From: a virus
Lineage: Duplodnaviria; Caudoviricetes
Virus record (IMG/VR): IMGVR_UViG_3300038379_000080
Coordinates: 1-52,983 of that record
Strand: one strand, 5' to 3'
DNA length: 52,983 bases
Shown here: positions 1 through 52,983 of the stretch, one piece after another
Layout: the number at the start of each line of letters is the position of its first letter
Numbering within the stretch: position 1 is the first letter of the stretch
Program-made: the position numbers and the translations under genes
Notes under the pieces: generated by a model
Seen by the model: only the letters and a program-made list of their open reading frames with translations
Told to the model about the DNA's origin: nothing
The model's database searches: none

Positions 1-8
1 ACGCCGGG

Positions 9-45
9 AGGCGGCTCCTTAGCCTTCTCGCCAAGGAGCCGCCTA
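9..45. terminator. GC-rich hairpin, possible terminator
   Basis: AGGCGGCTCCTT...AAGGAGCCGCCT inverted repeat downstream of the minus-strand genes. Confidence 0.5.
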
Positions 46-93
46 CTGTCTTCCACACCCCACCAAGCTACGCTGACGAGGTTGTAGAAGTAA

Positions 94-393
94 TCAAGCA
101 GCGACAAAGCGGAACGCCTTGTCAGGGGCGTTGGCCTTGATCTGCCTTGCGATCTGATCAAAGCCAAACATCTTGAGCCGGGGACAACGTGATTGAATGG
201 AGAGCCACTTATTCTTGGCTTCCCGGACGGCACCCTCCGTGGCAGACTTCACGAATTCCTTGCCCTTGCTGTTCTTCGTGCGGTACTCGATGAGCTTGCA
301 ACTCTCAGCGACGAACTCCTCCATGATTTTGAAGACATCTCCGTCGCCAGTGAAAGCCTTGTTGAACTTCACGGACCAATCGAAAGCCTTCAT
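94..393 (-). CDS. hypothetical protein
   Basis: ORF; start MKAFDW follows AAGGAGGG RBS. Confidence 0.7.
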   Translation of the reverse strand: MKAFDWSVKFNKAFTGDGDVFKIMEEFVAESCKLIEYRTKNSKGKEFVKSATEGAVREAKNKWLSIQSRCPRLKMFGFDQIARQIKANAPDKAFRFVAA

Positions 394-403
394 AGTGCCC
401 TCC

Positions 404-799
404 TTACTTGTGAGTTGCCTCAACGAGAGGCTTCTCATCACGACAGTGACCGAACGACCAACCCCTACGCTTCGGCGTAGAGAATACTAGCGACCAAGAC
501 CAACCATTGGTCTTGATGTTGTGCTTTGTTTCAGCGGACCTTTTCAAGATGGAGCCTGGCCAACGCCAATGCACCTTCCCACATTCCAGTTGCTCCCAAT
601 AACCACCCTTCAGTAGGATGGTGATAAAATCCCACGGATGGTCGTGACTTGTGGGAAGAAAGTCAGGAGCAAATAATTGGTGCAGATAGATTTTGAACCA
701 CCTGCATCTGAACAGTTCATAACGAGTGAAAATCTCGCCATGCTCTGTCCAGCCCAATTCCTTGTGGTTGAACCACCATCTCAGAAAGCGCTCAAACAC
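404..799 (-). CDS. cupin-fold protein
   Basis: HDHPWDFITILLKGGYWE ... H cupin motif. Confidence 0.7.
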   Translation of the reverse strand: MFERFLRWWFNHKELGWTEHGEIFTRYELFRCRWFKIYLHQLFAPDFLPTSHDHPWDFITILLKGGYWEQLECGKVHWRWPGSILKRSAETKHNIKTNGWSWSLVFSTPKRRGWSFGHCRDEKPLVEATHK

Positions 800-1137
800 G
801 CTTTGAACCTTTCAAGAGTTTTCATGAACTTCTCCACATGATATAGTGGCTCCTTGCAATCTCGACGCCGCTCGAAATACACAACCAGATTTTCAAAGGC
901 ATCAACGAATGCCGTATCTAGTTGTTCGATGCTTGCAGCGGCATGCATATCTCGTGAAACAGCTCGACCATCGTGAGCGTTCCGGATTGAAACAAGCCGA
1001 AGCCAGTATTCCCAGAAGATTTTAAGAACCTTCTCGGAAAAGCCCGCTTTTGTGCGGGCTTCTCTCGCTTCTAGCATTTTCACTACGATGCCGAACCCTT
1101 TCACAACGAAGTGGTCGAGTTCATCTTGTGTGATCAT
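781..1137 (-). CDS. hypothetical protein
   Basis: ORF tiled in operon. Confidence 0.65.
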   Translation of the reverse strand: MITQDELDHFVVKGFGIVVKMLEAREARTKAGFSEKVLKIFWEYWLRLVSIRNAHDGRAVSRDMHAAASIEQLDTAFVDAFENLVVYFERRRDCKEPLYHVEKFMKTLERFKACLSAF

Positions 1138-1621
1138 GGTTGAAGGTTTTGATGGCCCCTATCAATCTCTTCGCTGCCGAGGGTGCTGTTTCTCGTGTGA
1201 TTGGCCCGTGAGCATTGATGCTGTCTCGCAGCGCTCCGACCAGATATCGCTCCAAAGCTCCTCGTTGCGATAGATTGATTTTCCTCTCAGTTGTCAAAGG
1301 CTTAGGCTCCCAATTCAGATGCCGGGTTGCCGCTTCGTACTCAAGATCAAAGAAGACTTGGTCCGCAAAATCACGCCAGCTAAGGGCCTTGATTTTGGCA
1401 GCAACTTGCTGAAAATAAGTACCTTTGAAGCCTTCGTACAACCCTGCTGCCATCTCTTGCTTGACGACTGCAAGGCTATATAGCCTGTCCAACAGGACGA
1501 CGAGAAGGTTATTATCCAGTTTGTTAATTGGAACCTCCTTCCCGCCTCTGTTTGTCCAGGTAGGTGGAGCCTCTGCAACGGGGAACAAGTGTAAAACGAG
1601 TTCCTCGTTCATCGAATCCAC
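1121..1621 (-). CDS. hypothetical protein
   Basis: ORF tiled in operon. Confidence 0.65.
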   Translation of the reverse strand: MDSMNEELVLHLFPVAEAPPTWTNRGGKEVPINKLDNNLLVVLLDRLYSLAVVKQEMAAGLYEGFKGTYFQQVAAKIKALSWRDFADQVFFDLEYEAATRHLNWEPKPLTTERKINLSQRGALERYLVGALRDSINAHGPITRETAPSAAKRLIGAIKTFNHDHTR

Positions 1622-1821
1622 ACTTCATGGTGAGTATCCGTGATAGCAACCGCCACCGGAGCGATTGCCATACGCGGATCGATTTCGTGTTTCTTCATGA
1701 GTTCTGTTGCTTCGTGCAAGGACTTACAAAGACCAAGCGGAGTGGAGAACCAAGTCTCCCACCGCTTGATACTCTCGTCCTTCTCACCGAAGATGACCCT
1801 GTTCGATAGAACGCAGATCAA
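1609..1821 (-). CDS. hypothetical protein
   Basis: ORF, start overlaps upstream stop. Confidence 0.6.
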   Translation of the reverse strand: MICVLSNRVIFGEKDESIKRWETWFSTPLGLCKSLHEATELMKKHEIDPRMAIAPVAVAITDTHHEVWIR

Positions 1822-1997
1822 TTGTGATTCTCCGGTTCATCGTGCGGGACATAATCACCCGCTGGTCCGTATGTATGCCAATTGCAACTTTGGCACCCTT
1901 GATAGTTGTCGTCTTCGTTTCCTGTGTCCTCACAAGAGTGCATCGTGGGTCGCTTGCAATTGCCACAGTAACGCACATCATCGTACAGGTTTCTCAT
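1818..1997 (-). CDS. small zinc-ribbon protein (59 aa, not in ORF track)
   Basis: Translated by hand: MRNLYDDVRYCGNCKRPT...GCQSCNW; GAGG RBS. Confidence 0.65.
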   Translation of the reverse strand: MRNLYDDVRYCGNCKRPTMHSCEDTGNEDDNYQGCQSCNWHTYGPAGDYVPHDEPENHN

Positions 1998-2008
1998 GTG
2001 AGAGCCTC

Positions 2009-2039
2009 TAGCTAACAGGGTGGGCGACCCTGTTAGCTA
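2009..2039. terminator. hairpin terminator
   Basis: TAGCTAACAGGGT...ACCCTGTTAGCTA inverted repeat after ORF 2046..2318. Confidence 0.6.
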
Positions 2040-2045
2040 TCGAAA

Positions 2046-2318
2046 TCACTGAGCGTTAAGCTCTTCACAGGCTTCCTGTGCGGACGCTTCATCCGCGAAG
2101 CCCTTGACCGCCGCGCCACTGGCAACCTCGATCACTGCGTAGGCATGACCTTGGGCTGTAAGAGGGTCCGAAGCCTCCAGCTTCTTCGGGCTATACCGAA
2201 GAGAGTTCTTCTTCTTTGTAACCTCAGCAGCAGCGGTTACACCGGCCTTTGCAGCAGCCGAGACTCCCGTTCCGGGAGTCGAAGGCGTGCCAGGAGTTGC
2301 AGACGGAGTAGACATCAC
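2046..2318 (-). CDS. hypothetical protein with Pro/Thr/Ala-rich N-terminus
   Basis: ORF with GGAGG RBS. Confidence 0.7.
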   Translation of the reverse strand: MMSTPSATPGTPSTPGTGVSAAAKAGVTAAAEVTKKKNSLRYSPKKLEASDPLTAQGHAYAVIEVASGAAVKGFADEASAQEACEELNAQ

Positions 2319-2653
2319 TTACCTCCAAGAAGCATCTTGCGTTGCTCGGGTGTTGGAAGTTCGATAACTCGCCCCGAAGCCTCACGAGTTAATCGGTCCA
2401 TTGCAGCTTTTGCTGCTTGTTGCGGGTGTTTCTCACAGTTCGTTAACGCATCGACGATGCCGTTATAATACTGAAGTTCAAAGGCTTCATGAATATTCAG
2501 CCCCAAGCGACCGTAACGGTTCACGTTTTGGTCATGAAGCACAGATCCGATGTTGCCTTCGATTTTCAGCCGACCGTGATTAACTGTCATCAACTCAGCA
2601 AGTCGCCGAAGATTTCGACAGTCATTGAGATTGAGCCAATCGTCAAGCGTCAT
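2315..2653 (-). CDS. hypothetical protein
   Basis: ORF; start MTLDDW overlaps the stop of a small upstream ORF (ATGA). Confidence 0.65.
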   Translation of the reverse strand: MTLDDWLNLNDCRNLRRLAELMTVNHGRLKIEGNIGSVLHDQNVNRYGRLGLNIHEAFELQYYNGIVDALTNCEKHPQQAAKAAMDRLTREASGRVIELPTPEQRKMLLGGK

Positions 2654-2781
2654 CCTTCCCTCGCCAGAATTTCCTCGACAGTCCACTCTTGTGGCTTAGG
2701 AGGTTGCTGACAGCAGCAAAGACAGAATTCAGGCAACTGCTCGCTTGCTGAAACAATAACTGTCATCATCGTCGGTCTCCC

Positions 2782-3369
2782 TTACAGGTAGTCGCCCACG
2801 TATGGGCCGAGTTTGTCGATTCGGTCGAGTTGCTCCTGAATGCTCTCCATCACACGATGCCGGTTGGCGTAGTCTGAATTCCACATTCGTGGAGGCTGAC
2901 AGACCTTACCTCCACGCTCTCGGAACTTCTTGACGTTGGAGTCCGAGTCGTCAACCAAAATCGTGTCGTGACGAGCACCAAGATGTTTCTTGCTGCCAAA
3001 GACGATGTTGTGCTTGTAATGTCGAGGCAAATGCCTCTCCACCCATCGCTTCTTGCCGTCCATGCAGCCGTAGTTCTCGCTTGGTGATGTCCAGAGCGTA
3101 ATATGCTCCTGCCCATAACGGGCTTCCAACATCTTCACAATGTCGGGACCGTCTGGCAGCCACTCTAACTTAGCCCAAAACTCGAAATCCATTGGCTTCC
3201 AGAATGCCGGAGCTTGCATTTTTACAAGTTCCATGATGTCCCAGCATCCAGGATGATCTTTATACAACTCTTCCGTTGTTGTACGCAGATCGTGGACTTC
3301 TATTGCTCCTCTGATAAAGTCCACCAATACACCATCCATATCGAGTAGAATTTGAAATTCTCTCGACAT
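2782..3369 (-). CDS. 5'(3')-deoxyribonucleotidase, HAD/NT5C family
   Basis: LLDMDGVLVDF, WTSP, KKRW and LVDD HAD motifs. Confidence 0.9.
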   Translation of the reverse strand: MSREFQILLDMDGVLVDFIRGAIEVHDLRTTTEELYKDHPGCWDIMELVKMQAPAFWKPMDFEFWAKLEWLPDGPDIVKMLEARYGQEHITLWTSPSENYGCMDGKKRWVERHLPRHYKHNIVFGSKKHLGARHDTILVDDSDSNVKKFRERGGKVCQPPRMWNSDYANRHRVMESIQEQLDRIDKLGPYVGDYL

Positions 3370-3372
3370 GAA

Positions 3373-3791
3373 TCAATCCTTACCTTTCTTGTTCAAGACA
3401 GCCATCTCCTCGAAGAGAAGCTCTCTCAAAGCGACGATTTCAGTTGGAACTTTTCTTCCTTGAACATGAGCGCACGTCTCATGAAACTCTATCGCCAACT
3501 TTGCTTGAGCTTGCTTTGTGAGCAGATAAGGCTGTATCAATTTGATTGCCTGAACTGCTCTTGGACCGCCCACTGAAATACAGACACATCCTTGTGTCTT
3601 GTTTTCTTAGCTGGACTAGGATATATTTCACCACATTTCAAAATCAGCTTGAGCCTCTCAAGTGTTGCTTTATGCGTCATCTGACATGCCAGATAGACAT
3701 TATAGCTGTTACCTGAAGTGTAAGCTATTTTGATGCAACCCTCGCCGTCAATAAGACCGGCAGCCCAACCAATCATGCCTTCATGAGTCAT
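3373..3791 (-). pseudogene. LAGLIDADG homing endonuclease split by a 1-nt frameshift
   Basis: N-half WAAGLIDGEG (3537..3791) and C-half PYLLTKQAQA...LNKKGK (3373..3573) lie in adjacent frames; together they align with intact paralog 9214..9618. Confidence 0.8.
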
Positions 3792-4333
3792 ACCAGTTCT
3801 AATCCTTCGTCGTGGTACATGGAGAATCCGGCCTCATCACCCATTGCCTTGCAGATGAATGCGGCCATCCAGTGTCCGAGCCGAAGAACCTCGCCGTTGA
3901 TTTCGACAGGCTCTTGCCAGGCTTTAGGGTTGCCGCCGAGTTTGTACATGACGCGACCGAAAACCTTCAACTCTTCATCGACGAAGATTGTAAGAACTTC
4001 CTTTTCGCGCCACAATTCCAAGCTAATGGCTTTTGGCTCAGCCGGATTGTATGGAATTACAATCCTGTAACCGTCCTTGATTTCGCCAGTAAGCCTGACA
4101 CGTTGACTCTCTGGCCGACGAACTTGTCTGCCAATGCTGTCATTGGCGATGATAAAATCGTGCCAGATGCCGCTGTCAATATCCATCAAGGCGTGAATAT
4201 CGCCTTGCTTGGTAGTTGAATTCATCAACGCCTTGATGCGCTTGATGGGGCTGTTGTACTTGAGCATGGCAAACACGCACACCATTGCTGTCTGCCGCAT
4301 CTCCTTTGAGCCGACGAATTCGAGCTTCTTCAT
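3788..4333 (-). CDS. hypothetical protein
   Basis: Start MKKLEF overlaps upstream stop (ATGA). Confidence 0.65.
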   Translation of the reverse strand: MKKLEFVGSKEMRQTAMVCVFAMLKYNSPIKRIKALMNSTTKQGDIHALMDIDSGIWHDFIIANDSIGRQVRRPESQRVRLTGEIKDGYRIVIPYNPAEPKAISLELWREKEVLTIFVDEELKVFGRVMYKLGGNPKAWQEPVEINGEVLRLGHWMAAFICKAMGDEAGFSMYHDEGLELV

Positions 4334-4545
4334 AGGACGTATCCGCTTTCCAGTGGTGGGAGGACGATTGGCAGCTCTCTCGATGTCCCACCTTTCTGTA
4401 AGAATATCCTCGCAATCCTTTGTAGCTCTTCCCATACTTTCCCCGGATACGTGTTGCCCAGCGAGCCGTTGTACAAATCCAACAAGGCTTTGTACTCGTG
4501 CAAGCATTGTTCTCGTGTTTGAAGCCGCTCATTAGGAATGATCAT
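4330..4545 (-). CDS. hypothetical protein
   Basis: MIIPNERL..., ATGA-coupled at both ends. Confidence 0.6.
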   Translation of the reverse strand: MIIPNERLQTREQCLHEYKALLDLYNGSLGNTYPGKVWEELQRIARIFLQKGGTSRELPIVLPPLESGYVL

Positions 4546-4709
4546 CGCCTTACAGTCCCTCCACACGAGCAGTATGCCCAAGAGTCCAGTGGCAAGATTT
4601 GAACAACCTTGCCACACTTGCAATTCCTTGTAACCGCCCCAAGAGAAACTTTGAAGGCTTTATCCAGCCTTTGATTTCGGCGGGCTTCTCGCTTTTGTTT
4701 CTTACCCAT
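4542..4709 (-). CDS. small basic zinc-ribbon protein (55 aa, not in ORF track)
   Basis: MGKKQKREARR...CKCG...YCSCGG; TAATG coupling. Confidence 0.6.
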   Translation of the reverse strand: MGKKQKREARRNQRLDKAFKVSLGAVTRNCKCGKVVQILPLDSWAYCSCGGTVRR

Positions 4710-4921
4710 TAGTTCACCTTTGGGTCAATGGCATTGAGCATCGCCGGATCACTAAGCGGGATGATAAGCCACTGTCGGTCTTTGATGATTTCGACAGCAC
4801 GTTCAGCCCATCTGTCAACCTGTGCTTCGGTTGAAAATGGACCAAAGACTCCGTTCACCTGTTCGCTTAGTGTCAGCACTTCGCTCGGTAATGCCGGCTC
4901 GAACATCACGACAACGAACAT
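4709..4921 (-). CDS. hypothetical protein
   Basis: ORF with GGAGG RBS. Confidence 0.6.
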   Translation of the reverse strand: MFVVVMFEPALPSEVLTLSEQVNGVFGPFSTEAQVDRWAERAVEIIKDRQWLIIPLSDPAMLNAIDPKVN

Positions 4922-5057
4922 GATGCCCTCCAAATCTATGGGGTTGCACCACGCGGCCCCATCACAACCTCGTGTGCTTACCTGCCGGGCGACCCGTGGT
5001 CGGTTATTCTACCCAGCCGGAGGGAGCTTGTACATGCGGCTTTAGCTCTCCTCACTT

Positions 5058-5426
5058 CTAGGGGGACTCAGTCACCGCTCCCGTGCCTAGATACTCAGAC
5101 AGCTTTGTTGCAAGATACCAAGGACGTGTGAGGCTCCAACGTTTCTTTGCGTAGGCACGAATAGTACCTTTGTTGCTCCAGCGATCTTTGCTTCGCAAGG
5201 CTCTCCGGATCAGCTTGACACAAAGACTACGCTGCTTCTTAGGCCCCATCTTGATTATACAATCAAGAAGAGTCTGCATCCTGAGTTTCTTTGGATCTCT
5301 GAGCTTGGTTAGATAGTAATTAAGCTCTGGATGGCCCTGGCAATGTTCATCAAGCCAGTCGGCCAAAATCAGTGCTTCGTCTTTCTGTCCAGCCAAGATG
5401 GCCTTAACAGCATCCAGCATGTCCAT
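5058..5426 (-). CDS. protein with TIGR02996-like (planctomycete repeat-companion) N-terminal motif
   Basis: AILAGQKDEALILADWLDEH resembles the 'AI...P.DD..RLVYADWLEE' motif. Confidence 0.6.
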   Translation of the reverse strand: MDMLDAVKAILAGQKDEALILADWLDEHCQGHPELNYYLTKLRDPKKLRMQTLLDCIIKMGPKKQRSLCVKLIRRALRSKDRWSNKGTIRAYAKKRWSLTRPWYLATKLSEYLGTGAVTESP

Positions 5427-5429
5427 GAA

Positions 5430-5504
5430 AGCCTCCGCTGAGGACTCGAACCTCAGATTCCTACTCTGGTTAGGAGTTTTGAATTACCGTTATGCTACAG
5501 AAGC
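5430..5504 (-). tRNA. atypical or degenerate tRNA-like gene (anticodon loop CU-AAC-CA)
   Basis: Acceptor GCTTCTG/CGGAGGC, T-arm CTGAGG-TTCGAGT-CCTCAG, weak D-stem. Confidence 0.55.
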
Positions 5505-5626
5505 CCCTTGCCCAATTCTCTCTGGCTCCAGAGGCGGGGCAAGGTCGCCTCAATGCCAGCGGAGCGGCCATATCGTACTTGAGCCTGCTGTCGTACCTCG
5601 TGGCTATTTCAGTACGTCCACGAGAG

Positions 5627-5697
5627 AGGCCACGGAGGGAATCGAACCCTCGCCACCTGCTTACAAGGCAGGCGCTCGACCTTCGAGCTACGCGGCC
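5627..5697 (-). tRNA. tRNA-Thr(UGU)
   Basis: Canonical cloverleaf, CCTGC-CT TGT AA-GCAGG, GGTTCGATTCC; CCA not encoded. Confidence 0.9.
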
Positions 5698-6009
5698 ACG
5701 AGCTTCCTTGCTCTGCAATGTCAGGACTTCATCCCGCCCTGCGACCCTCGTTTGCCGGAGAACAGGTCGATGCTCTCGAAATCGTCTTGAGACACCCGGC
5801 ATCTCAAGCCGACCGCACTTTTACCCTCTCGTGTGCGGAACGCGCGCCTGTCTCCCTCACTAGGGAACATCCTGCAAGTGCAGGAGAGAGTGAGGTACTA
5901 GAGCAGCTTGGACATATGGATTTTAGCCACTCCAATTTACACCGGCATCCCATTGAGACGGGGATTCATGCTTGATAACATGAGCCATACCGATGGTTCC
6001 ACTGAATCA
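5698..6009 (-). ncRNA. putative structured RNA between tRNAs
   Basis: No credible ORF; dense hairpins such as CCTCACT/AGTGAGG, TCCTGCA/TGCAGGA, CTTGAGA/TCTCAAG and CCGCAC/GTGCGG. Confidence 0.45.
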
Positions 6010-6085
6010 GGCCGCCGCCGGGGATTTGAACCCCGATCAACTTGGGTTTGCAGCCCAAGCATGCTACCAAATACATCACGGCGAC
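6010..6085 (-). tRNA. atypical tRNA with Cys (GCA) anticodon
   Basis: GTCGCCG/CGGCGGC acceptor, 6-bp anticodon stem CTTGGG-CTGCAAA-CCCAAG, CGGGG-TTCAAAT-CCCCG plus an extra G. Confidence 0.8.
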
Positions 6086-6092
6086 TCACTTG

Positions 6093-6299
6093 TCAGACCG
6101 CCCGAAGCGTCCGGACAACATCCGTGGGTTGCCCGGACCCAACAAACGTCTTTCCGGTAAGGGCGGAAATCAAGCTGACAAGCCGTTCCACGTTTCGATT
6201 GTCGTAGACGAGAAAGTCCTTGACAACTGGCTGTCCGTGTTGATCCTTCACAAGACTCATCTTGTTCGCGTGTCGTACTGTGATCGTCTCGACCTGCAT
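6093..6299 (-). CDS. hypothetical protein
   Basis: ORF with GGGAG RBS. Confidence 0.6.
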   Translation of the reverse strand: MQVETITVRHANKMSLVKDQHGQPVVKDFLVYDNRNVERLVSLISALTGKTFVGSGQPTDVVRTLRAV

Positions 6300-6302
6300 T
6301 GA

Positions 6303-6566
6303 TCACTCCCAGCGTTCAGGGTACATCTCGAACTCAAGGATGGCTGTCAGGATCTCACACCACGTTTCGACCCCAAAATCACCATCTGGCAGATCATTGC
6401 AGCCTTCCCCGTCCTTGCCAATAAGGAAGGCTTGTAACCACCCCTCTGTGGCGACGATTTTGTAGTCGTTTTCTCGACCCACGATGAGGAAGCTGATTTC
6501 TCCGCCATCTTGTTCCCACTCGGAGGTCTCGAATTTCTCAGCCCATTGCTTGAGTTGGTCGAGCAT
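6303..6566 (-). CDS. hypothetical protein
   Basis: Acidic ORF in operon. Confidence 0.65.
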   Translation of the reverse strand: MLDQLKQWAEKFETSEWEQDGGEISFLIVGRENDYKIVATEGWLQAFLIGKDGEGCNDLPDGDFGVETWCEILTAILEFEMYPERWE

Positions 6567-6570
6567 GATT

Positions 6571-6918
6571 TCACCAACTTCCAGGGTAGTTGGCCGGATT
6601 GATCTCTTGATGGAACTCGTCAGGCGTGATGCCCATTGCCTTCAAGATTGTGTTCTTGTGCTTGATCACGTCATTGGTGATCCGCAACTCGTGCTTATGC
6701 AATGCACACCGGATCGACTCGCTTGAGAGCCGCTCCAAGCACTTGAGTTCGGCCTTCTCCTCCTTGGTCAAGTAGCTGGCCCTTCCTGCCACTTGCACAA
6801 GAGCCGATTGCAACCGAGTCATGACCCCAAACGTGTTTGGAAGCACGTCTTTGTCCAACAGATCGCTGACGCACTCCCTGATGGTGAAAATCGGATTCAC
6901 AGTCTTATACGCCTGCAT
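6571..6918 (-). CDS. hypothetical protein
   Basis: ORF, GAGGAGG RBS, TAATG coupling. Confidence 0.7.
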   Translation of the reverse strand: MQAYKTVNPIFTIRECVSDLLDKDVLPNTFGVMTRLQSALVQVAGRASYLTKEEKAELKCLERLSSESIRCALHKHELRITNDVIKHKNTILKAMGITPDEFHQEINPANYPGSW

Positions 6919-7100
6919 TAACGGTCCTCCTCATACGCTTTAACAATGTTATCCCACGTACCGTTGTACGCTAGATGAGAGCGAACCGTTCGCTCCTCTG
7001 ACTCGTGCAGTTGTTGCTTCTGGGATTTTGCTGTCAATTTTCGACAGTTTGGGCAAATACCGCTTGATTTCGTCGGACGCCTGCAATTAAAGCAGGTCAT
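6918..7100 (-). CDS. small zinc-finger protein
   Basis: CFNC...CPNC. Confidence 0.6.
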   Translation of the reverse strand: MTCFNCRRPTKSSGICPNCRKLTAKSQKQQLHESEERTVRSHLAYNGTWDNIVKAYEEDR

Positions 7101-7708
7101 CGACCGTCCATCCCTTTGCACACAATATGCAAGTAGCGACAAGCATATGTGTGTAGGCAGGTCGGATCGTGAAAGTGGGCGGCTTCATCAGTGAATCCAA
7201 AGTCGTCGCACATATCTCCGAGAACTCCTATCTCACTGTACTTGCTTTCTGACCGGATCTGGAACCCCAGCCGGCGAATTTCCAGCGGATATCTTGGTTC
7301 GTACTTGGGTTTCGTGAGAACTGTGTCCTTCCAGATATCCCACAACTGGATTTTCGGAACGTACTTCATCAGCCCTCGAAGGTGCGGATGGGTACGCCAG
7401 CTCAAATTGGTCATATCCTGCCACTCTTGTAGATCAGACAGCAGGTTGTAGATGACCCACTGAGCTTTCTTTCGTTCCGGAAGCGTGAACGCTCGGAAGT
7501 CACGCCAGCCCGGAGGCTTCATGAACAGAGATCGATTTCCCAATCCTAGCTTGAACTTTTCGTAGGCTTCCTTGACCTTCGGCCACTCGATGAAGCCCTT
7601 CAGCCAATCGCAGCACCCGAACAAGAAGTGCTGATAGCCGAAGAAATCATCATCGGTCAAGTTCAAGACCGAACCCTGAAGGTGAGCCAGACTGTCAAAT
7701 CGATCCAT
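7097..7708 (-). CDS. hypothetical protein
   Basis: GGGAGG RBS; C-terminal 'VLGDMCDDFG...AHFHDPTCLHTYAC' resembles planctomycete 'ILADALE.AG.....L.H.R....H..GC' tails. Confidence 0.7.
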   Translation of the reverse strand: MDRFDSLAHLQGSVLNLTDDDFFGYQHFLFGCCDWLKGFIEWPKVKEAYEKFKLGLGNRSLFMKPPGWRDFRAFTLPERKKAQWVIYNLLSDLQEWQDMTNLSWRTHPHLRGLMKYVPKIQLWDIWKDTVLTKPKYEPRYPLEIRRLGFQIRSESKYSEIGVLGDMCDDFGFTDEAAHFHDPTCLHTYACRYLHIVCKGMDGR

Positions 7709-7754
7709 AAAATCAAATCCTCCCGTGTTATGTGCCGTAGGCTGTCCCTACCTA

Positions 7755-7783
7755 AGTATAGCACACTTTTTCCGACTTGTCAA
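7755..7783 (-). promoter_or_regulatory. sigma70-type promoter
   Basis: TTGACA-17nt-TATACT. Confidence 0.85.
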
Positions 7784-7808
7784 GTCGAATTTTAGGATGG
7801 ATTTGATT

Positions 7809-8114
7809 TTACGACACCAGTGTGAACCGGCGCACACCAGACTCGTGCATCCCGAGAAACTCGTCTACGAAGCGAGACGCTTGATGATTTGCATCGGTGA
7901 CTTCGAGATATTCTACTCGAAATCTAGACCATTGCTCGGCGTCCCGGACCACAGCAGTTACTAGGTATTCCTTGCCTTTGAAATGACGGTAGACCCCGCC
8001 AATTTTGACCCCTTGAACAAGAAAGAAAGCTGCCAGCTTCTCGACAACTTCCTGGTATTTCAACCAGTCAAAATCAGGGTCGAATTTCTCTTTGAAGCAA
8101 AGCAAGGCGTGCAT
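7809..8114 (-). CDS. DUF1653-like protein
   Basis: GGVYRHFKGKEYLV...VEY...R..DEF motif; start uncertain. Confidence 0.7.
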   Translation of the reverse strand: MHALLCFKEKFDPDFDWLKYQEVVEKLAAFFLVQGVKIGGVYRHFKGKEYLVTAVVRDAEQWSRFRVEYLEVTDANHQASRFVDEFLGMHESGVRRFTLVS

Positions 8115-8424
8115 GCACCACCATTGGTTGTAAGGAGGGTTCAAGATACACCGTTGACAATTCCCACTCGGGTTGCCTCCATCCTGGCAAATTATAGTCC
8201 CATTCAAGACACTGCCAGCCACGACAAGCAAAACCCAAGTTATGAATGATGTTGAGGATCTGTTGCAGGAGATATAACGGGCTTCGCCAATTGGCATCCC
8301 GATCAAAACAGTCCGGGAAATCATAGTCAAAATGATATGCTATGATTTCCCGGAGCTGCTTCTTTTGTTCGAGTGTCGGCGGGTCGCCAACGAACTCTAT
8401 CCTCGTCGTGTACCAGCTTGCCAA
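8074..8424 (-). CDS. hypothetical protein
   Basis: TTG start after GAGG; fills gap in operon. Confidence 0.5.
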   Translation of the reverse strand: MASWYTTRIEFVGDPPTLEQKKQLREIIAYHFDYDFPDCFDRDANWRSPLYLLQQILNIIHNLGFACRGWQCLEWDYNLPGWRQPEWELSTVYLEPSLQPMVVHARLALLQREIRP

Positions 8425-8864
8425 TTTTGCCTCGCTCGGCCAATTGCCTCTTGCATCGGGGAGATGGCTCCGAGAGGAACCCCGTATTGTTCCCCTGTTA
8501 TGAGGAAAGGGGCACCGGGTTGGAGCCACCGTTGGATCTCTTGAGCAACCAAGTTCTCAAAGACTTGACCGCCCGCCGTTGGATGATTCCGCTTAATAAC
8601 CTCCTCGCATGAGGGCCGGAGCAATGCCTCAGTCGCATCAACGAAGACACGTTCTCCGGGCAACGGCGTGTAGCTTCGTATACGGATGTCGAAGTTCCAC
8701 TGTACATGGGTCATCTCCTTTCCGCAGCGAGATTTCACCACGAAGGGTGTCACGCCGTCTCTTGAGTTCCAAATCCACTCTACCACGGTCCCGTCCTGGG
8801 AGGCGTACTTCATGAGACAGTACGCCTCCCGGTGCCGGAACTCACTCTTCTTCTGGGCATCCAC
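8397..8864 (-). CDS. hypothetical phage protein
   Basis: HREAYCLMKY...WIWNSRDGVTPF motif; start uncertain. Confidence 0.65.
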   Translation of the reverse strand: MDAQKKSEFRHREAYCLMKYASQDGTVVEWIWNSRDGVTPFVVKSRCGKEMTHVQWNFDIRIRSYTPLPGERVFVDATEALLRPSCEEVIKRNHPTAGGQVFENLVAQEIQRWLQPGAPFLITGEQYGVPLGAISPMQEAIGRARQNWQAGTRRG

Positions 8865-9210
8865 TGAGGACCATCCTCTCACACAGAGCGAGTGCGCTGA
8901 ATGCGGAAGCAAGAGCCTGCATCAGCAGCGTCTCTGCTTCCTCGTCCACGGTTGCAACCACGATTTCCCAATCGTCCCAGCAACGAGGGTCACCGACGAT
9001 TTCGATCTCATCCAGATCACAGTCACACTCATGCAGGCAGCCGTCGAGGCAGTCCTCGTCACAGTTGTGTCCGCAGTCGTGTCCATCGATTTCGATGCTG
9101 TCCATGCCACGACAAATGGCAATAAGATCGTTGCCAGCGTCGAAAGCGTGAATAGGCCCATTGTACTCGAAATCGAACGAAGTACCATTAGGCTTGGCAA
9201 AGCGAAGCAT
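8842..9210 (-). CDS. acidic Cys/His-rich hypothetical protein
   Basis: HDCGHNCDEDCLDGCLHECDCD segment. Confidence 0.65.
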   Translation of the reverse strand: MLRFAKPNGTSFDFEYNGPIHAFDAGNDLIAICRGMDSIEIDGHDCGHNCDEDCLDGCLHECDCDLDEIEIVGDPRCWDDWEIVVATVDEEAETLLMQALASAFSALALCERMVLSGCPEEE

Positions 9211-9213
9211 TTT

Positions 9214-9618
9214 CTATTTCCCTCGTTTGTTCAAGAGACTCAACTCCTCTCGAATGATTTCGCGAAGAGTTAAAACATCTTCTGGAATGTTGGCTCTAGT
9301 TTTGAGACACTTTTCGCCCCATTCAAGGGCAAGTTCTCCTTGCCTGCTCTTGGTGAAGAGATAAGAGTTAATCAATGATACAACATAGACAGCATCCTTA
9401 CCGGAGGCTTGATATGTCCATAAATTGTTGTGTTTTCCGCTTTTGCGGATTTGATTGACTCTGCCAACACCAAATAGGGAATGAAGTCTTTTGATTGTCA
9501 GTTCATCAGTCATTTGAACTGATACCAAAAGCGTAATCTGATTGTTTCTGGAATCTTTACTTGTGGTTATACTCCCTTCACCGTCGAAGATTCCAGCAGC
9601 CCATGCAAGATGCTGCAA
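9214..9618 (-). CDS. free-standing single-motif LAGLIDADG homing endonuclease
   Basis: LAWAAGIFDGEGSI, V.V.MTD, YLFTKSRQ; likely TTG start. Confidence 0.85.
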   Translation of the reverse strand: MQHLAWAAGIFDGEGSITTSKDSRNNQITLLVSVQMTDELTIKRLHSLFGVGRVNQIRKSGKHNNLWTYQASGKDAVYVVSLINSYLFTKSRQGELALEWGEKCLKTRANIPEDVLTLREIIREELSLLNKRGK

Positions 9619-9619
9619 A

Positions 9620-10120
9620 TCAATCAAGATACTCACCAATAAGGTCTGGTGTATCAAGATCAATTACTAAGTGAATCCTTTCTGTCTGGCCATCATTTGT
9701 GACTTGATGCTTGAGCCAGTAGGGCACCGGCCCATGCCAGAAGCCGGGCTTCATTCGATAGATGCCCGACACTTCATCCCACCAAGTACAATCGTCGTTG
9801 GTTACAATAGGCAGGTGCCAACGCTCGATTGTTGGATGATTTCGCTTTTGCAGCGGAGTAGGAAGAAGGAAATCGCGATGAATCGGAACCCTTACGTTCG
9901 GCTTCATCTTGTTAACCATGATGTGCAGAACGCTCAGATTCCGAAGCCTCGCGATTTCCTCCAACGCGGCTTTCAGTCCGGGGTCGTTGCTTACTTCATT
10001 GGGAATCCCTCCGTTAGGTGCTATTGCCATCTCAGCTCCTGACCCGTCTAGCCAGAAGGATAGCCGTTGCACAGCCTCAAAGATGACATCAACATCCAAC
10101 CCACTTTTCAGCCTCTTCAT
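9620..10120 (-). CDS. Asp/Asn beta-hydroxylase-like 2OG-Fe(II) oxygenase
   Basis: PIHRD, RWHLPIVTN, HQVTNDG..RIHLVID. Confidence 0.8.
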   Translation of the reverse strand: MKRLKSGLDVDVIFEAVQRLSFWLDGSGAEMAIAPNGGIPNEVSNDPGLKAALEEIARLRNLSVLHIMVNKMKPNVRVPIHRDFLLPTPLQKRNHPTIERWHLPIVTNDDCTWWDEVSGIYRMKPGFWHGPVPYWLKHQVTNDGQTERIHLVIDLDTPDLIGEYLD

Positions 10121-10131
10121 CTGAAATCTCC

Positions 10132-10277
10132 ATCAGGGTGCGGGATTTGAACCCACGGCTCCCGGCGTATCAGTCGTGACTTTGCGACATCGGGAGTCTT
10201 GCTCACGTTCACACTTGGTCCGAAGACTTCGGCATAGCCTTTCACGGTATCCGAAATCCACACTCGTACAACCCTGA
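10132..10277 (-). ncRNA. tRNA-like RNA with expanded interior (~145 nt)
   Basis: TCAGGGT/ACCCTGA acceptor-like stem adjoining T-arm GTGGG-TTCAAAT-CCCGC. Confidence 0.6.
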
Positions 10278-10282
10278 CGAAG

Positions 10283-10420
10283 TCATCCGCCGATGCACTC
10301 TGTGTCGATCCTTTCTAGGTCGTGTTCGTCGTAGCCGGTCTCAAGGACCGTCTGCCATTCTTGCAGACATTGACCCGGAAGAACAGACCCATCGCTCTCG
10401 ATGATGATTTCGATCTCCAT
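10283..10420 (-). CDS. small acidic protein (45 aa, not in ORF track)
   Basis: GGAGGAG RBS; MEIEIIIESDGSVLPG... Confidence 0.6.
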   Translation of the reverse strand: MEIEIIIESDGSVLPGQCLQEWQTVLETGYDEHDLERIDTECIGG

Positions 10421-10605
10421 GTCTCCTCCAAAAAGAAAAGGACAGGCCGGGAGTGGGTTAGTCTGTGCCAGCCGTCCGAGAGCCTTCAGTCGATTTCCAG
10501 CGGGGAATACCCAATTTACCCCTATCCGAAAGCAGCAAGCCTCACACTCTTGCTACCCCAGATTAACCGCTCACACTTGGGGAAATCATATAGACAAGAC
10601 TCTAG

Positions 10606-10676
10606 CCGGCTCGGTGGGAATCGAACCCACGTCTTCCGCTCCAAAGGCGGACGTTCTACCATTGAACTACAAGCCA
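10606..10676 (-). tRNA. tRNA-Gln(UUG)
   Basis: Cloverleaf, TCCGC-CT TTG GA-GCGGA, GGTTCGATTCC. Confidence 0.9.
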
Positions 10677-10820
10677 GGATGCTGACTCCGTGGTATTGCA
10701 GTCGGTCAGCGGCGACTGTTAGGAGCGCTTGTTATCGCGTTGCTGCAACCCATCCGAACGCCAAGACACGCCAAGTTGCAGCTTAGGTACTCACGGCTTT
10801 CCTCATGATCGAAGGCGTGC

Positions 10821-11027
10821 CTATTTCTCTTTATGAGCGTCTTCGTAGATGATGCAAACCACACCAAATACGGTTGCCAAAATCCAAGCTGCTACGCAAG
10901 GCGGTGTTCGTGGATCGTTATGACCCTGCGGAGGTTTCACGGTTGGTTCGGTGAACGTGATGGCTCCAAGGCTACTGATAGCCAGCACGAGAAGAAGCAC
11001 GAAAACAGTTCGCAAAATCCACTTCAT
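10821..11027 (-). CDS. small two-TM membrane protein
   Basis: Two hydrophobic segments. Confidence 0.65.
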   Translation of the reverse strand: MKWILRTVFVLLLVLAISSLGAITFTEPTVKPPQGHNDPRTPPCVAAWILATVFGVVCIIYEDAHKEK

Positions 11028-11239
11028 TAGTCCTCGCTCCTTCTTTCCCTTCGATTTGCCTCAGAACGTGTAGTCATCGCACGCTTTTGTCGGGCATATT
11101 CCCGGCTTTGAGCGTCACGAACTGTTGCCCTTTCATAACAAGGGTCGCAGTAAAAATCCGTCTTGGACTCGCGTCCAGAAGACGGATCTTTACTGTAACC
11201 CTTTTCGGTAGGCTCGCCACACCCATTACAGGTGCGCAC
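11027..11239 (-). CDS. zinc-finger protein
   Basis: CNGC...CDPC. Confidence 0.65.
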   Translation of the reverse strand: MRTCNGCGEPTEKGYSKDPSSGRESKTDFYCDPCYERATVRDAQSREYARQKRAMTTRSEANRRERRSED

Positions 11240-11493
11240 TACCAGCCTCCGATCGTGGCGTATACCTCAATGCCCATTGACTCGACGTGAGCCTCGGATG
11301 CCACCTGATGGTACTTCGGCCCCATACGGCGAAGCCAGATTTTCTTCCCGTCGTTGAACGTGTACGGCTTGCCGTCGAGGTTGTGGTATCGGGGCAGCGT
11401 CTTCTGCTCCTTGTTGAGAAGCACAACCACGATGTTCATGTCAACCTTCGTCACGATTTCTTCCTCCAGAACCAAACCTTGTCGAAAGTCCAA
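11239..11493 (-). CDS. hypothetical protein
   Basis: ORF in operon; true start probably near 11454. Confidence 0.55.
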   Translation of the reverse strand: MDFRQGLVLEEEIVTKVDMNIVVVLLNKEQKTLPRYHNLDGKPYTFNDGKKIWLRRMGPKYHQVASEAHVESMGIEVYATIGGW

Positions 11494-11696
11494 GGATCAA
11501 CCATCTCAGTGAGAGAGTAATCCTTCCAGTTGTCGAGTTTGTTGTATGTGTCGTAGGCACGCTGGTACTGATAGTCCCAGTCCTTATCTCGGATGTCTGG
11601 CTCCATCTTGGCCAACTCATCCAAAATCTCTTCAGTTTCTCTTGGCGACACGAATGTTCTCCCAGCAGTCGTTGCACGTCCAGATGGACTCTCCAA
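11451..11696 (-). CDS. hypothetical protein
   Basis: ORF in operon; true start probably near 11651. Confidence 0.55.
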   Translation of the reverse strand: MESPSGRATTAGRTFVSPRETEEILDELAKMEPDIRDKDWDYQYQRAYDTYNKLDNWKDYSLTEMVDPWTFDKVWFWRKKS

Positions 11697-11832
11697 CCCG
11701 GCAAATCATTTGCTTACGGGTTTGATTGCAACAGTGGCACTTGAGTTGTTCGGTTGTTCGTTGGATCGTCCTATGTCCAAACACGATATGGTACGAGCTG
11801 GTATCCAACATGTACCAGGCTGTGAAGAACAT
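11632..11832 (-). CDS. zinc-ribbon protein
   Basis: CHCC...CNDC; TAATG coupling. Confidence 0.55.
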   Translation of the reverse strand: MFFTAWYMLDTSSYHIVFGHRTIQRTTEQLKCHCCNQTRKQMICRVGESIWTCNDCWENIRVAKRN

Positions 11833-12119
11833 TAGTTTTCCATTCCTTCGATCAGATCGTCCTTCACCGAGTCTACATCGATGACTTCGATTTTGACTCG
11901 ACGAACAGTGGCAACATGGTTCCACTTCTCGATTTCGCACTTGGGTGTTGTAACCCAAATGCCGTCTACGAGTTCGGCAATCTGCCTCGCCCAACAATAC
12001 TCGATCGTTTTCCGGTCTGTCCGGTACGACGTGTGATTGTAGCGAAACAGGCGATTTTTGTGCGCACCGACATCGCAGAGAAACAAGTCACCATGCTGGA
12101 GAGTGTATAGAGGGTGCAA
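11832..12119 (-). CDS. hypothetical protein
   Basis: ORF with GGAGA RBS. Confidence 0.6.
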   Translation of the reverse strand: MHPLYTLQHGDLFLCDVGAHKNRLFRYNHTSYRTDRKTIEYCWARQIAELVDGIWVTTPKCEIEKWNHVATVRRVKIEVIDVDSVKDDLIEGMEN

Positions 12120-12330
12120 TTCTCCATCCTTCCATTAGTTCGAGTGCAGTGATTTCCTCTGACGCTTGTTGTACAGTTTCAACGCTTCGATGAGTGTCGC
12201 GTCTATTTGGATTGTCTGCGTTCGGGCCGACCCACACCCGAACTAGATACTGTCCGTAGACCTCCCAATAAATTAGGATGCTTCGTTCCCGGTTAATACA
12301 TCGTGTGATACAAACGGTTGCCAGATCCAT
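12088..12330 (-). CDS. hypothetical protein (possibly WGR-like)
   Basis: YLVRVWVG...A..EI..L...EGWR pattern. Confidence 0.55.
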   Translation of the reverse strand: MDLATVCITRCINRERSILIYWEVYGQYLVRVWVGPNADNPNRRDTHRSVETVQQASEEITALELMEGWRIAPSIHSPAW

Positions 12331-12565
12331 CGTCAGAAATCCTCCCCATCTCTTCCATGAAAAAGATTTCGTACTCCTCTGACTTCATGTCAATGAAGTG
12401 CCAAGTACGACGCAACTCTGGCGGTCGCTCCTTTGGAGGAGTAGCCAAAGCCTCCGCGATCCCGACTCGGAGTAGCGTGCGACACCAAATCGTGGCTGAA
12501 CAAGTGTCATTCTTGGCTGGCGGATTGCCCTCATCGAACAACCGTCTGTGATGGTTGACGCTCAT
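12293..12565 (-). CDS. hypothetical protein
   Basis: GGAGG RBS before MSVNHH. Confidence 0.6.
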   Translation of the reverse strand: MSVNHHRRLFDEGNPPAKNDTCSATIWCRTLLRVGIAEALATPPKERPPELRRTWHFIDMKSEEYEIFFMEEMGRISDDGSGNRLYHTMY

Positions 12566-12855
12566 ATCAGTGTCCTCCAATCGCCAATGTGAAGAAGGAT
12601 TTCCTTGTCAAGCGACTCACAGCCCGTTGTCCGCATCTTGCAGACAACCAGTTTGTTGTACGTTGATTTCAGGTATTCGATTTTCTCAACCCAGCCGTCG
12701 AAAATAACGATCTCCCAAGCAGTCATGTCCATCTTCTTGACGTTCCATTGCTGGCCGCAGAAGATGCACTTTGCTTTGGAAATCGCATGACAAGCCCGGC
12801 AGGGCTTGGGATTGAAGCGGCTTCCAGCCTTCGTATCGGGCGGTTTCTCTTTCAA
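12562..12855 (-). CDS. Cys-rich hypothetical protein
   Basis: CRAC...CIFC. Confidence 0.55.
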   Translation of the reverse strand: MKEKPPDTKAGSRFNPKPCRACHAISKAKCIFCGQQWNVKKMDMTAWEIVIFDGWVEKIEYLKSTYNKLVVCKMRTTGCESLDKEILLHIGDWRTLI

Positions 12856-12867
12856 GGCGGTGCCTCC

Positions 12868-13140
12868 TCAGATGATTTTGTCGCAGAATTCGACCATTTT
12901 CTGCTTCAACTCGTCACTGAAACACGGCCACAGACCTTCTTCCTGCACGGACAGCATGGCTATATGCCAGGCCGCATGCTCAGGAAGATTAAAGGTGATC
13001 TCTCCGTCCTCGTCCCATCGGGTTCCTTCTGGGGAGTAGTGGATGATTTGGTACGCAACTTCTGATCCTGTCTGATACCGATGACCGACCCAATCGAAGG
13101 CGTCCCGTTCTGATTTTGAAAGCGTCAAACTGTAAGCCAT
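12868..13140 (-). CDS. hypothetical protein
   Basis: First gene after promoter; GGGGG RBS. Confidence 0.7.
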   Translation of the reverse strand: MAYSLTLSKSERDAFDWVGHRYQTGSEVAYQIIHYSPEGTRWDEDGEITFNLPEHAAWHIAMLSVQEEGLWPCFSDELKQKMVEFCDKII

Positions 13141-13211
13141 TTGATCCCCCGCTACAAAATCAAATCATGCGTGCAACGGGCATCGGCCCGCCGCATTTGC
13201 AACGTAAGGAC

Positions 13212-13240
13212 AGCCTACCTTATAAGAGCCGGTTTGTCAA
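13212..13240 (-). promoter_or_regulatory. sigma70-type promoter
   Basis: TTGACA-17nt-TAGGCT. Confidence 0.7.
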
Positions 13241-13272
13241 GCGAATTTTTCCAGAACCTTGATTTGATTTTA

Positions 13273-13304
13273 CAGTGGCACCCCTCGTCTGAGGGGTGCC
13301 ACTG
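13273..13304. terminator. hairpin terminator
   Basis: CAGTGGCACCCCTC...GAGGGGTGCCACTG. Confidence 0.65.
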
Positions 13305-13313
13305 ATTTCCGAA

Positions 13314-13706
13314 TCAAGCCAACAGCCCAGACAGATCCACGTCGTAAGTAGTGCCATCGTCATGGGTGAACCGGAGGGTATTACTCTCCAACTCAATATC
13401 GCCGCAGCTTGTAGCCGTGACAGGCAGCGAGAACGACTTCGACCCAAGCAAGCCCTGGAGGAGCTTGATGATCAAATCATTCAGCTTGCCGCTGGCCAGC
13501 AAATCACGAACCACGTTGAGCAGAGCATTCACGAGAATGTCTTTCAATGTGTCATTTGCCGGCGTTCCGTCCACTGTAATGGACAGCTTGCCATTGGTGA
13601 GAAGATCCCCGAGCAGCTTGGAAATCAGCTCACCAATCTTGCCACTCCTAATGGCATCCTCGACCTGCTTCTTGAGCAGATTGAACAGAATCGTCTTCAA
13701 CATCAT
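13314..13706 (-). CDS. Leu-rich helical-repeat hypothetical protein
   Basis: Repeated 'SGK(I/L)..LI.KLL..LL' helices. Confidence 0.7.
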   Translation of the reverse strand: MMLKTILFNLLKKQVEDAIRSGKIGELISKLLGDLLTNGKLSITVDGTPANDTLKDILVNALLNVVRDLLASGKLNDLIIKLLQGLLGSKSFSLPVTATSCGDIELESNTLRFTHDDGTTYDVDLSGLLA

Positions 13707-14701
13707 CGACTCCTCGTTGCTTGTGCGAACCACTGATCTTCCTCGGTGCCCTTACCGGAAAGGTCACGCGACTGCTTATCGAGAGCCTCGCAGCGTTGCT
13801 TAGACTCTTCGATAGAGACGTCACGGAAGAAGTGGCCGCTGTTGATGACATCCCACACATGCTGAGCTTGCCTGTAGACTGCCTGCTGATGAGCAGCACG
13901 AATCTTCAGACGGTGTTCAGCGACTCGGATATCCGGCATATCCGGCATGACAGACGGCTTGCAAACGATTTGATCAACAGAGACGACAAAGTCTCCACCG
14001 ACATCCTGGCCGCACAGCCAAGCATAAATTGCAAGCTGCCTTGCCCAATCAGCATTGTAATCCTCAAGCGCTCCGGCGGCATTGATCATGATGCCACGGA
14101 ACGGGAGAAGTTGGGCATTCTTGTGTTGGCCCTTGTTCATCCCTTCCACACGAAGCCTCACGTACCCTTGCATCGGGCTTGTGTTGTACTTTGAGCAGAA
14201 GCCGTTGACCTTCCAGTCGTGGATTACGTTTGCACCTTCCTTGTTGATGTATGTGAGGTCGGGCTTCCCGAGTAGGGGAACCTCGCCCACTGTTCGGCTG
14301 GCCCCTTCCTTGGAACCATTGACAATACCCTTCACTTCAAGCTCGAAGCGAGGAGTGGAAATCGAACCCTGAAGCTCCAGCATAAGGTCTGCTAGAGCGC
14401 CAGACTTACGATATTCCATGAAAGCGTAAGCACCTGCCCGCCAAGCCCAATCTCGATTCTGAGGCTCGACTTGTGCCTCGAATAGTGCCTTCAACTCGAA
14501 TCGAGGATCGGCACCCTTACCACACAAGACTTCGTGCAGATGGCTCTTGACATAAGCATCAAAAGCCGATCCAACACTCATTGGTTGTGTCTGAGGAAAT
14601 CGAGGTGACTTGTTATCCGACAAATAGTTCATATAGAACTCTTGCGGATTTTCGTAGAACAATGAGATGCTCGTCGGACTGAGGTACTCAGGCTTGCGCA
14701 T
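13703..14701 (-). CDS. PD-(D/E)XK nuclease, RecB/Cas4-like exonuclease
   Basis: YLSPTSISLF, GSAFD, LLGKPDL, IHDWK, QLAIY. Confidence 0.8.
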   Translation of the reverse strand: MRKPEYLSPTSISLFYENPQEFYMNYLSDNKSPRFPQTQPMSVGSAFDAYVKSHLHEVLCGKGADPRFELKALFEAQVEPQNRDWAWRAGAYAFMEYRKSGALADLMLELQGSISTPRFELEVKGIVNGSKEGASRTVGEVPLLGKPDLTYINKEGANVIHDWKVNGFCSKYNTSPMQGYVRLRVEGMNKGQHKNAQLLPFRGIMINAAGALEDYNADWARQLAIYAWLCGQDVGGDFVVSVDQIVCKPSVMPDMPDIRVAEHRLKIRAAHQQAVYRQAQHVWDVINSGHFFRDVSIEESKQRCEALDKQSRDLSGKGTEEDQWFAQATRSR

Positions 14702-14711
14702 TGAAATCCCC

Positions 14712-15110
14712 TCAACGGTTGGGTTTCTTTCGGATGAAGGTCAAGGAAATCTTGAGCTTCATTTGGCCGTATTCACCAGTTGTTTTGAGATCCATCTCTC
14801 CCATTGGAAACACTCCAGTATTCCAATCACTTCCATTCTTTGACTCATGGATGTGTAGAGTACGGGTCTTGGCATCCCAAATCCAAGATCCATGAAACTT
14901 ATCAGCACCCCAAGGACAGTAATGCGTACCGTCCTTATAGAAGTGATAGACACATTTCGTGGTATTCCACTCCACTTCGTAGTCTCCAGGCTCAATGATC
15001 GGAGCTACGAACGATTTCGGCTTCGGGACTGGAGCCGTCCACAGCAACGGGCTGAGGCAAATCAGCCCCAACAAGCCCAGCAGTATCCAAATCAGGAGAC
15101 GTTTCATCAT
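14712..15110 (-). CDS. exported or membrane-anchored protein
   Basis: Signal peptide followed by APVPKPK. Confidence 0.65.
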   Translation of the reverse strand: MMKRLLIWILLGLLGLICLSPLLWTAPVPKPKSFVAPIIEPGDYEVEWNTTKCVYHFYKDGTHYCPWGADKFHGSWIWDAKTRTLHIHESKNGSDWNTGVFPMGEMDLKTTGEYGQMKLKISLTFIRKKPNR

Positions 15111-15526
15111 ACAGGCCACTCGTAGTAGAGAAGAGGGCAGTCCGTCCAACCGAACTGGCCATACCAGATCGGGTCTTTTCTGAGAAGGTTTGCTCTATGT
15201 GAAGCGTGAAACGACTCTCGACCTAACCATTTGGGCATCTGGATAGAAGAGTCTTGTGCCACGTCTAGTGTTAAAAGCAGTTTCTCCCGTACAGTGTCTT
15301 GGAAACCACGAGCTATCCATTCATCGCACATGGCAACACCGTATTGTACCAGAGCAGGGCAAAATCCCCTCCACATTCTGATACAAGGGTGTTGTCGCCA
15401 GCCTGTTGATTTCCCTTGCAAGGTATTAACAAGCTGCAACACTTCAACCCTTTGTTTGCCAAGACGGGCACGATCGAGGCACCGTGCGGAAGCTGCAAAG
15501 TCAGGGTACGGGAGAAATGTCTGCAC
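15107..15526 (-). CDS. pyrimidine-dimer DNA glycosylase (DenV/MSMEG_6728 family)
   Basis: MQTFLPYPDF..SA..LD..RLGKQRVE, HP...MWRG, SHRANLLRKDP. Confidence 0.9.
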   Translation of the reverse strand: MQTFLPYPDFAASARCLDRARLGKQRVEVLQLVNTLQGKSTGWRQHPCIRMWRGFCPALVQYGVAMCDEWIARGFQDTVREKLLLTLDVAQDSSIQMPKWLGRESFHASHRANLLRKDPIWYGQFGWTDCPLLYYEWPV

Positions 15527-15527
15527 G

Positions 15528-15734
15528 TCAGAAACCTCCGATAATTTGTTGTGCTTCTTCTCGGGTCATAGTGCCGATATCGATGATTTGTCCACAGATG
15601 GACAGGTTGGTGTAGTCATCACCCCAATCTGCTAGATTGAACGGCTCACCTTTTGCCAACATTCGTACCACTTCCCGATAGTTGGACTCCATCAGCCGGT
15701 AGATTTTTCCATAGCAGTTGAGGTAGCGGAACAC
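15528..15734 (-). CDS. hypothetical protein
   Basis: ORF in operon. Confidence 0.6.
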   Translation of the reverse strand: MFRYLNCYGKIYRLMESNYREVVRMLAKGEPFNLADWGDDYTNLSICGQIIDIGTMTREEAQQIIGGF

Positions 15735-16093
15735 TAGTCACCCCTCGATCGCATCTTGAGCGCTGTGAACTGGCCTTGCCGGTAGGCCATCTCTTCGATC
15801 ACGAACGCATTGATCGTGTACTCCATGAGTACCTCGAATTTTTCATAAGTGATCGGCTTCTCATTCACGATGATTTTACAATCCTTCGGAACCTTGATGT
15901 ACAGGCCGATTTCGCTTGACTTTTCCTTCTCCTCTTCCTTGGGCTTGATGGCATCCTTGACCTTATCCTTGAGCTTCTCTTTTTCCACTTCCTGTTTCAA
16001 CTTGCTCTTTTCATCCTGAGCCTTAGACGTAGGCCCACAACAAGCCAAGAAGAGAAGCAGCCCCAAGACTGCAAGCACAAACCACCGCATCAC
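15734..16093 (-). CDS. putative lipoprotein or exported protein
   Basis: Hydrophobic leader ending FLACC, then Lys/Glu-rich linker. Confidence 0.65.
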   Translation of the reverse strand: MMRWFVLAVLGLLLFLACCGPTSKAQDEKSKLKQEVEKEKLKDKVKDAIKPKEEEKEKSSEIGLYIKVPKDCKIIVNEKPITYEKFEVLMEYTINAFVIEEMAYRQGQFTALKMRSRGD

Positions 16094-16662
16094 TGTTTCT
16101 CCATGTACGAGTTGAATCGGGCTTCGATTTTGGCTCGCCGTCGTTGAATCTCTGGTCGAGACATCTCCATCTGATCTGCGATTTCTTGATCAGAATAGCC
16201 TTGAAATCGAAGCTCAACGATTTTCTTGTCTTCCGGTTTCACCGCCGCCCTGTCAATGAACTCCAACAGATCCTGGTATCTATTCTGTTTCTGGGTTACA
16301 TGGACGTACTGTCCAAGCGAGTGCCCTTTGAGCAGCTCTATATCTTCGCCTCGCGCCCGAGCGTCTCGTAATGTACTGTTCGGGATGCAGACTATATGAT
16401 CTGTGACCAAGTGCCTGCGAACAAAGCGATAGATACACGATTTGACCCAGCTTGGCAAATCGTCGTCGAACATCTTGTCAGCGGCATTCACCAACGCATA
16501 GGCAATGCCGTGATAGCCCGCGCTTGTGAAATCGTCCTCTTTCCCCTTCGGTGCAAACTTTCTGGCAATGTTTCGTGCCAAAGGAAAGAAGTGTCGTGAG
16601 AGATCATCAAGCTCAAAGCGGGTAAGGGTGCCATTTTTGAGCTTGAGAACAGCTTCTGCCAT
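16090..16662 (-). CDS. RNA polymerase sigma-70 family factor
   Basis: Region 2-like LARNIARKF...DDF.SAG..GI and region 4 HTH IVELRFQGYSDQEIADQMEMS. Confidence 0.75.
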   Translation of the reverse strand: MAEAVLKLKNGTLTRFELDDLSRHFFPLARNIARKFAPKGKEDDFTSAGYHGIAYALVNAADKMFDDDLPSWVKSCIYRFVRRHLVTDHIVCIPNSTLRDARARGEDIELLKGHSLGQYVHVTQKQNRYQDLLEFIDRAAVKPEDKKIVELRFQGYSDQEIADQMEMSRPEIQRRRAKIEARFNSYMEKQ

Positions 16663-16676
16663 ATCCAACGATACTC

Positions 16677-17129
16677 CTACTTGATCATCCAGAACGTCTC
16701 GATCTGGAACCAGTCGAGTGGATAGCTGGTCCCATTTGGGTCGTATAGACGTTCCCCGTCCCACGCAACAGCGTGTGGCTGATTGTGGATCTGTCCCGTA
16801 ATAACGCCGCAATTGTGCTGCATCAATTCAGGCATGCGCCAATGCGGCTCTGGGAGCGTGGGGATCTCGATTGCTTTTCCATCGCGAGATCGAAGCCAGG
16901 GCTTGGCTTCAAAAGGCGTGACAGTTCGAGAATAATGACGCCACGCGATGAAAATCATTTCTTGAATATGGAAACCTCTCCGACACGCCGGCTCCTCGAA
17001 TTGCGGCCACGCAATCTCGGAGCCGTCGTGCCCGGCGTAAGCTATGATGTTATATACGTCAGTGTATAACGCCATAGCGAACGCCGTTGGGAGGCAAGAC
17101 CATCGGTTAGGGCTTCGTTGTGGATACAC
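16677..17129 (-). CDS. papain/C39-like cysteine peptidase fold protein
   Basis: Q..PN.WSCLPTAFAMAL ... HAVAWDG..LYDP. Confidence 0.6.
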   Translation of the reverse strand: MYPQRSPNRWSCLPTAFAMALYTDVYNIIAYAGHDGSEIAWPQFEEPACRRGFHIQEMIFIAWRHYSRTVTPFEAKPWLRSRDGKAIEIPTLPEPHWRMPELMQHNCGVITGQIHNQPHAVAWDGERLYDPNGTSYPLDWFQIETFWMIK

Positions 17130-17451
17130 GAACGATGTCCCGCTTCGGAGCCGATTCTTCGAGCTTGTATTCGCTTGGGCGGGGTAGCCTGAAGAACATC
17201 TCCTTGATTTCCATCCCGTCTACGACGATCTTCACGAGCTTATACTCGTGATACATGATCGTCTTCGCATGCTTGCGGAATTGCTCCTTGGTCAACGTCT
17301 TGAACTTCTGTCCAACTTCAGGAAACATCATTTCCAAGTGGATTTTACAATCCTTGTGGACAGCCAGCTCAACGCCAAACACAAGAGGCTTATCGGGCGG
17401 CGGGGGTGGAGGGCATGCCGACAGTGCCAGAATCAAGCAGCAGGTGTACAC
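17107..17451 (-). CDS. putative exported protein
   Basis: Leader LILALSAC plus poly-Pro; 'V.KDCKI' shared with 15734..16093. Confidence 0.6.
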   Translation of the reverse strand: MYTCCLILALSACPPPPPPDKPLVFGVELAVHKDCKIHLEMMFPEVGQKFKTLTKEQFRKHAKTIMYHEYKLVKIVVDGMEIKEMFFRLPRPSEYKLEESAPKRDIVRVSTTKP

Positions 17452-17933
17452 GGCTTCTCCTTCACTTCCAGAAGAGAATCTTCGATCTCGATGTAGAAGT
17501 CAGCAGCCTCGCGAAGCTCTTGCGGGATTCCGCACGCGAAGATGATGCACCTGACTCCCTTGTCTCGGATGAACCGCACGAGATCGATTAGATCCGCGTC
17601 AGCCGATCCGAGGACTACCGTGTCAACACGATCAAGTACACGGACGACATCAAGCGTTAAGCCGATATCCCAATCAGCCTTACGGATAACTTGCTTGACG
17701 TTATCCTCAGACATACGAGATCGCTTGTACTTGGTGTCGTATCCCAGCTTCTTGAGGCAGTTGATGAAGGGATTTGCTTCCTCACCCATCTGCACCCCGT
17801 AGGCAAAGGCCCGGTAAAGTTGGCCAAGTTCGCCAACCTTATCTCGGATCTTTGCATAGTCGAGCTTGCGATTCTGGAATCGCTTGCCGACACAATAGTA
17901 CAGGTTGGCGATATCAACGAACAATGCGTTCAT
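17433..17933 (-). CDS. NYN-domain (LabA/DUF88, PIN-like) protein
   Basis: FVDIANL, KADWDIGLTLD, LGSADAD, LREAADFY. Confidence 0.85.
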   Translation of the reverse strand: MNALFVDIANLYYCVGKRFQNRKLDYAKIRDKVGELGQLYRAFAYGVQMGEEANPFINCLKKLGYDTKYKRSRMSEDNVKQVIRKADWDIGLTLDVVRVLDRVDTVVLGSADADLIDLVRFIRDKGVRCIIFACGIPQELREAADFYIEIEDSLLEVKEKPCTPAA

Positions 17934-20089
17934 GGTACAGGAATCTCGCATACGGGTCCAGAGCAATACCTTTCGTCAATGCCATCGCTGTTGCTCAGTT
18001 GTGACCAGTCGATGGAAGAAATCTGATTAAGCCGACGATAGTATTCGGCTTGGCTGATCCCTTCCTCAGGCATTTGACGATACGCTCCCTTCGGGGAGTG
18101 TGGCAATAGAGACACGGATTTTGTCAGCGGAGCAATCGCTGATAGTACGGGTTCGATGTCTTTTTCCTCATGTCGAGGGTCGAACTCGTACACTTTGGCT
18201 TCAAGAAGCACGCCGTCCTGGAACTTGCATTTGACCTTATACCTTTCAGGCCAAGTGTACTCGGGCATCTCGTTGCTGATGATTTGGGCTGCAGCCGTGA
18301 TCCCGAAATAGTGTTCGAGTCTGGCAATGAAATCATCATCAACATGCTCTACGAGCGCCCACATGGGGCGAAAATAAAGTGTGTTGCTAACCGAGTTATC
18401 AGACCACTCGCGTTGCAACACGATCAGGTTCATCGCCTGTTCCCAAACTGTGACCTGATCAGCGGGCTGGGCCGGACCTTGATGAATGGGCCACTCGAAT
18501 ACATCGGTGTACTGGTCGTAATAGTCCTCCTCAAAAGGAACGCCCGCGAAGATGAGCAATTGGTGTACAGGGCTGTTCTTGGCAACCCGCACACGGCGTA
18601 AGGTGTAATTGAACGTGGGGTGTCCGACACCGGAAGTCTTGCCAGCCAGCTTCGGGACTGTTCCGCCTGGCTTGATCGTTGTGTGACGAATCGGTCTCGG
18701 AACGCCAGCTTCGTCGTTCGCCCATTGGGCTGTCCGAACAACCTCACTGTACCCTTCTCGCATGCAGCGAGTAACCTTGTGGACACCCTTGTCGTGCTTC
18801 CAGCCGGTGTAGTCAACAATGCCCACACCAATACGACGGTTACGAGCAACAACCCGATTCGTGCTAGGTTGATGAGTCGGTAGCAACGAAACAGTTGTGC
18901 AGTACATTGTGGCATACCCGCACGCCTCCAGCCATTGATCATGAGAACTGCACATAGTCGGGAACGTTTCCGACAAGTTACAGACCTCTCTGTGTTCAAG
19001 TGGAATTTCCCCACACGGATTGAAGCCTACTGCCTTATCTGGCCGAAGATCCTTCATCTTCTTGCCAATACGACCATAAGGCATATTGACCCTGTTGATG
19101 TAGCCAGGCTCTCCGTTTTTAACAACCCGTCGAGCGATTTCGCCTAGAGAATCGAAATCCTCTGGCGTCTCCAACTCAACGCTGTTGTTCGACATCCAGC
19201 CGTAGGCTTCTCGCTCCGGGAACCTGCTGTAGTCCTTCAAGTCTGGAAAGACCGGGTCGGACATCTTGCCTTTGGTTAACTCTGCGCTGCGCCGGACGTT
19301 GCCAGCAACAACGGCTACACCAGTCAAGTTGCCCAGATTCGTTTTCAAGTACACGCTATCGTATTCAGGGCGTGTGCCAAAAATCTCAAACTGCTCGATA
19401 GTTTGCTCGTGCAGTTTCTTGAGCGGAGCCGGTCCAGAAGAAATCCCACCAAAACCTTTGATTGGCAGATTTGGGCCACGAACCTTATCGTAGATCATTC
19501 GAGGCAGCTTTTGATCTGGCTTGGTGAAAGCATCGATCATTCGCTTCTCGGACTCTGCCCAACCTTCTCTTGTGTCTGGGATGACAAAATCATAAGTCCC
19601 GACCGGCTTGTAGATTTTCATGGCGTCATTTCGGAGCGGACCAAATCCGACTCCAACGCCACACATGAGAGAATCCATAAGCCAAGAGATGTCATCCCCG
19701 ATATCGTCCGTGATATCTGTGTAGGCACAGTTGTAAAGCGCCATGCTACCGCGTTCATAGATGAACTGCGTGCCCATCGCCCACAACCCTCGCCCTGGCG
19801 GGAGCCAACGCATCATGAAAGCTGATTCAATGAAGCCAACGGCATAGGCTTGCCAAAAGTCTTCATCCCACTTAATGTGGTTCTTGACGTACCAATCTTT
19901 CCTGACGCTGAAGGTTCCATTGGTGACACGAATCATCGTGTCAGCCCAATCTTCCTGTTTCGGTTCAGCCCGAGAATATGTCCGGTAGAACAGGAATTCA
20001 CCGAAGCCGTTATAACCAAACGGCGGAATAAGACTTCGGACATAATCCTCAGTCTTATGATTGATTTCGAAACGCTCTGTGACGTACAT
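17930..20089 (-). CDS. nrdJ: class II (B12-dependent, monomeric RTPR-type) ribonucleotide reductase
   Basis: PPGRGLWAMG, LYNCA, GNVRRSAE, NPCGEI, TIKPGGT, C-terminal CSGPVC. Confidence 0.95.
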   Translation of the reverse strand: MYVTERFEINHKTEDYVRSLIPPFGYNGFGEFLFYRTYSRAEPKQEDWADTMIRVTNGTFSVRKDWYVKNHIKWDEDFWQAYAVGFIESAFMMRWLPPGRGLWAMGTQFIYERGSMALYNCAYTDITDDIGDDISWLMDSLMCGVGVGFGPLRNDAMKIYKPVGTYDFVIPDTREGWAESEKRMIDAFTKPDQKLPRMIYDKVRGPNLPIKGFGGISSGPAPLKKLHEQTIEQFEIFGTRPEYDSVYLKTNLGNLTGVAVVAGNVRRSAELTKGKMSDPVFPDLKDYSRFPEREAYGWMSNNSVELETPEDFDSLGEIARRVVKNGEPGYINRVNMPYGRIGKKMKDLRPDKAVGFNPCGEIPLEHREVCNLSETFPTMCSSHDQWLEACGYATMYCTTVSLLPTHQPSTNRVVARNRRIGVGIVDYTGWKHDKGVHKVTRCMREGYSEVVRTAQWANDEAGVPRPIRHTTIKPGGTVPKLAGKTSGVGHPTFNYTLRRVRVAKNSPVHQLLIFAGVPFEEDYYDQYTDVFEWPIHQGPAQPADQVTVWEQAMNLIVLQREWSDNSVSNTLYFRPMWALVEHVDDDFIARLEHYFGITAAAQIISNEMPEYTWPERYKVKCKFQDGVLLEAKVYEFDPRHEEKDIEPVLSAIAPLTKSVSLLPHSPKGAYRQMPEEGISQAEYYRRLNQISSIDWSQLSNSDGIDERYCSGPVCEIPVP

Positions 20090-20436
20090 CAGTCTCCCAA
20101 CTCGTACATCCTGGTCACGTCCGTCGCAACGATCGTGAACCTCAACTGCTTGAAGGCTTTGGCAATCATAGTGCCAAGGCTCTTAGCATGCTGAAACACT
20201 TCCTCTGGCTTCTTCGGATACCGAGGATAGTTGATCAGGCTAATCCTTGCACACGGCTCGCTGCCGTCCTTGTAGACGCAGGTGCCGAAAATCACTTCGA
20301 CGCCAAGTCCAATATCGTTGCAATAGCACTGACACCAAGCCAGTAGCTCTCGTTCATTGTGAAGAGGTCCGTCGTACCCTTCTCGCATACCGACGGTGAT
20401 AACGGCCGTGTATGTAGGAACTTCTACGACTTTCAT
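20089..20436 (-). CDS. hypothetical phage protein
   Basis: VGMREGY...INYPRYP motif. Confidence 0.7.
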   Translation of the reverse strand: MKVVEVPTYTAVITVGMREGYDGPLHNERELLAWCQCYCNDIGLGVEVIFGTCVYKDGSEPCARISLINYPRYPKKPEEVFQHAKSLGTMIAKAFKQLRFTIVATDVTRMYELGD

Positions 20437-20651
20437 CGGTATGACCTTTCAACGGCGGCTTGTGCCCAAAACAGAGACTCTTCAAGAGCTGTGATCGCTG
20501 CTGACTGTTCCCGACCGGGAGACGTGATTTCGATCACCTTTGTCGCATGGATCTTTGTCTGACCCCACAGAAGCTCTATCAGAGCATCCGCGTGTGGATG
20601 CGGGTGCTTCTGCCTTCGAGTAAAACGTCGATCGATTTCCAGAGCATCCAC
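20433..20651 (-). CDS. Acb2/Tad1-like helical hairpin protein (putative nucleotide sponge)
   Basis: IDRRFT...PGREQSAAITALEESLFWAQAAV. Confidence 0.55.
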   Translation of the reverse strand: MDALEIDRRFTRRQKHPHPHADALIELLWGQTKIHATKVIEITSPGREQSAAITALEESLFWAQAAVERSYR

Positions 20652-20652
20652 G

Positions 20653-20841
20653 TCACAATCTCCAGAAGAGATGACCGCACAATAGACCGGCGGCAAAGGG
20701 GATAATAGCTTCGGACTCAGAGAGCTTAACGATTACATTGGAAATCGTCGCCTCCGGTCCTCCTACCTTATAGGCTACAATATCATACAACATGAGTATG
20801 ATGACCGTGAGCAGGAGAACGATTTTGGTTGTGTATATCAC
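20653..20841 (-). CDS. small membrane protein
   Basis: TM helix, ATIS, IPFAAGLLCGHLFW. Confidence 0.6.
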   Translation of the reverse strand: MIYTTKIVLLLTVIILMLYDIVAYKVGGPEATISNVIVKLSESEAIIPFAAGLLCGHLFWRL

Positions 20842-20972
20842 TCTTTGATACTCCAAAGAAGAAAGAGTGCGCAATAGGTGAACATAGTTGCCCACCACAT
20901 CCAAGGGAATGGAGTACGCAGGAACCATCCGAGTAGGATGGCTCCTGCAACCCCAACAACGAACTTAGTCAT
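20838..20972 (-). CDS. small membrane protein (44 aa, not in ORF track)
   Basis: MTKFVVGVAGAILLGWFL...; GAGGA RBS. Confidence 0.55.
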   Translation of the reverse strand: MTKFVVGVAGAILLGWFLRTPFPWMWWATMFTYCALFLLWSIKE

Positions 20973-21558
20973 GTTCCTCGACACGCGGCATGCCGAGAAC
21001 AGACTTCTTCAAGGCAACACCACAATTGTACTTGTAGTGCTTCTTGGGCGGATTTCCATTCACGCCCGGTGTGATCTCGATTTCGAGAAGCTCTGCTTCC
21101 TTGGTCGCTGTCTCGTAGGCAGGATGCGAAGCCGTGATCATGATTTTGGCAGTAGCTCCGCCAGCGGCGTTGTACCAAAACATCCCTGATACCGGACCGA
21201 ACACGCCACTACTGTTAGAAGTAGTAGCTGCCGGATCAGTGGCTCCAACAACCTTGTTGCTGTCACCTTCGATCTTTACCGTCACTGTTGCACCAGAAAT
21301 CGGCTCAACAGTGTTGAAATCCATTACGCCACCGGAGACCTCGAACGTGTCGTGATTCGAGGGATGGCCCGAGCCTCCACCATCCGGATCGGTAGTATTG
21401 AAATCAAAGACAGCTCCAGTCACCTTGAACTTCTTTGAGTTCGCAGTCGGCTCAACAAGGACAGGGCCGATCAAGGAAACAAATTCTTGACCACCATCGT
21501 CCGTGTTCGTCGGGGTTCCCACAATACACCTCACTTCATGATGGAAAGGTAATGCCAC
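20965..21558 (-). CDS. beta-sandwich (prealbumin/carboxypeptidase-regulatory-like) protein
   Basis: VSGGVMDFNT.EPISGATVTV...TTSNSSGVF...ITASHPAYET. Confidence 0.55.
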   Translation of the reverse strand: MALPFHHEVRCIVGTPTNTDDGGQEFVSLIGPVLVEPTANSKKFKVTGAVFDFNTTDPDGGGSGHPSNHDTFEVSGGVMDFNTVEPISGATVTVKIEGDSNKVVGATDPAATTSNSSGVFGPVSGMFWYNAAGGATAKIMITASHPAYETATKEAELLEIEITPGVNGNPPKKHYKYNCGVALKKSVLGMPRVEEHD

Positions 21559-21875
21559 CAGTTGCAGGGTTTGAAGAGTTTTTGATACTCTTCCTCCGTT
21601 GCCGCCACCAGCACCCAGATACCAACACCATGAGCAACGAACTTGGGGAAATCCTCAAGCTGTTGATTTGTGAAGGCGTACTTCTGCGGGTTTTTCACTT
21701 CAATCCAACGAGAACCATACCGAGGGTGGCAGGCGTACAGGTCCGGAAATCCGGACTGATACATATTGCCATGCGTCACCTTGACGAACCAGCCTCGGCA
21801 TTCAAGAAAGTGGATAATTGCTTCCTTGATTTTGTCCTCAGGTTTCCCGCGTTTCTTAGCCTGGAACGGGTCCAC
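21531..21875 (-). CDS. VRR-NUC family nuclease
   Basis: PEDKI...GFPDL...WIEVK...Q. Confidence 0.85.
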   Translation of the reverse strand: MDPFQAKKRGKPEDKIKEAIIHFLECRGWFVKVTHGNMYQSGFPDLYACHPRYGSRWIEVKNPQKYAFTNQQLEDFPKFVAHGVGIWVLVAATEEEYQKLFKPCNWWHYLSIMK

Positions 21876-22113
21876 GTTGTGCCCTCGCGAGTGCGAGGAG
21901 ACCAACAGCTTGCTGGAGTTTGTCATGATATGTCCTCAAAGAGCCGGCTTCAAAAGCCGCTTGAGCCTCTGAAATCAATTCAGTGGCCTTACGCTCAGAG
22001 TAGCCGGGATCGTTCATCCCGACCACAAAGGAAAACGGACTCTTGTCATTTGGATTGAACAGACTCTCCAGCAGAATGCTGTGGATCGCCTTCTTTGTGA
22101 CTTTGGCCTTCAT
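21856..22113 (-). CDS. hypothetical protein
   Basis: ORF in operon. Confidence 0.6.
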   Translation of the reverse strand: MKAKVTKKAIHSILLESLFNPNDKSPFSFVVGMNDPGYSERKATELISEAQAAFEAGSLRTYHDKLQQAVGLLALARAQRGPVPG

Positions 22114-22141
22114 GGTAGGTACTCGGTTTGCAGGTTCAGGA

Positions 22142-22555
22142 TTAGGGACGACCGTAGCGATCGTTCCACGCTTTCTTGAGCAGCTTCATCTTCTTCCTAA
22201 GAAGAATCTGCTCGGCGAGCCGATTCTGTCCAAGCAGCTTGTATCGCTCCCAGACTTCGGGACGAAGAAGTGCCCAGACTTTCCGTGTATCCTCATAGGC
22301 TCCGGCTCGGACTTCCTTGAGGAAATCGAGTCGTTCATTCAGAACAGACTCGTTCAAAAGTTCGTCGGCCTGGACAACCTCATCATACTGGCTGTCCGGC
22401 ACACCCGCCATCAGGGTCAGTTCCTTCATCTCCAGATAGAGGGTCTCGACTTGGCTGATCAGAGATTTCATTGTTGCCCTTTTGTTGCCATTTCTCGAAC
22501 TCTTTCCTCTTCTCGTCGAGAATCTTTTCCAGTTCCATGACCTATCCCTGGCCAA
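22142..22555 (-). CDS. hypothetical protein
   Basis: ORF; start uncertain. Confidence 0.55.
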   Translation of the reverse strand: MARDRSWNWKRFSTRRGKSSRNGNKRATMKSLISQVETLYLEMKELTLMAGVPDSQYDEVVQADELLNESVLNERLDFLKEVRAGAYEDTRKVWALLRPEVWERYKLLGQNRLAEQILLRKKMKLLKKAWNDRYGRP

Positions 22556-22700
22556 TCATGTTTTGAATACGGGCAAATGTTGCAACCATGTTACAACACT
22601 GCTCATACATGAGTACCTCGTACTCGGTCAGCTTGTGCGTCTTACACTTTTCACCGAAGGCTTGCACTGTTTGCATGACCATCATAATGGTCTGTTCCAT
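22542..22700 (-). CDS. hypothetical protein (52 aa, not in ORF track)
   Basis: GGAGG RBS; MEQTIMMVMQ... Confidence 0.5.
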   Translation of the reverse strand: MEQTIMMVMQTVQAFGEKCKTHKLTEYEVLMYEQCCNMVATFARIQNMIGQG

Positions 22701-22701
22701 A

Positions 22702-22893
22702 TCAAGCCTCCAGTTCCGCTACTTGCTGTTCGAGTTCGATCGTCCGTGTTTCAAGAAGCACAATCTTGTTGCGAAGTGCTTCGATTTCATTCACGACTTC
22801 TGGCACCCATTTCTCAACGAAATCGACGCAACCCTCCCCATTGTTCATCATGGCCGCGAAAGACTCGTTGAGGAATTCCTGCACGTTCAACAT
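22702..22893 (-). CDS. coiled-coil hypothetical protein
   Basis: ORF with AAAGG RBS. Confidence 0.6.
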   Translation of the reverse strand: MLNVQEFLNESFAAMMNNGEGCVDFVEKWVPEVVNEIEALRNKIVLLETRTIELEQQVAELEA

Positions 22894-23016
22894 GGTTGCC
22901 TTTCTGGAGTGCTACCACCTCCCGTTCGAGAAATCCGATGTAGCGGCTTTGAAGCGCCACTATCATCATAAGCCCAACTACCATACAGAGTAGTAGACCA
23001 ATAACGGTGCGTTCCA

Positions 23017-25623
23017 TTAGCTCTTGTCCGCCCATGTTTTGCAATATTTCTGCCAGTCCATGCGGATTAACGGAACCTTCGGCCTGAAGGTTTCCACAGT
23101 CTCCTTGACCACCTTAGCAACTTTGTCTACGTACTCTGGCAGACAAGGACATTGGATTTCGTCATGCACGTTCATTGGTTGCACAACAAATCTGCTCACA
23201 CCGTGCGGTTGTAGATCCCAAATCTTTCGCTGCACTTCTTTCGTCACAGTAGCACCGGAAGACTGGATTACATGGTTGTTTGCTGCTCTGATATTGCTGG
23301 CCTGGATAGCGAACGCCGCGCCATACAAAGCAGATTGCACAGCACCATGTGCCGTTTGCATTCTATCTCTTCGCATGACAGGGATGGAAATCCGCTTCCA
23401 TTCCTTGGGAGGATTTTGTGCGAGTAGATAGAGTGTCTTAGCGATCTGGTTCTCAAGAGTAAAATACCTTCGGAAGCCGAACATTGACTCAATGTAGTCC
23501 GCAGGAGTCTTGTACTCAATTTTAGAACCGATACCTCCGGCCTGTCGCAAAGCGCCAAGCATGTTATCGATCCTAACCTGAGAACGCTTGATGCCAGGGA
23601 ATTCCTTATGGAATCGAGCCAACGCCGCCAAAGCCACTTCAAGAGGTACACCAAGTCGCTCGACAAGAGTGTGTTCCGTTCCTCCATACATCATCGCGAA
23701 GACTGCACTCTTCGCCCTCGTGTACAGGTCATCAGGTGTGCCGCTTGTTGCCTTGAGAGACTCGTAGGTGTGCTGCGGGTACACATGCACACCGAAGAGA
23801 GCGTGAATTTTCTTGCCGTCAGCGGAGCCGCAGTTCTTGCAGATGAAATCGTTGTCGAACTTCTCCGAGAAGATTTCTTCCTGCGTCTTTGGGGTGTAAC
23901 CTTCTTCCTTCTTGGCTCTCTTCTTTTCGGCTGCAATACGCCATTCAACATATTCCTTCATGTTAATGACGTAATCTTTGGCTGCTGTCTGGTCCGAAAT
24001 CCACTGCAAACGGCCAGAGCAACGCTCACACGTTAGGAGTTGTGTACGGAGGTTCTCGTCGTTATACTCTGCTTCGGCAAGAGTGACCTCGAATGCAGAG
24101 AAATCACCCCCGGACAAAACGTATCCGGGAAATGCAAGCGGGAATTGCTTGCGCACTTCTTTTGTTTTTTTGATGCCTTGCGGGTTGAGACCGTCACCTT
24201 TTGCCTTGCCTCCGGCCTCAATACCGCGAGAAGTGCCGCCACCGCCCATACGACTGGAAAGAGCGCCAATGACAGCAAAAGAAGCATGAAAGCGTCCAGC
24301 CAGAATGAATTTGTCATACAGGTCTGCCTCGTATTGTGCTTGTCGGGCTTTCAGCACTTCGTCTGCCCGATAAGCTGCCGGGTGTGTTACTTCTCCAGTC
24401 GCTTTGCAAGTCTTGCAATCTCCGCCTTCTGCTGAAAGCTGCGTTCCGCCTTTACACTCCGGGCAGTCGCGCTTCCATTTCTTGACTGCTTTTTCCAGAA
24501 CGATTTTGGACGTTGATACGTTGAACCCATCAGTCGAGCAGCCGAGCTTCTCGGTTTCATCCATCAACTCCTCGATGTACTTCCGAGCTTCTTTAGGCGA
24601 CGTGGGGACGGGTCGCATCTGACCGTTAAAGTTTTTGTATCGTCGGTTCAGGGTGTCGTCTCGGAGCTTCTGCAAGCCCGCAACATCTACGGCGTAGCCT
24701 CGCCACCGACAGGCAGCGATCATGCAAGCAAGCGTAGAATCATCATCACCAGAAGGTGGGCAACCAAAGTGATGATACAGCCGGCGAAGATAATCAACAT
24801 CGTCGGCTGCGTATTTCCGGGCTGTTTCATGAAATCTCCAGTGGGAGATATGGTGCTTGATTTTCTCAGGCCAAGCCCCTTTCCAGTCTTTACGCGATCC
24901 GCCTAGAGCTTTGGCAAAGGGCGCATATCCCAGCTCTTGTGGATACCATGTTTTATCCACTTCGATGTTGGCAAACAGAAGTACGCGATCAGGAGGAAGT
25001 TTGAGTGCGTCTGTGGCGAGAGCTTTGAGCGCTGAGGAACTTTTGAAACGAAGCACGATGTCCTTGAAATCGGGAATAATATCGCCTTCGCGATTCTTCA
25101 CGTCAAAGACTTGCCAGCGTTTGGCATGCTTGTCCTTACGCCGGGCAAAGTAGATTTCCGGCAAAGGGATTCGTTTTTCAAGTTCGTCGGCTAGTTGCCA
25201 CGCGAGAGCTGTAGGCACACGCCTAACTCGAATATCACCGCGTTCCATTGTGGATTGATACGGACCCTTACGGGCAAACAGCATCAAATCCAGGGCAGAC
25301 TTGGGCTTGCAGCAAAGACCATCCCGTGCTTGCATTTCCAAATCAGCTAGATCGTCAATGATGTCGATAGGCTCCGCAGACCAGTCGTGATACTGGCTGA
25401 GGACTGTGTACAGCTTGCAAATCATGAACCAATCGAATGTAATGTTGAACGCGCATACATCGCGATCGCAAAAGTATTCGATCAGCTTGAGGGTGTCCTC
25501 GATCGGTTCGACCCAAGGACAGTAGAGTTGAATCGGGCCATCGTCTTCGGCCCATTGGAGGAGGACGGGCATCCCGTGCAGCCCGCAAGTTTCTGTGTCG
25601 AAGAAGATCATTGTATACTCCAA
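23017..25623 (-). CDS. polA: family A DNA polymerase with 3'-5' exonuclease
   Basis: FFDTET exonuclease motif; NPQGI; motif A GDFSAFE, B RAKSAVFAMMYGG, C VHDEI. Confidence 0.92.
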   Translation of the reverse strand: MEYTMIFFDTETCGLHGMPVLLQWAEDDGPIQLYCPWVEPIEDTLKLIEYFCDRDVCAFNITFDWFMICKLYTVLSQYHDWSAEPIDIIDDLADLEMQARDGLCCKPKSALDLMLFARKGPYQSTMERGDIRVRRVPTALAWQLADELEKRIPLPEIYFARRKDKHAKRWQVFDVKNREGDIIPDFKDIVLRFKSSSALKALATDALKLPPDRVLLFANIEVDKTWYPQELGYAPFAKALGGSRKDWKGAWPEKIKHHISHWRFHETARKYAADDVDYLRRLYHHFGCPPSGDDDSTLACMIAACRWRGYAVDVAGLQKLRDDTLNRRYKNFNGQMRPVPTSPKEARKYIEELMDETEKLGCSTDGFNVSTSKIVLEKAVKKWKRDCPECKGGTQLSAEGGDCKTCKATGEVTHPAAYRADEVLKARQAQYEADLYDKFILAGRFHASFAVIGALSSRMGGGGTSRGIEAGGKAKGDGLNPQGIKKTKEVRKQFPLAFPGYVLSGGDFSAFEVTLAEAEYNDENLRTQLLTCERCSGRLQWISDQTAAKDYVINMKEYVEWRIAAEKKRAKKEEGYTPKTQEEIFSEKFDNDFICKNCGSADGKKIHALFGVHVYPQHTYESLKATSGTPDDLYTRAKSAVFAMMYGGTEHTLVERLGVPLEVALAALARFHKEFPGIKRSQVRIDNMLGALRQAGGIGSKIEYKTPADYIESMFGFRRYFTLENQIAKTLYLLAQNPPKEWKRISIPVMRRDRMQTAHGAVQSALYGAAFAIQASNIRAANNHVIQSSGATVTKEVQRKIWDLQPHGVSRFVVQPMNVHDEIQCPCLPEYVDKVAKVVKETVETFRPKVPLIRMDWQKYCKTWADKS

Positions 25624-25639
25624 AAGAGGAGAAGCAAAC

Positions 25640-25767
25640 TAGGCAGCAACAAAGCCGCATGCTGCTTATGATTTCGGTAAAAGCCGCCGGCTGTCATTGA
25701 GGAATGGTTATCCATGCCAATCGCCGGTAGAGAACTTTCGACCTACTCTGAAATCTGTTGCTGCCTA
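25640..25767 (-). ncRNA. putative multibranch structured RNA
   Basis: 12-bp closing stem TAGGCAGCAACA/TGTTGCTGCCTA with nested helices. Confidence 0.5.
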
Positions 25768-25776
25768 ATTGTAAGG

Positions 25777-25887
25777 TAATCGGGGCAGGATTTTCACCTG
25801 CGAAACAGGATCGTATTCCCAAGTAGCTATCTTGGGTGCCACCATGCTAATGCTTGCCGGCGTCCCGGCTACTCCGCATTCCCGATC
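25777..25887 (-). ncRNA. tRNA-like RNA (~111 nt)
   Basis: GATCGGG/CCCGATT stem adjoining GCAGG-TGAAAAT-CCTGC arm, followed by ACC. Confidence 0.5.
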
Positions 25888-25967
25888 ATCAATGGCTCAA
25901 GGGAGGAGACCCGCCTCTCACCCCGGTAGCGGGCGGTGTGGAGGCGGGTCAACGCTCCATAAGTGAG

Positions 25968-26828
25968 CTATCCGAGTGCAGCCGCAATCAAGTCAGTTGG
26001 GATCTCATATTGGACTCCATGTTCAGCACAGAAGTCCTTCAAATCCCGTTCAATGTCAAACTGAGTGATTTCGCCGCACGCCCACGCCAAGACACGAGTA
26101 ACAAACGAGTTACCAACATTGTCTTGGATTTTTCCCATCAGCTCGAACATTTCGGATCTTGTCCGAACTGCCTTACTGAAGGGCTTTGCAACTTTCTTCT
26201 TGACGTCGATCTTCTTCCGCTGACCAAGCAGTTTGCTCTGCTTGATTTTGCGGATAGCTTCATACATGGCGTCTTTCTTTCCGCCCTTCTGAAGCTGGGC
26301 AAGTTGCCTGATGTGTTCTTGCGTAAGATAGCCTGCGGCTACCTCTTGCTGAATATCTTCAGGCAACTTGAGAACCGCAGCACAGATATGAACCCAATGC
26401 AGCGGTTGTCCAAGCTCATCTGCAACTTCTTTCTGTTGCAAACCAGCACGAAGGAAAGGCTCGACCGCCTTAGCAATCTGAAGGAGATTCAAATCCTTCC
26501 GCTTCAAATTCTCTTCGAGGTTCAATCGTCGAGCATCTAGGTCCGTAAGATTCTCACGGATGATGCTCGGGATTGTTGCCCACCTGAGAACTAGACAGGC
26601 TGTGTAGCGACGATGCCCTGCAACGATTCGCCACTTCCTTCCTGGAACGGCGATCCAGGGTTGAATGACAATCGGCTGCTCCAGTCCAGTCTTCTCGATA
26701 CTCTTGACAAGATCAAGAACATCGATCGGAGCAATTGGGCCGCGACAATTAAAGCCATTGTCGCAATAGATGTCCGCGATAGGAATATCGTGAACCTTGA
26801 TGTTGGACTCTTGCAGCTCAACGGCCAT
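25968..26828 (-). CDS. ParB/Spo0J-like protein
   Basis: GLEQPIVI, IVAGHRRY, EENLKRKDL, HTH. Confidence 0.9.
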   Translation of the reverse strand: MAVELQESNIKVHDIPIADIYCDNGFNCRGPIAPIDVLDLVKSIEKTGLEQPIVIQPWIAVPGRKWRIVAGHRRYTACLVLRWATIPSIIRENLTDLDARRLNLEENLKRKDLNLLQIAKAVEPFLRAGLQQKEVADELGQPLHWVHICAAVLKLPEDIQQEVAAGYLTQEHIRQLAQLQKGGKKDAMYEAIRKIKQSKLLGQRKKIDVKKKVAKPFSKAVRTRSEMFELMGKIQDNVGNSFVTRVLAWACGEITQFDIERDLKDFCAEHGVQYEIPTDLIAAALG

Positions 26829-26847
26829 TGTTACCTCATGATGATTT

Positions 26848-28818
26848 TCAGAGCCTCGCTAATACCTGAGAAGCTGTGAGAGCGGGTTCGATCTTTTCAG
26901 TCTGGGCCTTCAGCTCGCCCATCGTCATGTCTTGCAGACGACGCTTGTTCTTGAGATTGTCAAGAACAACTTTGTCAGTGGGCAAGTGGATCAGATCAAT
27001 GATCGTCGCTCCACGGTTAGTGTCCATTCCAGCACGATGAATACGATCCTCGCTTTGAATGCGAGACTCCGCATTGAAATCATTGCTGTAATAGACAATA
27101 GTCGGGCTGGCAGTCAGAGTCAAGCCCATACCTGCCGACCCTGGATGTCCGATGAAAGCAATGCGGAGGTGTGCCTCCAATTGATTTTGGAAAGCATCAA
27201 TCATCTCTTCGGGCTTCTGAAGGCCAAGGTTACTGTGCCAACCTCGACCGTCTACCCTAATGATTTTCCACATCTGCTTCAAGAGCATCTCAACGACGCG
27301 ATCGATCGTACCAGTGAAGCCACCGTAGATTACGATTCGGCCAACGTCGTCATGCTCGTCAAGCAACTCTTTCAGGACGTCATCCTTCGGACAAGGAACT
27401 GTCTTGACATCCCGAACGATTTTGTCTACCTGTCCGGTGCCCTTGCAATCCGGGCAAGCTATTTGCTCCCACTCGATTGGCTTAGGCTCAGGGCTGCTAG
27501 TAACCGCTTCACCTGCCTCTTCGATAATTGGCTGGTGAATCGTCTTGTGCCCTTTGCAAGTAGGGCAGGTTTCGGTGCCTTCTTTTCGCTCGATGTATTG
27601 GAAGCCATCGCTAAGCTCCCTCAAGAGCGTAAGAGCCTTCACTGTTGAAGACGACTTGGCTTCAATGGCACGAGCAGCATTAAGAATGCTGCGAGAAGGC
27701 ATACAGTTGATTTCCCTATACACCTTGTCAGGCAGATCCAAGCAATCCTTCTTGAAGCGAACCTCGACAAGCCCTTGCATTCGCTTGTACAGATTGGCCA
27801 CTTCATTCACAGATGGCTCGAAGCGGTGATTGATGTTTGTTTGCTCGAATACCGAGACACCTTCACTGTGCGTCTCAGCGTCCTGGAACAAACCACACCT
27901 AGCACACTTACGAGCGTCATCTCGCCAGCCGAGCAGATGAGCATAAGTGCCGCCACCGGCAAATTGCTCACGCATCTCGATAATAGCAAGACGTTGCTTG
28001 AACTTATCAACAGTGCCTTCTTTGAGGAAGCCAGGACAAGCGATTTCGCAGATGCTCCACCAATCCATCGGAGACTTAGGAGCAGGCGTGCCAGACATAA
28101 GGATGACATATCCTCGATCACCCCACTCCTTACGAATGCTGTCGGCCAAGTAACGGGCGGCTTGTGTTCGCTTTGCAGCAGGATTCTTGCAACGAGAACA
28201 CTCGTCGAAAATCACACCTTGCGGTGCCTTCTTGCCAGTAGGCCACTCGGCTAGAAGTTTCTGGAGTCCTTCGTAAGTTACAAATCTCGGTGTAACCCGA
28301 GCCTTCCACTTCGCGAACTCCACCCTAACGCTAACAAGGGCTGATTTTGGACCCACCCAGATCCAGTCGTCCATTTTGGACAACTCCATGATCTCTATGG
28401 CTGTGAGGGTCTTCCCCGTTCCCATCTCAGCAGCCAAGATGCAGTAATGCCGGGTGTAGCCAAAGTTGATCATGCCACCTTGGTGCGTGTAGACCGGACG
28501 AGTCGGCGTTACCTGCACGAGAGGGGCGTCATACTTGGCATACGGGTTGAGAGGGTCACTACCGCCTGGGTGGGCCAAGAAACGAAGCTGAAACCGATTT
28601 CGTTCGCTATCCCGAATAGACCAGATTTTGCGAGGATTGTGTTCGTCGTACCCGTGCCACCTGTGGCCCTCGAACGACTTGACTTCCTCAAGCATCTTCT
28701 GATTATACGGGAACTTGAGATAAAGCCTATCACCGTGTTTGGTGATGTTCACGGGAATCATCCGCGAACCGGCCAATAGCTTGGTATCCCAAGCATCGAA
28801 CGTAGGGTCAAACAGCAT
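26848..28818 (-). CDS. SNF2-like SF2 helicase
   Basis: EMGTGKT, DECS, SGTP, GMGLTLT, QSEDRIHRAG. Confidence 0.92.
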   Translation of the reverse strand: MLFDPTFDAWDTKLLAGSRMIPVNITKHGDRLYLKFPYNQKMLEEVKSFEGHRWHGYDEHNPRKIWSIRDSERNRFQLRFLAHPGGSDPLNPYAKYDAPLVQVTPTRPVYTHQGGMINFGYTRHYCILAAEMGTGKTLTAIEIMELSKMDDWIWVGPKSALVSVRVEFAKWKARVTPRFVTYEGLQKLLAEWPTGKKAPQGVIFDECSRCKNPAAKRTQAARYLADSIRKEWGDRGYVILMSGTPAPKSPMDWWSICEIACPGFLKEGTVDKFKQRLAIIEMREQFAGGGTYAHLLGWRDDARKCARCGLFQDAETHSEGVSVFEQTNINHRFEPSVNEVANLYKRMQGLVEVRFKKDCLDLPDKVYREINCMPSRSILNAARAIEAKSSSTVKALTLLRELSDGFQYIERKEGTETCPTCKGHKTIHQPIIEEAGEAVTSSPEPKPIEWEQIACPDCKGTGQVDKIVRDVKTVPCPKDDVLKELLDEHDDVGRIVIYGGFTGTIDRVVEMLLKQMWKIIRVDGRGWHSNLGLQKPEEMIDAFQNQLEAHLRIAFIGHPGSAGMGLTLTASPTIVYYSNDFNAESRIQSEDRIHRAGMDTNRGATIIDLIHLPTDKVVLDNLKNKRRLQDMTMGELKAQTEKIEPALTASQVLARL

Positions 28819-28841
28819 TTCGTTTCTCTTTGGTCTGAAGG

Positions 28842-29363
28842 CTACTTCTGCGGCAACAGCAGAAGCCCGCCTTGTGTGGAGGTTCTTCGGCTATAGGTCT
28901 CAAAGATCCTTCCGAGTCCCATGTCGTCGAACGCTTGTAGAAGTCTTGTACCGAGCAGCCTCATAGGCTTCGTCTGATTTTCGGCACAAAGATTGATGAC
29001 CGTCGTCCGCCAATCTTCCAATGATGCGGTTGCGATCACAATGTGCGGGTGTTCACAATCAACAATCGCAACCCGCCCAACAACGAGCAAGTCGTGAATG
29101 CAATCGGTTGGCAACCCGCAGAGAAAGCTAACGGATACGTGTTTCAACAAGAAACCCGCGTTGCGCTGAGCCGCCACCGGATCTGTGTTTTCTGTGTGGA
29201 ACTCGCCAAGTGCTGAAACAAATTCAGCAATTCCTCTGGCGGTGATGTTCTTGGAATCAAGTCCTCGACCTACTGAGCGTCCAATTACATTACGCACAAG
29301 GCCAAGCAACTTAGCCCAATCAACGGACGTAACCGCGATGGGCGTCACGACGGTCATGTCCAT
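28842..29363 (-). CDS. degenerate ThyX-like fold protein
   Basis: LLKHVSVSF and IATASLEDWR...MR resemble ThyX flanks; RHR motif absent. Confidence 0.4.
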   Translation of the reverse strand: MDMTVVTPIAVTSVDWAKLLGLVRNVIGRSVGRGLDSKNITARGIAEFVSALGEFHTENTDPVAAQRNAGFLLKHVSVSFLCGLPTDCIHDLLVVGRVAIVDCEHPHIVIATASLEDWRTTVINLCAENQTKPMRLLGTRLLQAFDDMGLGRIFETYSRRTSTQGGLLLLPQK

Positions 29364-29381
29364 TGTTGCTCCGTAAAGGGC

Positions 29382-29416
29382 GGCGAGGCGCGTCCCCTTA
29401 CAAGACGCGCCTCGCC
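29382..29416. terminator. hairpin terminator
   Basis: GGCGAGGCGCGTC...GACGCGCCTCGCC. Confidence 0.55.
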
Positions 29417-29433
29417 TGAGCTAGTCCACCCCA

Positions 29434-30111
29434 CTAGCGCGCCCGGTCGGTTGCGCCCTCTGGTGCCGCCTCCTTCTCCGTCGGAGCAGGATTGCGGAAC
29501 TTGGTGACTTCCTCGATGATTTCGTCTTGAGACGGAAGATCGAAAGGCACCGAGCATGTGGTGATCACAGGGCCGAACCAGTTGTACTTCTTCCCCTTGA
29601 TGAGATGACTCTTCAACAGAGCCGGCTTCCCAATCAAGTTACGAAGCTGAGGTGCCTCACGACGGGCAGTCTTGGAAGACGCATAATACGTCGCGAAACA
29701 CTTGGCCGACGGAATCCACAGAAGGAACTCCGGGCCGTACATACATCCGGAATCGGGCTGCTCAGACTTCTGAGCAATTCGGTCGAACTCAGGAGACTTT
29801 CGATCATAGATCGAAATCACCTCGCCGTCCACAATCTCCATCGCCTTTGCACGCCAGTCGAGCGGGAGACAAGGAACCTCCTTCGTCAGGTCGTCGCACT
29901 GATCCTTGGCCCGGACCAGTCCGTAATGACCTTGATTGATTTTCCCCTCCTGGACGAGGGTGCTGTTAGCACCCATCAGCATCACTCGCGGCAGAAATGC
30001 GCCGGAGGAACTGATCTTGGAAAAATCTTCATCACTGGCATACGGCGAAGGAGCCAGTTGGCTCAACACAGGGACGAGATCGTTGCCCGTAGTCGCGGAA
30101 AGATTGCTCAT
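29434..30111 (-). CDS. putative phage ssDNA-binding protein
   Basis: FLPRVML..NS..V.EG...G.Y pattern, replication-module context, charged tail. Confidence 0.5.
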   Translation of the reverse strand: MSNLSATTGNDLVPVLSQLAPSPYASDEDFSKISSSGAFLPRVMLMGANSTLVQEGKINQGHYGLVRAKDQCDDLTKEVPCLPLDWRAKAMEIVDGEVISIYDRKSPEFDRIAQKSEQPDSGCMYGPEFLLWIPSAKCFATYYASSKTARREAPQLRNLIGKPALLKSHLIKGKKYNWFGPVITTCSVPFDLPSQDEIIEEVTKFRNPAPTEKEAAPEGATDRAR

Positions 30112-30254
30112 TTGTTCTCTTTCAGAGTTTCATGTGTGCATGTCTCCTGATAAGCAGGAAAGTGGGATAAGAGAAGATTTCCAGTACGTCTAACCGCCGG
30201 CAGTTGCTGCGTTAGTTAAGGGGCCTACTAATCTTCCCAACGTACTGGAAATCA

Positions 30255-30377
30255 TCAGTACGCCTTCTTGCCCTTGCCGGCCTTGCCCTCACCGCCAGTG
30301 CCACGACCAGTCTTGCCCTTCGTCTTGGACTTGACCGGAACGGACGGAACAGGCTTCTTCGTGACAGGCTTCGCCAT
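30255..30377 (-). CDS. very basic 40-aa peptide (not in ORF track)
   Basis: GAGGTG RBS; MAKPVTKKPVPSVPVKSKTKGKTGRGTGGEGKAGKGKKAY. Confidence 0.65.
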   Translation of the reverse strand: MAKPVTKKPVPSVPVKSKTKGKTGRGTGGEGKAGKGKKAY

Positions 30378-30415
30378 CTTGACACCTCACACTGTTAGGG
30401 TGAAAATCGAAACAG

Positions 30416-30488
30416 TGGAGCCAGAGGGAATCGAACCCACAACCTTCCGGATGCAAACCGGATGCTCTCCCAATTGAGCTATAGCCCC
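30416..30488 (-). tRNA. tRNA-Ala(UGC)
   Basis: GGGGCTA/TGGCTCC-A with G3-U70, TCCGG-TT TGC AT-CCGGA. Confidence 0.92.
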
Positions 30489-30538
30489 AAAGGCCCGGCA
30501 GAGGAGTCGGGTTCCCCTGCCGGGCACGGGAGAGAGGA

Positions 30539-31495
30539 CTACGCTGCGGCGAGCTGCGACTGGAGATCGGCAGCCTTCGCGGCAGCCTCCGCCTCCTTCT
30601 TCGCAGCACGCTCCTGCTTGCGACGCTCCTTGGCGTCCTCAAGCTCCTTCCGCCGAGCAGCGTCCTTGTCGCGCTGCGCCTGAGCGGAAGCCGGATCGAG
30701 GTTGAGCGCCCACAGGATACCTAGATTGAACGCATCGACGGGGTTGTCGATACCCTGAGTCAAAATCCGGGCGACTTCCTTGTTGTCCGCCTCAGCCTTC
30801 AGCTCGGCCAGCTTACGCAGGTGAGCAACCGGCTGGAACTCAGTGACAGCGTTCGGGTCGCGACCCTGACGCTTCGCGTCACGCAGCTCCTTCGTGCGAG
30901 CATTCGCAGTCGGAAGGAACTGTTGAGGCGTCATCGTCATCGCCCGGTCAAGGAAGTTCGGCTGCTCCTCGGGCGGCAGCTTGCTCAGAGCATAGGCGTT
31001 GCTCAAGTTGATTTTGCCCTCATCGACCAAACCAGCGATATCGGGAATCAGCTTGGTAAGGCCGAGCCGATCATTGAGCCAGGTCGGGGACTTGGCAAGC
31101 TGGTCCGCCAGCTGCGCTGTCGTGAGCAGCGGGTCGAGCGCGAGGATACGCACGAGCTGCTTGCTGTACTCCACAGGCCGCGTCTCGACCTTGTGGACAT
31201 TGGCCATCATCTGCGCGAGCATGACGCCGACCTCGTCAAGCGCCTTGATGTGGACAGGGATCTCACTCAGCCCTGCGTCCTGGCTCGCGGTGAACCGATG
31301 CAGACCGTCGATCAGTCCGTAGAACTTCTCGCCCGTCTGCGGGTCCGTGCATTCGCGGACCAAAATCGGATTCAGCACGCCCTGCTTCTTGATGGAATCG
31401 ACCAGACCGGCATACTCTTCGGTCGTCCGATTCACTGTCCGCAGAGCATTGGGGTTCTCGCGGATTTGGGAAATCTTCACTGTCGCCTGCGACAT
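30539..31495 (-). CDS. ParB/Spo0J-like protein
   Basis: GVLNPILVR, LIDGLHRF, HTH AQLADQLAKSPTWL, coiled-coil C-terminus. Confidence 0.9.
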   Translation of the reverse strand: MSQATVKISQIRENPNALRTVNRTTEEYAGLVDSIKKQGVLNPILVRECTDPQTGEKFYGLIDGLHRFTASQDAGLSEIPVHIKALDEVGVMLAQMMANVHKVETRPVEYSKQLVRILALDPLLTTAQLADQLAKSPTWLNDRLGLTKLIPDIAGLVDEGKINLSNAYALSKLPPEEQPNFLDRAMTMTPQQFLPTANARTKELRDAKRQGRDPNAVTEFQPVAHLRKLAELKAEADNKEVARILTQGIDNPVDAFNLGILWALNLDPASAQAQRDKDAARRKELEDAKERRKQERAAKKEAEAAAKAADLQSQLAAA

Positions 31496-31539
31496 ACGGC
31501 CCTCTGACTGTTGATTGTGGAAATCGGGGTGAACACCTG

Positions 31540-31572
31540 TTGATTTGATTTCTGAGAATAAAATCAAATCAA
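31540..31572. repeat. palindromic operator or parS-like site
   Basis: TTGATTTGATTT-N9-AAATCAAATCAA. Confidence 0.75.
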
Positions 31573-31632
31573 ACGACGGATCGGTCGCGTCGGGAGCAAT
31601 TCGCTCTCGACGCGCTGCCGATGACTCACCCT

Positions 31633-31823
31633 TTATTACTGCGGAAACGGGCCGCGTTGCTCAAGAATTCTCGACTAACTGGATTGACTGACTACTGCCT
31701 TGTTCACTTCTTCCACGTTCCCCCGATCCCTCTATAGGGTCGGGCGCATTCGGGGAATGCAAACGGCAGGGTAGTCAGTGTTTCTAGTCGGTTGAGCAAG
31801 CGCGGCCCGATCCGCAGTAATAA
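31633..31823. repeat. long imperfect inverted repeat
   Basis: TTATTACTGCGGA, CGGGCCGCG, TTGCTCAA, CGACTA and ACTGACTAC blocks mirrored about ~31733. Confidence 0.8.
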
Positions 31824-31860
31824 GAGGTAGGCAAGTTGTCAGTCGGGCCGGCTTGCACGT

Positions 31861-31891
31861 TGATTTGATTTTTATTTGTAAAATCAAATCA
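31861..31891. repeat. palindromic operator or parS-like site
   Basis: TGATTTGATTT-N9-AAATCAAATCA. Confidence 0.75.
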
Positions 31892-31926
31892 TCCTGTGGC
31901 TGGTGCGCAGTGTCTCCCCTAGAAGG

Positions 31927-31955
31927 AGTGTAGCACACTTTTCGGGGAATGTCAA
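31927..31955 (-). promoter_or_regulatory. sigma70-type promoter
   Basis: TTGACA-17nt-TACACT; spacer end AAAAGTGTGC shared with the 7755 promoter. Confidence 0.8.
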
Positions 31956-32019
31956 CTTGATTTTATCTTAGATTTGATTTTGGGATTAGATTCCCGAATC
32001 AAGAAAGGGAAAAACAAGG

Positions 32020-32238
32020 ATGGCGTGGATACACCTTCTTATCACGATGTCTCTTTTTGCAGTCGTCGCTGTACAATGGCACCGTCACAGACACTACTGT
32101 ATTTTGGCCGCACGGGACGGAGAGACGTATCGCAAACTGCTCGCACAAAGGGACGCCCGTATCGCACAACTCAAAGAGGGTTACGAGAATACAGCCAATG
32201 ATTTGATCATTAGGCTTTCGGAGATGAAGAAGCTGTGA
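32020..32238 (+). CDS. small membrane-anchored coiled-coil protein
   Basis: N-terminal TM; stop overlaps primase start. Confidence 0.6.
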   Translation: MAWIHLLITMSLFAVVAVQWHRHRHYCILAARDGETYRKLLAQRDARIAQLKEGYENTANDLIIRLSEMKKL

Positions 32239-34982
32239 GTCAAGTAACAAAAACGGAAGCCATTAAGGCATTCCTCAATGCTCGCACGCACCCGGACCTA
32301 GCGAGCCTGTACACATACGGCATGGAAGTGCAGATAACGGTAGCAAAGGGTTCGGGCGAGCGCATCGAAGGCGACTACAAAGGCAAGCAGTGGCAAGCGT
32401 ATACGAACGGGTTTCAGACCTGGAAGCCTATTCGTATTCCGATCAACGCTAACACAAAGCCTGAGTACACAGACGGTCCGATGCAATATGATTTGGCAGA
32501 CCATGCCGAAGGTATTGGCATGACGGGTTGGGACTGGAAGAACCTCTTGTCCCGTTGGGTGGCATTTGATTTTGATGCCATTACTGGTCACAGTGAGAAG
32601 CACAGTAAGAAACTCAACGAGCAAGAACTGGAAGCCATCAAGGCTGCTGTGAGTAACGTACCTTACGTGACGCTACGTAAGTCTACGGGCGGGAAGGGGC
32701 TGCACATCTATGTGTTCCTTGAGCCTATTCACACAGAAAATCATAACGAGCATGCCGCAGTTGCTCGTGCAATCCTGTCTCAATTGAGCGGTATTGCAGG
32801 CTTTGATTTCTCCAGCAAGGTTGATATCTGCGGTGGTAATATGTGGGTCTGGCATCGGAAGCTGGCAAGCACTGGTGGCGAAGGACTCAAGCTGCTCAAG
32901 GTTTCAACCGAGTTTGCTCATGTGCCTGCGAACTGGAAAGACTACACGAAGGTTGTCTCAGGTCGTCGGCAAAAGAATCTACCACGGTTCATTGAGCAAC
33001 AAGCTGACGTTCACCACGGCATCGAAGATGTCTTCAATGAGCTGACCGGCCAACGGCTCAGGCAGCCTATTGATTCTGAACATAAGCAAGTGATGAACTG
33101 GCTGACGGAAAATTACCCGTCGGCTGTTTGGTGGGATGCTGAGCATTATATGCTCGTTACCCACACAGCGTTGTTAAAGGAGTGCCACACAGCTCTCGCG
33201 CTGCGTGGTAAGTTCGAGACAGCCGCAGGCGGCACGGAGAAGGGATTTGATCACAACTGCTTCTTGTTCCCAATCGCTCGTGGAGGTTGGAGCGTTCGAC
33301 GATACACACTTGGTGTCGCCGAGCATCCGTACTGGCAACAGGATGGAGCAGGTTGGACTTCCTGCTTCTTTAATCGAGAGCCTACTCTGGACCAAGCAGC
33401 CAATCTCTTCGAGGGCATCGAAGATACTGACGGCTCTTATTGGTTTGCGTCTGGTGAAAGGGCGCAAGAGGCTGCCCAGCTCCTTGGAGCTAATCTCGAT
33501 CTTCCTCCCTGGGCACGACAGCTCAAGTGTCAGCTTAAAATCCACAAGAGCGGTCGGCTTGTAGCAGTCTTGGAAAAGAATGCTGACAGCCCTCACTTGG
33601 CCGGCTGGCTCGCTAAGGGCAAAAAGCTGTCGAAGATGTTTCAGATCCGTAACAGTCCTACTGGATGTGAAACTGAAGTTCTTCGATTGGACGATCAAGT
33701 TCGACACGTTGTCAGTGACGGACTTGATGACGCTGGCTGGGTGGTAAAGGCAGACGGCGAATGGAACGAAGAACCGTTGGCTCACGTTCGCCTCTACTTG
33801 AACAGTATTGGTTACAATTCTGCACAATCAACAGGCGTACTTGGAGCCAGTGTCAGCCAACCGTGGCGTCTTGTTAGCCTGCCTTTCAGGGAGGAGTATC
33901 CAGGCAAGCGACAATGGAACCGAAAATCAGCACAGCTCCGGTATAAGCCGTCCCTCAACAGGGACAGTCTGAGCTACCCAACTTGGACAAAGATTTTGAA
34001 CCACTGTGGCAAGAACCTCGACGAGGCAATCAAGTCTAATGAGTGGTGCAAGGCTAATGGTGTTCTTACCGGGGCGGACTGGCTCAAATGCTGGATTGCC
34101 AGCATGTTCCAAGAACCCTTGGAACCGCTTCCCTATATCTTCTTCTATGGCCCGCAGGGTAGTGGAAAATCTATCTTCCACGAGGCACTTGAGCTTCTTA
34201 TCTCCCGAGGCGTTTGCCGAGCGGATCAGGCTCTTGTGTCGGGCGGGGGTTTCAACGGAGAGCTTGAAGGAAAGGTTCTCTGTATCATCGAAGAAATCGA
34301 TCTGAAGCGGAACATCCAGGCGTATAACAGAATTAAGGATTGGGTGACTGCTAAGCAGTTGCCTATCCATCGCAAGATGGAACAGCCTTATATGACGCCT
34401 AACACAACACATTGGGTTCAGTGCGCCAACACGCATTTGTATTGTCCTGTGTTTCCAGGGGACACCCGAATCACGATGATTTTGGTGGATGCCTTGCCAA
34501 AGGATACGGAGATTCCTAAGAAGCAAATCATTCCGCTGTTGGAAGCAGAGGCTCCAGACTTCTTGGCTGAAATCCTTTCAGTCGAGCTGCCCACTTCCGC
34601 AGATCGGCTTAATGTCCCCTGTATCGCAACAGAGGACAAAGCTGCTGCGGAGTATGCCAATCAAACACTGCTCGAAGTATTCTGCGTCGAGAAGTGTTTC
34701 TTCGCTCCTGGTCATCGCGTCAAGTTCTCTGAACTGTGTGAGAAGTTCCATGAGTGGATTGACCCGAACTCGGTTGCTCAGTGGTCCAAAATCAGAATTG
34801 GGAAGGAACTGCCTCCCAAGTTTGTCAAAGCCCGCTTGCCTGCAACCGGAGAATTCTGGGTCGGTAACATGAGCTTCACGCTAGTCCCTGAGCAAGATTT
34901 TGCCCAAAGATATATCAGCCGGGACGGTCGCTTGTATCAGGACGAGTCTACTCAAATAAAGGAGAAGACCAGTGACGGGTGA
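32235..34982 (+). CDS. primase-polymerase / SF3 helicase fusion
   Basis: AEP motifs AFDFD and KSTGGKGLHIY; C-terminal Walker A GPQGSGKS, IIEEI, CAN. Confidence 0.85.
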   Translation: MSQVTKTEAIKAFLNARTHPDLASLYTYGMEVQITVAKGSGERIEGDYKGKQWQAYTNGFQTWKPIRIPINANTKPEYTDGPMQYDLADHAEGIGMTGWDWKNLLSRWVAFDFDAITGHSEKHSKKLNEQELEAIKAAVSNVPYVTLRKSTGGKGLHIYVFLEPIHTENHNEHAAVARAILSQLSGIAGFDFSSKVDICGGNMWVWHRKLASTGGEGLKLLKVSTEFAHVPANWKDYTKVVSGRRQKNLPRFIEQQADVHHGIEDVFNELTGQRLRQPIDSEHKQVMNWLTENYPSAVWWDAEHYMLVTHTALLKECHTALALRGKFETAAGGTEKGFDHNCFLFPIARGGWSVRRYTLGVAEHPYWQQDGAGWTSCFFNREPTLDQAANLFEGIEDTDGSYWFASGERAQEAAQLLGANLDLPPWARQLKCQLKIHKSGRLVAVLEKNADSPHLAGWLAKGKKLSKMFQIRNSPTGCETEVLRLDDQVRHVVSDGLDDAGWVVKADGEWNEEPLAHVRLYLNSIGYNSAQSTGVLGASVSQPWRLVSLPFREEYPGKRQWNRKSAQLRYKPSLNRDSLSYPTWTKILNHCGKNLDEAIKSNEWCKANGVLTGADWLKCWIASMFQEPLEPLPYIFFYGPQGSGKSIFHEALELLISRGVCRADQALVSGGGFNGELEGKVLCIIEEIDLKRNIQAYNRIKDWVTAKQLPIHRKMEQPYMTPNTTHWVQCANTHLYCPVFPGDTRITMILVDALPKDTEIPKKQIIPLLEAEAPDFLAEILSVELPTSADRLNVPCIATEDKAAAEYANQTLLEVFCVEKCFFAPGHRVKFSELCEKFHEWIDPNSVAQWSKIRIGKELPPKFVKARLPATGEFWVGNMSFTLVPEQDFAQRYISRDGRLYQDESTQIKEKTSDG

Positions 34983-35370
34983 CATTATTAACGGGATGTT
35001 CGAGTTTGTAGGCTCGATCTTCCTTATCCTGAATCTGAGACGCATGTATATTGACAAGTGCGTCAAAGGTGTCTCCATTCTCCCCGTGCTGTTCTTTACA
35101 GCATGGAGATTTTGGAACATCTACTTTTACCCATCGCTAGGCCAGTGGTGGAGTTTTGCAGGCGGACTATGCGTCTGCTGTGTGAACACAGTCTGGCTGA
35201 TCATGTTCCTGATCTACGCCAGTGACATCCGATTCACGGAGTTCGAGAATGAAGATCATCGCGTTCGGACATCAGAAGAGGGTGGGCAAGGACACGGCTG
35301 CCCAGTTCGTCTCTACGTACCTCCGTGTGGAACAGGGGATCAAGAGAGTCAAGAAGGCAGGGTTTGCTGA
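34972..35370 (+). CDS. PQ-loop/SemiSWEET-like three-TM membrane protein
   Basis: Three TM helices, 'K.VKGVS' motif. Confidence 0.55.
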   Translation: MTGDIINGMFEFVGSIFLILNLRRMYIDKCVKGVSILPVLFFTAWRFWNIYFYPSLGQWWSFAGGLCVCCVNTVWLIMFLIYASDIRFTEFENEDHRVRTSEEGGQGHGCPVRLYVPPCGTGDQESQEGRVC

Positions 35371-35878
35371 CAAACTGAAAGACGTTTGTCATCAACTCTA
35401 CGGTTGGGCTGGCTTAAAGGATAAGGATTTCTATGAGCAGCCTGAAAACTTCCATCTGAAAGAAGTCGTTCTTCCTGCTATTGGCAAGACGCCTCGGCAG
35501 ATTTGGATCTCATTCGGCAATGAAGTCAAGGCAGCCACGTATTATAACACATGGCTTGACTACTTGCTGAAGCACACGACAGCCGATTGGCTAATCGTAT
35601 CTGATATGCGGTTTCCCAATGAAGCCGATTACATCCGAGAAATTGGCGGAATCGTAGTCAAGGTCACAAGACCTAGCGTCCCGCATATGCCTGACGCAGC
35701 CGATGATCCGCTGTTGAATTATCAGAACTGGAGTGCCCACATTATCAATGATGGGTCACTCGCTGATTTCTACAGCAAAGTCATCGAGGTGGTCAATGGC
35801 TACGAACGTTACGTTGCGGATTCAATTCGATCCCGAGCTGCCACTATTCTCGACGATTGTCAAAGGACATGTCCTTGA
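35249..35878 (+). CDS. deoxynucleoside monophosphate kinase
   Basis: GHQKRVGKDT, FADKLK, TPRQ, SDMRFPNE. Confidence 0.9.
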   Translation: MKIIAFGHQKRVGKDTAAQFVSTYLRVEQGIKRVKKAGFADKLKDVCHQLYGWAGLKDKDFYEQPENFHLKEVVLPAIGKTPRQIWISFGNEVKAATYYNTWLDYLLKHTTADWLIVSDMRFPNEADYIREIGGIVVKVTRPSVPHMPDAADDPLLNYQNWSAHIINDGSLADFYSKVIEVVNGYERYVADSIRSRAATILDDCQRTCP

Positions 35879-36044
35879 AGTCTACTTCTCCGGCCACAAA
35901 CCGAAGAAGAAAATGTGGACAGCCTTTGTTGACGCGGACGAATTCGACTACTCGACTCTTCGCGACGTATTCCTCGGATTAGAGGAAATCGTGCAGCAAA
36001 GATTCGGAGTCAAAATCACCTTGTATTTCCCAAGCGAGGATTGA
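35796..36044 (+). CDS. hypothetical protein
   Basis: GAGGTGG RBS. Confidence 0.55.
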   Translation: MATNVTLRIQFDPELPLFSTIVKGHVLEVYFSGHKPKKKMWTAFVDADEFDYSTLRDVFLGLEEIVQQRFGVKITLYFPSED

Positions 36045-36913
36045 TGAGCGACCTGCTGGCACTATTTCAAGCTCTTGACCAGACAGACGATGTTCGCGAA
36101 CATTATGTTCGTTCCGCGTTTCCCTGGCCGGGAGGCAAGTCAAAATCAATTGAGAATATCACTCCGCACCTTCCATATCGGAACGGGTACGGTGAACCCT
36201 TTGGCGGGTCTGGAGCCATTATGTTGGCTCGTAGGCCGTGCAATCTCGAAGTGTTCAATGATCGCTTCTCAGGAGTCACTTGTTTCTATCGAGTGATCCG
36301 AGACAGGATCAAGATGAACAAGCTCCTTGACAGACTGCAACTTTGCTTGCATTCTCGCGAGGAGTTCATCTGGTGCAAGCAGACATGGAAGGACTGCGAG
36401 GATGAAGTCGAACGTGCTGCCCGTTGGTGGTACATGGTGACTTGCTCCTTTGGGGCACAAGGCCGCAATTTCGGACGGGCAGTTAAAGGTAAGGTTCAGC
36501 AAGGACCAAAGCTGAAGTCTAACCTGAAGCTGTTCCCCGAGTGTCATCTTCGGATGATCAATGTCCAGATAGAAAATCAGGACTGGCGACAGATCCTGAA
36601 TGATTTTGACGATAAGGATTTCGTCTGGTATCTGGACCCACCTTACTATCAAGTGCATAAGGGGATGTACGAATGTGAGATGCCTGACGCAGATCACAGG
36701 GAACTCCTCGAGCGCATCCAAAAACTGAAAGGCTTCGTGGCTATTTCAGGCTATGACAATCCGTTGTATAACCAGTACAAGTGGACACGGAAGCTGCAAT
36801 GGAAGGCTTTCGTGACTGCAACAGCTCAGGCCGAGACTGCTACAAACAACCTCTCGCGAGAGGACATGCAGCGAGGCTATGCTGTCGAGACCCTCTGGAT
36901 CAAGGAAAACTGA
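36041..36913 (+). CDS. DNA adenine methyltransferase (D12/Dam class)
   Basis: WPGGKS, EPFGGSG, FND, YLDPPYY. Confidence 0.92.
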   Translation: MMSDLLALFQALDQTDDVREHYVRSAFPWPGGKSKSIENITPHLPYRNGYGEPFGGSGAIMLARRPCNLEVFNDRFSGVTCFYRVIRDRIKMNKLLDRLQLCLHSREEFIWCKQTWKDCEDEVERAARWWYMVTCSFGAQGRNFGRAVKGKVQQGPKLKSNLKLFPECHLRMINVQIENQDWRQILNDFDDKDFVWYLDPPYYQVHKGMYECEMPDADHRELLERIQKLKGFVAISGYDNPLYNQYKWTRKLQWKAFVTATAQAETATNNLSREDMQRGYAVETLWIKEN

Positions 36914-37392
36914 TGTCCATTGATTATCTCACACGGGCCTACAAGGCTGCTATGAAGTTCAGTACTGATCCGCATACTCAGAACGGGGCAGTTCTTGTTA
37001 CTACACTCGGCACCGTCTTGGAGGATGCAAATCACTTCCCAGAGAACGTACAGGAGTCTCAGGAGCGGTGGACAGCCCCTCTCAAGTACAAGTTCGTCGA
37101 GCATGCTGAGCGAAATGTGATTTTGCAAGCAGCTCGGAAAGGCATCAAGACAGATGGGGCTTGGCTGTTTGTGCCCTGGTTTGCTTGTGCGGACTGTGCG
37201 CGTGCAATCATTCAAGCCGGTATCAGGAACGTAGTAGGGCATGACGCCCCGTTCCATAATCGGCCTGATTGGCAGAACAATATCGATGTAGTCGATCAGA
37301 TGCTCAAGGAAGCCGGAGTTAGTTTCCTTCGCATTGTTCACAAGTTCTCGGATATCGAGATCCTCTTTGACGGAGTAAAGGTTCAGCCATGA
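36913..37392 (+). CDS. dCMP deaminase
   Basis: STDPHTQNGA, HAERN, PWFACADC. Confidence 0.92.
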   Translation: MSIDYLTRAYKAAMKFSTDPHTQNGAVLVTTLGTVLEDANHFPENVQESQERWTAPLKYKFVEHAERNVILQAARKGIKTDGAWLFVPWFACADCARAIIQAGIRNVVGHDAPFHNRPDWQNNIDVVDQMLKEAGVSFLRIVHKFSDIEILFDGVKVQP

Positions 37393-38033
37393 GTAGTGGA
37401 ACCTCACGGATGGGGTTAACCCATCTCAATGGCGACATTCTCTGCGTCATCGACGTAGAAACCTCAGGCCATATTCCCGGCTTCCACGATCTGTTGCAAA
37501 TCTGTATTCTGCCGCTTGATTACAAGCTGGATATGTGGAAGGACTTCGCTCCATTCTACATGGAAATCCAGCCGAAGCGACCAGAGAACTACGGAAAGGC
37601 TACGACGTGGAATGACGAGGAAGTGGCCAAGAAGAATCGCCAGTTGATGGCCCATGCTCAGGTTAACGGCATGGACCCGTATCGGGCGGCGGACTTGTTC
37701 GACGAGTGGTTCGCGAAGCTAGGTCTAGGCTATCGGAAGAAGATAGCCCCGCTTGCACACAACTGGCCTTTTGATCGAGGTTTCGTTATCGACTGGCTGG
37801 GAGAAGAGACATTCATTCAATGTATCGATCCCAGATACCGGGATACAATGGTCGTAGCTACCTTTATGAACGACCAAGCTGATTTCAAGACGGAGCCTTA
37901 CCCCTTCAACAAGGTCAATCTGTCCTGGCTTGCAAAGCAGTACAATATTGATCACAGTCGAGCGCACGATGCTTTGGCTGATTGTTGGGTCACGGCTCAA
38001 GTCTACAAGCGGCTTGTCATGAGCGGCCCGTAA
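37389..38033 (+). CDS. DEDDh 3'-5' exonuclease (DnaQ-like)
   Basis: IDVETSG, AHNWPFD, DT, HDALAD. Confidence 0.9.
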   Translation: MSSGTSRMGLTHLNGDILCVIDVETSGHIPGFHDLLQICILPLDYKLDMWKDFAPFYMEIQPKRPENYGKATTWNDEEVAKKNRQLMAHAQVNGMDPYRAADLFDEWFAKLGLGYRKKIAPLAHNWPFDRGFVIDWLGEETFIQCIDPRYRDTMVVATFMNDQADFKTEPYPFNKVNLSWLAKQYNIDHSRAHDALADCWVTAQVYKRLVMSGP

Positions 38034-38034
38034 C

Positions 38035-38079
38035 AAAGAAACCCGCGTACCGATTTTCGGTACGCGGGTTTCTTTTTTT
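38035..38079. terminator. bidirectional intrinsic terminator
   Basis: AAAGAAACCCGCGTACCGA-TTT-TCGGTACGCGGGTTTCTTTTTTT between convergent genes. Confidence 0.9.
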
Positions 38080-39265
38080 ATAGGTCGATCTCGAAGAACT
38101 CCGCGATCTTCGTTTTTATCCAGTCGAAATGCTCCGCATCTTCCCCTTCTCCAGACTCCGCCGTGACGATTTCACAAACCTCTTCGCCTACCTGCCCGGC
38201 GAACTCATCAACTGAAGCATTCACATCTGGGTTGATCCCATCAATGATGCTGATATGCACCCTGCCAAAGATGCTCTCATCATCATAAATGATAGGATCG
38301 GCGATTTCCATGTTGATGGTTCTGATAATAACCATCTTGTACTTGTGGCATCGCTCAATCCACTCCAGAAACATGTCAGCACTACGGGTAATCAGCCCTT
38401 CCCAAGTGAAGCTCTCTGTAGTAGTCGATGAAGTTTGCCTAAGAACCGGATATCTAGGACCAGTCGGCGGATCAAGCGGATTGATCAACACACCCATAGC
38501 ATGGATCTCGAAGGTAGGCGGGTCGCCCACAGGGATCAACACAGTAGTAACACCCACCCAGCTTTCGTTTTCAGTGAAACCAGTGCCAGTTGCACCGTCA
38601 ACTTCGATGATTGAAAGGCTACTATGGGCAATTAGCAACGCCGTGATAGTGGGAAATACCACGTCGTAGCCCGAAAGGGTTTCTGTGTTACCGGACCCTT
38701 CCATGTGGGAACGATAGAAACCGTAGCTTTCTCGCTCTGACCCTCTGAAGATTTCCAGAATGTCTCCGCCGACAAACTGATCGATTTCAATGACCCCTAC
38801 ATCCTCATCTTCGCCTTGTGGGGGCTGCATTGTTTCGTAATCAGTGATCGGCAGACCCGGATATAGTCCAACACTGGTGGCTTGCGGGTAAGGATTGGCC
38901 ACAACCGTGATCCCATGTTCAATTAGAGTTTCGGCGATTTCGTCGAACATCTCTTTGAACTCGCTGCCATAACCGCGAAGCACAACGGTTTTCGGGACAA
39001 CATGCGGTCTGTGCTTGGACTTGACCCAGACAAATAGATTGTTGTATGTGTCTGGATCAGAGCCATCATCCTGCCAAGCAACAGTCTCAGGCAAATAGGC
39101 AAGAGGGAGCTGCTTGATATTCTTCCCGCCTACTGGGAATCCTGACCAGGTTTTCTCTTCCGGTTCATTATAGACTGTGTGGTCCCCAGCTTCCATAGTT
39201 CCAGACTCTCGCCAGAACTCTGGCATCTGCATGGGACCAGACTTGAGGATTTTAGGCTCCTCCAT
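38078..39265 (-). CDS. acidic hypothetical protein, probably virion-associated
   Basis: Last gene of tail operon; GAGGT RBS. Confidence 0.7.
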   Translation of the reverse strand: MEEPKILKSGPMQMPEFWRESGTMEAGDHTVYNEPEEKTWSGFPVGGKNIKQLPLAYLPETVAWQDDGSDPDTYNNLFVWVKSKHRPHVVPKTVVLRGYGSEFKEMFDEIAETLIEHGITVVANPYPQATSVGLYPGLPITDYETMQPPQGEDEDVGVIEIDQFVGGDILEIFRGSERESYGFYRSHMEGSGNTETLSGYDVVFPTITALLIAHSSLSIIEVDGATGTGFTENESWVGVTTVLIPVGDPPTFEIHAMGVLINPLDPPTGPRYPVLRQTSSTTTESFTWEGLITRSADMFLEWIERCHKYKMVIIRTINMEIADPIIYDDESIFGRVHISIIDGINPDVNASVDEFAGQVGEEVCEIVTAESGEGEDAEHFDWIKTKIAEFFEIDL

Positions 39266-39542
39266 CTCTTACCTCACATTGGTGGCATTGCTTGGGGAAC
39301 ACGTCCATTTCAAATCTGGTACACCACCAGATATGACGTTTTCGTATTCAGCCCGGAGCATTGGTTAGTGGCCGTTCCACTGTTGTCCGATATTTGCAAG
39401 GCTGAAATTCAGGATAGAACCTGTTGCCCTCTTTCTTGAACAGAGGAAGTGCTGAAGGAATCATGCCTGTGGGGTCGAATTCTAGCGACCCGTCATCCAG
39501 CACTCTCGGGAGGACAACGATCGGTACACGATTCGCAGACAC
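39252..39542 (-). CDS. Cys-rich protein with in-frame UGA (candidate selenoprotein, 96 aa)
   Basis: UGA at 39348-39350; readthrough gives IRKRHIWWCTRFEMDVFPKQCHQCEVRDGGA-TAA, matching the paralog Cys pattern. Confidence 0.65.
39310..39336 (-). promoter_or_regulatory. SECIS-like hairpin
   Basis: UCA-U-AUCUGGU-GGUGU-ACCAGAU-U-UGA, beginning 11 nt after the UGA. Confidence 0.55.
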
Positions 39543-39720
39543 TTTGGTTCACCACAATTCCTTTCAGGGCGCATATGTCTCGCCCACAAGAAGATATACC
39601 GTGAAAGAAACAGGGCGGCCATACTCGAATGAACGAGTATGGATCGCCCGGTTCCTGCATGTATCCCGGAGGACAGGGCGGGTAAGGCCCACGCTTCGGG
39701 TACGCGATTCTCAACTTCAC
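39493..39720 (-). CDS. small Cys-rich protein, paralog of 39252..39542
   Basis: PPC...SSCG...IC...V....CESC..R. Confidence 0.7.
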   Translation of the reverse strand: MKLRIAYPKRGPYPPCPPGYMQEPGDPYSFIRVWPPCFFHGISSCGRDICALKGIVVNQSVCESCTDRCPPESAG

Positions 39721-42700
39721 TGCCAGACACCCACGTAGAAGTAGTATTCCGTTACAGGCTCCTCGTTCTCGTCTACGGATTGGATTTCCATAACGACAAC
39801 GCCGGTGCCTTCTTCAATCTCGTCGCCACCCTCATCCTCCTCGTTGATTTGAACAGGGATAGCTCCTGAGACAAAATCAGGCTCAGCATTAAAGCCGCTC
39901 GGCCAAGTCTCCAGATCGTAGCCTTCACTGGAGTTGCCACCCTGAACATAGCCAGGGTAGACCTTAGCCCCACCTGTGGAAATCTGCATATAGTACGTGA
40001 TGTCTGTGGTGCCGTCGTCCAGAGTCTTAAAGACTTCTGTAACCACGACACCAGTGCCGGGATCAATTTGTTGTTCTTTATCGCCAACAAATTGAACATT
40101 GTCAACCACACGAGACGAACCACCGAACCCTTCCTGAAAGATTGAAACCGAGTAGGTAGCATAACCCGCATCCGAGTCAGGCCCTTGCTCGATAACTGTA
40201 CCAGGATAAGAACGCGGTGTAATGGGTGCAGGACGGAAATCATCCCGAGCATCTTGCGCATCGTATTGATACTGCGTTGTGCCAGGCGGCTTGATACCAG
40301 CCCCTTGGACAGCCGTCGCATCCAATCGCTGCAAGATTTCCGGTGCAAGCTGATTAAGGTCAGTTTGCAGCGTATCGTCCACACCCCATGTGTGCGGACG
40401 TGTGGTTGTCTGCACATAGCCGCCGTTACCCGGATCGCCCGAGAACGGATTGGTGTAGTCAGGACTCCCGGCTGGCCCAGGCTCAGGCAACTTGACATTA
40501 TCGTTGAACGATACGTCAGACGTGCCTCGACCTGCACCTTGAACTCGACCTTGCTGGATGTCGTCCTCAGTCGGGAAATAGAATCCGATGGACAAGTCAC
40601 CCATATAGGCGAACATGTACTTCGTCATCTCTCCCGCACGAACAGGAACCCACAGGGTCAAATCAATGGTATAGTCCGCCGAATTCAACTTGGCTTCCTC
40701 TACCACACAGTTGACCGGGCCGTTGGCGATCAACGGATTTGCAAAGTTGACTGTCACAGTATCCAAGGTCTCGATTTTCAACTTCGAGATTGGCACGGTG
40801 ATTTTCAACTTCTTGAACGTGTTAGCTTCTCGGATCATCCAGAAGGTAGCTGCCTTCTGAACGAGCTGTAGCATGTTGAAGCAGAAGAAGCTATACTCCT
40901 TCGGTAACAGCCCATAGTAGGGCACGTTGTACCGAAGGATCACGGCGAAGTTCTTGCTAGTCTTGTAGTCTGCTCGCCAGTGAGCAACATACTTAGTAAC
41001 AAGATCCTCAGTTTCCGTGTATGAAATCTCCATGCTTTGCTCAAGCACATCATCTTCTGTAATAGTATCGACGGGGGGATCTTCCTTCGCCAGATACTTG
41101 ATATAGAAGATGTCGTTCTTTAGCCACACGATGCAACGAGCCTGATACGCGATTTCCGAAATCAGGCTCAAGACGTTTGGACGATCCGTCAATGCAAAGT
41201 GCATAGGGTACGGTTCGAGCAATGTCCTTACAGCATTGAAGCTGGCTGCATCATACGTTCTGCCTGTATAAGTCTGAATGAGCCAGATGAGAATGTCAAC
41301 CGTATTCGGGCCAACAGGACTCGTGCAGCTAATCCAGATTTCGTCGTCCCACCCTTCGCTCTCGCCATTCGGGAAATTCCGAGAGCTAAGAGGCTGAGGC
41401 ATCCAAATCATTGTAACGGGAAGAGTTCCGAAACTGATTTGGAACACAGAGAAGTAGTTGAACGGGACAACGGACAACACGCGACGCTCATTGACTGTGC
41501 GGTACGCAAACACAGCGCTAACTGTGACACGGAGCGTGGCCGACACAATGTAACGAACAGGCAGTGGAGGATTGTTGATCGGGTCCGGATTATCCTCGTC
41601 GTTAGCAATCACGCCCATACGAAGCGGAATACCTGCATCGGCGAAGAAGTAATTCTGACGAGGGATCACCGGCAATCCGGATCGCACAGCGGGATCTTCA
41701 ATGGTCATTCCGCTATACTGCTCGATCTGCGGATGTTGACGAGCAGTGATGTGGAATTGGTCGCCAAGAAAGTAACCTGTATGCAAGGCACCACCAAGAT
41801 TCAGCTTGGTTGATTTCCCTTGTGGAAACAGGTCGCCATTTGTAACCCTGATCGACTTCTTCTCATTTGCCTCTTGCTGATTCTTGACAGTCTTGAGCGT
41901 GTTGTTCTTGTTCCGGATCTTCTGAGCTTCGATGAGCTTCTGGTTGCCTTGCTGGAGATATTGCTTGGCAAGACCGGAGAAGTAACCCTTGCCTCTCTCA
42001 ATACTGTCGAACTCGTCTAGTTCTCCACGCTTACGAGCAGTGAAGCTGGCAAGCAGATAGCCATTGAAATATAACTGAGCAATGGCTGCTGCATTTGCAG
42101 CATTTTTGTCATTGTCGTTGATTCTATGATCAAGAGACGGATCTTTGATTCCCGTTCCATCCTGAGTCACGGAAGCGGCACCGTCACCAGACTTGCCTTG
42201 CTGCTCATTGTCTGAGTAAGCAATATTGTCGATGAGGATGCCCGGCACCTTTTGCACTGTGCCGAAAATCAATGGCCAGGCCGTACCAATCATGCTTTGA
42301 GGCAAGAATGGGAACGAGCCTTCCTCGGGTGAGAAACCGACTTCATGATCCTCTGATGTGGAAATCACGCTGAAGGACAATGTCCGGTCGCCTTCCTTCC
42401 ACACGACAGGGGAAGCAATGTGTCCCACAAACAAGAGGATTTTATCTGTCAGCGGGATGCCAGTGAACCATTGATAGATCCACACCTTTTTCTTGTGGAT
42501 ATCCACGCTGTTGAAGATGATTTTCAATGCACCGTCAGTGTCATCAAGCGTTATATCCACGCTTTGACTTGTACCTGATTTGGAAACATTGATCACGTCT
42601 TCTAGGGCATTAAGTTCAAGGATTCGCCCTTGCATGCCTTCCGTTGCTTTGTCCGAATATGTTGAAATCGGACCACCCTTTTGCCACTGGACTTCAATAA

Positions 42701-42767
42701 TACAAACAGGCTCCGTACCAAGCCGTGTTGCCAGCTTTGCAAGACTGGCCGCCGAGATATTCCTCAT
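39717..42767 (-). CDS. tail tip / hub protein
   Basis: Large gene after TMP; PLIFGTV motif; hub-like layout. Confidence 0.7.
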   Translation of the reverse strand: MRNISAASLAKLATRLGTEPVCIIEVQWQKGGPISTYSDKATEGMQGRILELNALEDVINVSKSGTSQSVDITLDDTDGALKIIFNSVDIHKKKVWIYQWFTGIPLTDKILLFVGHIASPVVWKEGDRTLSFSVISTSEDHEVGFSPEEGSFPFLPQSMIGTAWPLIFGTVQKVPGILIDNIAYSDNEQQGKSGDGAASVTQDGTGIKDPSLDHRINDNDKNAANAAAIAQLYFNGYLLASFTARKRGELDEFDSIERGKGYFSGLAKQYLQQGNQKLIEAQKIRNKNNTLKTVKNQQEANEKKSIRVTNGDLFPQGKSTKLNLGGALHTGYFLGDQFHITARQHPQIEQYSGMTIEDPAVRSGLPVIPRQNYFFADAGIPLRMGVIANDEDNPDPINNPPLPVRYIVSATLRVTVSAVFAYRTVNERRVLSVVPFNYFSVFQISFGTLPVTMIWMPQPLSSRNFPNGESEGWDDEIWISCTSPVGPNTVDILIWLIQTYTGRTYDAASFNAVRTLLEPYPMHFALTDRPNVLSLISEIAYQARCIVWLKNDIFYIKYLAKEDPPVDTITEDDVLEQSMEISYTETEDLVTKYVAHWRADYKTSKNFAVILRYNVPYYGLLPKEYSFFCFNMLQLVQKAATFWMIREANTFKKLKITVPISKLKIETLDTVTVNFANPLIANGPVNCVVEEAKLNSADYTIDLTLWVPVRAGEMTKYMFAYMGDLSIGFYFPTEDDIQQGRVQGAGRGTSDVSFNDNVKLPEPGPAGSPDYTNPFSGDPGNGGYVQTTTRPHTWGVDDTLQTDLNQLAPEILQRLDATAVQGAGIKPPGTTQYQYDAQDARDDFRPAPITPRSYPGTVIEQGPDSDAGYATYSVSIFQEGFGGSSRVVDNVQFVGDKEQQIDPGTGVVVTEVFKTLDDGTTDITYYMQISTGGAKVYPGYVQGGNSSEGYDLETWPSGFNAEPDFVSGAIPVQINEEDEGGDEIEEGTGVVVMEIQSVDENEEPVTEYYFYVGVWQ

Positions 42768-43123
42768 AGCTCCACCTGGAAAGAGAATTTGGCTGTGAAG
42801 TTTTCCAGCCCTGCCTGAGCTAGTTGCTCTGAAGGCGTGGTAATGATTCCTTGAAACACCCGACCATTATAATCGGTGAGTGTCACTTCCTGTCCGAGGA
42901 AGTCTTTGATGAACTCGATAAGAAGAAGCAAATCCAACCTCTTCAAAAACGAGAACTCAAATGTGAATGTTTCCGTCTTCGGCCACTGAGGGTCACGATA
43001 CATAACCAAATCGCCGCCACGATTCTTCCGTTGAATTCGACGGGCTTCGATTACGTCAGTGTCTCCGAAATCAGGATTTCGGAGCGTCACAGTCCGTGTA
43101 CCCTTTGTCAGGGTGAGAGCCAT
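42764..43123 (-). CDS. distal-tail-like protein
   Basis: Position; R..NRGG..., 'GQEVTLTDYNGR.F.G.I'. Confidence 0.55.
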   Translation of the reverse strand: MALTLTKGTRTVTLRNPDFGDTDVIEARRIQRKNRGGDLVMYRDPQWPKTETFTFEFSFLKRLDLLLLIEFIKDFLGQEVTLTDYNGRVFQGIITTPSEQLAQAGLENFTAKFSFQVEL

Positions 43124-43124
43124 G

Positions 43125-43655
43125 TTAGCACTCCGGGGCGTTTGGCCCTGTTAGTGTGGGCAGATTGATTGAATACCGATCCAGAATGTGCATGTACCCA
43201 GTCGCCTTAGATGCCATAGAAAACGTCTGGGTAAGCGTGCGCGTTCTGTTTGCCTTATATGTGGCAGACTGTGTGATTTTCAAGGTACTCTTTGTACCCT
43301 TGCTGCGAGAGACAAACACAGTCTGAACAAGGTTCAGCTTATGCGTGACTACATTGTATCGGACAGTGCGTGCATTTTGCCACATGAAGAAAATATCAAT
43401 GATGCTCTCGACATGGGACTTAGCACCCCGCTGATACATAATGAAGTAGTCAGTCAGCCCGATATTGAAAATCGAGCGACGCAGAGTTACAGCTTGCACC
43501 GGACTGTAAGTTTGGGTAACAAACTGTACATTCAGGTGTGGCCTAGCCTTCTGAGACAGAGGGAGCGCCTGGAAGACATTATGTGCTGTCGGTCGGTGCC
43601 TATCGCTCTGTCCAAGCGGCAGGAAATCTTGCACATCGATTTCAATTACTGCCAT
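43125..43655 (-). CDS. hypothetical tail-associated protein
   Basis: GGAGGG RBS; beta-rich. Confidence 0.6.
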   Translation of the reverse strand: MAVIEIDVQDFLPLGQSDRHRPTAHNVFQALPLSQKARPHLNVQFVTQTYSPVQAVTLRRSIFNIGLTDYFIMYQRGAKSHVESIIDIFFMWQNARTVRYNVVTHKLNLVQTVFVSRSKGTKSTLKITQSATYKANRTRTLTQTFSMASKATGYMHILDRYSINLPTLTGPNAPEC

Positions 43656-43664
43656 GTTCCCTCC

Positions 43665-43705
43665 AAAAAGAAAAGGGCGGGCTGCCTACGGCAACCCGCC
43701 CCTTT
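43665..43705 (-). terminator. intrinsic terminator
   Basis: GGGCGGG stem followed by U-tract on minus strand. Confidence 0.75.
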
Positions 43706-43707
43706 GG

Positions 43708-44262
43708 TTAGGCGTTGATTGTGTAGGTGATCTTGAGCTGATCGCCATTCACAACGGGAACGTCAGCCGAGAACAGAGCGGTAGACCAGAGAATGCCGCT
43801 GGTGCCACCCTTAGTGTTGTTGCTCGTCACGAAGATACCCTTGACAGTACCAGAGCCGGTCATGTCAAAGGTGGCAGGCGTTGCATTCGTGATCGACTGA
43901 GAAGCCGGATTGCCCGGACCCCAGCCAACACGATTGGCCTGCGAGTACGTCGTGAACTCTGTCCAACCCGCGTGAGACGACATCGTGTCTGCCGCAGCCA
44001 GAGCCGAGAAGCCGGTCAGGCTGATCAGACCAATGTACCACGAAGCCGCAGCAATCGGGGTAAGATCAGAAAACATCACGTCGAAGATAGTATTCTTGCC
44101 TTCGTTCGTAATGTCGTTATGAACGTCGTACTCTGCGATGAGCAGACCATTCCGCCAATGCTCGACGTAGTGACGACCGAACATCTGGAACTTCTGATCA
44201 TCGAGGCGGCGGCCCCGCGACACAGCGGGGACCGCCTCATGAGACATGCTGAAGAAATCCAT
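43708..44262 (-). CDS. virion structural protein (tail fiber/collar-like)
   Basis: N.ITNEG, WYIGLI, AADTMSSHAGWTE, GILWS, GDQLKITY. Confidence 0.7.
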   Translation of the reverse strand: MDFFSMSHEAVPAVSRGRRLDDQKFQMFGRHYVEHWRNGLLIAEYDVHNDITNEGKNTIFDVMFSDLTPIAAASWYIGLISLTGFSALAAADTMSSHAGWTEFTTYSQANRVGWGPGNPASQSITNATPATFDMTGSGTVKGIFVTSNNTKGGTSGILWSTALFSADVPVVNGDQLKITYTINA

Positions 44263-44265
44263 CGG

Positions 44266-47200
44266 TTACTCCAGTGAGACTGTGCCACGACGGAGTGCCC
44301 GTCGCAAACTCTTTGCAAAGGTGCGAACGTTTTGATCCGGTGGCGCATCTCTTTGCATGTTGATGTTGATGTCACCCACGTTTGTGACGTTACCGCCGCC
44401 GTGAGCCTGATTGGGTGTCAAGCCAGCATTGATCATCCGGAGCAACGGACTCCAGTTGTCAGTAGCCTCGCCTGTCATAACCATCTCACGCCGGTTGATA
44501 TAGGCAAGCTGATCGTCGCTCCCTCGACCACCGAACGCATAATGCCGTGGCTTGCCACCGAAGAAGCTGTTAGGTTCACCCCCTCCAGCATTCGGAACCA
44601 CGCCACCGATTTCAGCAATGGCCTTTGCAGCATCTCGTGCCTTCTGAATCAACTGATCAGTCTTCAGAATCATCTGGTCAATTGAGTCTACGACAGGAGC
44701 CTTAGCGGAACCTGCTGCCTCTTCAATGAGCTTAAAGACATCGGGAATCCCACCGAGGGCTTCCTTCATCTTTTCTCCTGAAGCACGCAAAGCATCGAGA
44801 TTTTGTTGTGCCTTTTCCTGCTGAGTCATGCTCTCTGTCAAAGCCTGACGCTCTCGCTCAAGCTCTTTCAGACGTTGCATGCCAGGGGAATCTTGAGGCA
44901 GTTGGTTAACATCCTTGCCTGTAGAAACCCGGATGTACTCCTTGTACTTCTCGATAAAGGCATCCAATGCCCCAACCGACTTATCCAGATTTTGCTTTGT
45001 CTTATCCTTGGCAAAAGCCTCATTAGCTTCAAGAGCAGCGGCTTGCAGCTTCTTGAGTTCTCCAACCATCCTACCGGATTGAGTGGGAATCCCAAGAGCA
45101 TTGAACCTTGGAGCTAGGTTGAAATCTGCCTCACCGATTGTCTTCAGTGTGACAGCCATCTTCTTAGCTTCCGCAGCCATCCTCGAATTGGCTTCAGCCC
45201 AAGAGGATTGAATCTGAGTGATTCGATCCTTGATTGCCCTTCCTTGCATCTGGGCTGTCTCTTGCTCAAGTCTTGCACGGTCTGCAAGAATCCGAGCATT
45301 GACTTCACGCTCAAGAGCCTCACGCTGCTTGTTGATGAAATCAAGAGTACCAAGTCGGTCACGAAGTTCCAATTCAGAAGCAGCCTTTCGAGCGATCGCA
45401 GCCTGCCGATCGAACTCGCTAAGAGCAGCCTTGGGATCTTCCTTGAACTGCTTCGTCGGTTCACCCTTGTCGTCCAAGACCTTGATTTTCTCCAACTCGG
45501 TGATTGCCTGTTGGATGGTCTTGACCCGAGCCTTCTCCCGGATTTCCAGATCCTGGATGACCTTGAGCTGACGTTCCTTTTCAGCTCGCAGCTTTTGTTC
45601 AGCGGCCAGCCGTTCTTGAGCAATAGCTTTCATCTGCCGTTCAAGCTCAGCAGTGCGAACAGTGAATTCAAATCGCTGACGCATCTGTCCAGTAACAGGA
45701 TCAACTTCGATTCCAGCCGGAGTTTGCGTACCTCGACGAATTCTTTCATCGAATTCGGCACGCTGTTTTCGGGTATTGGCTTCAAAGAGATCGCTCGTTA
45801 GTTTCTCCACTTCTCCGTAGAGCTTACGAGCCTCGTCAACGCTTTCCTTGGTGCCTTCGCGGAACTTGCGACGAGCCAGTTCTGCAATCTCGTTGATACG
45901 AGACTTGATCAAGGCAACCTTCTGTTCATCCACCACCATGCCAGTTGCAGAATCAATACGTCCTTCGCTTGCGAACTTCATCTTCGTGTCGAAGACCGTA
46001 TCAGTCAGCTTCCGCTGCATGCCTTCCGTAGCCTTCAAGCTAGATTCGATCATTCCCTTGGCTTCGCTCGCCGCATCTCGCAACGTCTTCAAGCCTTGTG
46101 AAATCGAATCAAAGTAGCTTTTGCCGGCTACTTTGGTCTGCTCAGTAATCTCCTTGAGATTTTGAACAGCCTTAGCCTTGGCATCATCAGCAGTCTGGAC
46201 ATTCTTCGTATGAAATCGAAGAATGATGGACCCACGAGTATCGAACTCCTTTTGCGTATCCTCGATTTCGCTGCGGAAAGTTGAAGATGCTCGATCCTGA
46301 CGGTTCAAGCCTTCAAATCTCATTGCCTCGATCTTCTCAAGATCGGCCTTGATTTTCTCGATACGCCGCTGATCATCCTGATTGAAAATCAGCATACCGA
46401 GAGTGAAGCCAATCCCAAAGCCGCCTAGCGCGACGTTGAGATTTTGCACTGCAAAGGTGAGGGTATTAGTTGCAGCCGCTGCGGCTTGACTCGCAAGTGA
46501 AGCCGAATTCGTTGCAAATGCTGCTCGCAACTGAGCCGTTGCATTAGCCACAGTTGCAGCCGTATTGGTTGCTGATGCTGCACTGAGGGCACTCATGTTC
46601 AAGGTGGCTGTGGCTGCCGTCGTCCCTGTGGTAGCCAAAGTCGTGTTGTAGATGCCGGTTGCCACCGACGCAGCAATTGCGCCAGCTTTCCAACCGACAA
46701 GCCCAATGACAACTGGAGTCAGAAACTTCTCGACCTTTTGCAGCACGTTTGCCATGCCGCCAAGACCTTCAGCGATTTTGACTGCGGCTTGAACAATGCC
46801 GTCACCAAACTCGGTGGAGAAGAAGACCTTCACCTCGTTAATCTGACGACGAACTCGATCACCGAAGCTCTGCATAACGATATCAACAGCTCGGTTGAAA
46901 TCGCCCTGACCCTCGGTAATCTGTTGCAAGTCCTTTTGGAAATCGCCGAAGCTGTTGCCAGTCAGATTTATAGCACCACGGAACGCACGAATCTGATTGA
47001 ATAGTTCGCCGAGCCGGTTAGAACCCTTCTGAGCTTCCACATCCAATTTCTGGAGGACGCCACTGAACCCAAAGGTCTGAATGGCAGCCTGACCAGAAGC
47101 GACACCCCATTCCTTGAACAACTCCTTCATCGCATCCGTTGGACGGATCAACTTCAGAAGCAGATTGGAAATCAGTGTCGAAGCATCCGAGAACTTCATA

Positions 47201-48369
47201 CCCTTGACAGTAAGGGTGGTGATTGCAGCAGCAACTTCTTCGAGCTTCACGCCTGCGTCCGCTGCAATGGTGCCGACTCGACCGAATGTGTCGGCCATTT
47301 CGTTACCACGCACACGACCAAGCTCAATGGTCTTGAAGAAGATTGAAGCAACCTTCTCTGCATCCTGCGTCGGGATGTTGAACGACTTCATTGCCGACGA
47401 CAGAAGATTAACGCTGTCGGCAGCCGAAGTAACAGACGCCTTCGAGAATCGAAGCGCTGTTTCCAAGAACTGGAACGTCTCAGCACCCTTCGTCACCTGG
47501 TTGGACAAGCTCATGTACGCGGCTTCTGCAACGTCAGCCTGGCTATTGCCAAACTGTTGCGAGAGCCGACGAACACCAGAGGACCACTCATCCATGCTGA
47601 CACCAGACCTCTGCGAGATAGTGCCGATTTCGGCAATACGTACAGAGAAGTCTGTAGCAGACTGAATGCCGTCCACAAGCGAACTTTGCAAAGCGCCTGT
47701 GACACGCTTGATGACCTGCGCCTCGAAGAGACGAAGAACACCCTGCCAGCTAATGGTGATTTTCTCTCCCATTCGCTGAGCCTTATCACCAGTCACATCG
47801 AAGCCGGTCATCATTGTCCGAAGTGCCCGAGTAAGCGAAGCCTCCTCAGCAGTCAGGTTCGGAATGATTTGCTTCGGGTTGCTTGTGAGCTGATTATAGA
47901 TTTGCTGGAACCGTTGCAGGCTCACAGCACCAGACTCAATAGCAGCGCGCACCCGTTGTAGGGCTGCCTCCGCTGCATTGATCTGATTCGTGTTTTGACC
48001 CGGCTGAAGTCCCTTGAGCTTCGCCGCAGAGAGCATTGCCTCGACAGTATTGGCATCAGTTCGACGCTGGGCAGCGATTGCCGCTTTCTCCTGTGCCTCA
48101 AGGGCCTTCAAGGATTGAGTGGCAGCATCACTCTTGGCCCCGATCAACTCGAAGCCGGCAGCAGTCTGTCGAAGAGTTGCTTCCAGTTTGGTGCCGTCTG
48201 CCGCAATCGCCCGAAACGTCTGAGAAATCAACTGGCCTTGAGAGTTGAACCTCTCAATGGCATCACCCAGCTTCATAGCAGCAGCCTGTTGGCCGGCCAT
48301 CAACTGGATGAACTGTTCGGCGGCAGACTTGGCATCACTGGCAAGATTGAAGCCAAGTGTGATTGCCAT
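44266..48369 (-). CDS. tail tape measure protein (TP901-like core)
   Basis: 1367 aa, helical and Ala-rich, TMP repeat region, TM-like segments. Confidence 0.9.
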   Translation of the reverse strand: MAITLGFNLASDAKSAAEQFIQLMAGQQAAAMKLGDAIERFNSQGQLISQTFRAIAADGTKLEATLRQTAAGFELIGAKSDAATQSLKALEAQEKAAIAAQRRTDANTVEAMLSAAKLKGLQPGQNTNQINAAEAALQRVRAAIESGAVSLQRFQQIYNQLTSNPKQIIPNLTAEEASLTRALRTMMTGFDVTGDKAQRMGEKITISWQGVLRLFEAQVIKRVTGALQSSLVDGIQSATDFSVRIAEIGTISQRSGVSMDEWSSGVRRLSQQFGNSQADVAEAAYMSLSNQVTKGAETFQFLETALRFSKASVTSAADSVNLLSSAMKSFNIPTQDAEKVASIFFKTIELGRVRGNEMADTFGRVGTIAADAGVKLEEVAAAITTLTVKGMKFSDASTLISNLLLKLIRPTDAMKELFKEWGVASGQAAIQTFGFSGVLQKLDVEAQKGSNRLGELFNQIRAFRGAINLTGNSFGDFQKDLQQITEGQGDFNRAVDIVMQSFGDRVRRQINEVKVFFSTEFGDGIVQAAVKIAEGLGGMANVLQKVEKFLTPVVIGLVGWKAGAIAASVATGIYNTTLATTGTTAATATLNMSALSAASATNTAATVANATAQLRAAFATNSASLASQAAAAATNTLTFAVQNLNVALGGFGIGFTLGMLIFNQDDQRRIEKIKADLEKIEAMRFEGLNRQDRASSTFRSEIEDTQKEFDTRGSIILRFHTKNVQTADDAKAKAVQNLKEITEQTKVAGKSYFDSISQGLKTLRDAASEAKGMIESSLKATEGMQRKLTDTVFDTKMKFASEGRIDSATGMVVDEQKVALIKSRINEIAELARRKFREGTKESVDEARKLYGEVEKLTSDLFEANTRKQRAEFDERIRRGTQTPAGIEVDPVTGQMRQRFEFTVRTAELERQMKAIAQERLAAEQKLRAEKERQLKVIQDLEIREKARVKTIQQAITELEKIKVLDDKGEPTKQFKEDPKAALSEFDRQAAIARKAASELELRDRLGTLDFINKQREALEREVNARILADRARLEQETAQMQGRAIKDRITQIQSSWAEANSRMAAEAKKMAVTLKTIGEADFNLAPRFNALGIPTQSGRMVGELKKLQAAALEANEAFAKDKTKQNLDKSVGALDAFIEKYKEYIRVSTGKDVNQLPQDSPGMQRLKELERERQALTESMTQQEKAQQNLDALRASGEKMKEALGGIPDVFKLIEEAAGSAKAPVVDSIDQMILKTDQLIQKARDAAKAIAEIGGVVPNAGGGEPNSFFGGKPRHYAFGGRGSDDQLAYINRREMVMTGEATDNWSPLLRMINAGLTPNQAHGGGNVTNVGDININMQRDAPPDQNVRTFAKSLRRALRRGTVSLE

Positions 48370-48980
48370 TAGAATCCCTCAAGCAGGAGTTCGCGTGTTG
48401 CCAAAATCCCGTTAATGTTCGGACGGGTTTGGGACGTTGTTGTACTGGTGCCTTGAGTTCTGATTTCGATCTTACCAAGGATTGCCTCAATCTTGGGGAA
48501 TCGATTAGGTGAGTTCTCAAGGTAATTGGTCATCGCTGCCAAGCCTTCCTTTATGGAGTTCCAAGGAGCGCTTGGGATTCGAGAGCCAATGTCGTTAGCG
48601 AGGAAGTATCTGATTTGGTTGTCAATGGTGAAGACAACCTGATCTCCGACTCTTCGGAGTACCTGATTCGCCGGCGTCGCAAACCGCGTGCCATAAAGAG
48701 GCTTCTTGAGGACGCGAGACCCCGACGAATGGTAGTAATACTCCGGCTTGGTTGCATACCCGGCATTGCCAGCCCCTGTGCCAGAAACTTTGAAGAACTT
48801 GGCGATATCAGTAAAGGAACCCCTCAAAAAGCCTGTCCGCTGAGGGATTCTCACCAGACAGGCTTTGAGGAATTCCTGCACAGCCTTGGTCATTTCTTGC
48901 CGAATAAAGGCTGTAACGACTCGTTCAAAATCAGACCGATCCAGCGTGGCGATTTCGGCCTTCATCGTGATTTGAGCCAT
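48369..48980 (-). CDS. hypothetical protein (HK97 gp10-like motif)
   Basis: RIPQRTGFLRGS resembles P..TG.LR.S. Confidence 0.55.
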   Translation of the reverse strand: MAQITMKAEIATLDRSDFERVVTAFIRQEMTKAVQEFLKACLVRIPQRTGFLRGSFTDIAKFFKVSGTGAGNAGYATKPEYYYHSSGSRVLKKPLYGTRFATPANQVLRRVGDQVVFTIDNQIRYFLANDIGSRIPSAPWNSIKEGLAAMTNYLENSPNRFPKIEAILGKIEIRTQGTSTTTSQTRPNINGILATRELLLEGF

Positions 48981-49213
48981 TACACACCTCTTGATAGTTT
49001 GGCAAGTTCAACGTCCCTCTTCGTCTCCTCAGTCTGTCGAACCTGATCGTAGCCAAGCAGCATAGCTTGTAGCCAAGGATGGCATTCGTCCCACGATGCT
49101 TGTACATTCGGAGGACGAATGCCGAACCTTTCACAAGCACGCCAAATGGCATACTCTGTTGTTCGACCATCAGGAATGATTAGACGGTCGGCTGTGTAAG
49201 ACCAGCAAAAAAA
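48980..49213 (-). CDS. tail assembly chaperone GT extension (-1 frame)
   Basis: Slippery T TTT TTT at 49207-49213; -1 frame open (...LIIPDGRTTEYAIWRACERFG...) to TAA coupled to the next ATG. Confidence 0.8.
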   Translation of the reverse strand, partial: FFCWSYTADRLIIPDGRTTEYAIWRACERFGIRPPNVQASWDECHPWLQAMLLGYDQVRQTEETKRDVELAKLSRGV

Positions 49214-49650
49214 CGCTTGCGGGCCTGCTCCAACTTGTCCTGATTCAGACCGTTGGCAGCCGACAGACCATCCATAATGATGTTGACTTCAGGAGTAGAA
49301 AAACCGGCTTGTCGCAGCTCCTCTTCCCACAGATGCCAGGTAGTTTGATCATCGGCTTTCAGGATACTCCATTCCAGATCCTCTGTGATAGAGAGGGCCT
49401 GCATCATCATGTATCCGTACCGAGCTTGATTTCGCCTCCCAACCAGACCGACGTAACCGGGATCTTTCAGATCGGGTTCTCGTGCCCCACCCGGCTTTTG
49501 GATCATCGGCGCTTGCGGCTCCGGGTATACCTTATCGAAGCCAGACATGTCCAATACGGCTTGAGCTTTGAACACCAAATCACCATCATGCCGAGGGATG
49601 ATGATGTACTCAATGTTCGGCCCCTTGATTTCGCGACCCTTCAGCTTCAT
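49180..49650 (-). CDS. tail assembly chaperone G
   Basis: Between tail tube and TMP; GAGGA RBS; ends at slippery site. Confidence 0.8.
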   Translation of the reverse strand: MKLKGREIKGPNIEYIIIPRHDGDLVFKAQAVLDMSGFDKVYPEPQAPMIQKPGGAREPDLKDPGYVGLVGRRNQARYGYMMMQALSITEDLEWSILKADDQTTWHLWEEELRQAGFSTPEVNIIMDGLSAANGLNQDKLEQARKRFFAGLTQPTV

Positions 49651-49669
49651 ACTGTCCTCGGGAATGAAA

Positions 49670-49698
49670 GGCGGGCTGTCTATATCAGACAGCCCGCC
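49670..49698 (-). terminator. intrinsic terminator
   Basis: GGCGGGCTGTC...GACAGCCCGCC followed by TTT on minus strand. Confidence 0.7.
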
Positions 49699-49706
49699 CA
49701 ATGACG

Positions 49707-50435
49707 TTAGGCGTATGTCACGCGCGTGACATCGACTTCGACGACGTTGGCCTTGCCAGTAATAGAAATCTGACCGGCCTTGAGATCGTGACCAAGCTCC
49801 TCGTAACGGAAATCACGGATAGTGTAGATTTCCATTTGCTCAGAGGAGCAAGGCGGCGTGTACTCGATTACAAGATCCACGCAGTACGGTTCACACGGGT
49901 CAGACCCGGCTGTCACCCAGCCCGCAGCTTCACCGCGCTTCTTGAGGACATCCTCGATGGTGGGAGTGCCACCAGTCGAAGCCTTGAGGAAGACCCATGT
50001 GGCGTCGAGCTTGACCTCGACCGGATCTTCGTCACCCTTCCGAACCGTATCCAGCTTCCCACGATCCTTCACGTAGGTGATCATCCGCTTCTCGGTCCAG
50101 GAAATATTTCCTTCACCGATTCGGATTTGCAGATGGTGGGGCTGGATTGTGATTACATCGTTATCCAGCACAGCAGTAGCCAGACCCGGCGTGAACGTGA
50201 TCTGAGTTGTTGCGCCCAGCGTCTCGGTATGCGCCGTGATTTGATACCGCTGCTGACGGCCAGCGATTGTGAAGTAGTCGCCTGTGACGACTGCTCCAGT
50301 GAATCCATCGACTGCCATGACTGTCGTACCAATAGGGTAGCCAGCCATGAGATTAACTGCACCAGTCGGATCGGCAGGGCCAGTGTAGCCGTCCCGAATG
50401 TAGACGTTGCAGTTCTTGATGTCCAGTTGTGCCAT
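49707..50435 (-). CDS. major tail tube protein, copy 2
   Basis: Directly upstream of G/GT; near-identical to 50453..51181. Confidence 0.75.
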   Translation of the reverse strand: MAQLDIKNCNVYIRDGYTGPADPTGAVNLMAGYPIGTTVMAVDGFTGAVVTGDYFTIAGRQQRYQITAHTETLGATTQITFTPGLATAVLDNDVITIQPHHLQIRIGEGNISWTEKRMITYVKDRGKLDTVRKGDEDPVEVKLDATWVFLKASTGGTPTIEDVLKKRGEAAGWVTAGSDPCEPYCVDLVIEYTPPCSSEQMEIYTIRDFRYEELGHDLKAGQISITGKANVVEVDVTRVTYA

Positions 50436-50452
50436 TGGATTTTGTCCTCAGG

Positions 50453-51181
50453 TTACGGGTCGAGCCGAGCAACGTCAACTTCGATCACGTTAGCTTTACC
50501 CGTGACAGAGAGCTGACCAGCCTTGAGATCGTGACCCAATTCCTCGTAACGGAAATCTCGAATCGTGTAGATTTCGAGCTTTTCCGATGTACACGGAGGC
50601 GTGTACTCAATCACGAGATCGACGCAATACGGCTCGCACGGATCACTTCCAGAAGTGGTCCAAGATGCCGCCTCACCTCGATTCTTGAGGACATCCTCAA
50701 TGGTCGGGGTTTGCCCGGTCGAAGCCTTGAGGAACACCCACGTCGCATCGAGCTTAACCTCGACCGGATCTTCGTCGCCCTTGCGAACCGTGTCGAGCTT
50801 GCCACGGTCCTTGACGTAGGTAATCATCCGCTTCTCGGTCCAGGACACATTGCCCTCACCGATTCGGATTTGAAGTTGACGCGGAGCAATGTCAACGTCA
50901 TCGTTGTCCAGAGCCGCCGTAACCAGACCCGGAGTAATGGTAATCTGGGTTGTGTTACCCAGAGTCTCCGAGTGCGAGGCAATTTGGTAGCGTGTGGCTC
51001 GGCCACCGATGGTAACGTAATCACCAGTCGTGACCGCACCAGTCGCCCCGTCAACAGCAAGAACAGTTGTGCCAATGGCATAACCTGCCCCGTTGTTGAT
51101 CTTCAGATTTGCAAGCCCTGCGATGCCGGAGTAACCGTCACGCAGATAGACATTGCAGTTCTTGATGTCAAGTTGAGCCAT
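50453..51181 (-). CDS. major tail tube protein, copy 1
   Basis: 242-aa paralog; GGAGG RBS. Confidence 0.75.
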   Translation of the reverse strand: MAQLDIKNCNVYLRDGYSGIAGLANLKINNGAGYAIGTTVLAVDGATGAVTTGDYVTIGGRATRYQIASHSETLGNTTQITITPGLVTAALDNDDVDIAPRQLQIRIGEGNVSWTEKRMITYVKDRGKLDTVRKGDEDPVEVKLDATWVFLKASTGQTPTIEDVLKNRGEAASWTTSGSDPCEPYCVDLVIEYTPPCTSEKLEIYTIRDFRYEELGHDLKAGQLSVTGKANVIEVDVARLDP

Positions 51182-51186
51182 GACGG

Positions 51187-51660
51187 CTAGACCTCCAGGT
51201 GCATGCAGTAATAGCCTTGAACCATTGACTGCATTGCCTTGACTTCAGGGTTGATCTGTCCAATATGCGTGATTTTGATCTGCTCACCTTCATACGTCGT
51301 TAGCTGCATGACCCCAAATTGGGCCTGGTCATCAACGATTGGCGTGTTCCCATATCTCTTCATCGGAACACACTTTGTGAATGCAGCGGCTGCAATGCCG
51401 ACGTTTCGGTGAAGCGTATGAATGCTTGTAACATTCTGCTTGGACACAATCAGAATGTTGATGACAGCCTCCAGCTTCCAATAGTCTTTTGAGATTTCGG
51501 TACAAACAGGACCGTTCATCCGAAACTCGAAGTAGTTCGTCAAGTTCTCTGTCTTTTGATCCTCACCTTCGACAAAGAAATCAATACCTTGCCGAAGATC
51601 AGAGAACCACTTAGAGAACGATGCGAAGACCCAGCGGGGCCAATGTTGGTTCATGCTCAT
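51187..51660 (-). CDS. putative tail terminator / completion protein
   Basis: Position upstream of tail tube, size; GAGGT RBS. Confidence 0.55.
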   Translation of the reverse strand: MSMNQHWPRWVFASFSKWFSDLRQGIDFFVEGEDQKTENLTNYFEFRMNGPVCTEISKDYWKLEAVINILIVSKQNVTSIHTLHRNVGIAAAAFTKCVPMKRYGNTPIVDDQAQFGVMQLTTYEGEQIKITHIGQINPEVKAMQSMVQGYYCMHLEV

Positions 51661-51667
51661 GGCTACC

Positions 51668-52639
51668 TCACTGGTAATACACTTTGAGGACGACCTGATC
51701 AATCCGACCTGTCATGGGATTATCGAATCCCTGAGCTTCGATCGAGATTCCAAAGTCAGGACTATTGATTTCCTCTGGCGTCCAAGTTGTGCCCCACAAA
51801 TCAGATGAACTGCCATAAGTAGCAATTGCATCCGTGCCAAGCGGCCAGTTGGAAGCAGACGCCTTATTGTTTCCGACAAGCCCAGCAGTTTTGCGAAGCC
51901 TGATAGTCAAATCTCGAACATCTCCGCCAGTAGTAATTGCATTTCGTTCAATTCTAGCTTCGATGCCTAGAATCGTCGCATTTGCTGGAACAGAAAAGTT
52001 GAATGTGACTCTTAGTTCATCGCTGATGCCGCTATCCAGATTGACAGTAGCATAGCCATCATTGCTGACAAGTACGTTTCCGGGATTACCCCAGGCTTCA
52101 TTACCTGTCGAAACATTGATGGAGGTTGTCGGAGTTTTCGTTTGAGAGTGTACCAAGACCTCAGACAGTTTTTGGAGGAAGCGAACGGCTTGATAGTTCA
52201 CCGTCTCATGGATTTCGTTGACCGGGGCACCAACCAACCGTTGAACGATTAGTTGATACCCCGAATCAACTTCCAGCTTTTCCGCGAGCTTGATCTCGTA
52301 CTTACGATGATTTTGTACGAGGAAGTCTTCAGGAAGGATTTCAAATCCGTCGGGCAAGTCCCGACCATCGATGATTACCTTCTTGAACTCTTGATCTTGG
52401 TATCCACCATAGGCAAACTCTCGCGCAGCCTTGAGGAAAGACGCGGAGTAGAAAGCCAGAGTCTCAAACTTAATCGGCATCCAGATTACCCTGTCAAGAC
52501 CATACCTGACACGAGTAAGATTTTTGTCGCCAGTTGTGAGATCAGTGGCCCCGACAGTTGTACGGTAGATCGAAGCCTCTATTCCGTACTCCATCTTCAG
52601 CATATACAACTGATGGCGGAGAAAGATCAAGTTATTCAC
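51668..52639 (-). CDS. putative head-closure protein fused to a beta-rich domain
   Basis: N-terminal ~160 aa connector-like; C-terminal WGNPGN...FSVPANATILGIE...LWGTTWTP domain. Confidence 0.55.
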   Translation of the reverse strand: MNNLIFLRHQLYMLKMEYGIEASIYRTTVGATDLTTGDKNLTRVRYGLDRVIWMPIKFETLAFYSASFLKAAREFAYGGYQDQEFKKVIIDGRDLPDGFEILPEDFLVQNHRKYEIKLAEKLEVDSGYQLIVQRLVGAPVNEIHETVNYQAVRFLQKLSEVLVHSQTKTPTTSINVSTGNEAWGNPGNVLVSNDGYATVNLDSGISDELRVTFNFSVPANATILGIEARIERNAITTGGDVRDLTIRLRKTAGLVGNNKASASNWPLGTDAIATYGSSSDLWGTTWTPEEINSPDFGISIEAQGFDNPMTGRIDQVVLKVYYQ

Positions 52640-52651
52640 AGAAAGGCTCCC

Positions 52652-52945
52652 TTATTTCTGCATCCCCTTAACGATCTGGTGAGTCTCCACAACAAGGGTG
52701 TATGTCGCCTTGTCGCGTTGCTCATTCGCTTCAAGGAGGCTGCCGATCTTCTGGAGAGTCTCCGCATTGACTTCGTTAGTCTTTTGAGCAGACTTCACAA
52801 GTTCAACATGCGAGTCTTTGATTGGGAGAACAACTTTCTCGCCAGTCCACTTCAAGACCTTCCAGATCGCAATACCAACGAAAATCAAAACAGCCGACGG
52901 AAAGCCAACTGTCTTGATGAACTCTGTTACTGCTGAAAGTTCCAT
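52652..52945 (-). CDS. holin-like membrane protein
   Basis: FIKTVGFP..TM helix then coiled coil; GGAGG RBS. Confidence 0.55.
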   Translation of the reverse strand: MELSAVTEFIKTVGFPSAVLIFVGIAIWKVLKWTGEKVVLPIKDSHVELVKSAQKTNEVNAETLQKIGSLLEANEQRDKATYTLVVETHQIVKGMQK

Positions 52946-52983
52946 GAGGTTCCTCCGGGTTAGAGAGATCTCACCCCACCCTC

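What the first reader, a model, noticed from the sequence alone, without database searches (positions are those of the whole stretch)
39252..39720. Candidate phage selenoprotein in the tail module: in-frame UGA at a Cys position with a SECIS-like hairpin
Seen: ORF 39348..39542 appears to stop at UGA, but the frame continues 31 codons (IRKRHIWWCTRFEMDVFPKQCHQCEVRDGGA) to a TAA overlapping the next gene's start, which fills the intergenic gap exactly. The adjacent paralog 39493..39720 has P-C...C-G...C...V....CxxC..R. The readthrough product has P-C...[UGA]...C...V....CxxC..R, so the UGA falls at the second Cys of this pattern (by-eye alignment with gaps). Exactly 11 nt after the UGA a hairpin begins (UCA-U-AUCUGGU/GGUGU/ACCAGAU-U-UGA), with G first in the loop and the loop 22 nt from the UGA. 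Known: this fits the bacterial SECIS model (E. coli fdhF 11-nt spacing, G in a small apical loop). Inference: the phage uses host SelA/B/C/D to put Sec in a metal-binding tail-tip protein, with a Cys paralog alongside. A virion selenoprotein would be unusual.
Basis: partly seen in the sequence, partly recalled or inferred. Interest (0 to 1): 0.9.

Follow-up and report, generated by a model that had tools for sequence, protein, structure and literature searches.

The report
Likely selenoprotein gene in a phage
An uncultured freshwater phage has a small cysteine-rich gene beside its tail genes in which a UGA "stop" sits exactly where relatives have a cysteine, and it is most likely read as selenocysteine, which would be a rare case of a bacterial virus encoding a selenoprotein.

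Summary
On the minus strand, a 64-codon ORF (39542..39351) ends at TGA (39350..39348). The frame stays open for 31 more codons to a TAA (39254..39252) that overlaps the start of the next gene.

Evidence that the UGA is decoded:
- A profile built only from 22 Cys-containing homologues matches the post-UGA peptide on its own (30.1 bits, E 3.9e-8).
- The UGA falls on a column that is Cys in 21 of 22 full-length relatives.
- Five other database proteins, 42-60% identical to each other apart from one 95% pair, end at exactly this column after "PG". A Cys-form protein is sister to one of them. I could not fetch their DNA.
- The 64 nt around and after the UGA fold unusually well (z -3.3 to -3.6), also against synonymous-codon resampling (19 of 2000). 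The same segment in seven Cys-codon homologues does not.
- TGA is otherwise the commonest stop in the window, so the code is not reassigned.
- An independent re-assembly at depth about 12 is identical.

Best reading (about 0.75): a genuine SelB/SECIS-type selenocysteine codon in a new small-protein family placed next to the large tail protein.

Not shown: the host and its sel genes, selenium incorporation, presence in the virion, and metal binding.

The parts
39351..39542 (-). ORF B, part before the UGA (64 codons, GTG start at 39542; overlaps the end of ORF A by 50 nt)
   Evidence: It matches the Cys-only family profile at 43.0 bits, E 3.8e-12. The N-terminus aligns from residue 1 with database homologue P0006, which supports the GTG start.
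39348..39350 (-). In-frame TGA, the candidate selenocysteine codon (residue 65)
   Evidence: It aligns with TGT Cys in L001 and with Cys in 21 of 22 full-length family representatives. Five other database proteins end immediately before this column.
39255..39347 (-). Post-UGA coding extension, 31 codons, carrying three of the five family-conserved Cys (C74, C86, C89) and the conserved Trp
   Evidence: On its own it scores 30.1 bits, E 3.9e-8, against profile positions 57-83. It is identical to the C-terminus of Cys-form P0030 at 14 of 31 residues (read). AlphaFold2 block-mean pLDDT over residues 61-90 is 92-96, with strand 68-74 and helix 83-87.
39252..39254 (-). TAA that ends the read-through product, inside the first codons of the next gene
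   Evidence: L001 has the same kind of overlap, 20 nt.
39294..39353 (-). SECIS-like RNA element. The lower stem includes G and A of the UGA. The upper hairpin is 39336..39310 and the apical loop about 39325..39321, with G first.
   Evidence: MFE -21.7, z -3.34. (z -3.56, while seven Cys-codon homologues give z -1.45 to +2.0). (synonymous-codon null, 19 of 2000 as stable). It is not terminator-like. No Rfam SECIS family matches.
39493..39720 (-). ORF A, a 75-aa Cys-form paralogue of ORF B (GTG start overlaps the stop of the 1016-aa gene)
   Evidence: Family profile E 4.8e-6. L001 has a homologue. TGT at the column of the UGA, with no local structure there (z -0.35).
39717..42767 (-). 1016-aa large tail-module protein directly upstream (no Pfam, PHROG or PDB match)
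   Evidence: Relatives are in L001, L004-L010, L012 and L013. A family member follows it in L001, L004, L008, L012 and L013.
38078..39265 (-). 395-aa gene whose ATG overlaps the end of the read-through frame; last gene of the operon
   Evidence: No family match. A GAGG Shine-Dalgarno-like motif lies 6-7 nt before the ATG (read).
44266..48369 (-). Tape measure protein, which fixes this as a siphovirus-type tail module
   Evidence: PF10145 at E 7.2e-28 and 15 PHROG tape-measure families.
38035..38075 (.). Strong bidirectional terminator-like hairpin (19 pairs) closing the tail operon

Best explanation
ORF B (39542..39252, minus strand) is one 96-codon gene of a previously undescribed family of small five-cysteine phage proteins. 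Its codon 65, UGA, is decoded as selenocysteine.

Inferred mechanism: during infection, the host's SelB carrying Sec-tRNA(Sec) binds the stem-loop that starts 11 nt after the UGA, with the apical loop 22-23 nt downstream. It delivers Sec to the ribosome in competition with release factor 2. The product is a full-length protein in which Sec replaces the family's near-invariant second Cys. That residue, together with C74, C86 and C89 (and C49), probably forms a metal or redox centre.

Shown: the UGA, the conserved in-frame extension, the Cys/UGA alternation, the truncation of other family members at the same column, and the local RNA structure.

Inferred: that the inserted residue is Sec, that the host supplies SelA, SelB, SelC and SelD, and the role of the Cys/Sec cluster.
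For: 1. Homologue L001 has an uninterrupted 97-aa gene. An ungapped alignment puts its TGT Cys on the window's TGA, and W, C, DVFP and CxxC are conserved after it.
2. A profile built from 22 Cys-form homologues, window excluded, hits the pre-UGA peptide (E 3.8e-12) and, separately, the 31-aa post-UGA peptide (E 3.9e-8, profile positions 57-83) among 1494 window peptides.
3. The column is Cys in 21 of 22 full-length representatives.
4. In searches of 1.84 and 5.8 billion proteins, P0006, P0009, P0012, P0029 and P0031 (56-67 aa) all end right before this column after 'PG'. They are 42-60% identical to one another and to the window, except the P0012/P0029 pair at 95%. In the tree they group with the window. 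The full-length Cys-form P0030 is sister to truncated P0009, with support 100/98.
5. The post-UGA part is about as conserved against P0030 (14 of 31 residues) as the pre-UGA part (54%).
6. RNA structure: z -3.34 and -3.56. 19 of 2000 synonymous recodings are as stable. Seven Cys-codon homologous segments are unstructured (and for L001).
7. TGA is the commonest ordinary stop, 43 of 76 rough ORFs with coding density 0.91. No other coding-frame TGA faces a residue in relatives.
8. A Logan re-assembly of run X1, depth 12.4, is identical over 38800..40200.
9. AlphaFold2 predicts the read-through protein as one compact domain, pLDDT 88.7, with the post-UGA part among the best-predicted regions.
10. 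The case meets the published Sec/Cys-homology criteria as read in passages of PMC1976440.
Against: - No selenium or protein data exist.
- The host is unknown. The window (57% of the genome by CheckV) has no selA, selB, selD or tRNA-Sec.
- I never saw the DNA of the five other truncated homologues. That their stop is TGA, that their frame continues, and that a hairpin covaries are all assumed (searches found none of them).
- No Rfam SECIS family matches, even at E up to 10.
- Against the window's own background the hairpin is only in the top 2-6%.
- The window sequence and run X1 probably come from the same sample, so the re-assembly is not independent.
- Where L001 has a CxxC knuckle, the window has AxxU, so a classical four-Cys site is not obviously preserved.
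Confidence: 0.75

Rival explanations
1. Programmed, Sec-independent read-through. The UGA is leaky, perhaps helped by the downstream hairpin, and a near-cognate tRNA (Cys, Trp or Arg) occasionally reads it. This would give a fixed low ratio of 96-aa to 64-aa product, as with the UGA read-through coat extension of RNA phage Q-beta (recalled, no call).
For: The extension is conserved and in frame. The stop is retained across diverged relatives. The phage encodes its own tRNA-Cys(GCA). No SECIS family matched and no host sel genes are known.
Against: The stop sits precisely on a near-invariant Cys (21 of 22). It alternates with Cys in a sister sequence (P0009/P0030). That pattern is the signature of Sec rather than of generic read-through, where the inserted residue is unimportant (passages of PMC8310308). 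The phage tRNA-Cys has a normal GCA anticodon. The hairpin spacing and the G-first loop fit the bacterial SECIS model as I recall it.
Confidence: 0.1
2. True termination. In this subgroup the functional product is the 64-aa N-terminal part, and the downstream frame is a relic or has another (RNA) role such as regulating the 395-aa gene.
For: Gene callers produced 56-67-aa proteins in six sequences. The hairpin could act in translational coupling with the overlapping downstream start.
Against: The truncated lineages are only 42-60% identical, so the stop is old. An untranslated relic would have decayed, yet the window's 31 post-UGA codons are open, without indels, and match the Cys-only profile at E 3.9e-8. 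They are as conserved as the N-terminal part against P0030. The predicted fold needs them, including three of the five conserved Cys, strand 68-74 and the only helix.
Confidence: 0.07
3. A private nonsense mutation, or a sequencing or assembly error, TGY to TGA in this one contig.
For: It is a single-base change from Cys. It is a single metagenomic record. Run X1 may be the same data.
Against: A re-assembly at depth 12.4 is identical, with no variant listed. Five other distinct sequences stop at the same column. The hairpin is specific to the UGA form. Codon choice favours the hairpin.
Confidence: 0.03
4. General stop-codon reassignment or a phage suppressor tRNA. TGA is read as a sense codon in late genes of this phage or in its host.
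For: Only 57% of the genome is in hand, so a suppressor tRNA could lie outside it. The phage carries five tRNAs.
Against: TGA ends 43 of 76 rough ORFs, including the 1016-aa gene and ORF A, with tight GTGA-type overlaps. The tape measure (1367 aa), the 1016-aa and the 395-aa genes have no in-frame TGA. No suppressor or Sec tRNA was found. Only this TGA faces a residue in a coding frame of relatives.
Confidence: 0.03

Closest known systems
Bacterial SelB/SECIS-dependent selenocysteine insertion (the model case is E. coli fdhF; the details given here are recalled, not from a call)
   Same: An in-frame UGA inside the coding region is followed directly by a stem-loop within the ORF. There is an 11-nt spacer to the hairpin and G at the start of a small apical loop. 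Homologues have Cys at the same column. [quoted passage not shown]
   Different: The gene is viral, and the machinery must come from an unidentified host. The protein is not an oxidoreductase of any known family. No Rfam SECIS model matches. The loop lies 22-23 nt from the UGA, against about 18 in fdhF (recalled).
Selenoprotein families found in metagenomes by Sec/Cys homology (Zhang and Gladyshev 2007, PMC1976440; passages read)
   Same: The same kind of evidence applies: a TGA/Cys pair with at least two Cys homologues, conserved flanks and a stable downstream stem-loop. Many such families also have no known function.
   Different: Those families were assigned to bacteria. This one is encoded in phage tail modules. 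[quoted passage not shown]
Poxvirus selenoproteins (glutathione peroxidases of molluscum contagiosum and fowlpox viruses; passages of PMC8310308)
   Same: A virus-encoded selenoprotein that depends on the host's Sec machinery. In fowlpox the SECIS lies in the coding region.
   Different: Those are eukaryotic viruses with captured cellular GPx genes and eukaryotic SECIS elements. Here it is a bacteriophage, a bacterial-type element and a phage-specific protein family without a cellular homologue.
Phage lambda gpL-type tail-tip proteins with a four-Cys [4Fe-4S] cluster (passages of PMC10721106)
   Same: A conserved Cys cluster in a small protein or domain of a siphovirus tail module. In this window the three small proteins after the tape measure have 0, 1 and 0 Cys, so ORF A and ORF B are the Cys-rich components of this module.
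   Different: There is no sequence or fold similarity. The Cys spacing differs. The gene lies after, not before, the large tail protein. No metal has been shown.
Stop-codon-recoded phages and programmed UGA read-through (Q-beta A1 protein; recalled, no call)
   Same: A stop codon in a late or structural gene is decoded.
   Different: Here there is a single site, on a conserved Cys, and TGA is otherwise the main stop.

Membership tests
Bacterial-type selenoprotein gene (Sec-UGA plus SECIS) | In-frame UGA aligned with Cys in at least two homologues | tested here: met
   Cys in 21 of 22 full-length representatives, and in L001 and P0030. The codon is TGT or TGC in the 7 homologous genes I could read.
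Bacterial-type selenoprotein gene (Sec-UGA plus SECIS) | Protein-level conservation continues in frame after the UGA | tested here: met
   The post-UGA 31 aa alone score 30.1 bits, E 3.9e-8, against a profile built without the window.
Bacterial-type selenoprotein gene (Sec-UGA plus SECIS) | [quoted passage not shown] | tested here: inconclusive
   Five further distinct proteins end exactly before the column. Their DNA could not be fetched, so the stop codon and the downstream frame are unseen.
Bacterial-type selenoprotein gene (Sec-UGA plus SECIS) | Stable stem-loop immediately downstream of the UGA with G in the apical loop | tested here: met
   Background rate of this geometry is 2.25% of TGAs. 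The numeric geometry limits I used are recalled from memory.
Bacterial-type selenoprotein gene (Sec-UGA plus SECIS) | Covariation or conservation of the hairpin among Sec-form homologues | not testable with these tools
   No DNA of other Sec-form members was available. The only contrast possible was the absence of structure in 7 Cys-form genes.
Bacterial-type selenoprotein gene (Sec-UGA plus SECIS) | Match to a curated SECIS RNA family | tested here: inconclusive
   No Rfam hit at E up to 10 in 39150..39800. Bacterial SECIS elements are poorly captured by common models (passages of PMC12013277).
Bacterial-type selenoprotein gene (Sec-UGA plus SECIS) | selA, selB, selC and selD available in the translating cell | not testable with these tools
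   The host is unknown. The window itself has none, and it is only 57% of the genome.
Bacterial-type selenoprotein gene (Sec-UGA plus SECIS) | Selenium in the protein (75Se labelling or mass spectrometry) | not testable with these tools
   Experimental.
TGA-reassigned or suppressor-tRNA-recoded phage | Many in-frame TGAs in (late) genes, few genes ending in TGA, a suppressor tRNA | tested here: not met
   43 of 76 rough ORFs end in TGA, with coding density 0.91 under table 11. The long tail genes are open. There is no tRNA with anticodon UCA. Only one coding-frame TGA faces a residue in relatives.
Lambda gpL-like Fe-S tail-tip protein | Homology to gpL and a four-Cys [4Fe-4S] domain | tested here: inconclusive
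   No PHROG, Pfam, PDB-sequence or fold match for any of the 26 family members or for the model. Five conserved Cys positions exist, but cofactor binding was not tested.

The most novel reading that the evidence does not exclude
This is the founding member of a phage-specific selenoprotein family whose Sec is a ligand or redox partner in a metal or Fe-S centre of a tail-associated protein. Tail assembly or infectivity, and perhaps translation of the overlapping downstream 395-aa gene, would then depend on the host's Sec machinery and on selenium supply. Selenium and selB status would become a host-range and ecological determinant for a group of freshwater siphoviruses.
Probability: 0.2. Interest if true: 0.9.

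Novelty: new variant of a known kind. Interest (0 to 1): 0.8.

Why it matters
In the review passages I read, the only virus-encoded selenoproteins named are two poxvirus glutathione peroxidases (PMC8310308). Six full-text searches turned up no natural bacteriophage selenoprotein. Passages of a 2025 prediction paper and a 2026 bacterial selenoprotein database do not mention phages at all.

If the reading holds, four things follow:
- It would add a new selenoprotein family.
- It would show that phages can exploit host UGA-Sec recoding in a structural-module gene.
- Such phages could replicate properly only in Sec-competent hosts.
- Phage annotation pipelines would be truncating these genes systematically, as the six 56-67-aa database entries suggest.

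It is directly testable with a read-through reporter and 75Se labelling.

Tried and rejected
- **Function by family.** PHROGs and Pfam gave nothing for ORF A, ORF B, the 1016-aa, 395-aa, 176-aa and 119-aa proteins, nor for any of the 26 family members.
- **Function by fold or PDB sequence.** Foldseek against PDB and BFVD gave no match at E <= 1e-3. VIA-align wide gave a best Z of 2.8. PDB sequence search gave nothing for A4 and only an E 0.072 chance hit for A3.
- **Isolated phages.** There was no blastn or tblastn match for the region, P0001 or the 1016-aa protein.
- **DNA of other Sec-form members.**
  - Viral-contig scans with A5, P0006 and the 395-aa protein found none.
  - The degenerate pattern for 'RPLTxAPG-TGA' gave 4 chance hits.
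The best, L037, is unrelated.
  - Genome contigs gave nothing with A3. With A5 it gave only L011, a dihydrofolate reductase and a false positive.
- **Expression.** No RNA holder was listed.
- **Other checks that came back negative.** Rfam gave no SECIS family. The hairpin is not terminator-like. tRNA-Cys is not a suppressor, with a normal GCA anticodon.
- **Other candidate Sec codons in the window.** All other TGA-spanning alignments were off-frame or antisense artefacts. Relatives cover only part of the window.
- **Not run or not seen.** Complex prediction was not run because no binding claim is made. Supplementary files of the papers were not seen.
Full report
**What the window is.** The window is a linear IMG/VR virus record of 52,983 bp, estimated 57% complete. 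No isolated phage is similar. It carries family-A DNA polymerase, primase, helicase and class II ribonucleotide reductase genes, plus a siphovirus-type tail module anchored by a 1367-aa tape measure protein.

The genes at the finding lie on the minus strand. In order they are: tape measure, 184 aa, 176 aa, 119 aa, 1016 aa, ORF A (75 aa), ORF B, 395 aa, then a strong bidirectional terminator at 38035..38075.

**The observation.**
- ORF B starts at GTG 39542 and reaches TGA at 39350..39348.
- The frame stays open for 31 codons to TAA 39254..39252, inside the first codons of the 395-aa gene (ATG at 39265).
- Eleven nucleotides after the UGA a hairpin begins (39336..39310) with a G-first apical loop.
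- RNAfold joins it to a lower stem that includes the G and A of the UGA. The element spans 39353..39294, with MFE -21.7 kcal/mol, z -3.34, and 1 of 200 shuffles as stable.

**Is the post-UGA sequence coding?** Yes. The nearest relative, L001 (45% identity in the large tail protein), has the same two small genes, and its ORF B homologue is an uninterrupted 97-aa ORF. The ungapped alignment places its TGT Cys, the second Cys of a CxxC knuckle, exactly on the window's TGA. W, C, DVFP and CxxC are conserved after it.

A search of 1.84 billion cluster representatives with the two-sequence profile found 27 proteins at E <= 1e-3. Two of them (P0007 and P0013, 354 and 1370 aa, repetitive) were dropped as unrelated.

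From the 22 full-length Cys-form members alone I built a profile and scored all 1494 stop-to-stop peptides of the window:
- the pre-UGA peptide scores 43.0 bits (E 3.8e-12, profile positions 3-51);
- the 31-aa post-UGA peptide on its own scores 30.1 bits (E 3.9e-8, positions 57-83);
- ORF A scores 23.4 bits (E 4.8e-6);
- the next best peptide has E 0.13.

So ORF A is a true Cys-form paralogue, and the UGA falls on the profile's Cys, which is Cys in 21 of 22 full-length members (P0022 has the Cys two residues earlier).

**Is the stop private to this contig?** No. Three of the representatives (P0006, 64 aa; P0009, 58 aa; P0012, 56 aa) end immediately before that column, all in 'APG' like the window. 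A second search added three more:
- P0029, a 95%-identical variant of P0012;
- P0031, 67 aa, ending in 'MPG';
- P0030, a full-length 101-aa Cys form.

The truncated proteins sit on contigs of 1.3 to 107 kb, so contig ends are not the cause.

Apart from the 95% pair, the truncated sequences are 42-60% identical to each other and to the window over the shared part. In a maximum-likelihood tree they group together with P0030 (support 84/57, which is weak). P0030 is firmly sister to truncated P0009 (100/98). The label therefore needs two changes on the tree, for example one Cys-to-stop change and one reversion. All 29 rows were kept.

The window's post-UGA peptide is identical to P0030's C-terminus at 14 of 31 positions (read). 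The N-terminal part is 54% identical, so both halves are under similar constraint.

An old stop, kept at a near-invariant Cys, alternating with Cys in a sister lineage, and followed by sequence that still evolves as protein, is what a selenocysteine codon looks like. It matches the criteria used in the field (passages of PMC1976440).

The main gap is that I could not obtain the DNA of those five proteins.

**The hairpin.**
- Against its own composition the 64-nt segment is unusual: z -3.34 and z -3.56 with 3 of 300 shuffles as stable.
- Against 2000 synonymous recodings drawn from the window's codon usage it is still unusual: mean -13.97, sd 2.93, z -2.64, with 19 of 2000 as stable. Codon choice therefore favours the structure beyond what the peptide dictates.
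- The equivalent segment at the Cys codon of seven homologous genes gives z from -1.45 to +2.0 (for L001). These are window ORF A, L001 A and B, L012, L013, L004 and L008.
- Against the window's own background the signal is more modest. The segment MFE ranks 130th of 2175 TGA-anchored segments. A SECIS-like geometry is met by 49 of 2175 TGAs. That geometry is a loop starting 16-37 nt after the UGA, 3-14 nt long, G among its first two bases and at least 8 contiguous pairs. These limits are recalled from the bSECISearch description, not read in a call.
- No Rfam SECIS family matches.
- The hairpin is not terminator-like.

The hairpin is supportive. The comparative protein evidence carries most of the weight.

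**Alternatives.**
- *Genome-wide TGA reassignment or a suppressor tRNA.* Excluded for the part in hand. TGA ends 43 of 76 ORFs of a rough greedy gene set, which includes some spurious antisense ORFs, with coding density 0.91. The long tail genes contain no TGA. The five tRNAs are Val, Thr, Cys(GCA), Gln and Ala.
- *Assembly error.* Unlikely. A Logan contig of run X1 (freshwater metagenome, probably the source sample and so not independent) is identical over 38800..40200 at word depth 12.4.
- *True termination with a relic downstream.* This conflicts with the age of the stop and the preserved extension. It also conflicts with the AlphaFold2 model (pLDDT 88.7, pTM 0.72), in which residues 61-90 have block means of 92-96 and carry a strand, the only helix and three of the five conserved Cys.
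- *Sec-independent read-through.* Cannot be excluded without experiment. It does not explain why the stop sits on the Cys column.

**What the protein does.** Unknown.
- The family has no Pfam, PHROG, PDB or fold match.
- It has five conserved Cys positions: C49, U/C65, C74, C86 and C89.
- A family member lies directly after the large tail protein in L001 (two copies), L012, L013, L004 and L008. It is absent in L006 and L007. L005, L009 and L010 end too early to tell.
- The three small proteins after the tape measure have 0, 1 and 0 Cys.
- By analogy with the four-Cys [4Fe-4S] domain of lambda gpL in the tail tip (passages of PMC10721106), a metal or Fe-S centre in a tail-associated protein is a reasonable guess. 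It is an analogy only.
- Virion location is not shown.

**Host.** Unknown. The window has no selA, selB, selD or tRNA-Sec, so the machinery would have to be the host's.

**Novelty.** Six full-text searches found no natural phage selenoprotein. The passages read name only poxvirus examples among viruses. Two recent bacterial selenoprotein resources do not mention phages. Subscription-only literature and supplements were not searchable.

The mechanism would be the known bacterial one. The carrier (a phage), the protein family and the structural-module context would be new.

**Verdict.** Selenocysteine is the best explanation (about 0.75). The tail-tip, virion and metal claims remain open. Interest is high.

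Noticed in passing
window 5430..6084 (-), 10605..10676 (-), 30415..30488 (-): The phage carries five tRNA genes: Val(AAC), Thr(UGU), Cys(GCA), Gln(UUG) and Ala(UGC). The tRNA-Cys scores low against the Rfam tRNA model (39.9 bits) but has a normal GCA anticodon loop. tRNA-Val is below the Rfam gathering score (21.8 bits).
   Followed up: partly
window 38035..38075: A 19-pair terminator-like hairpin with T and A runs on both sides lies between the convergent 395-aa tail gene and the exonuclease gene (37389..38033, +).
   Followed up: no
window 13273..13304: A perfect 14-nt inverted repeat with a 4-nt loop. It is the most stable local fold among TGA-anchored segments in the window (about -39 kcal/mol). 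Its role is unknown.
   Followed up: partly
window 49707..50435 (-) and 50453..51181 (-): Two tandem 242-aa ORFs. Both give weak PHROG hits to the same stretch of a major-head-protein family, and one also hits a distal tail protein family. They may be duplicated Ig-like or tail-tube genes.
   Followed up: no
L004 9010..9498 and L008 5145..5543: In these distant relatives the small Cys-rich gene is longer (162 and 132 aa). It carries an extra N-terminal partial copy of the C-terminal Cys motif, so domain duplication recurs in this family. The window and L001 instead have two separate genes.
   Followed up: partly
window 39493..39542 and L001 8883..8926: ORF A and ORF B overlap by 50 nt in the window and by 44 nt in L001, in different frames. 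The long overlap is conserved.
   Followed up: no
window 17930..20089 (-): A class II (B12-dependent) ribonucleotide reductase gene is present in the phage.
   Followed up: no
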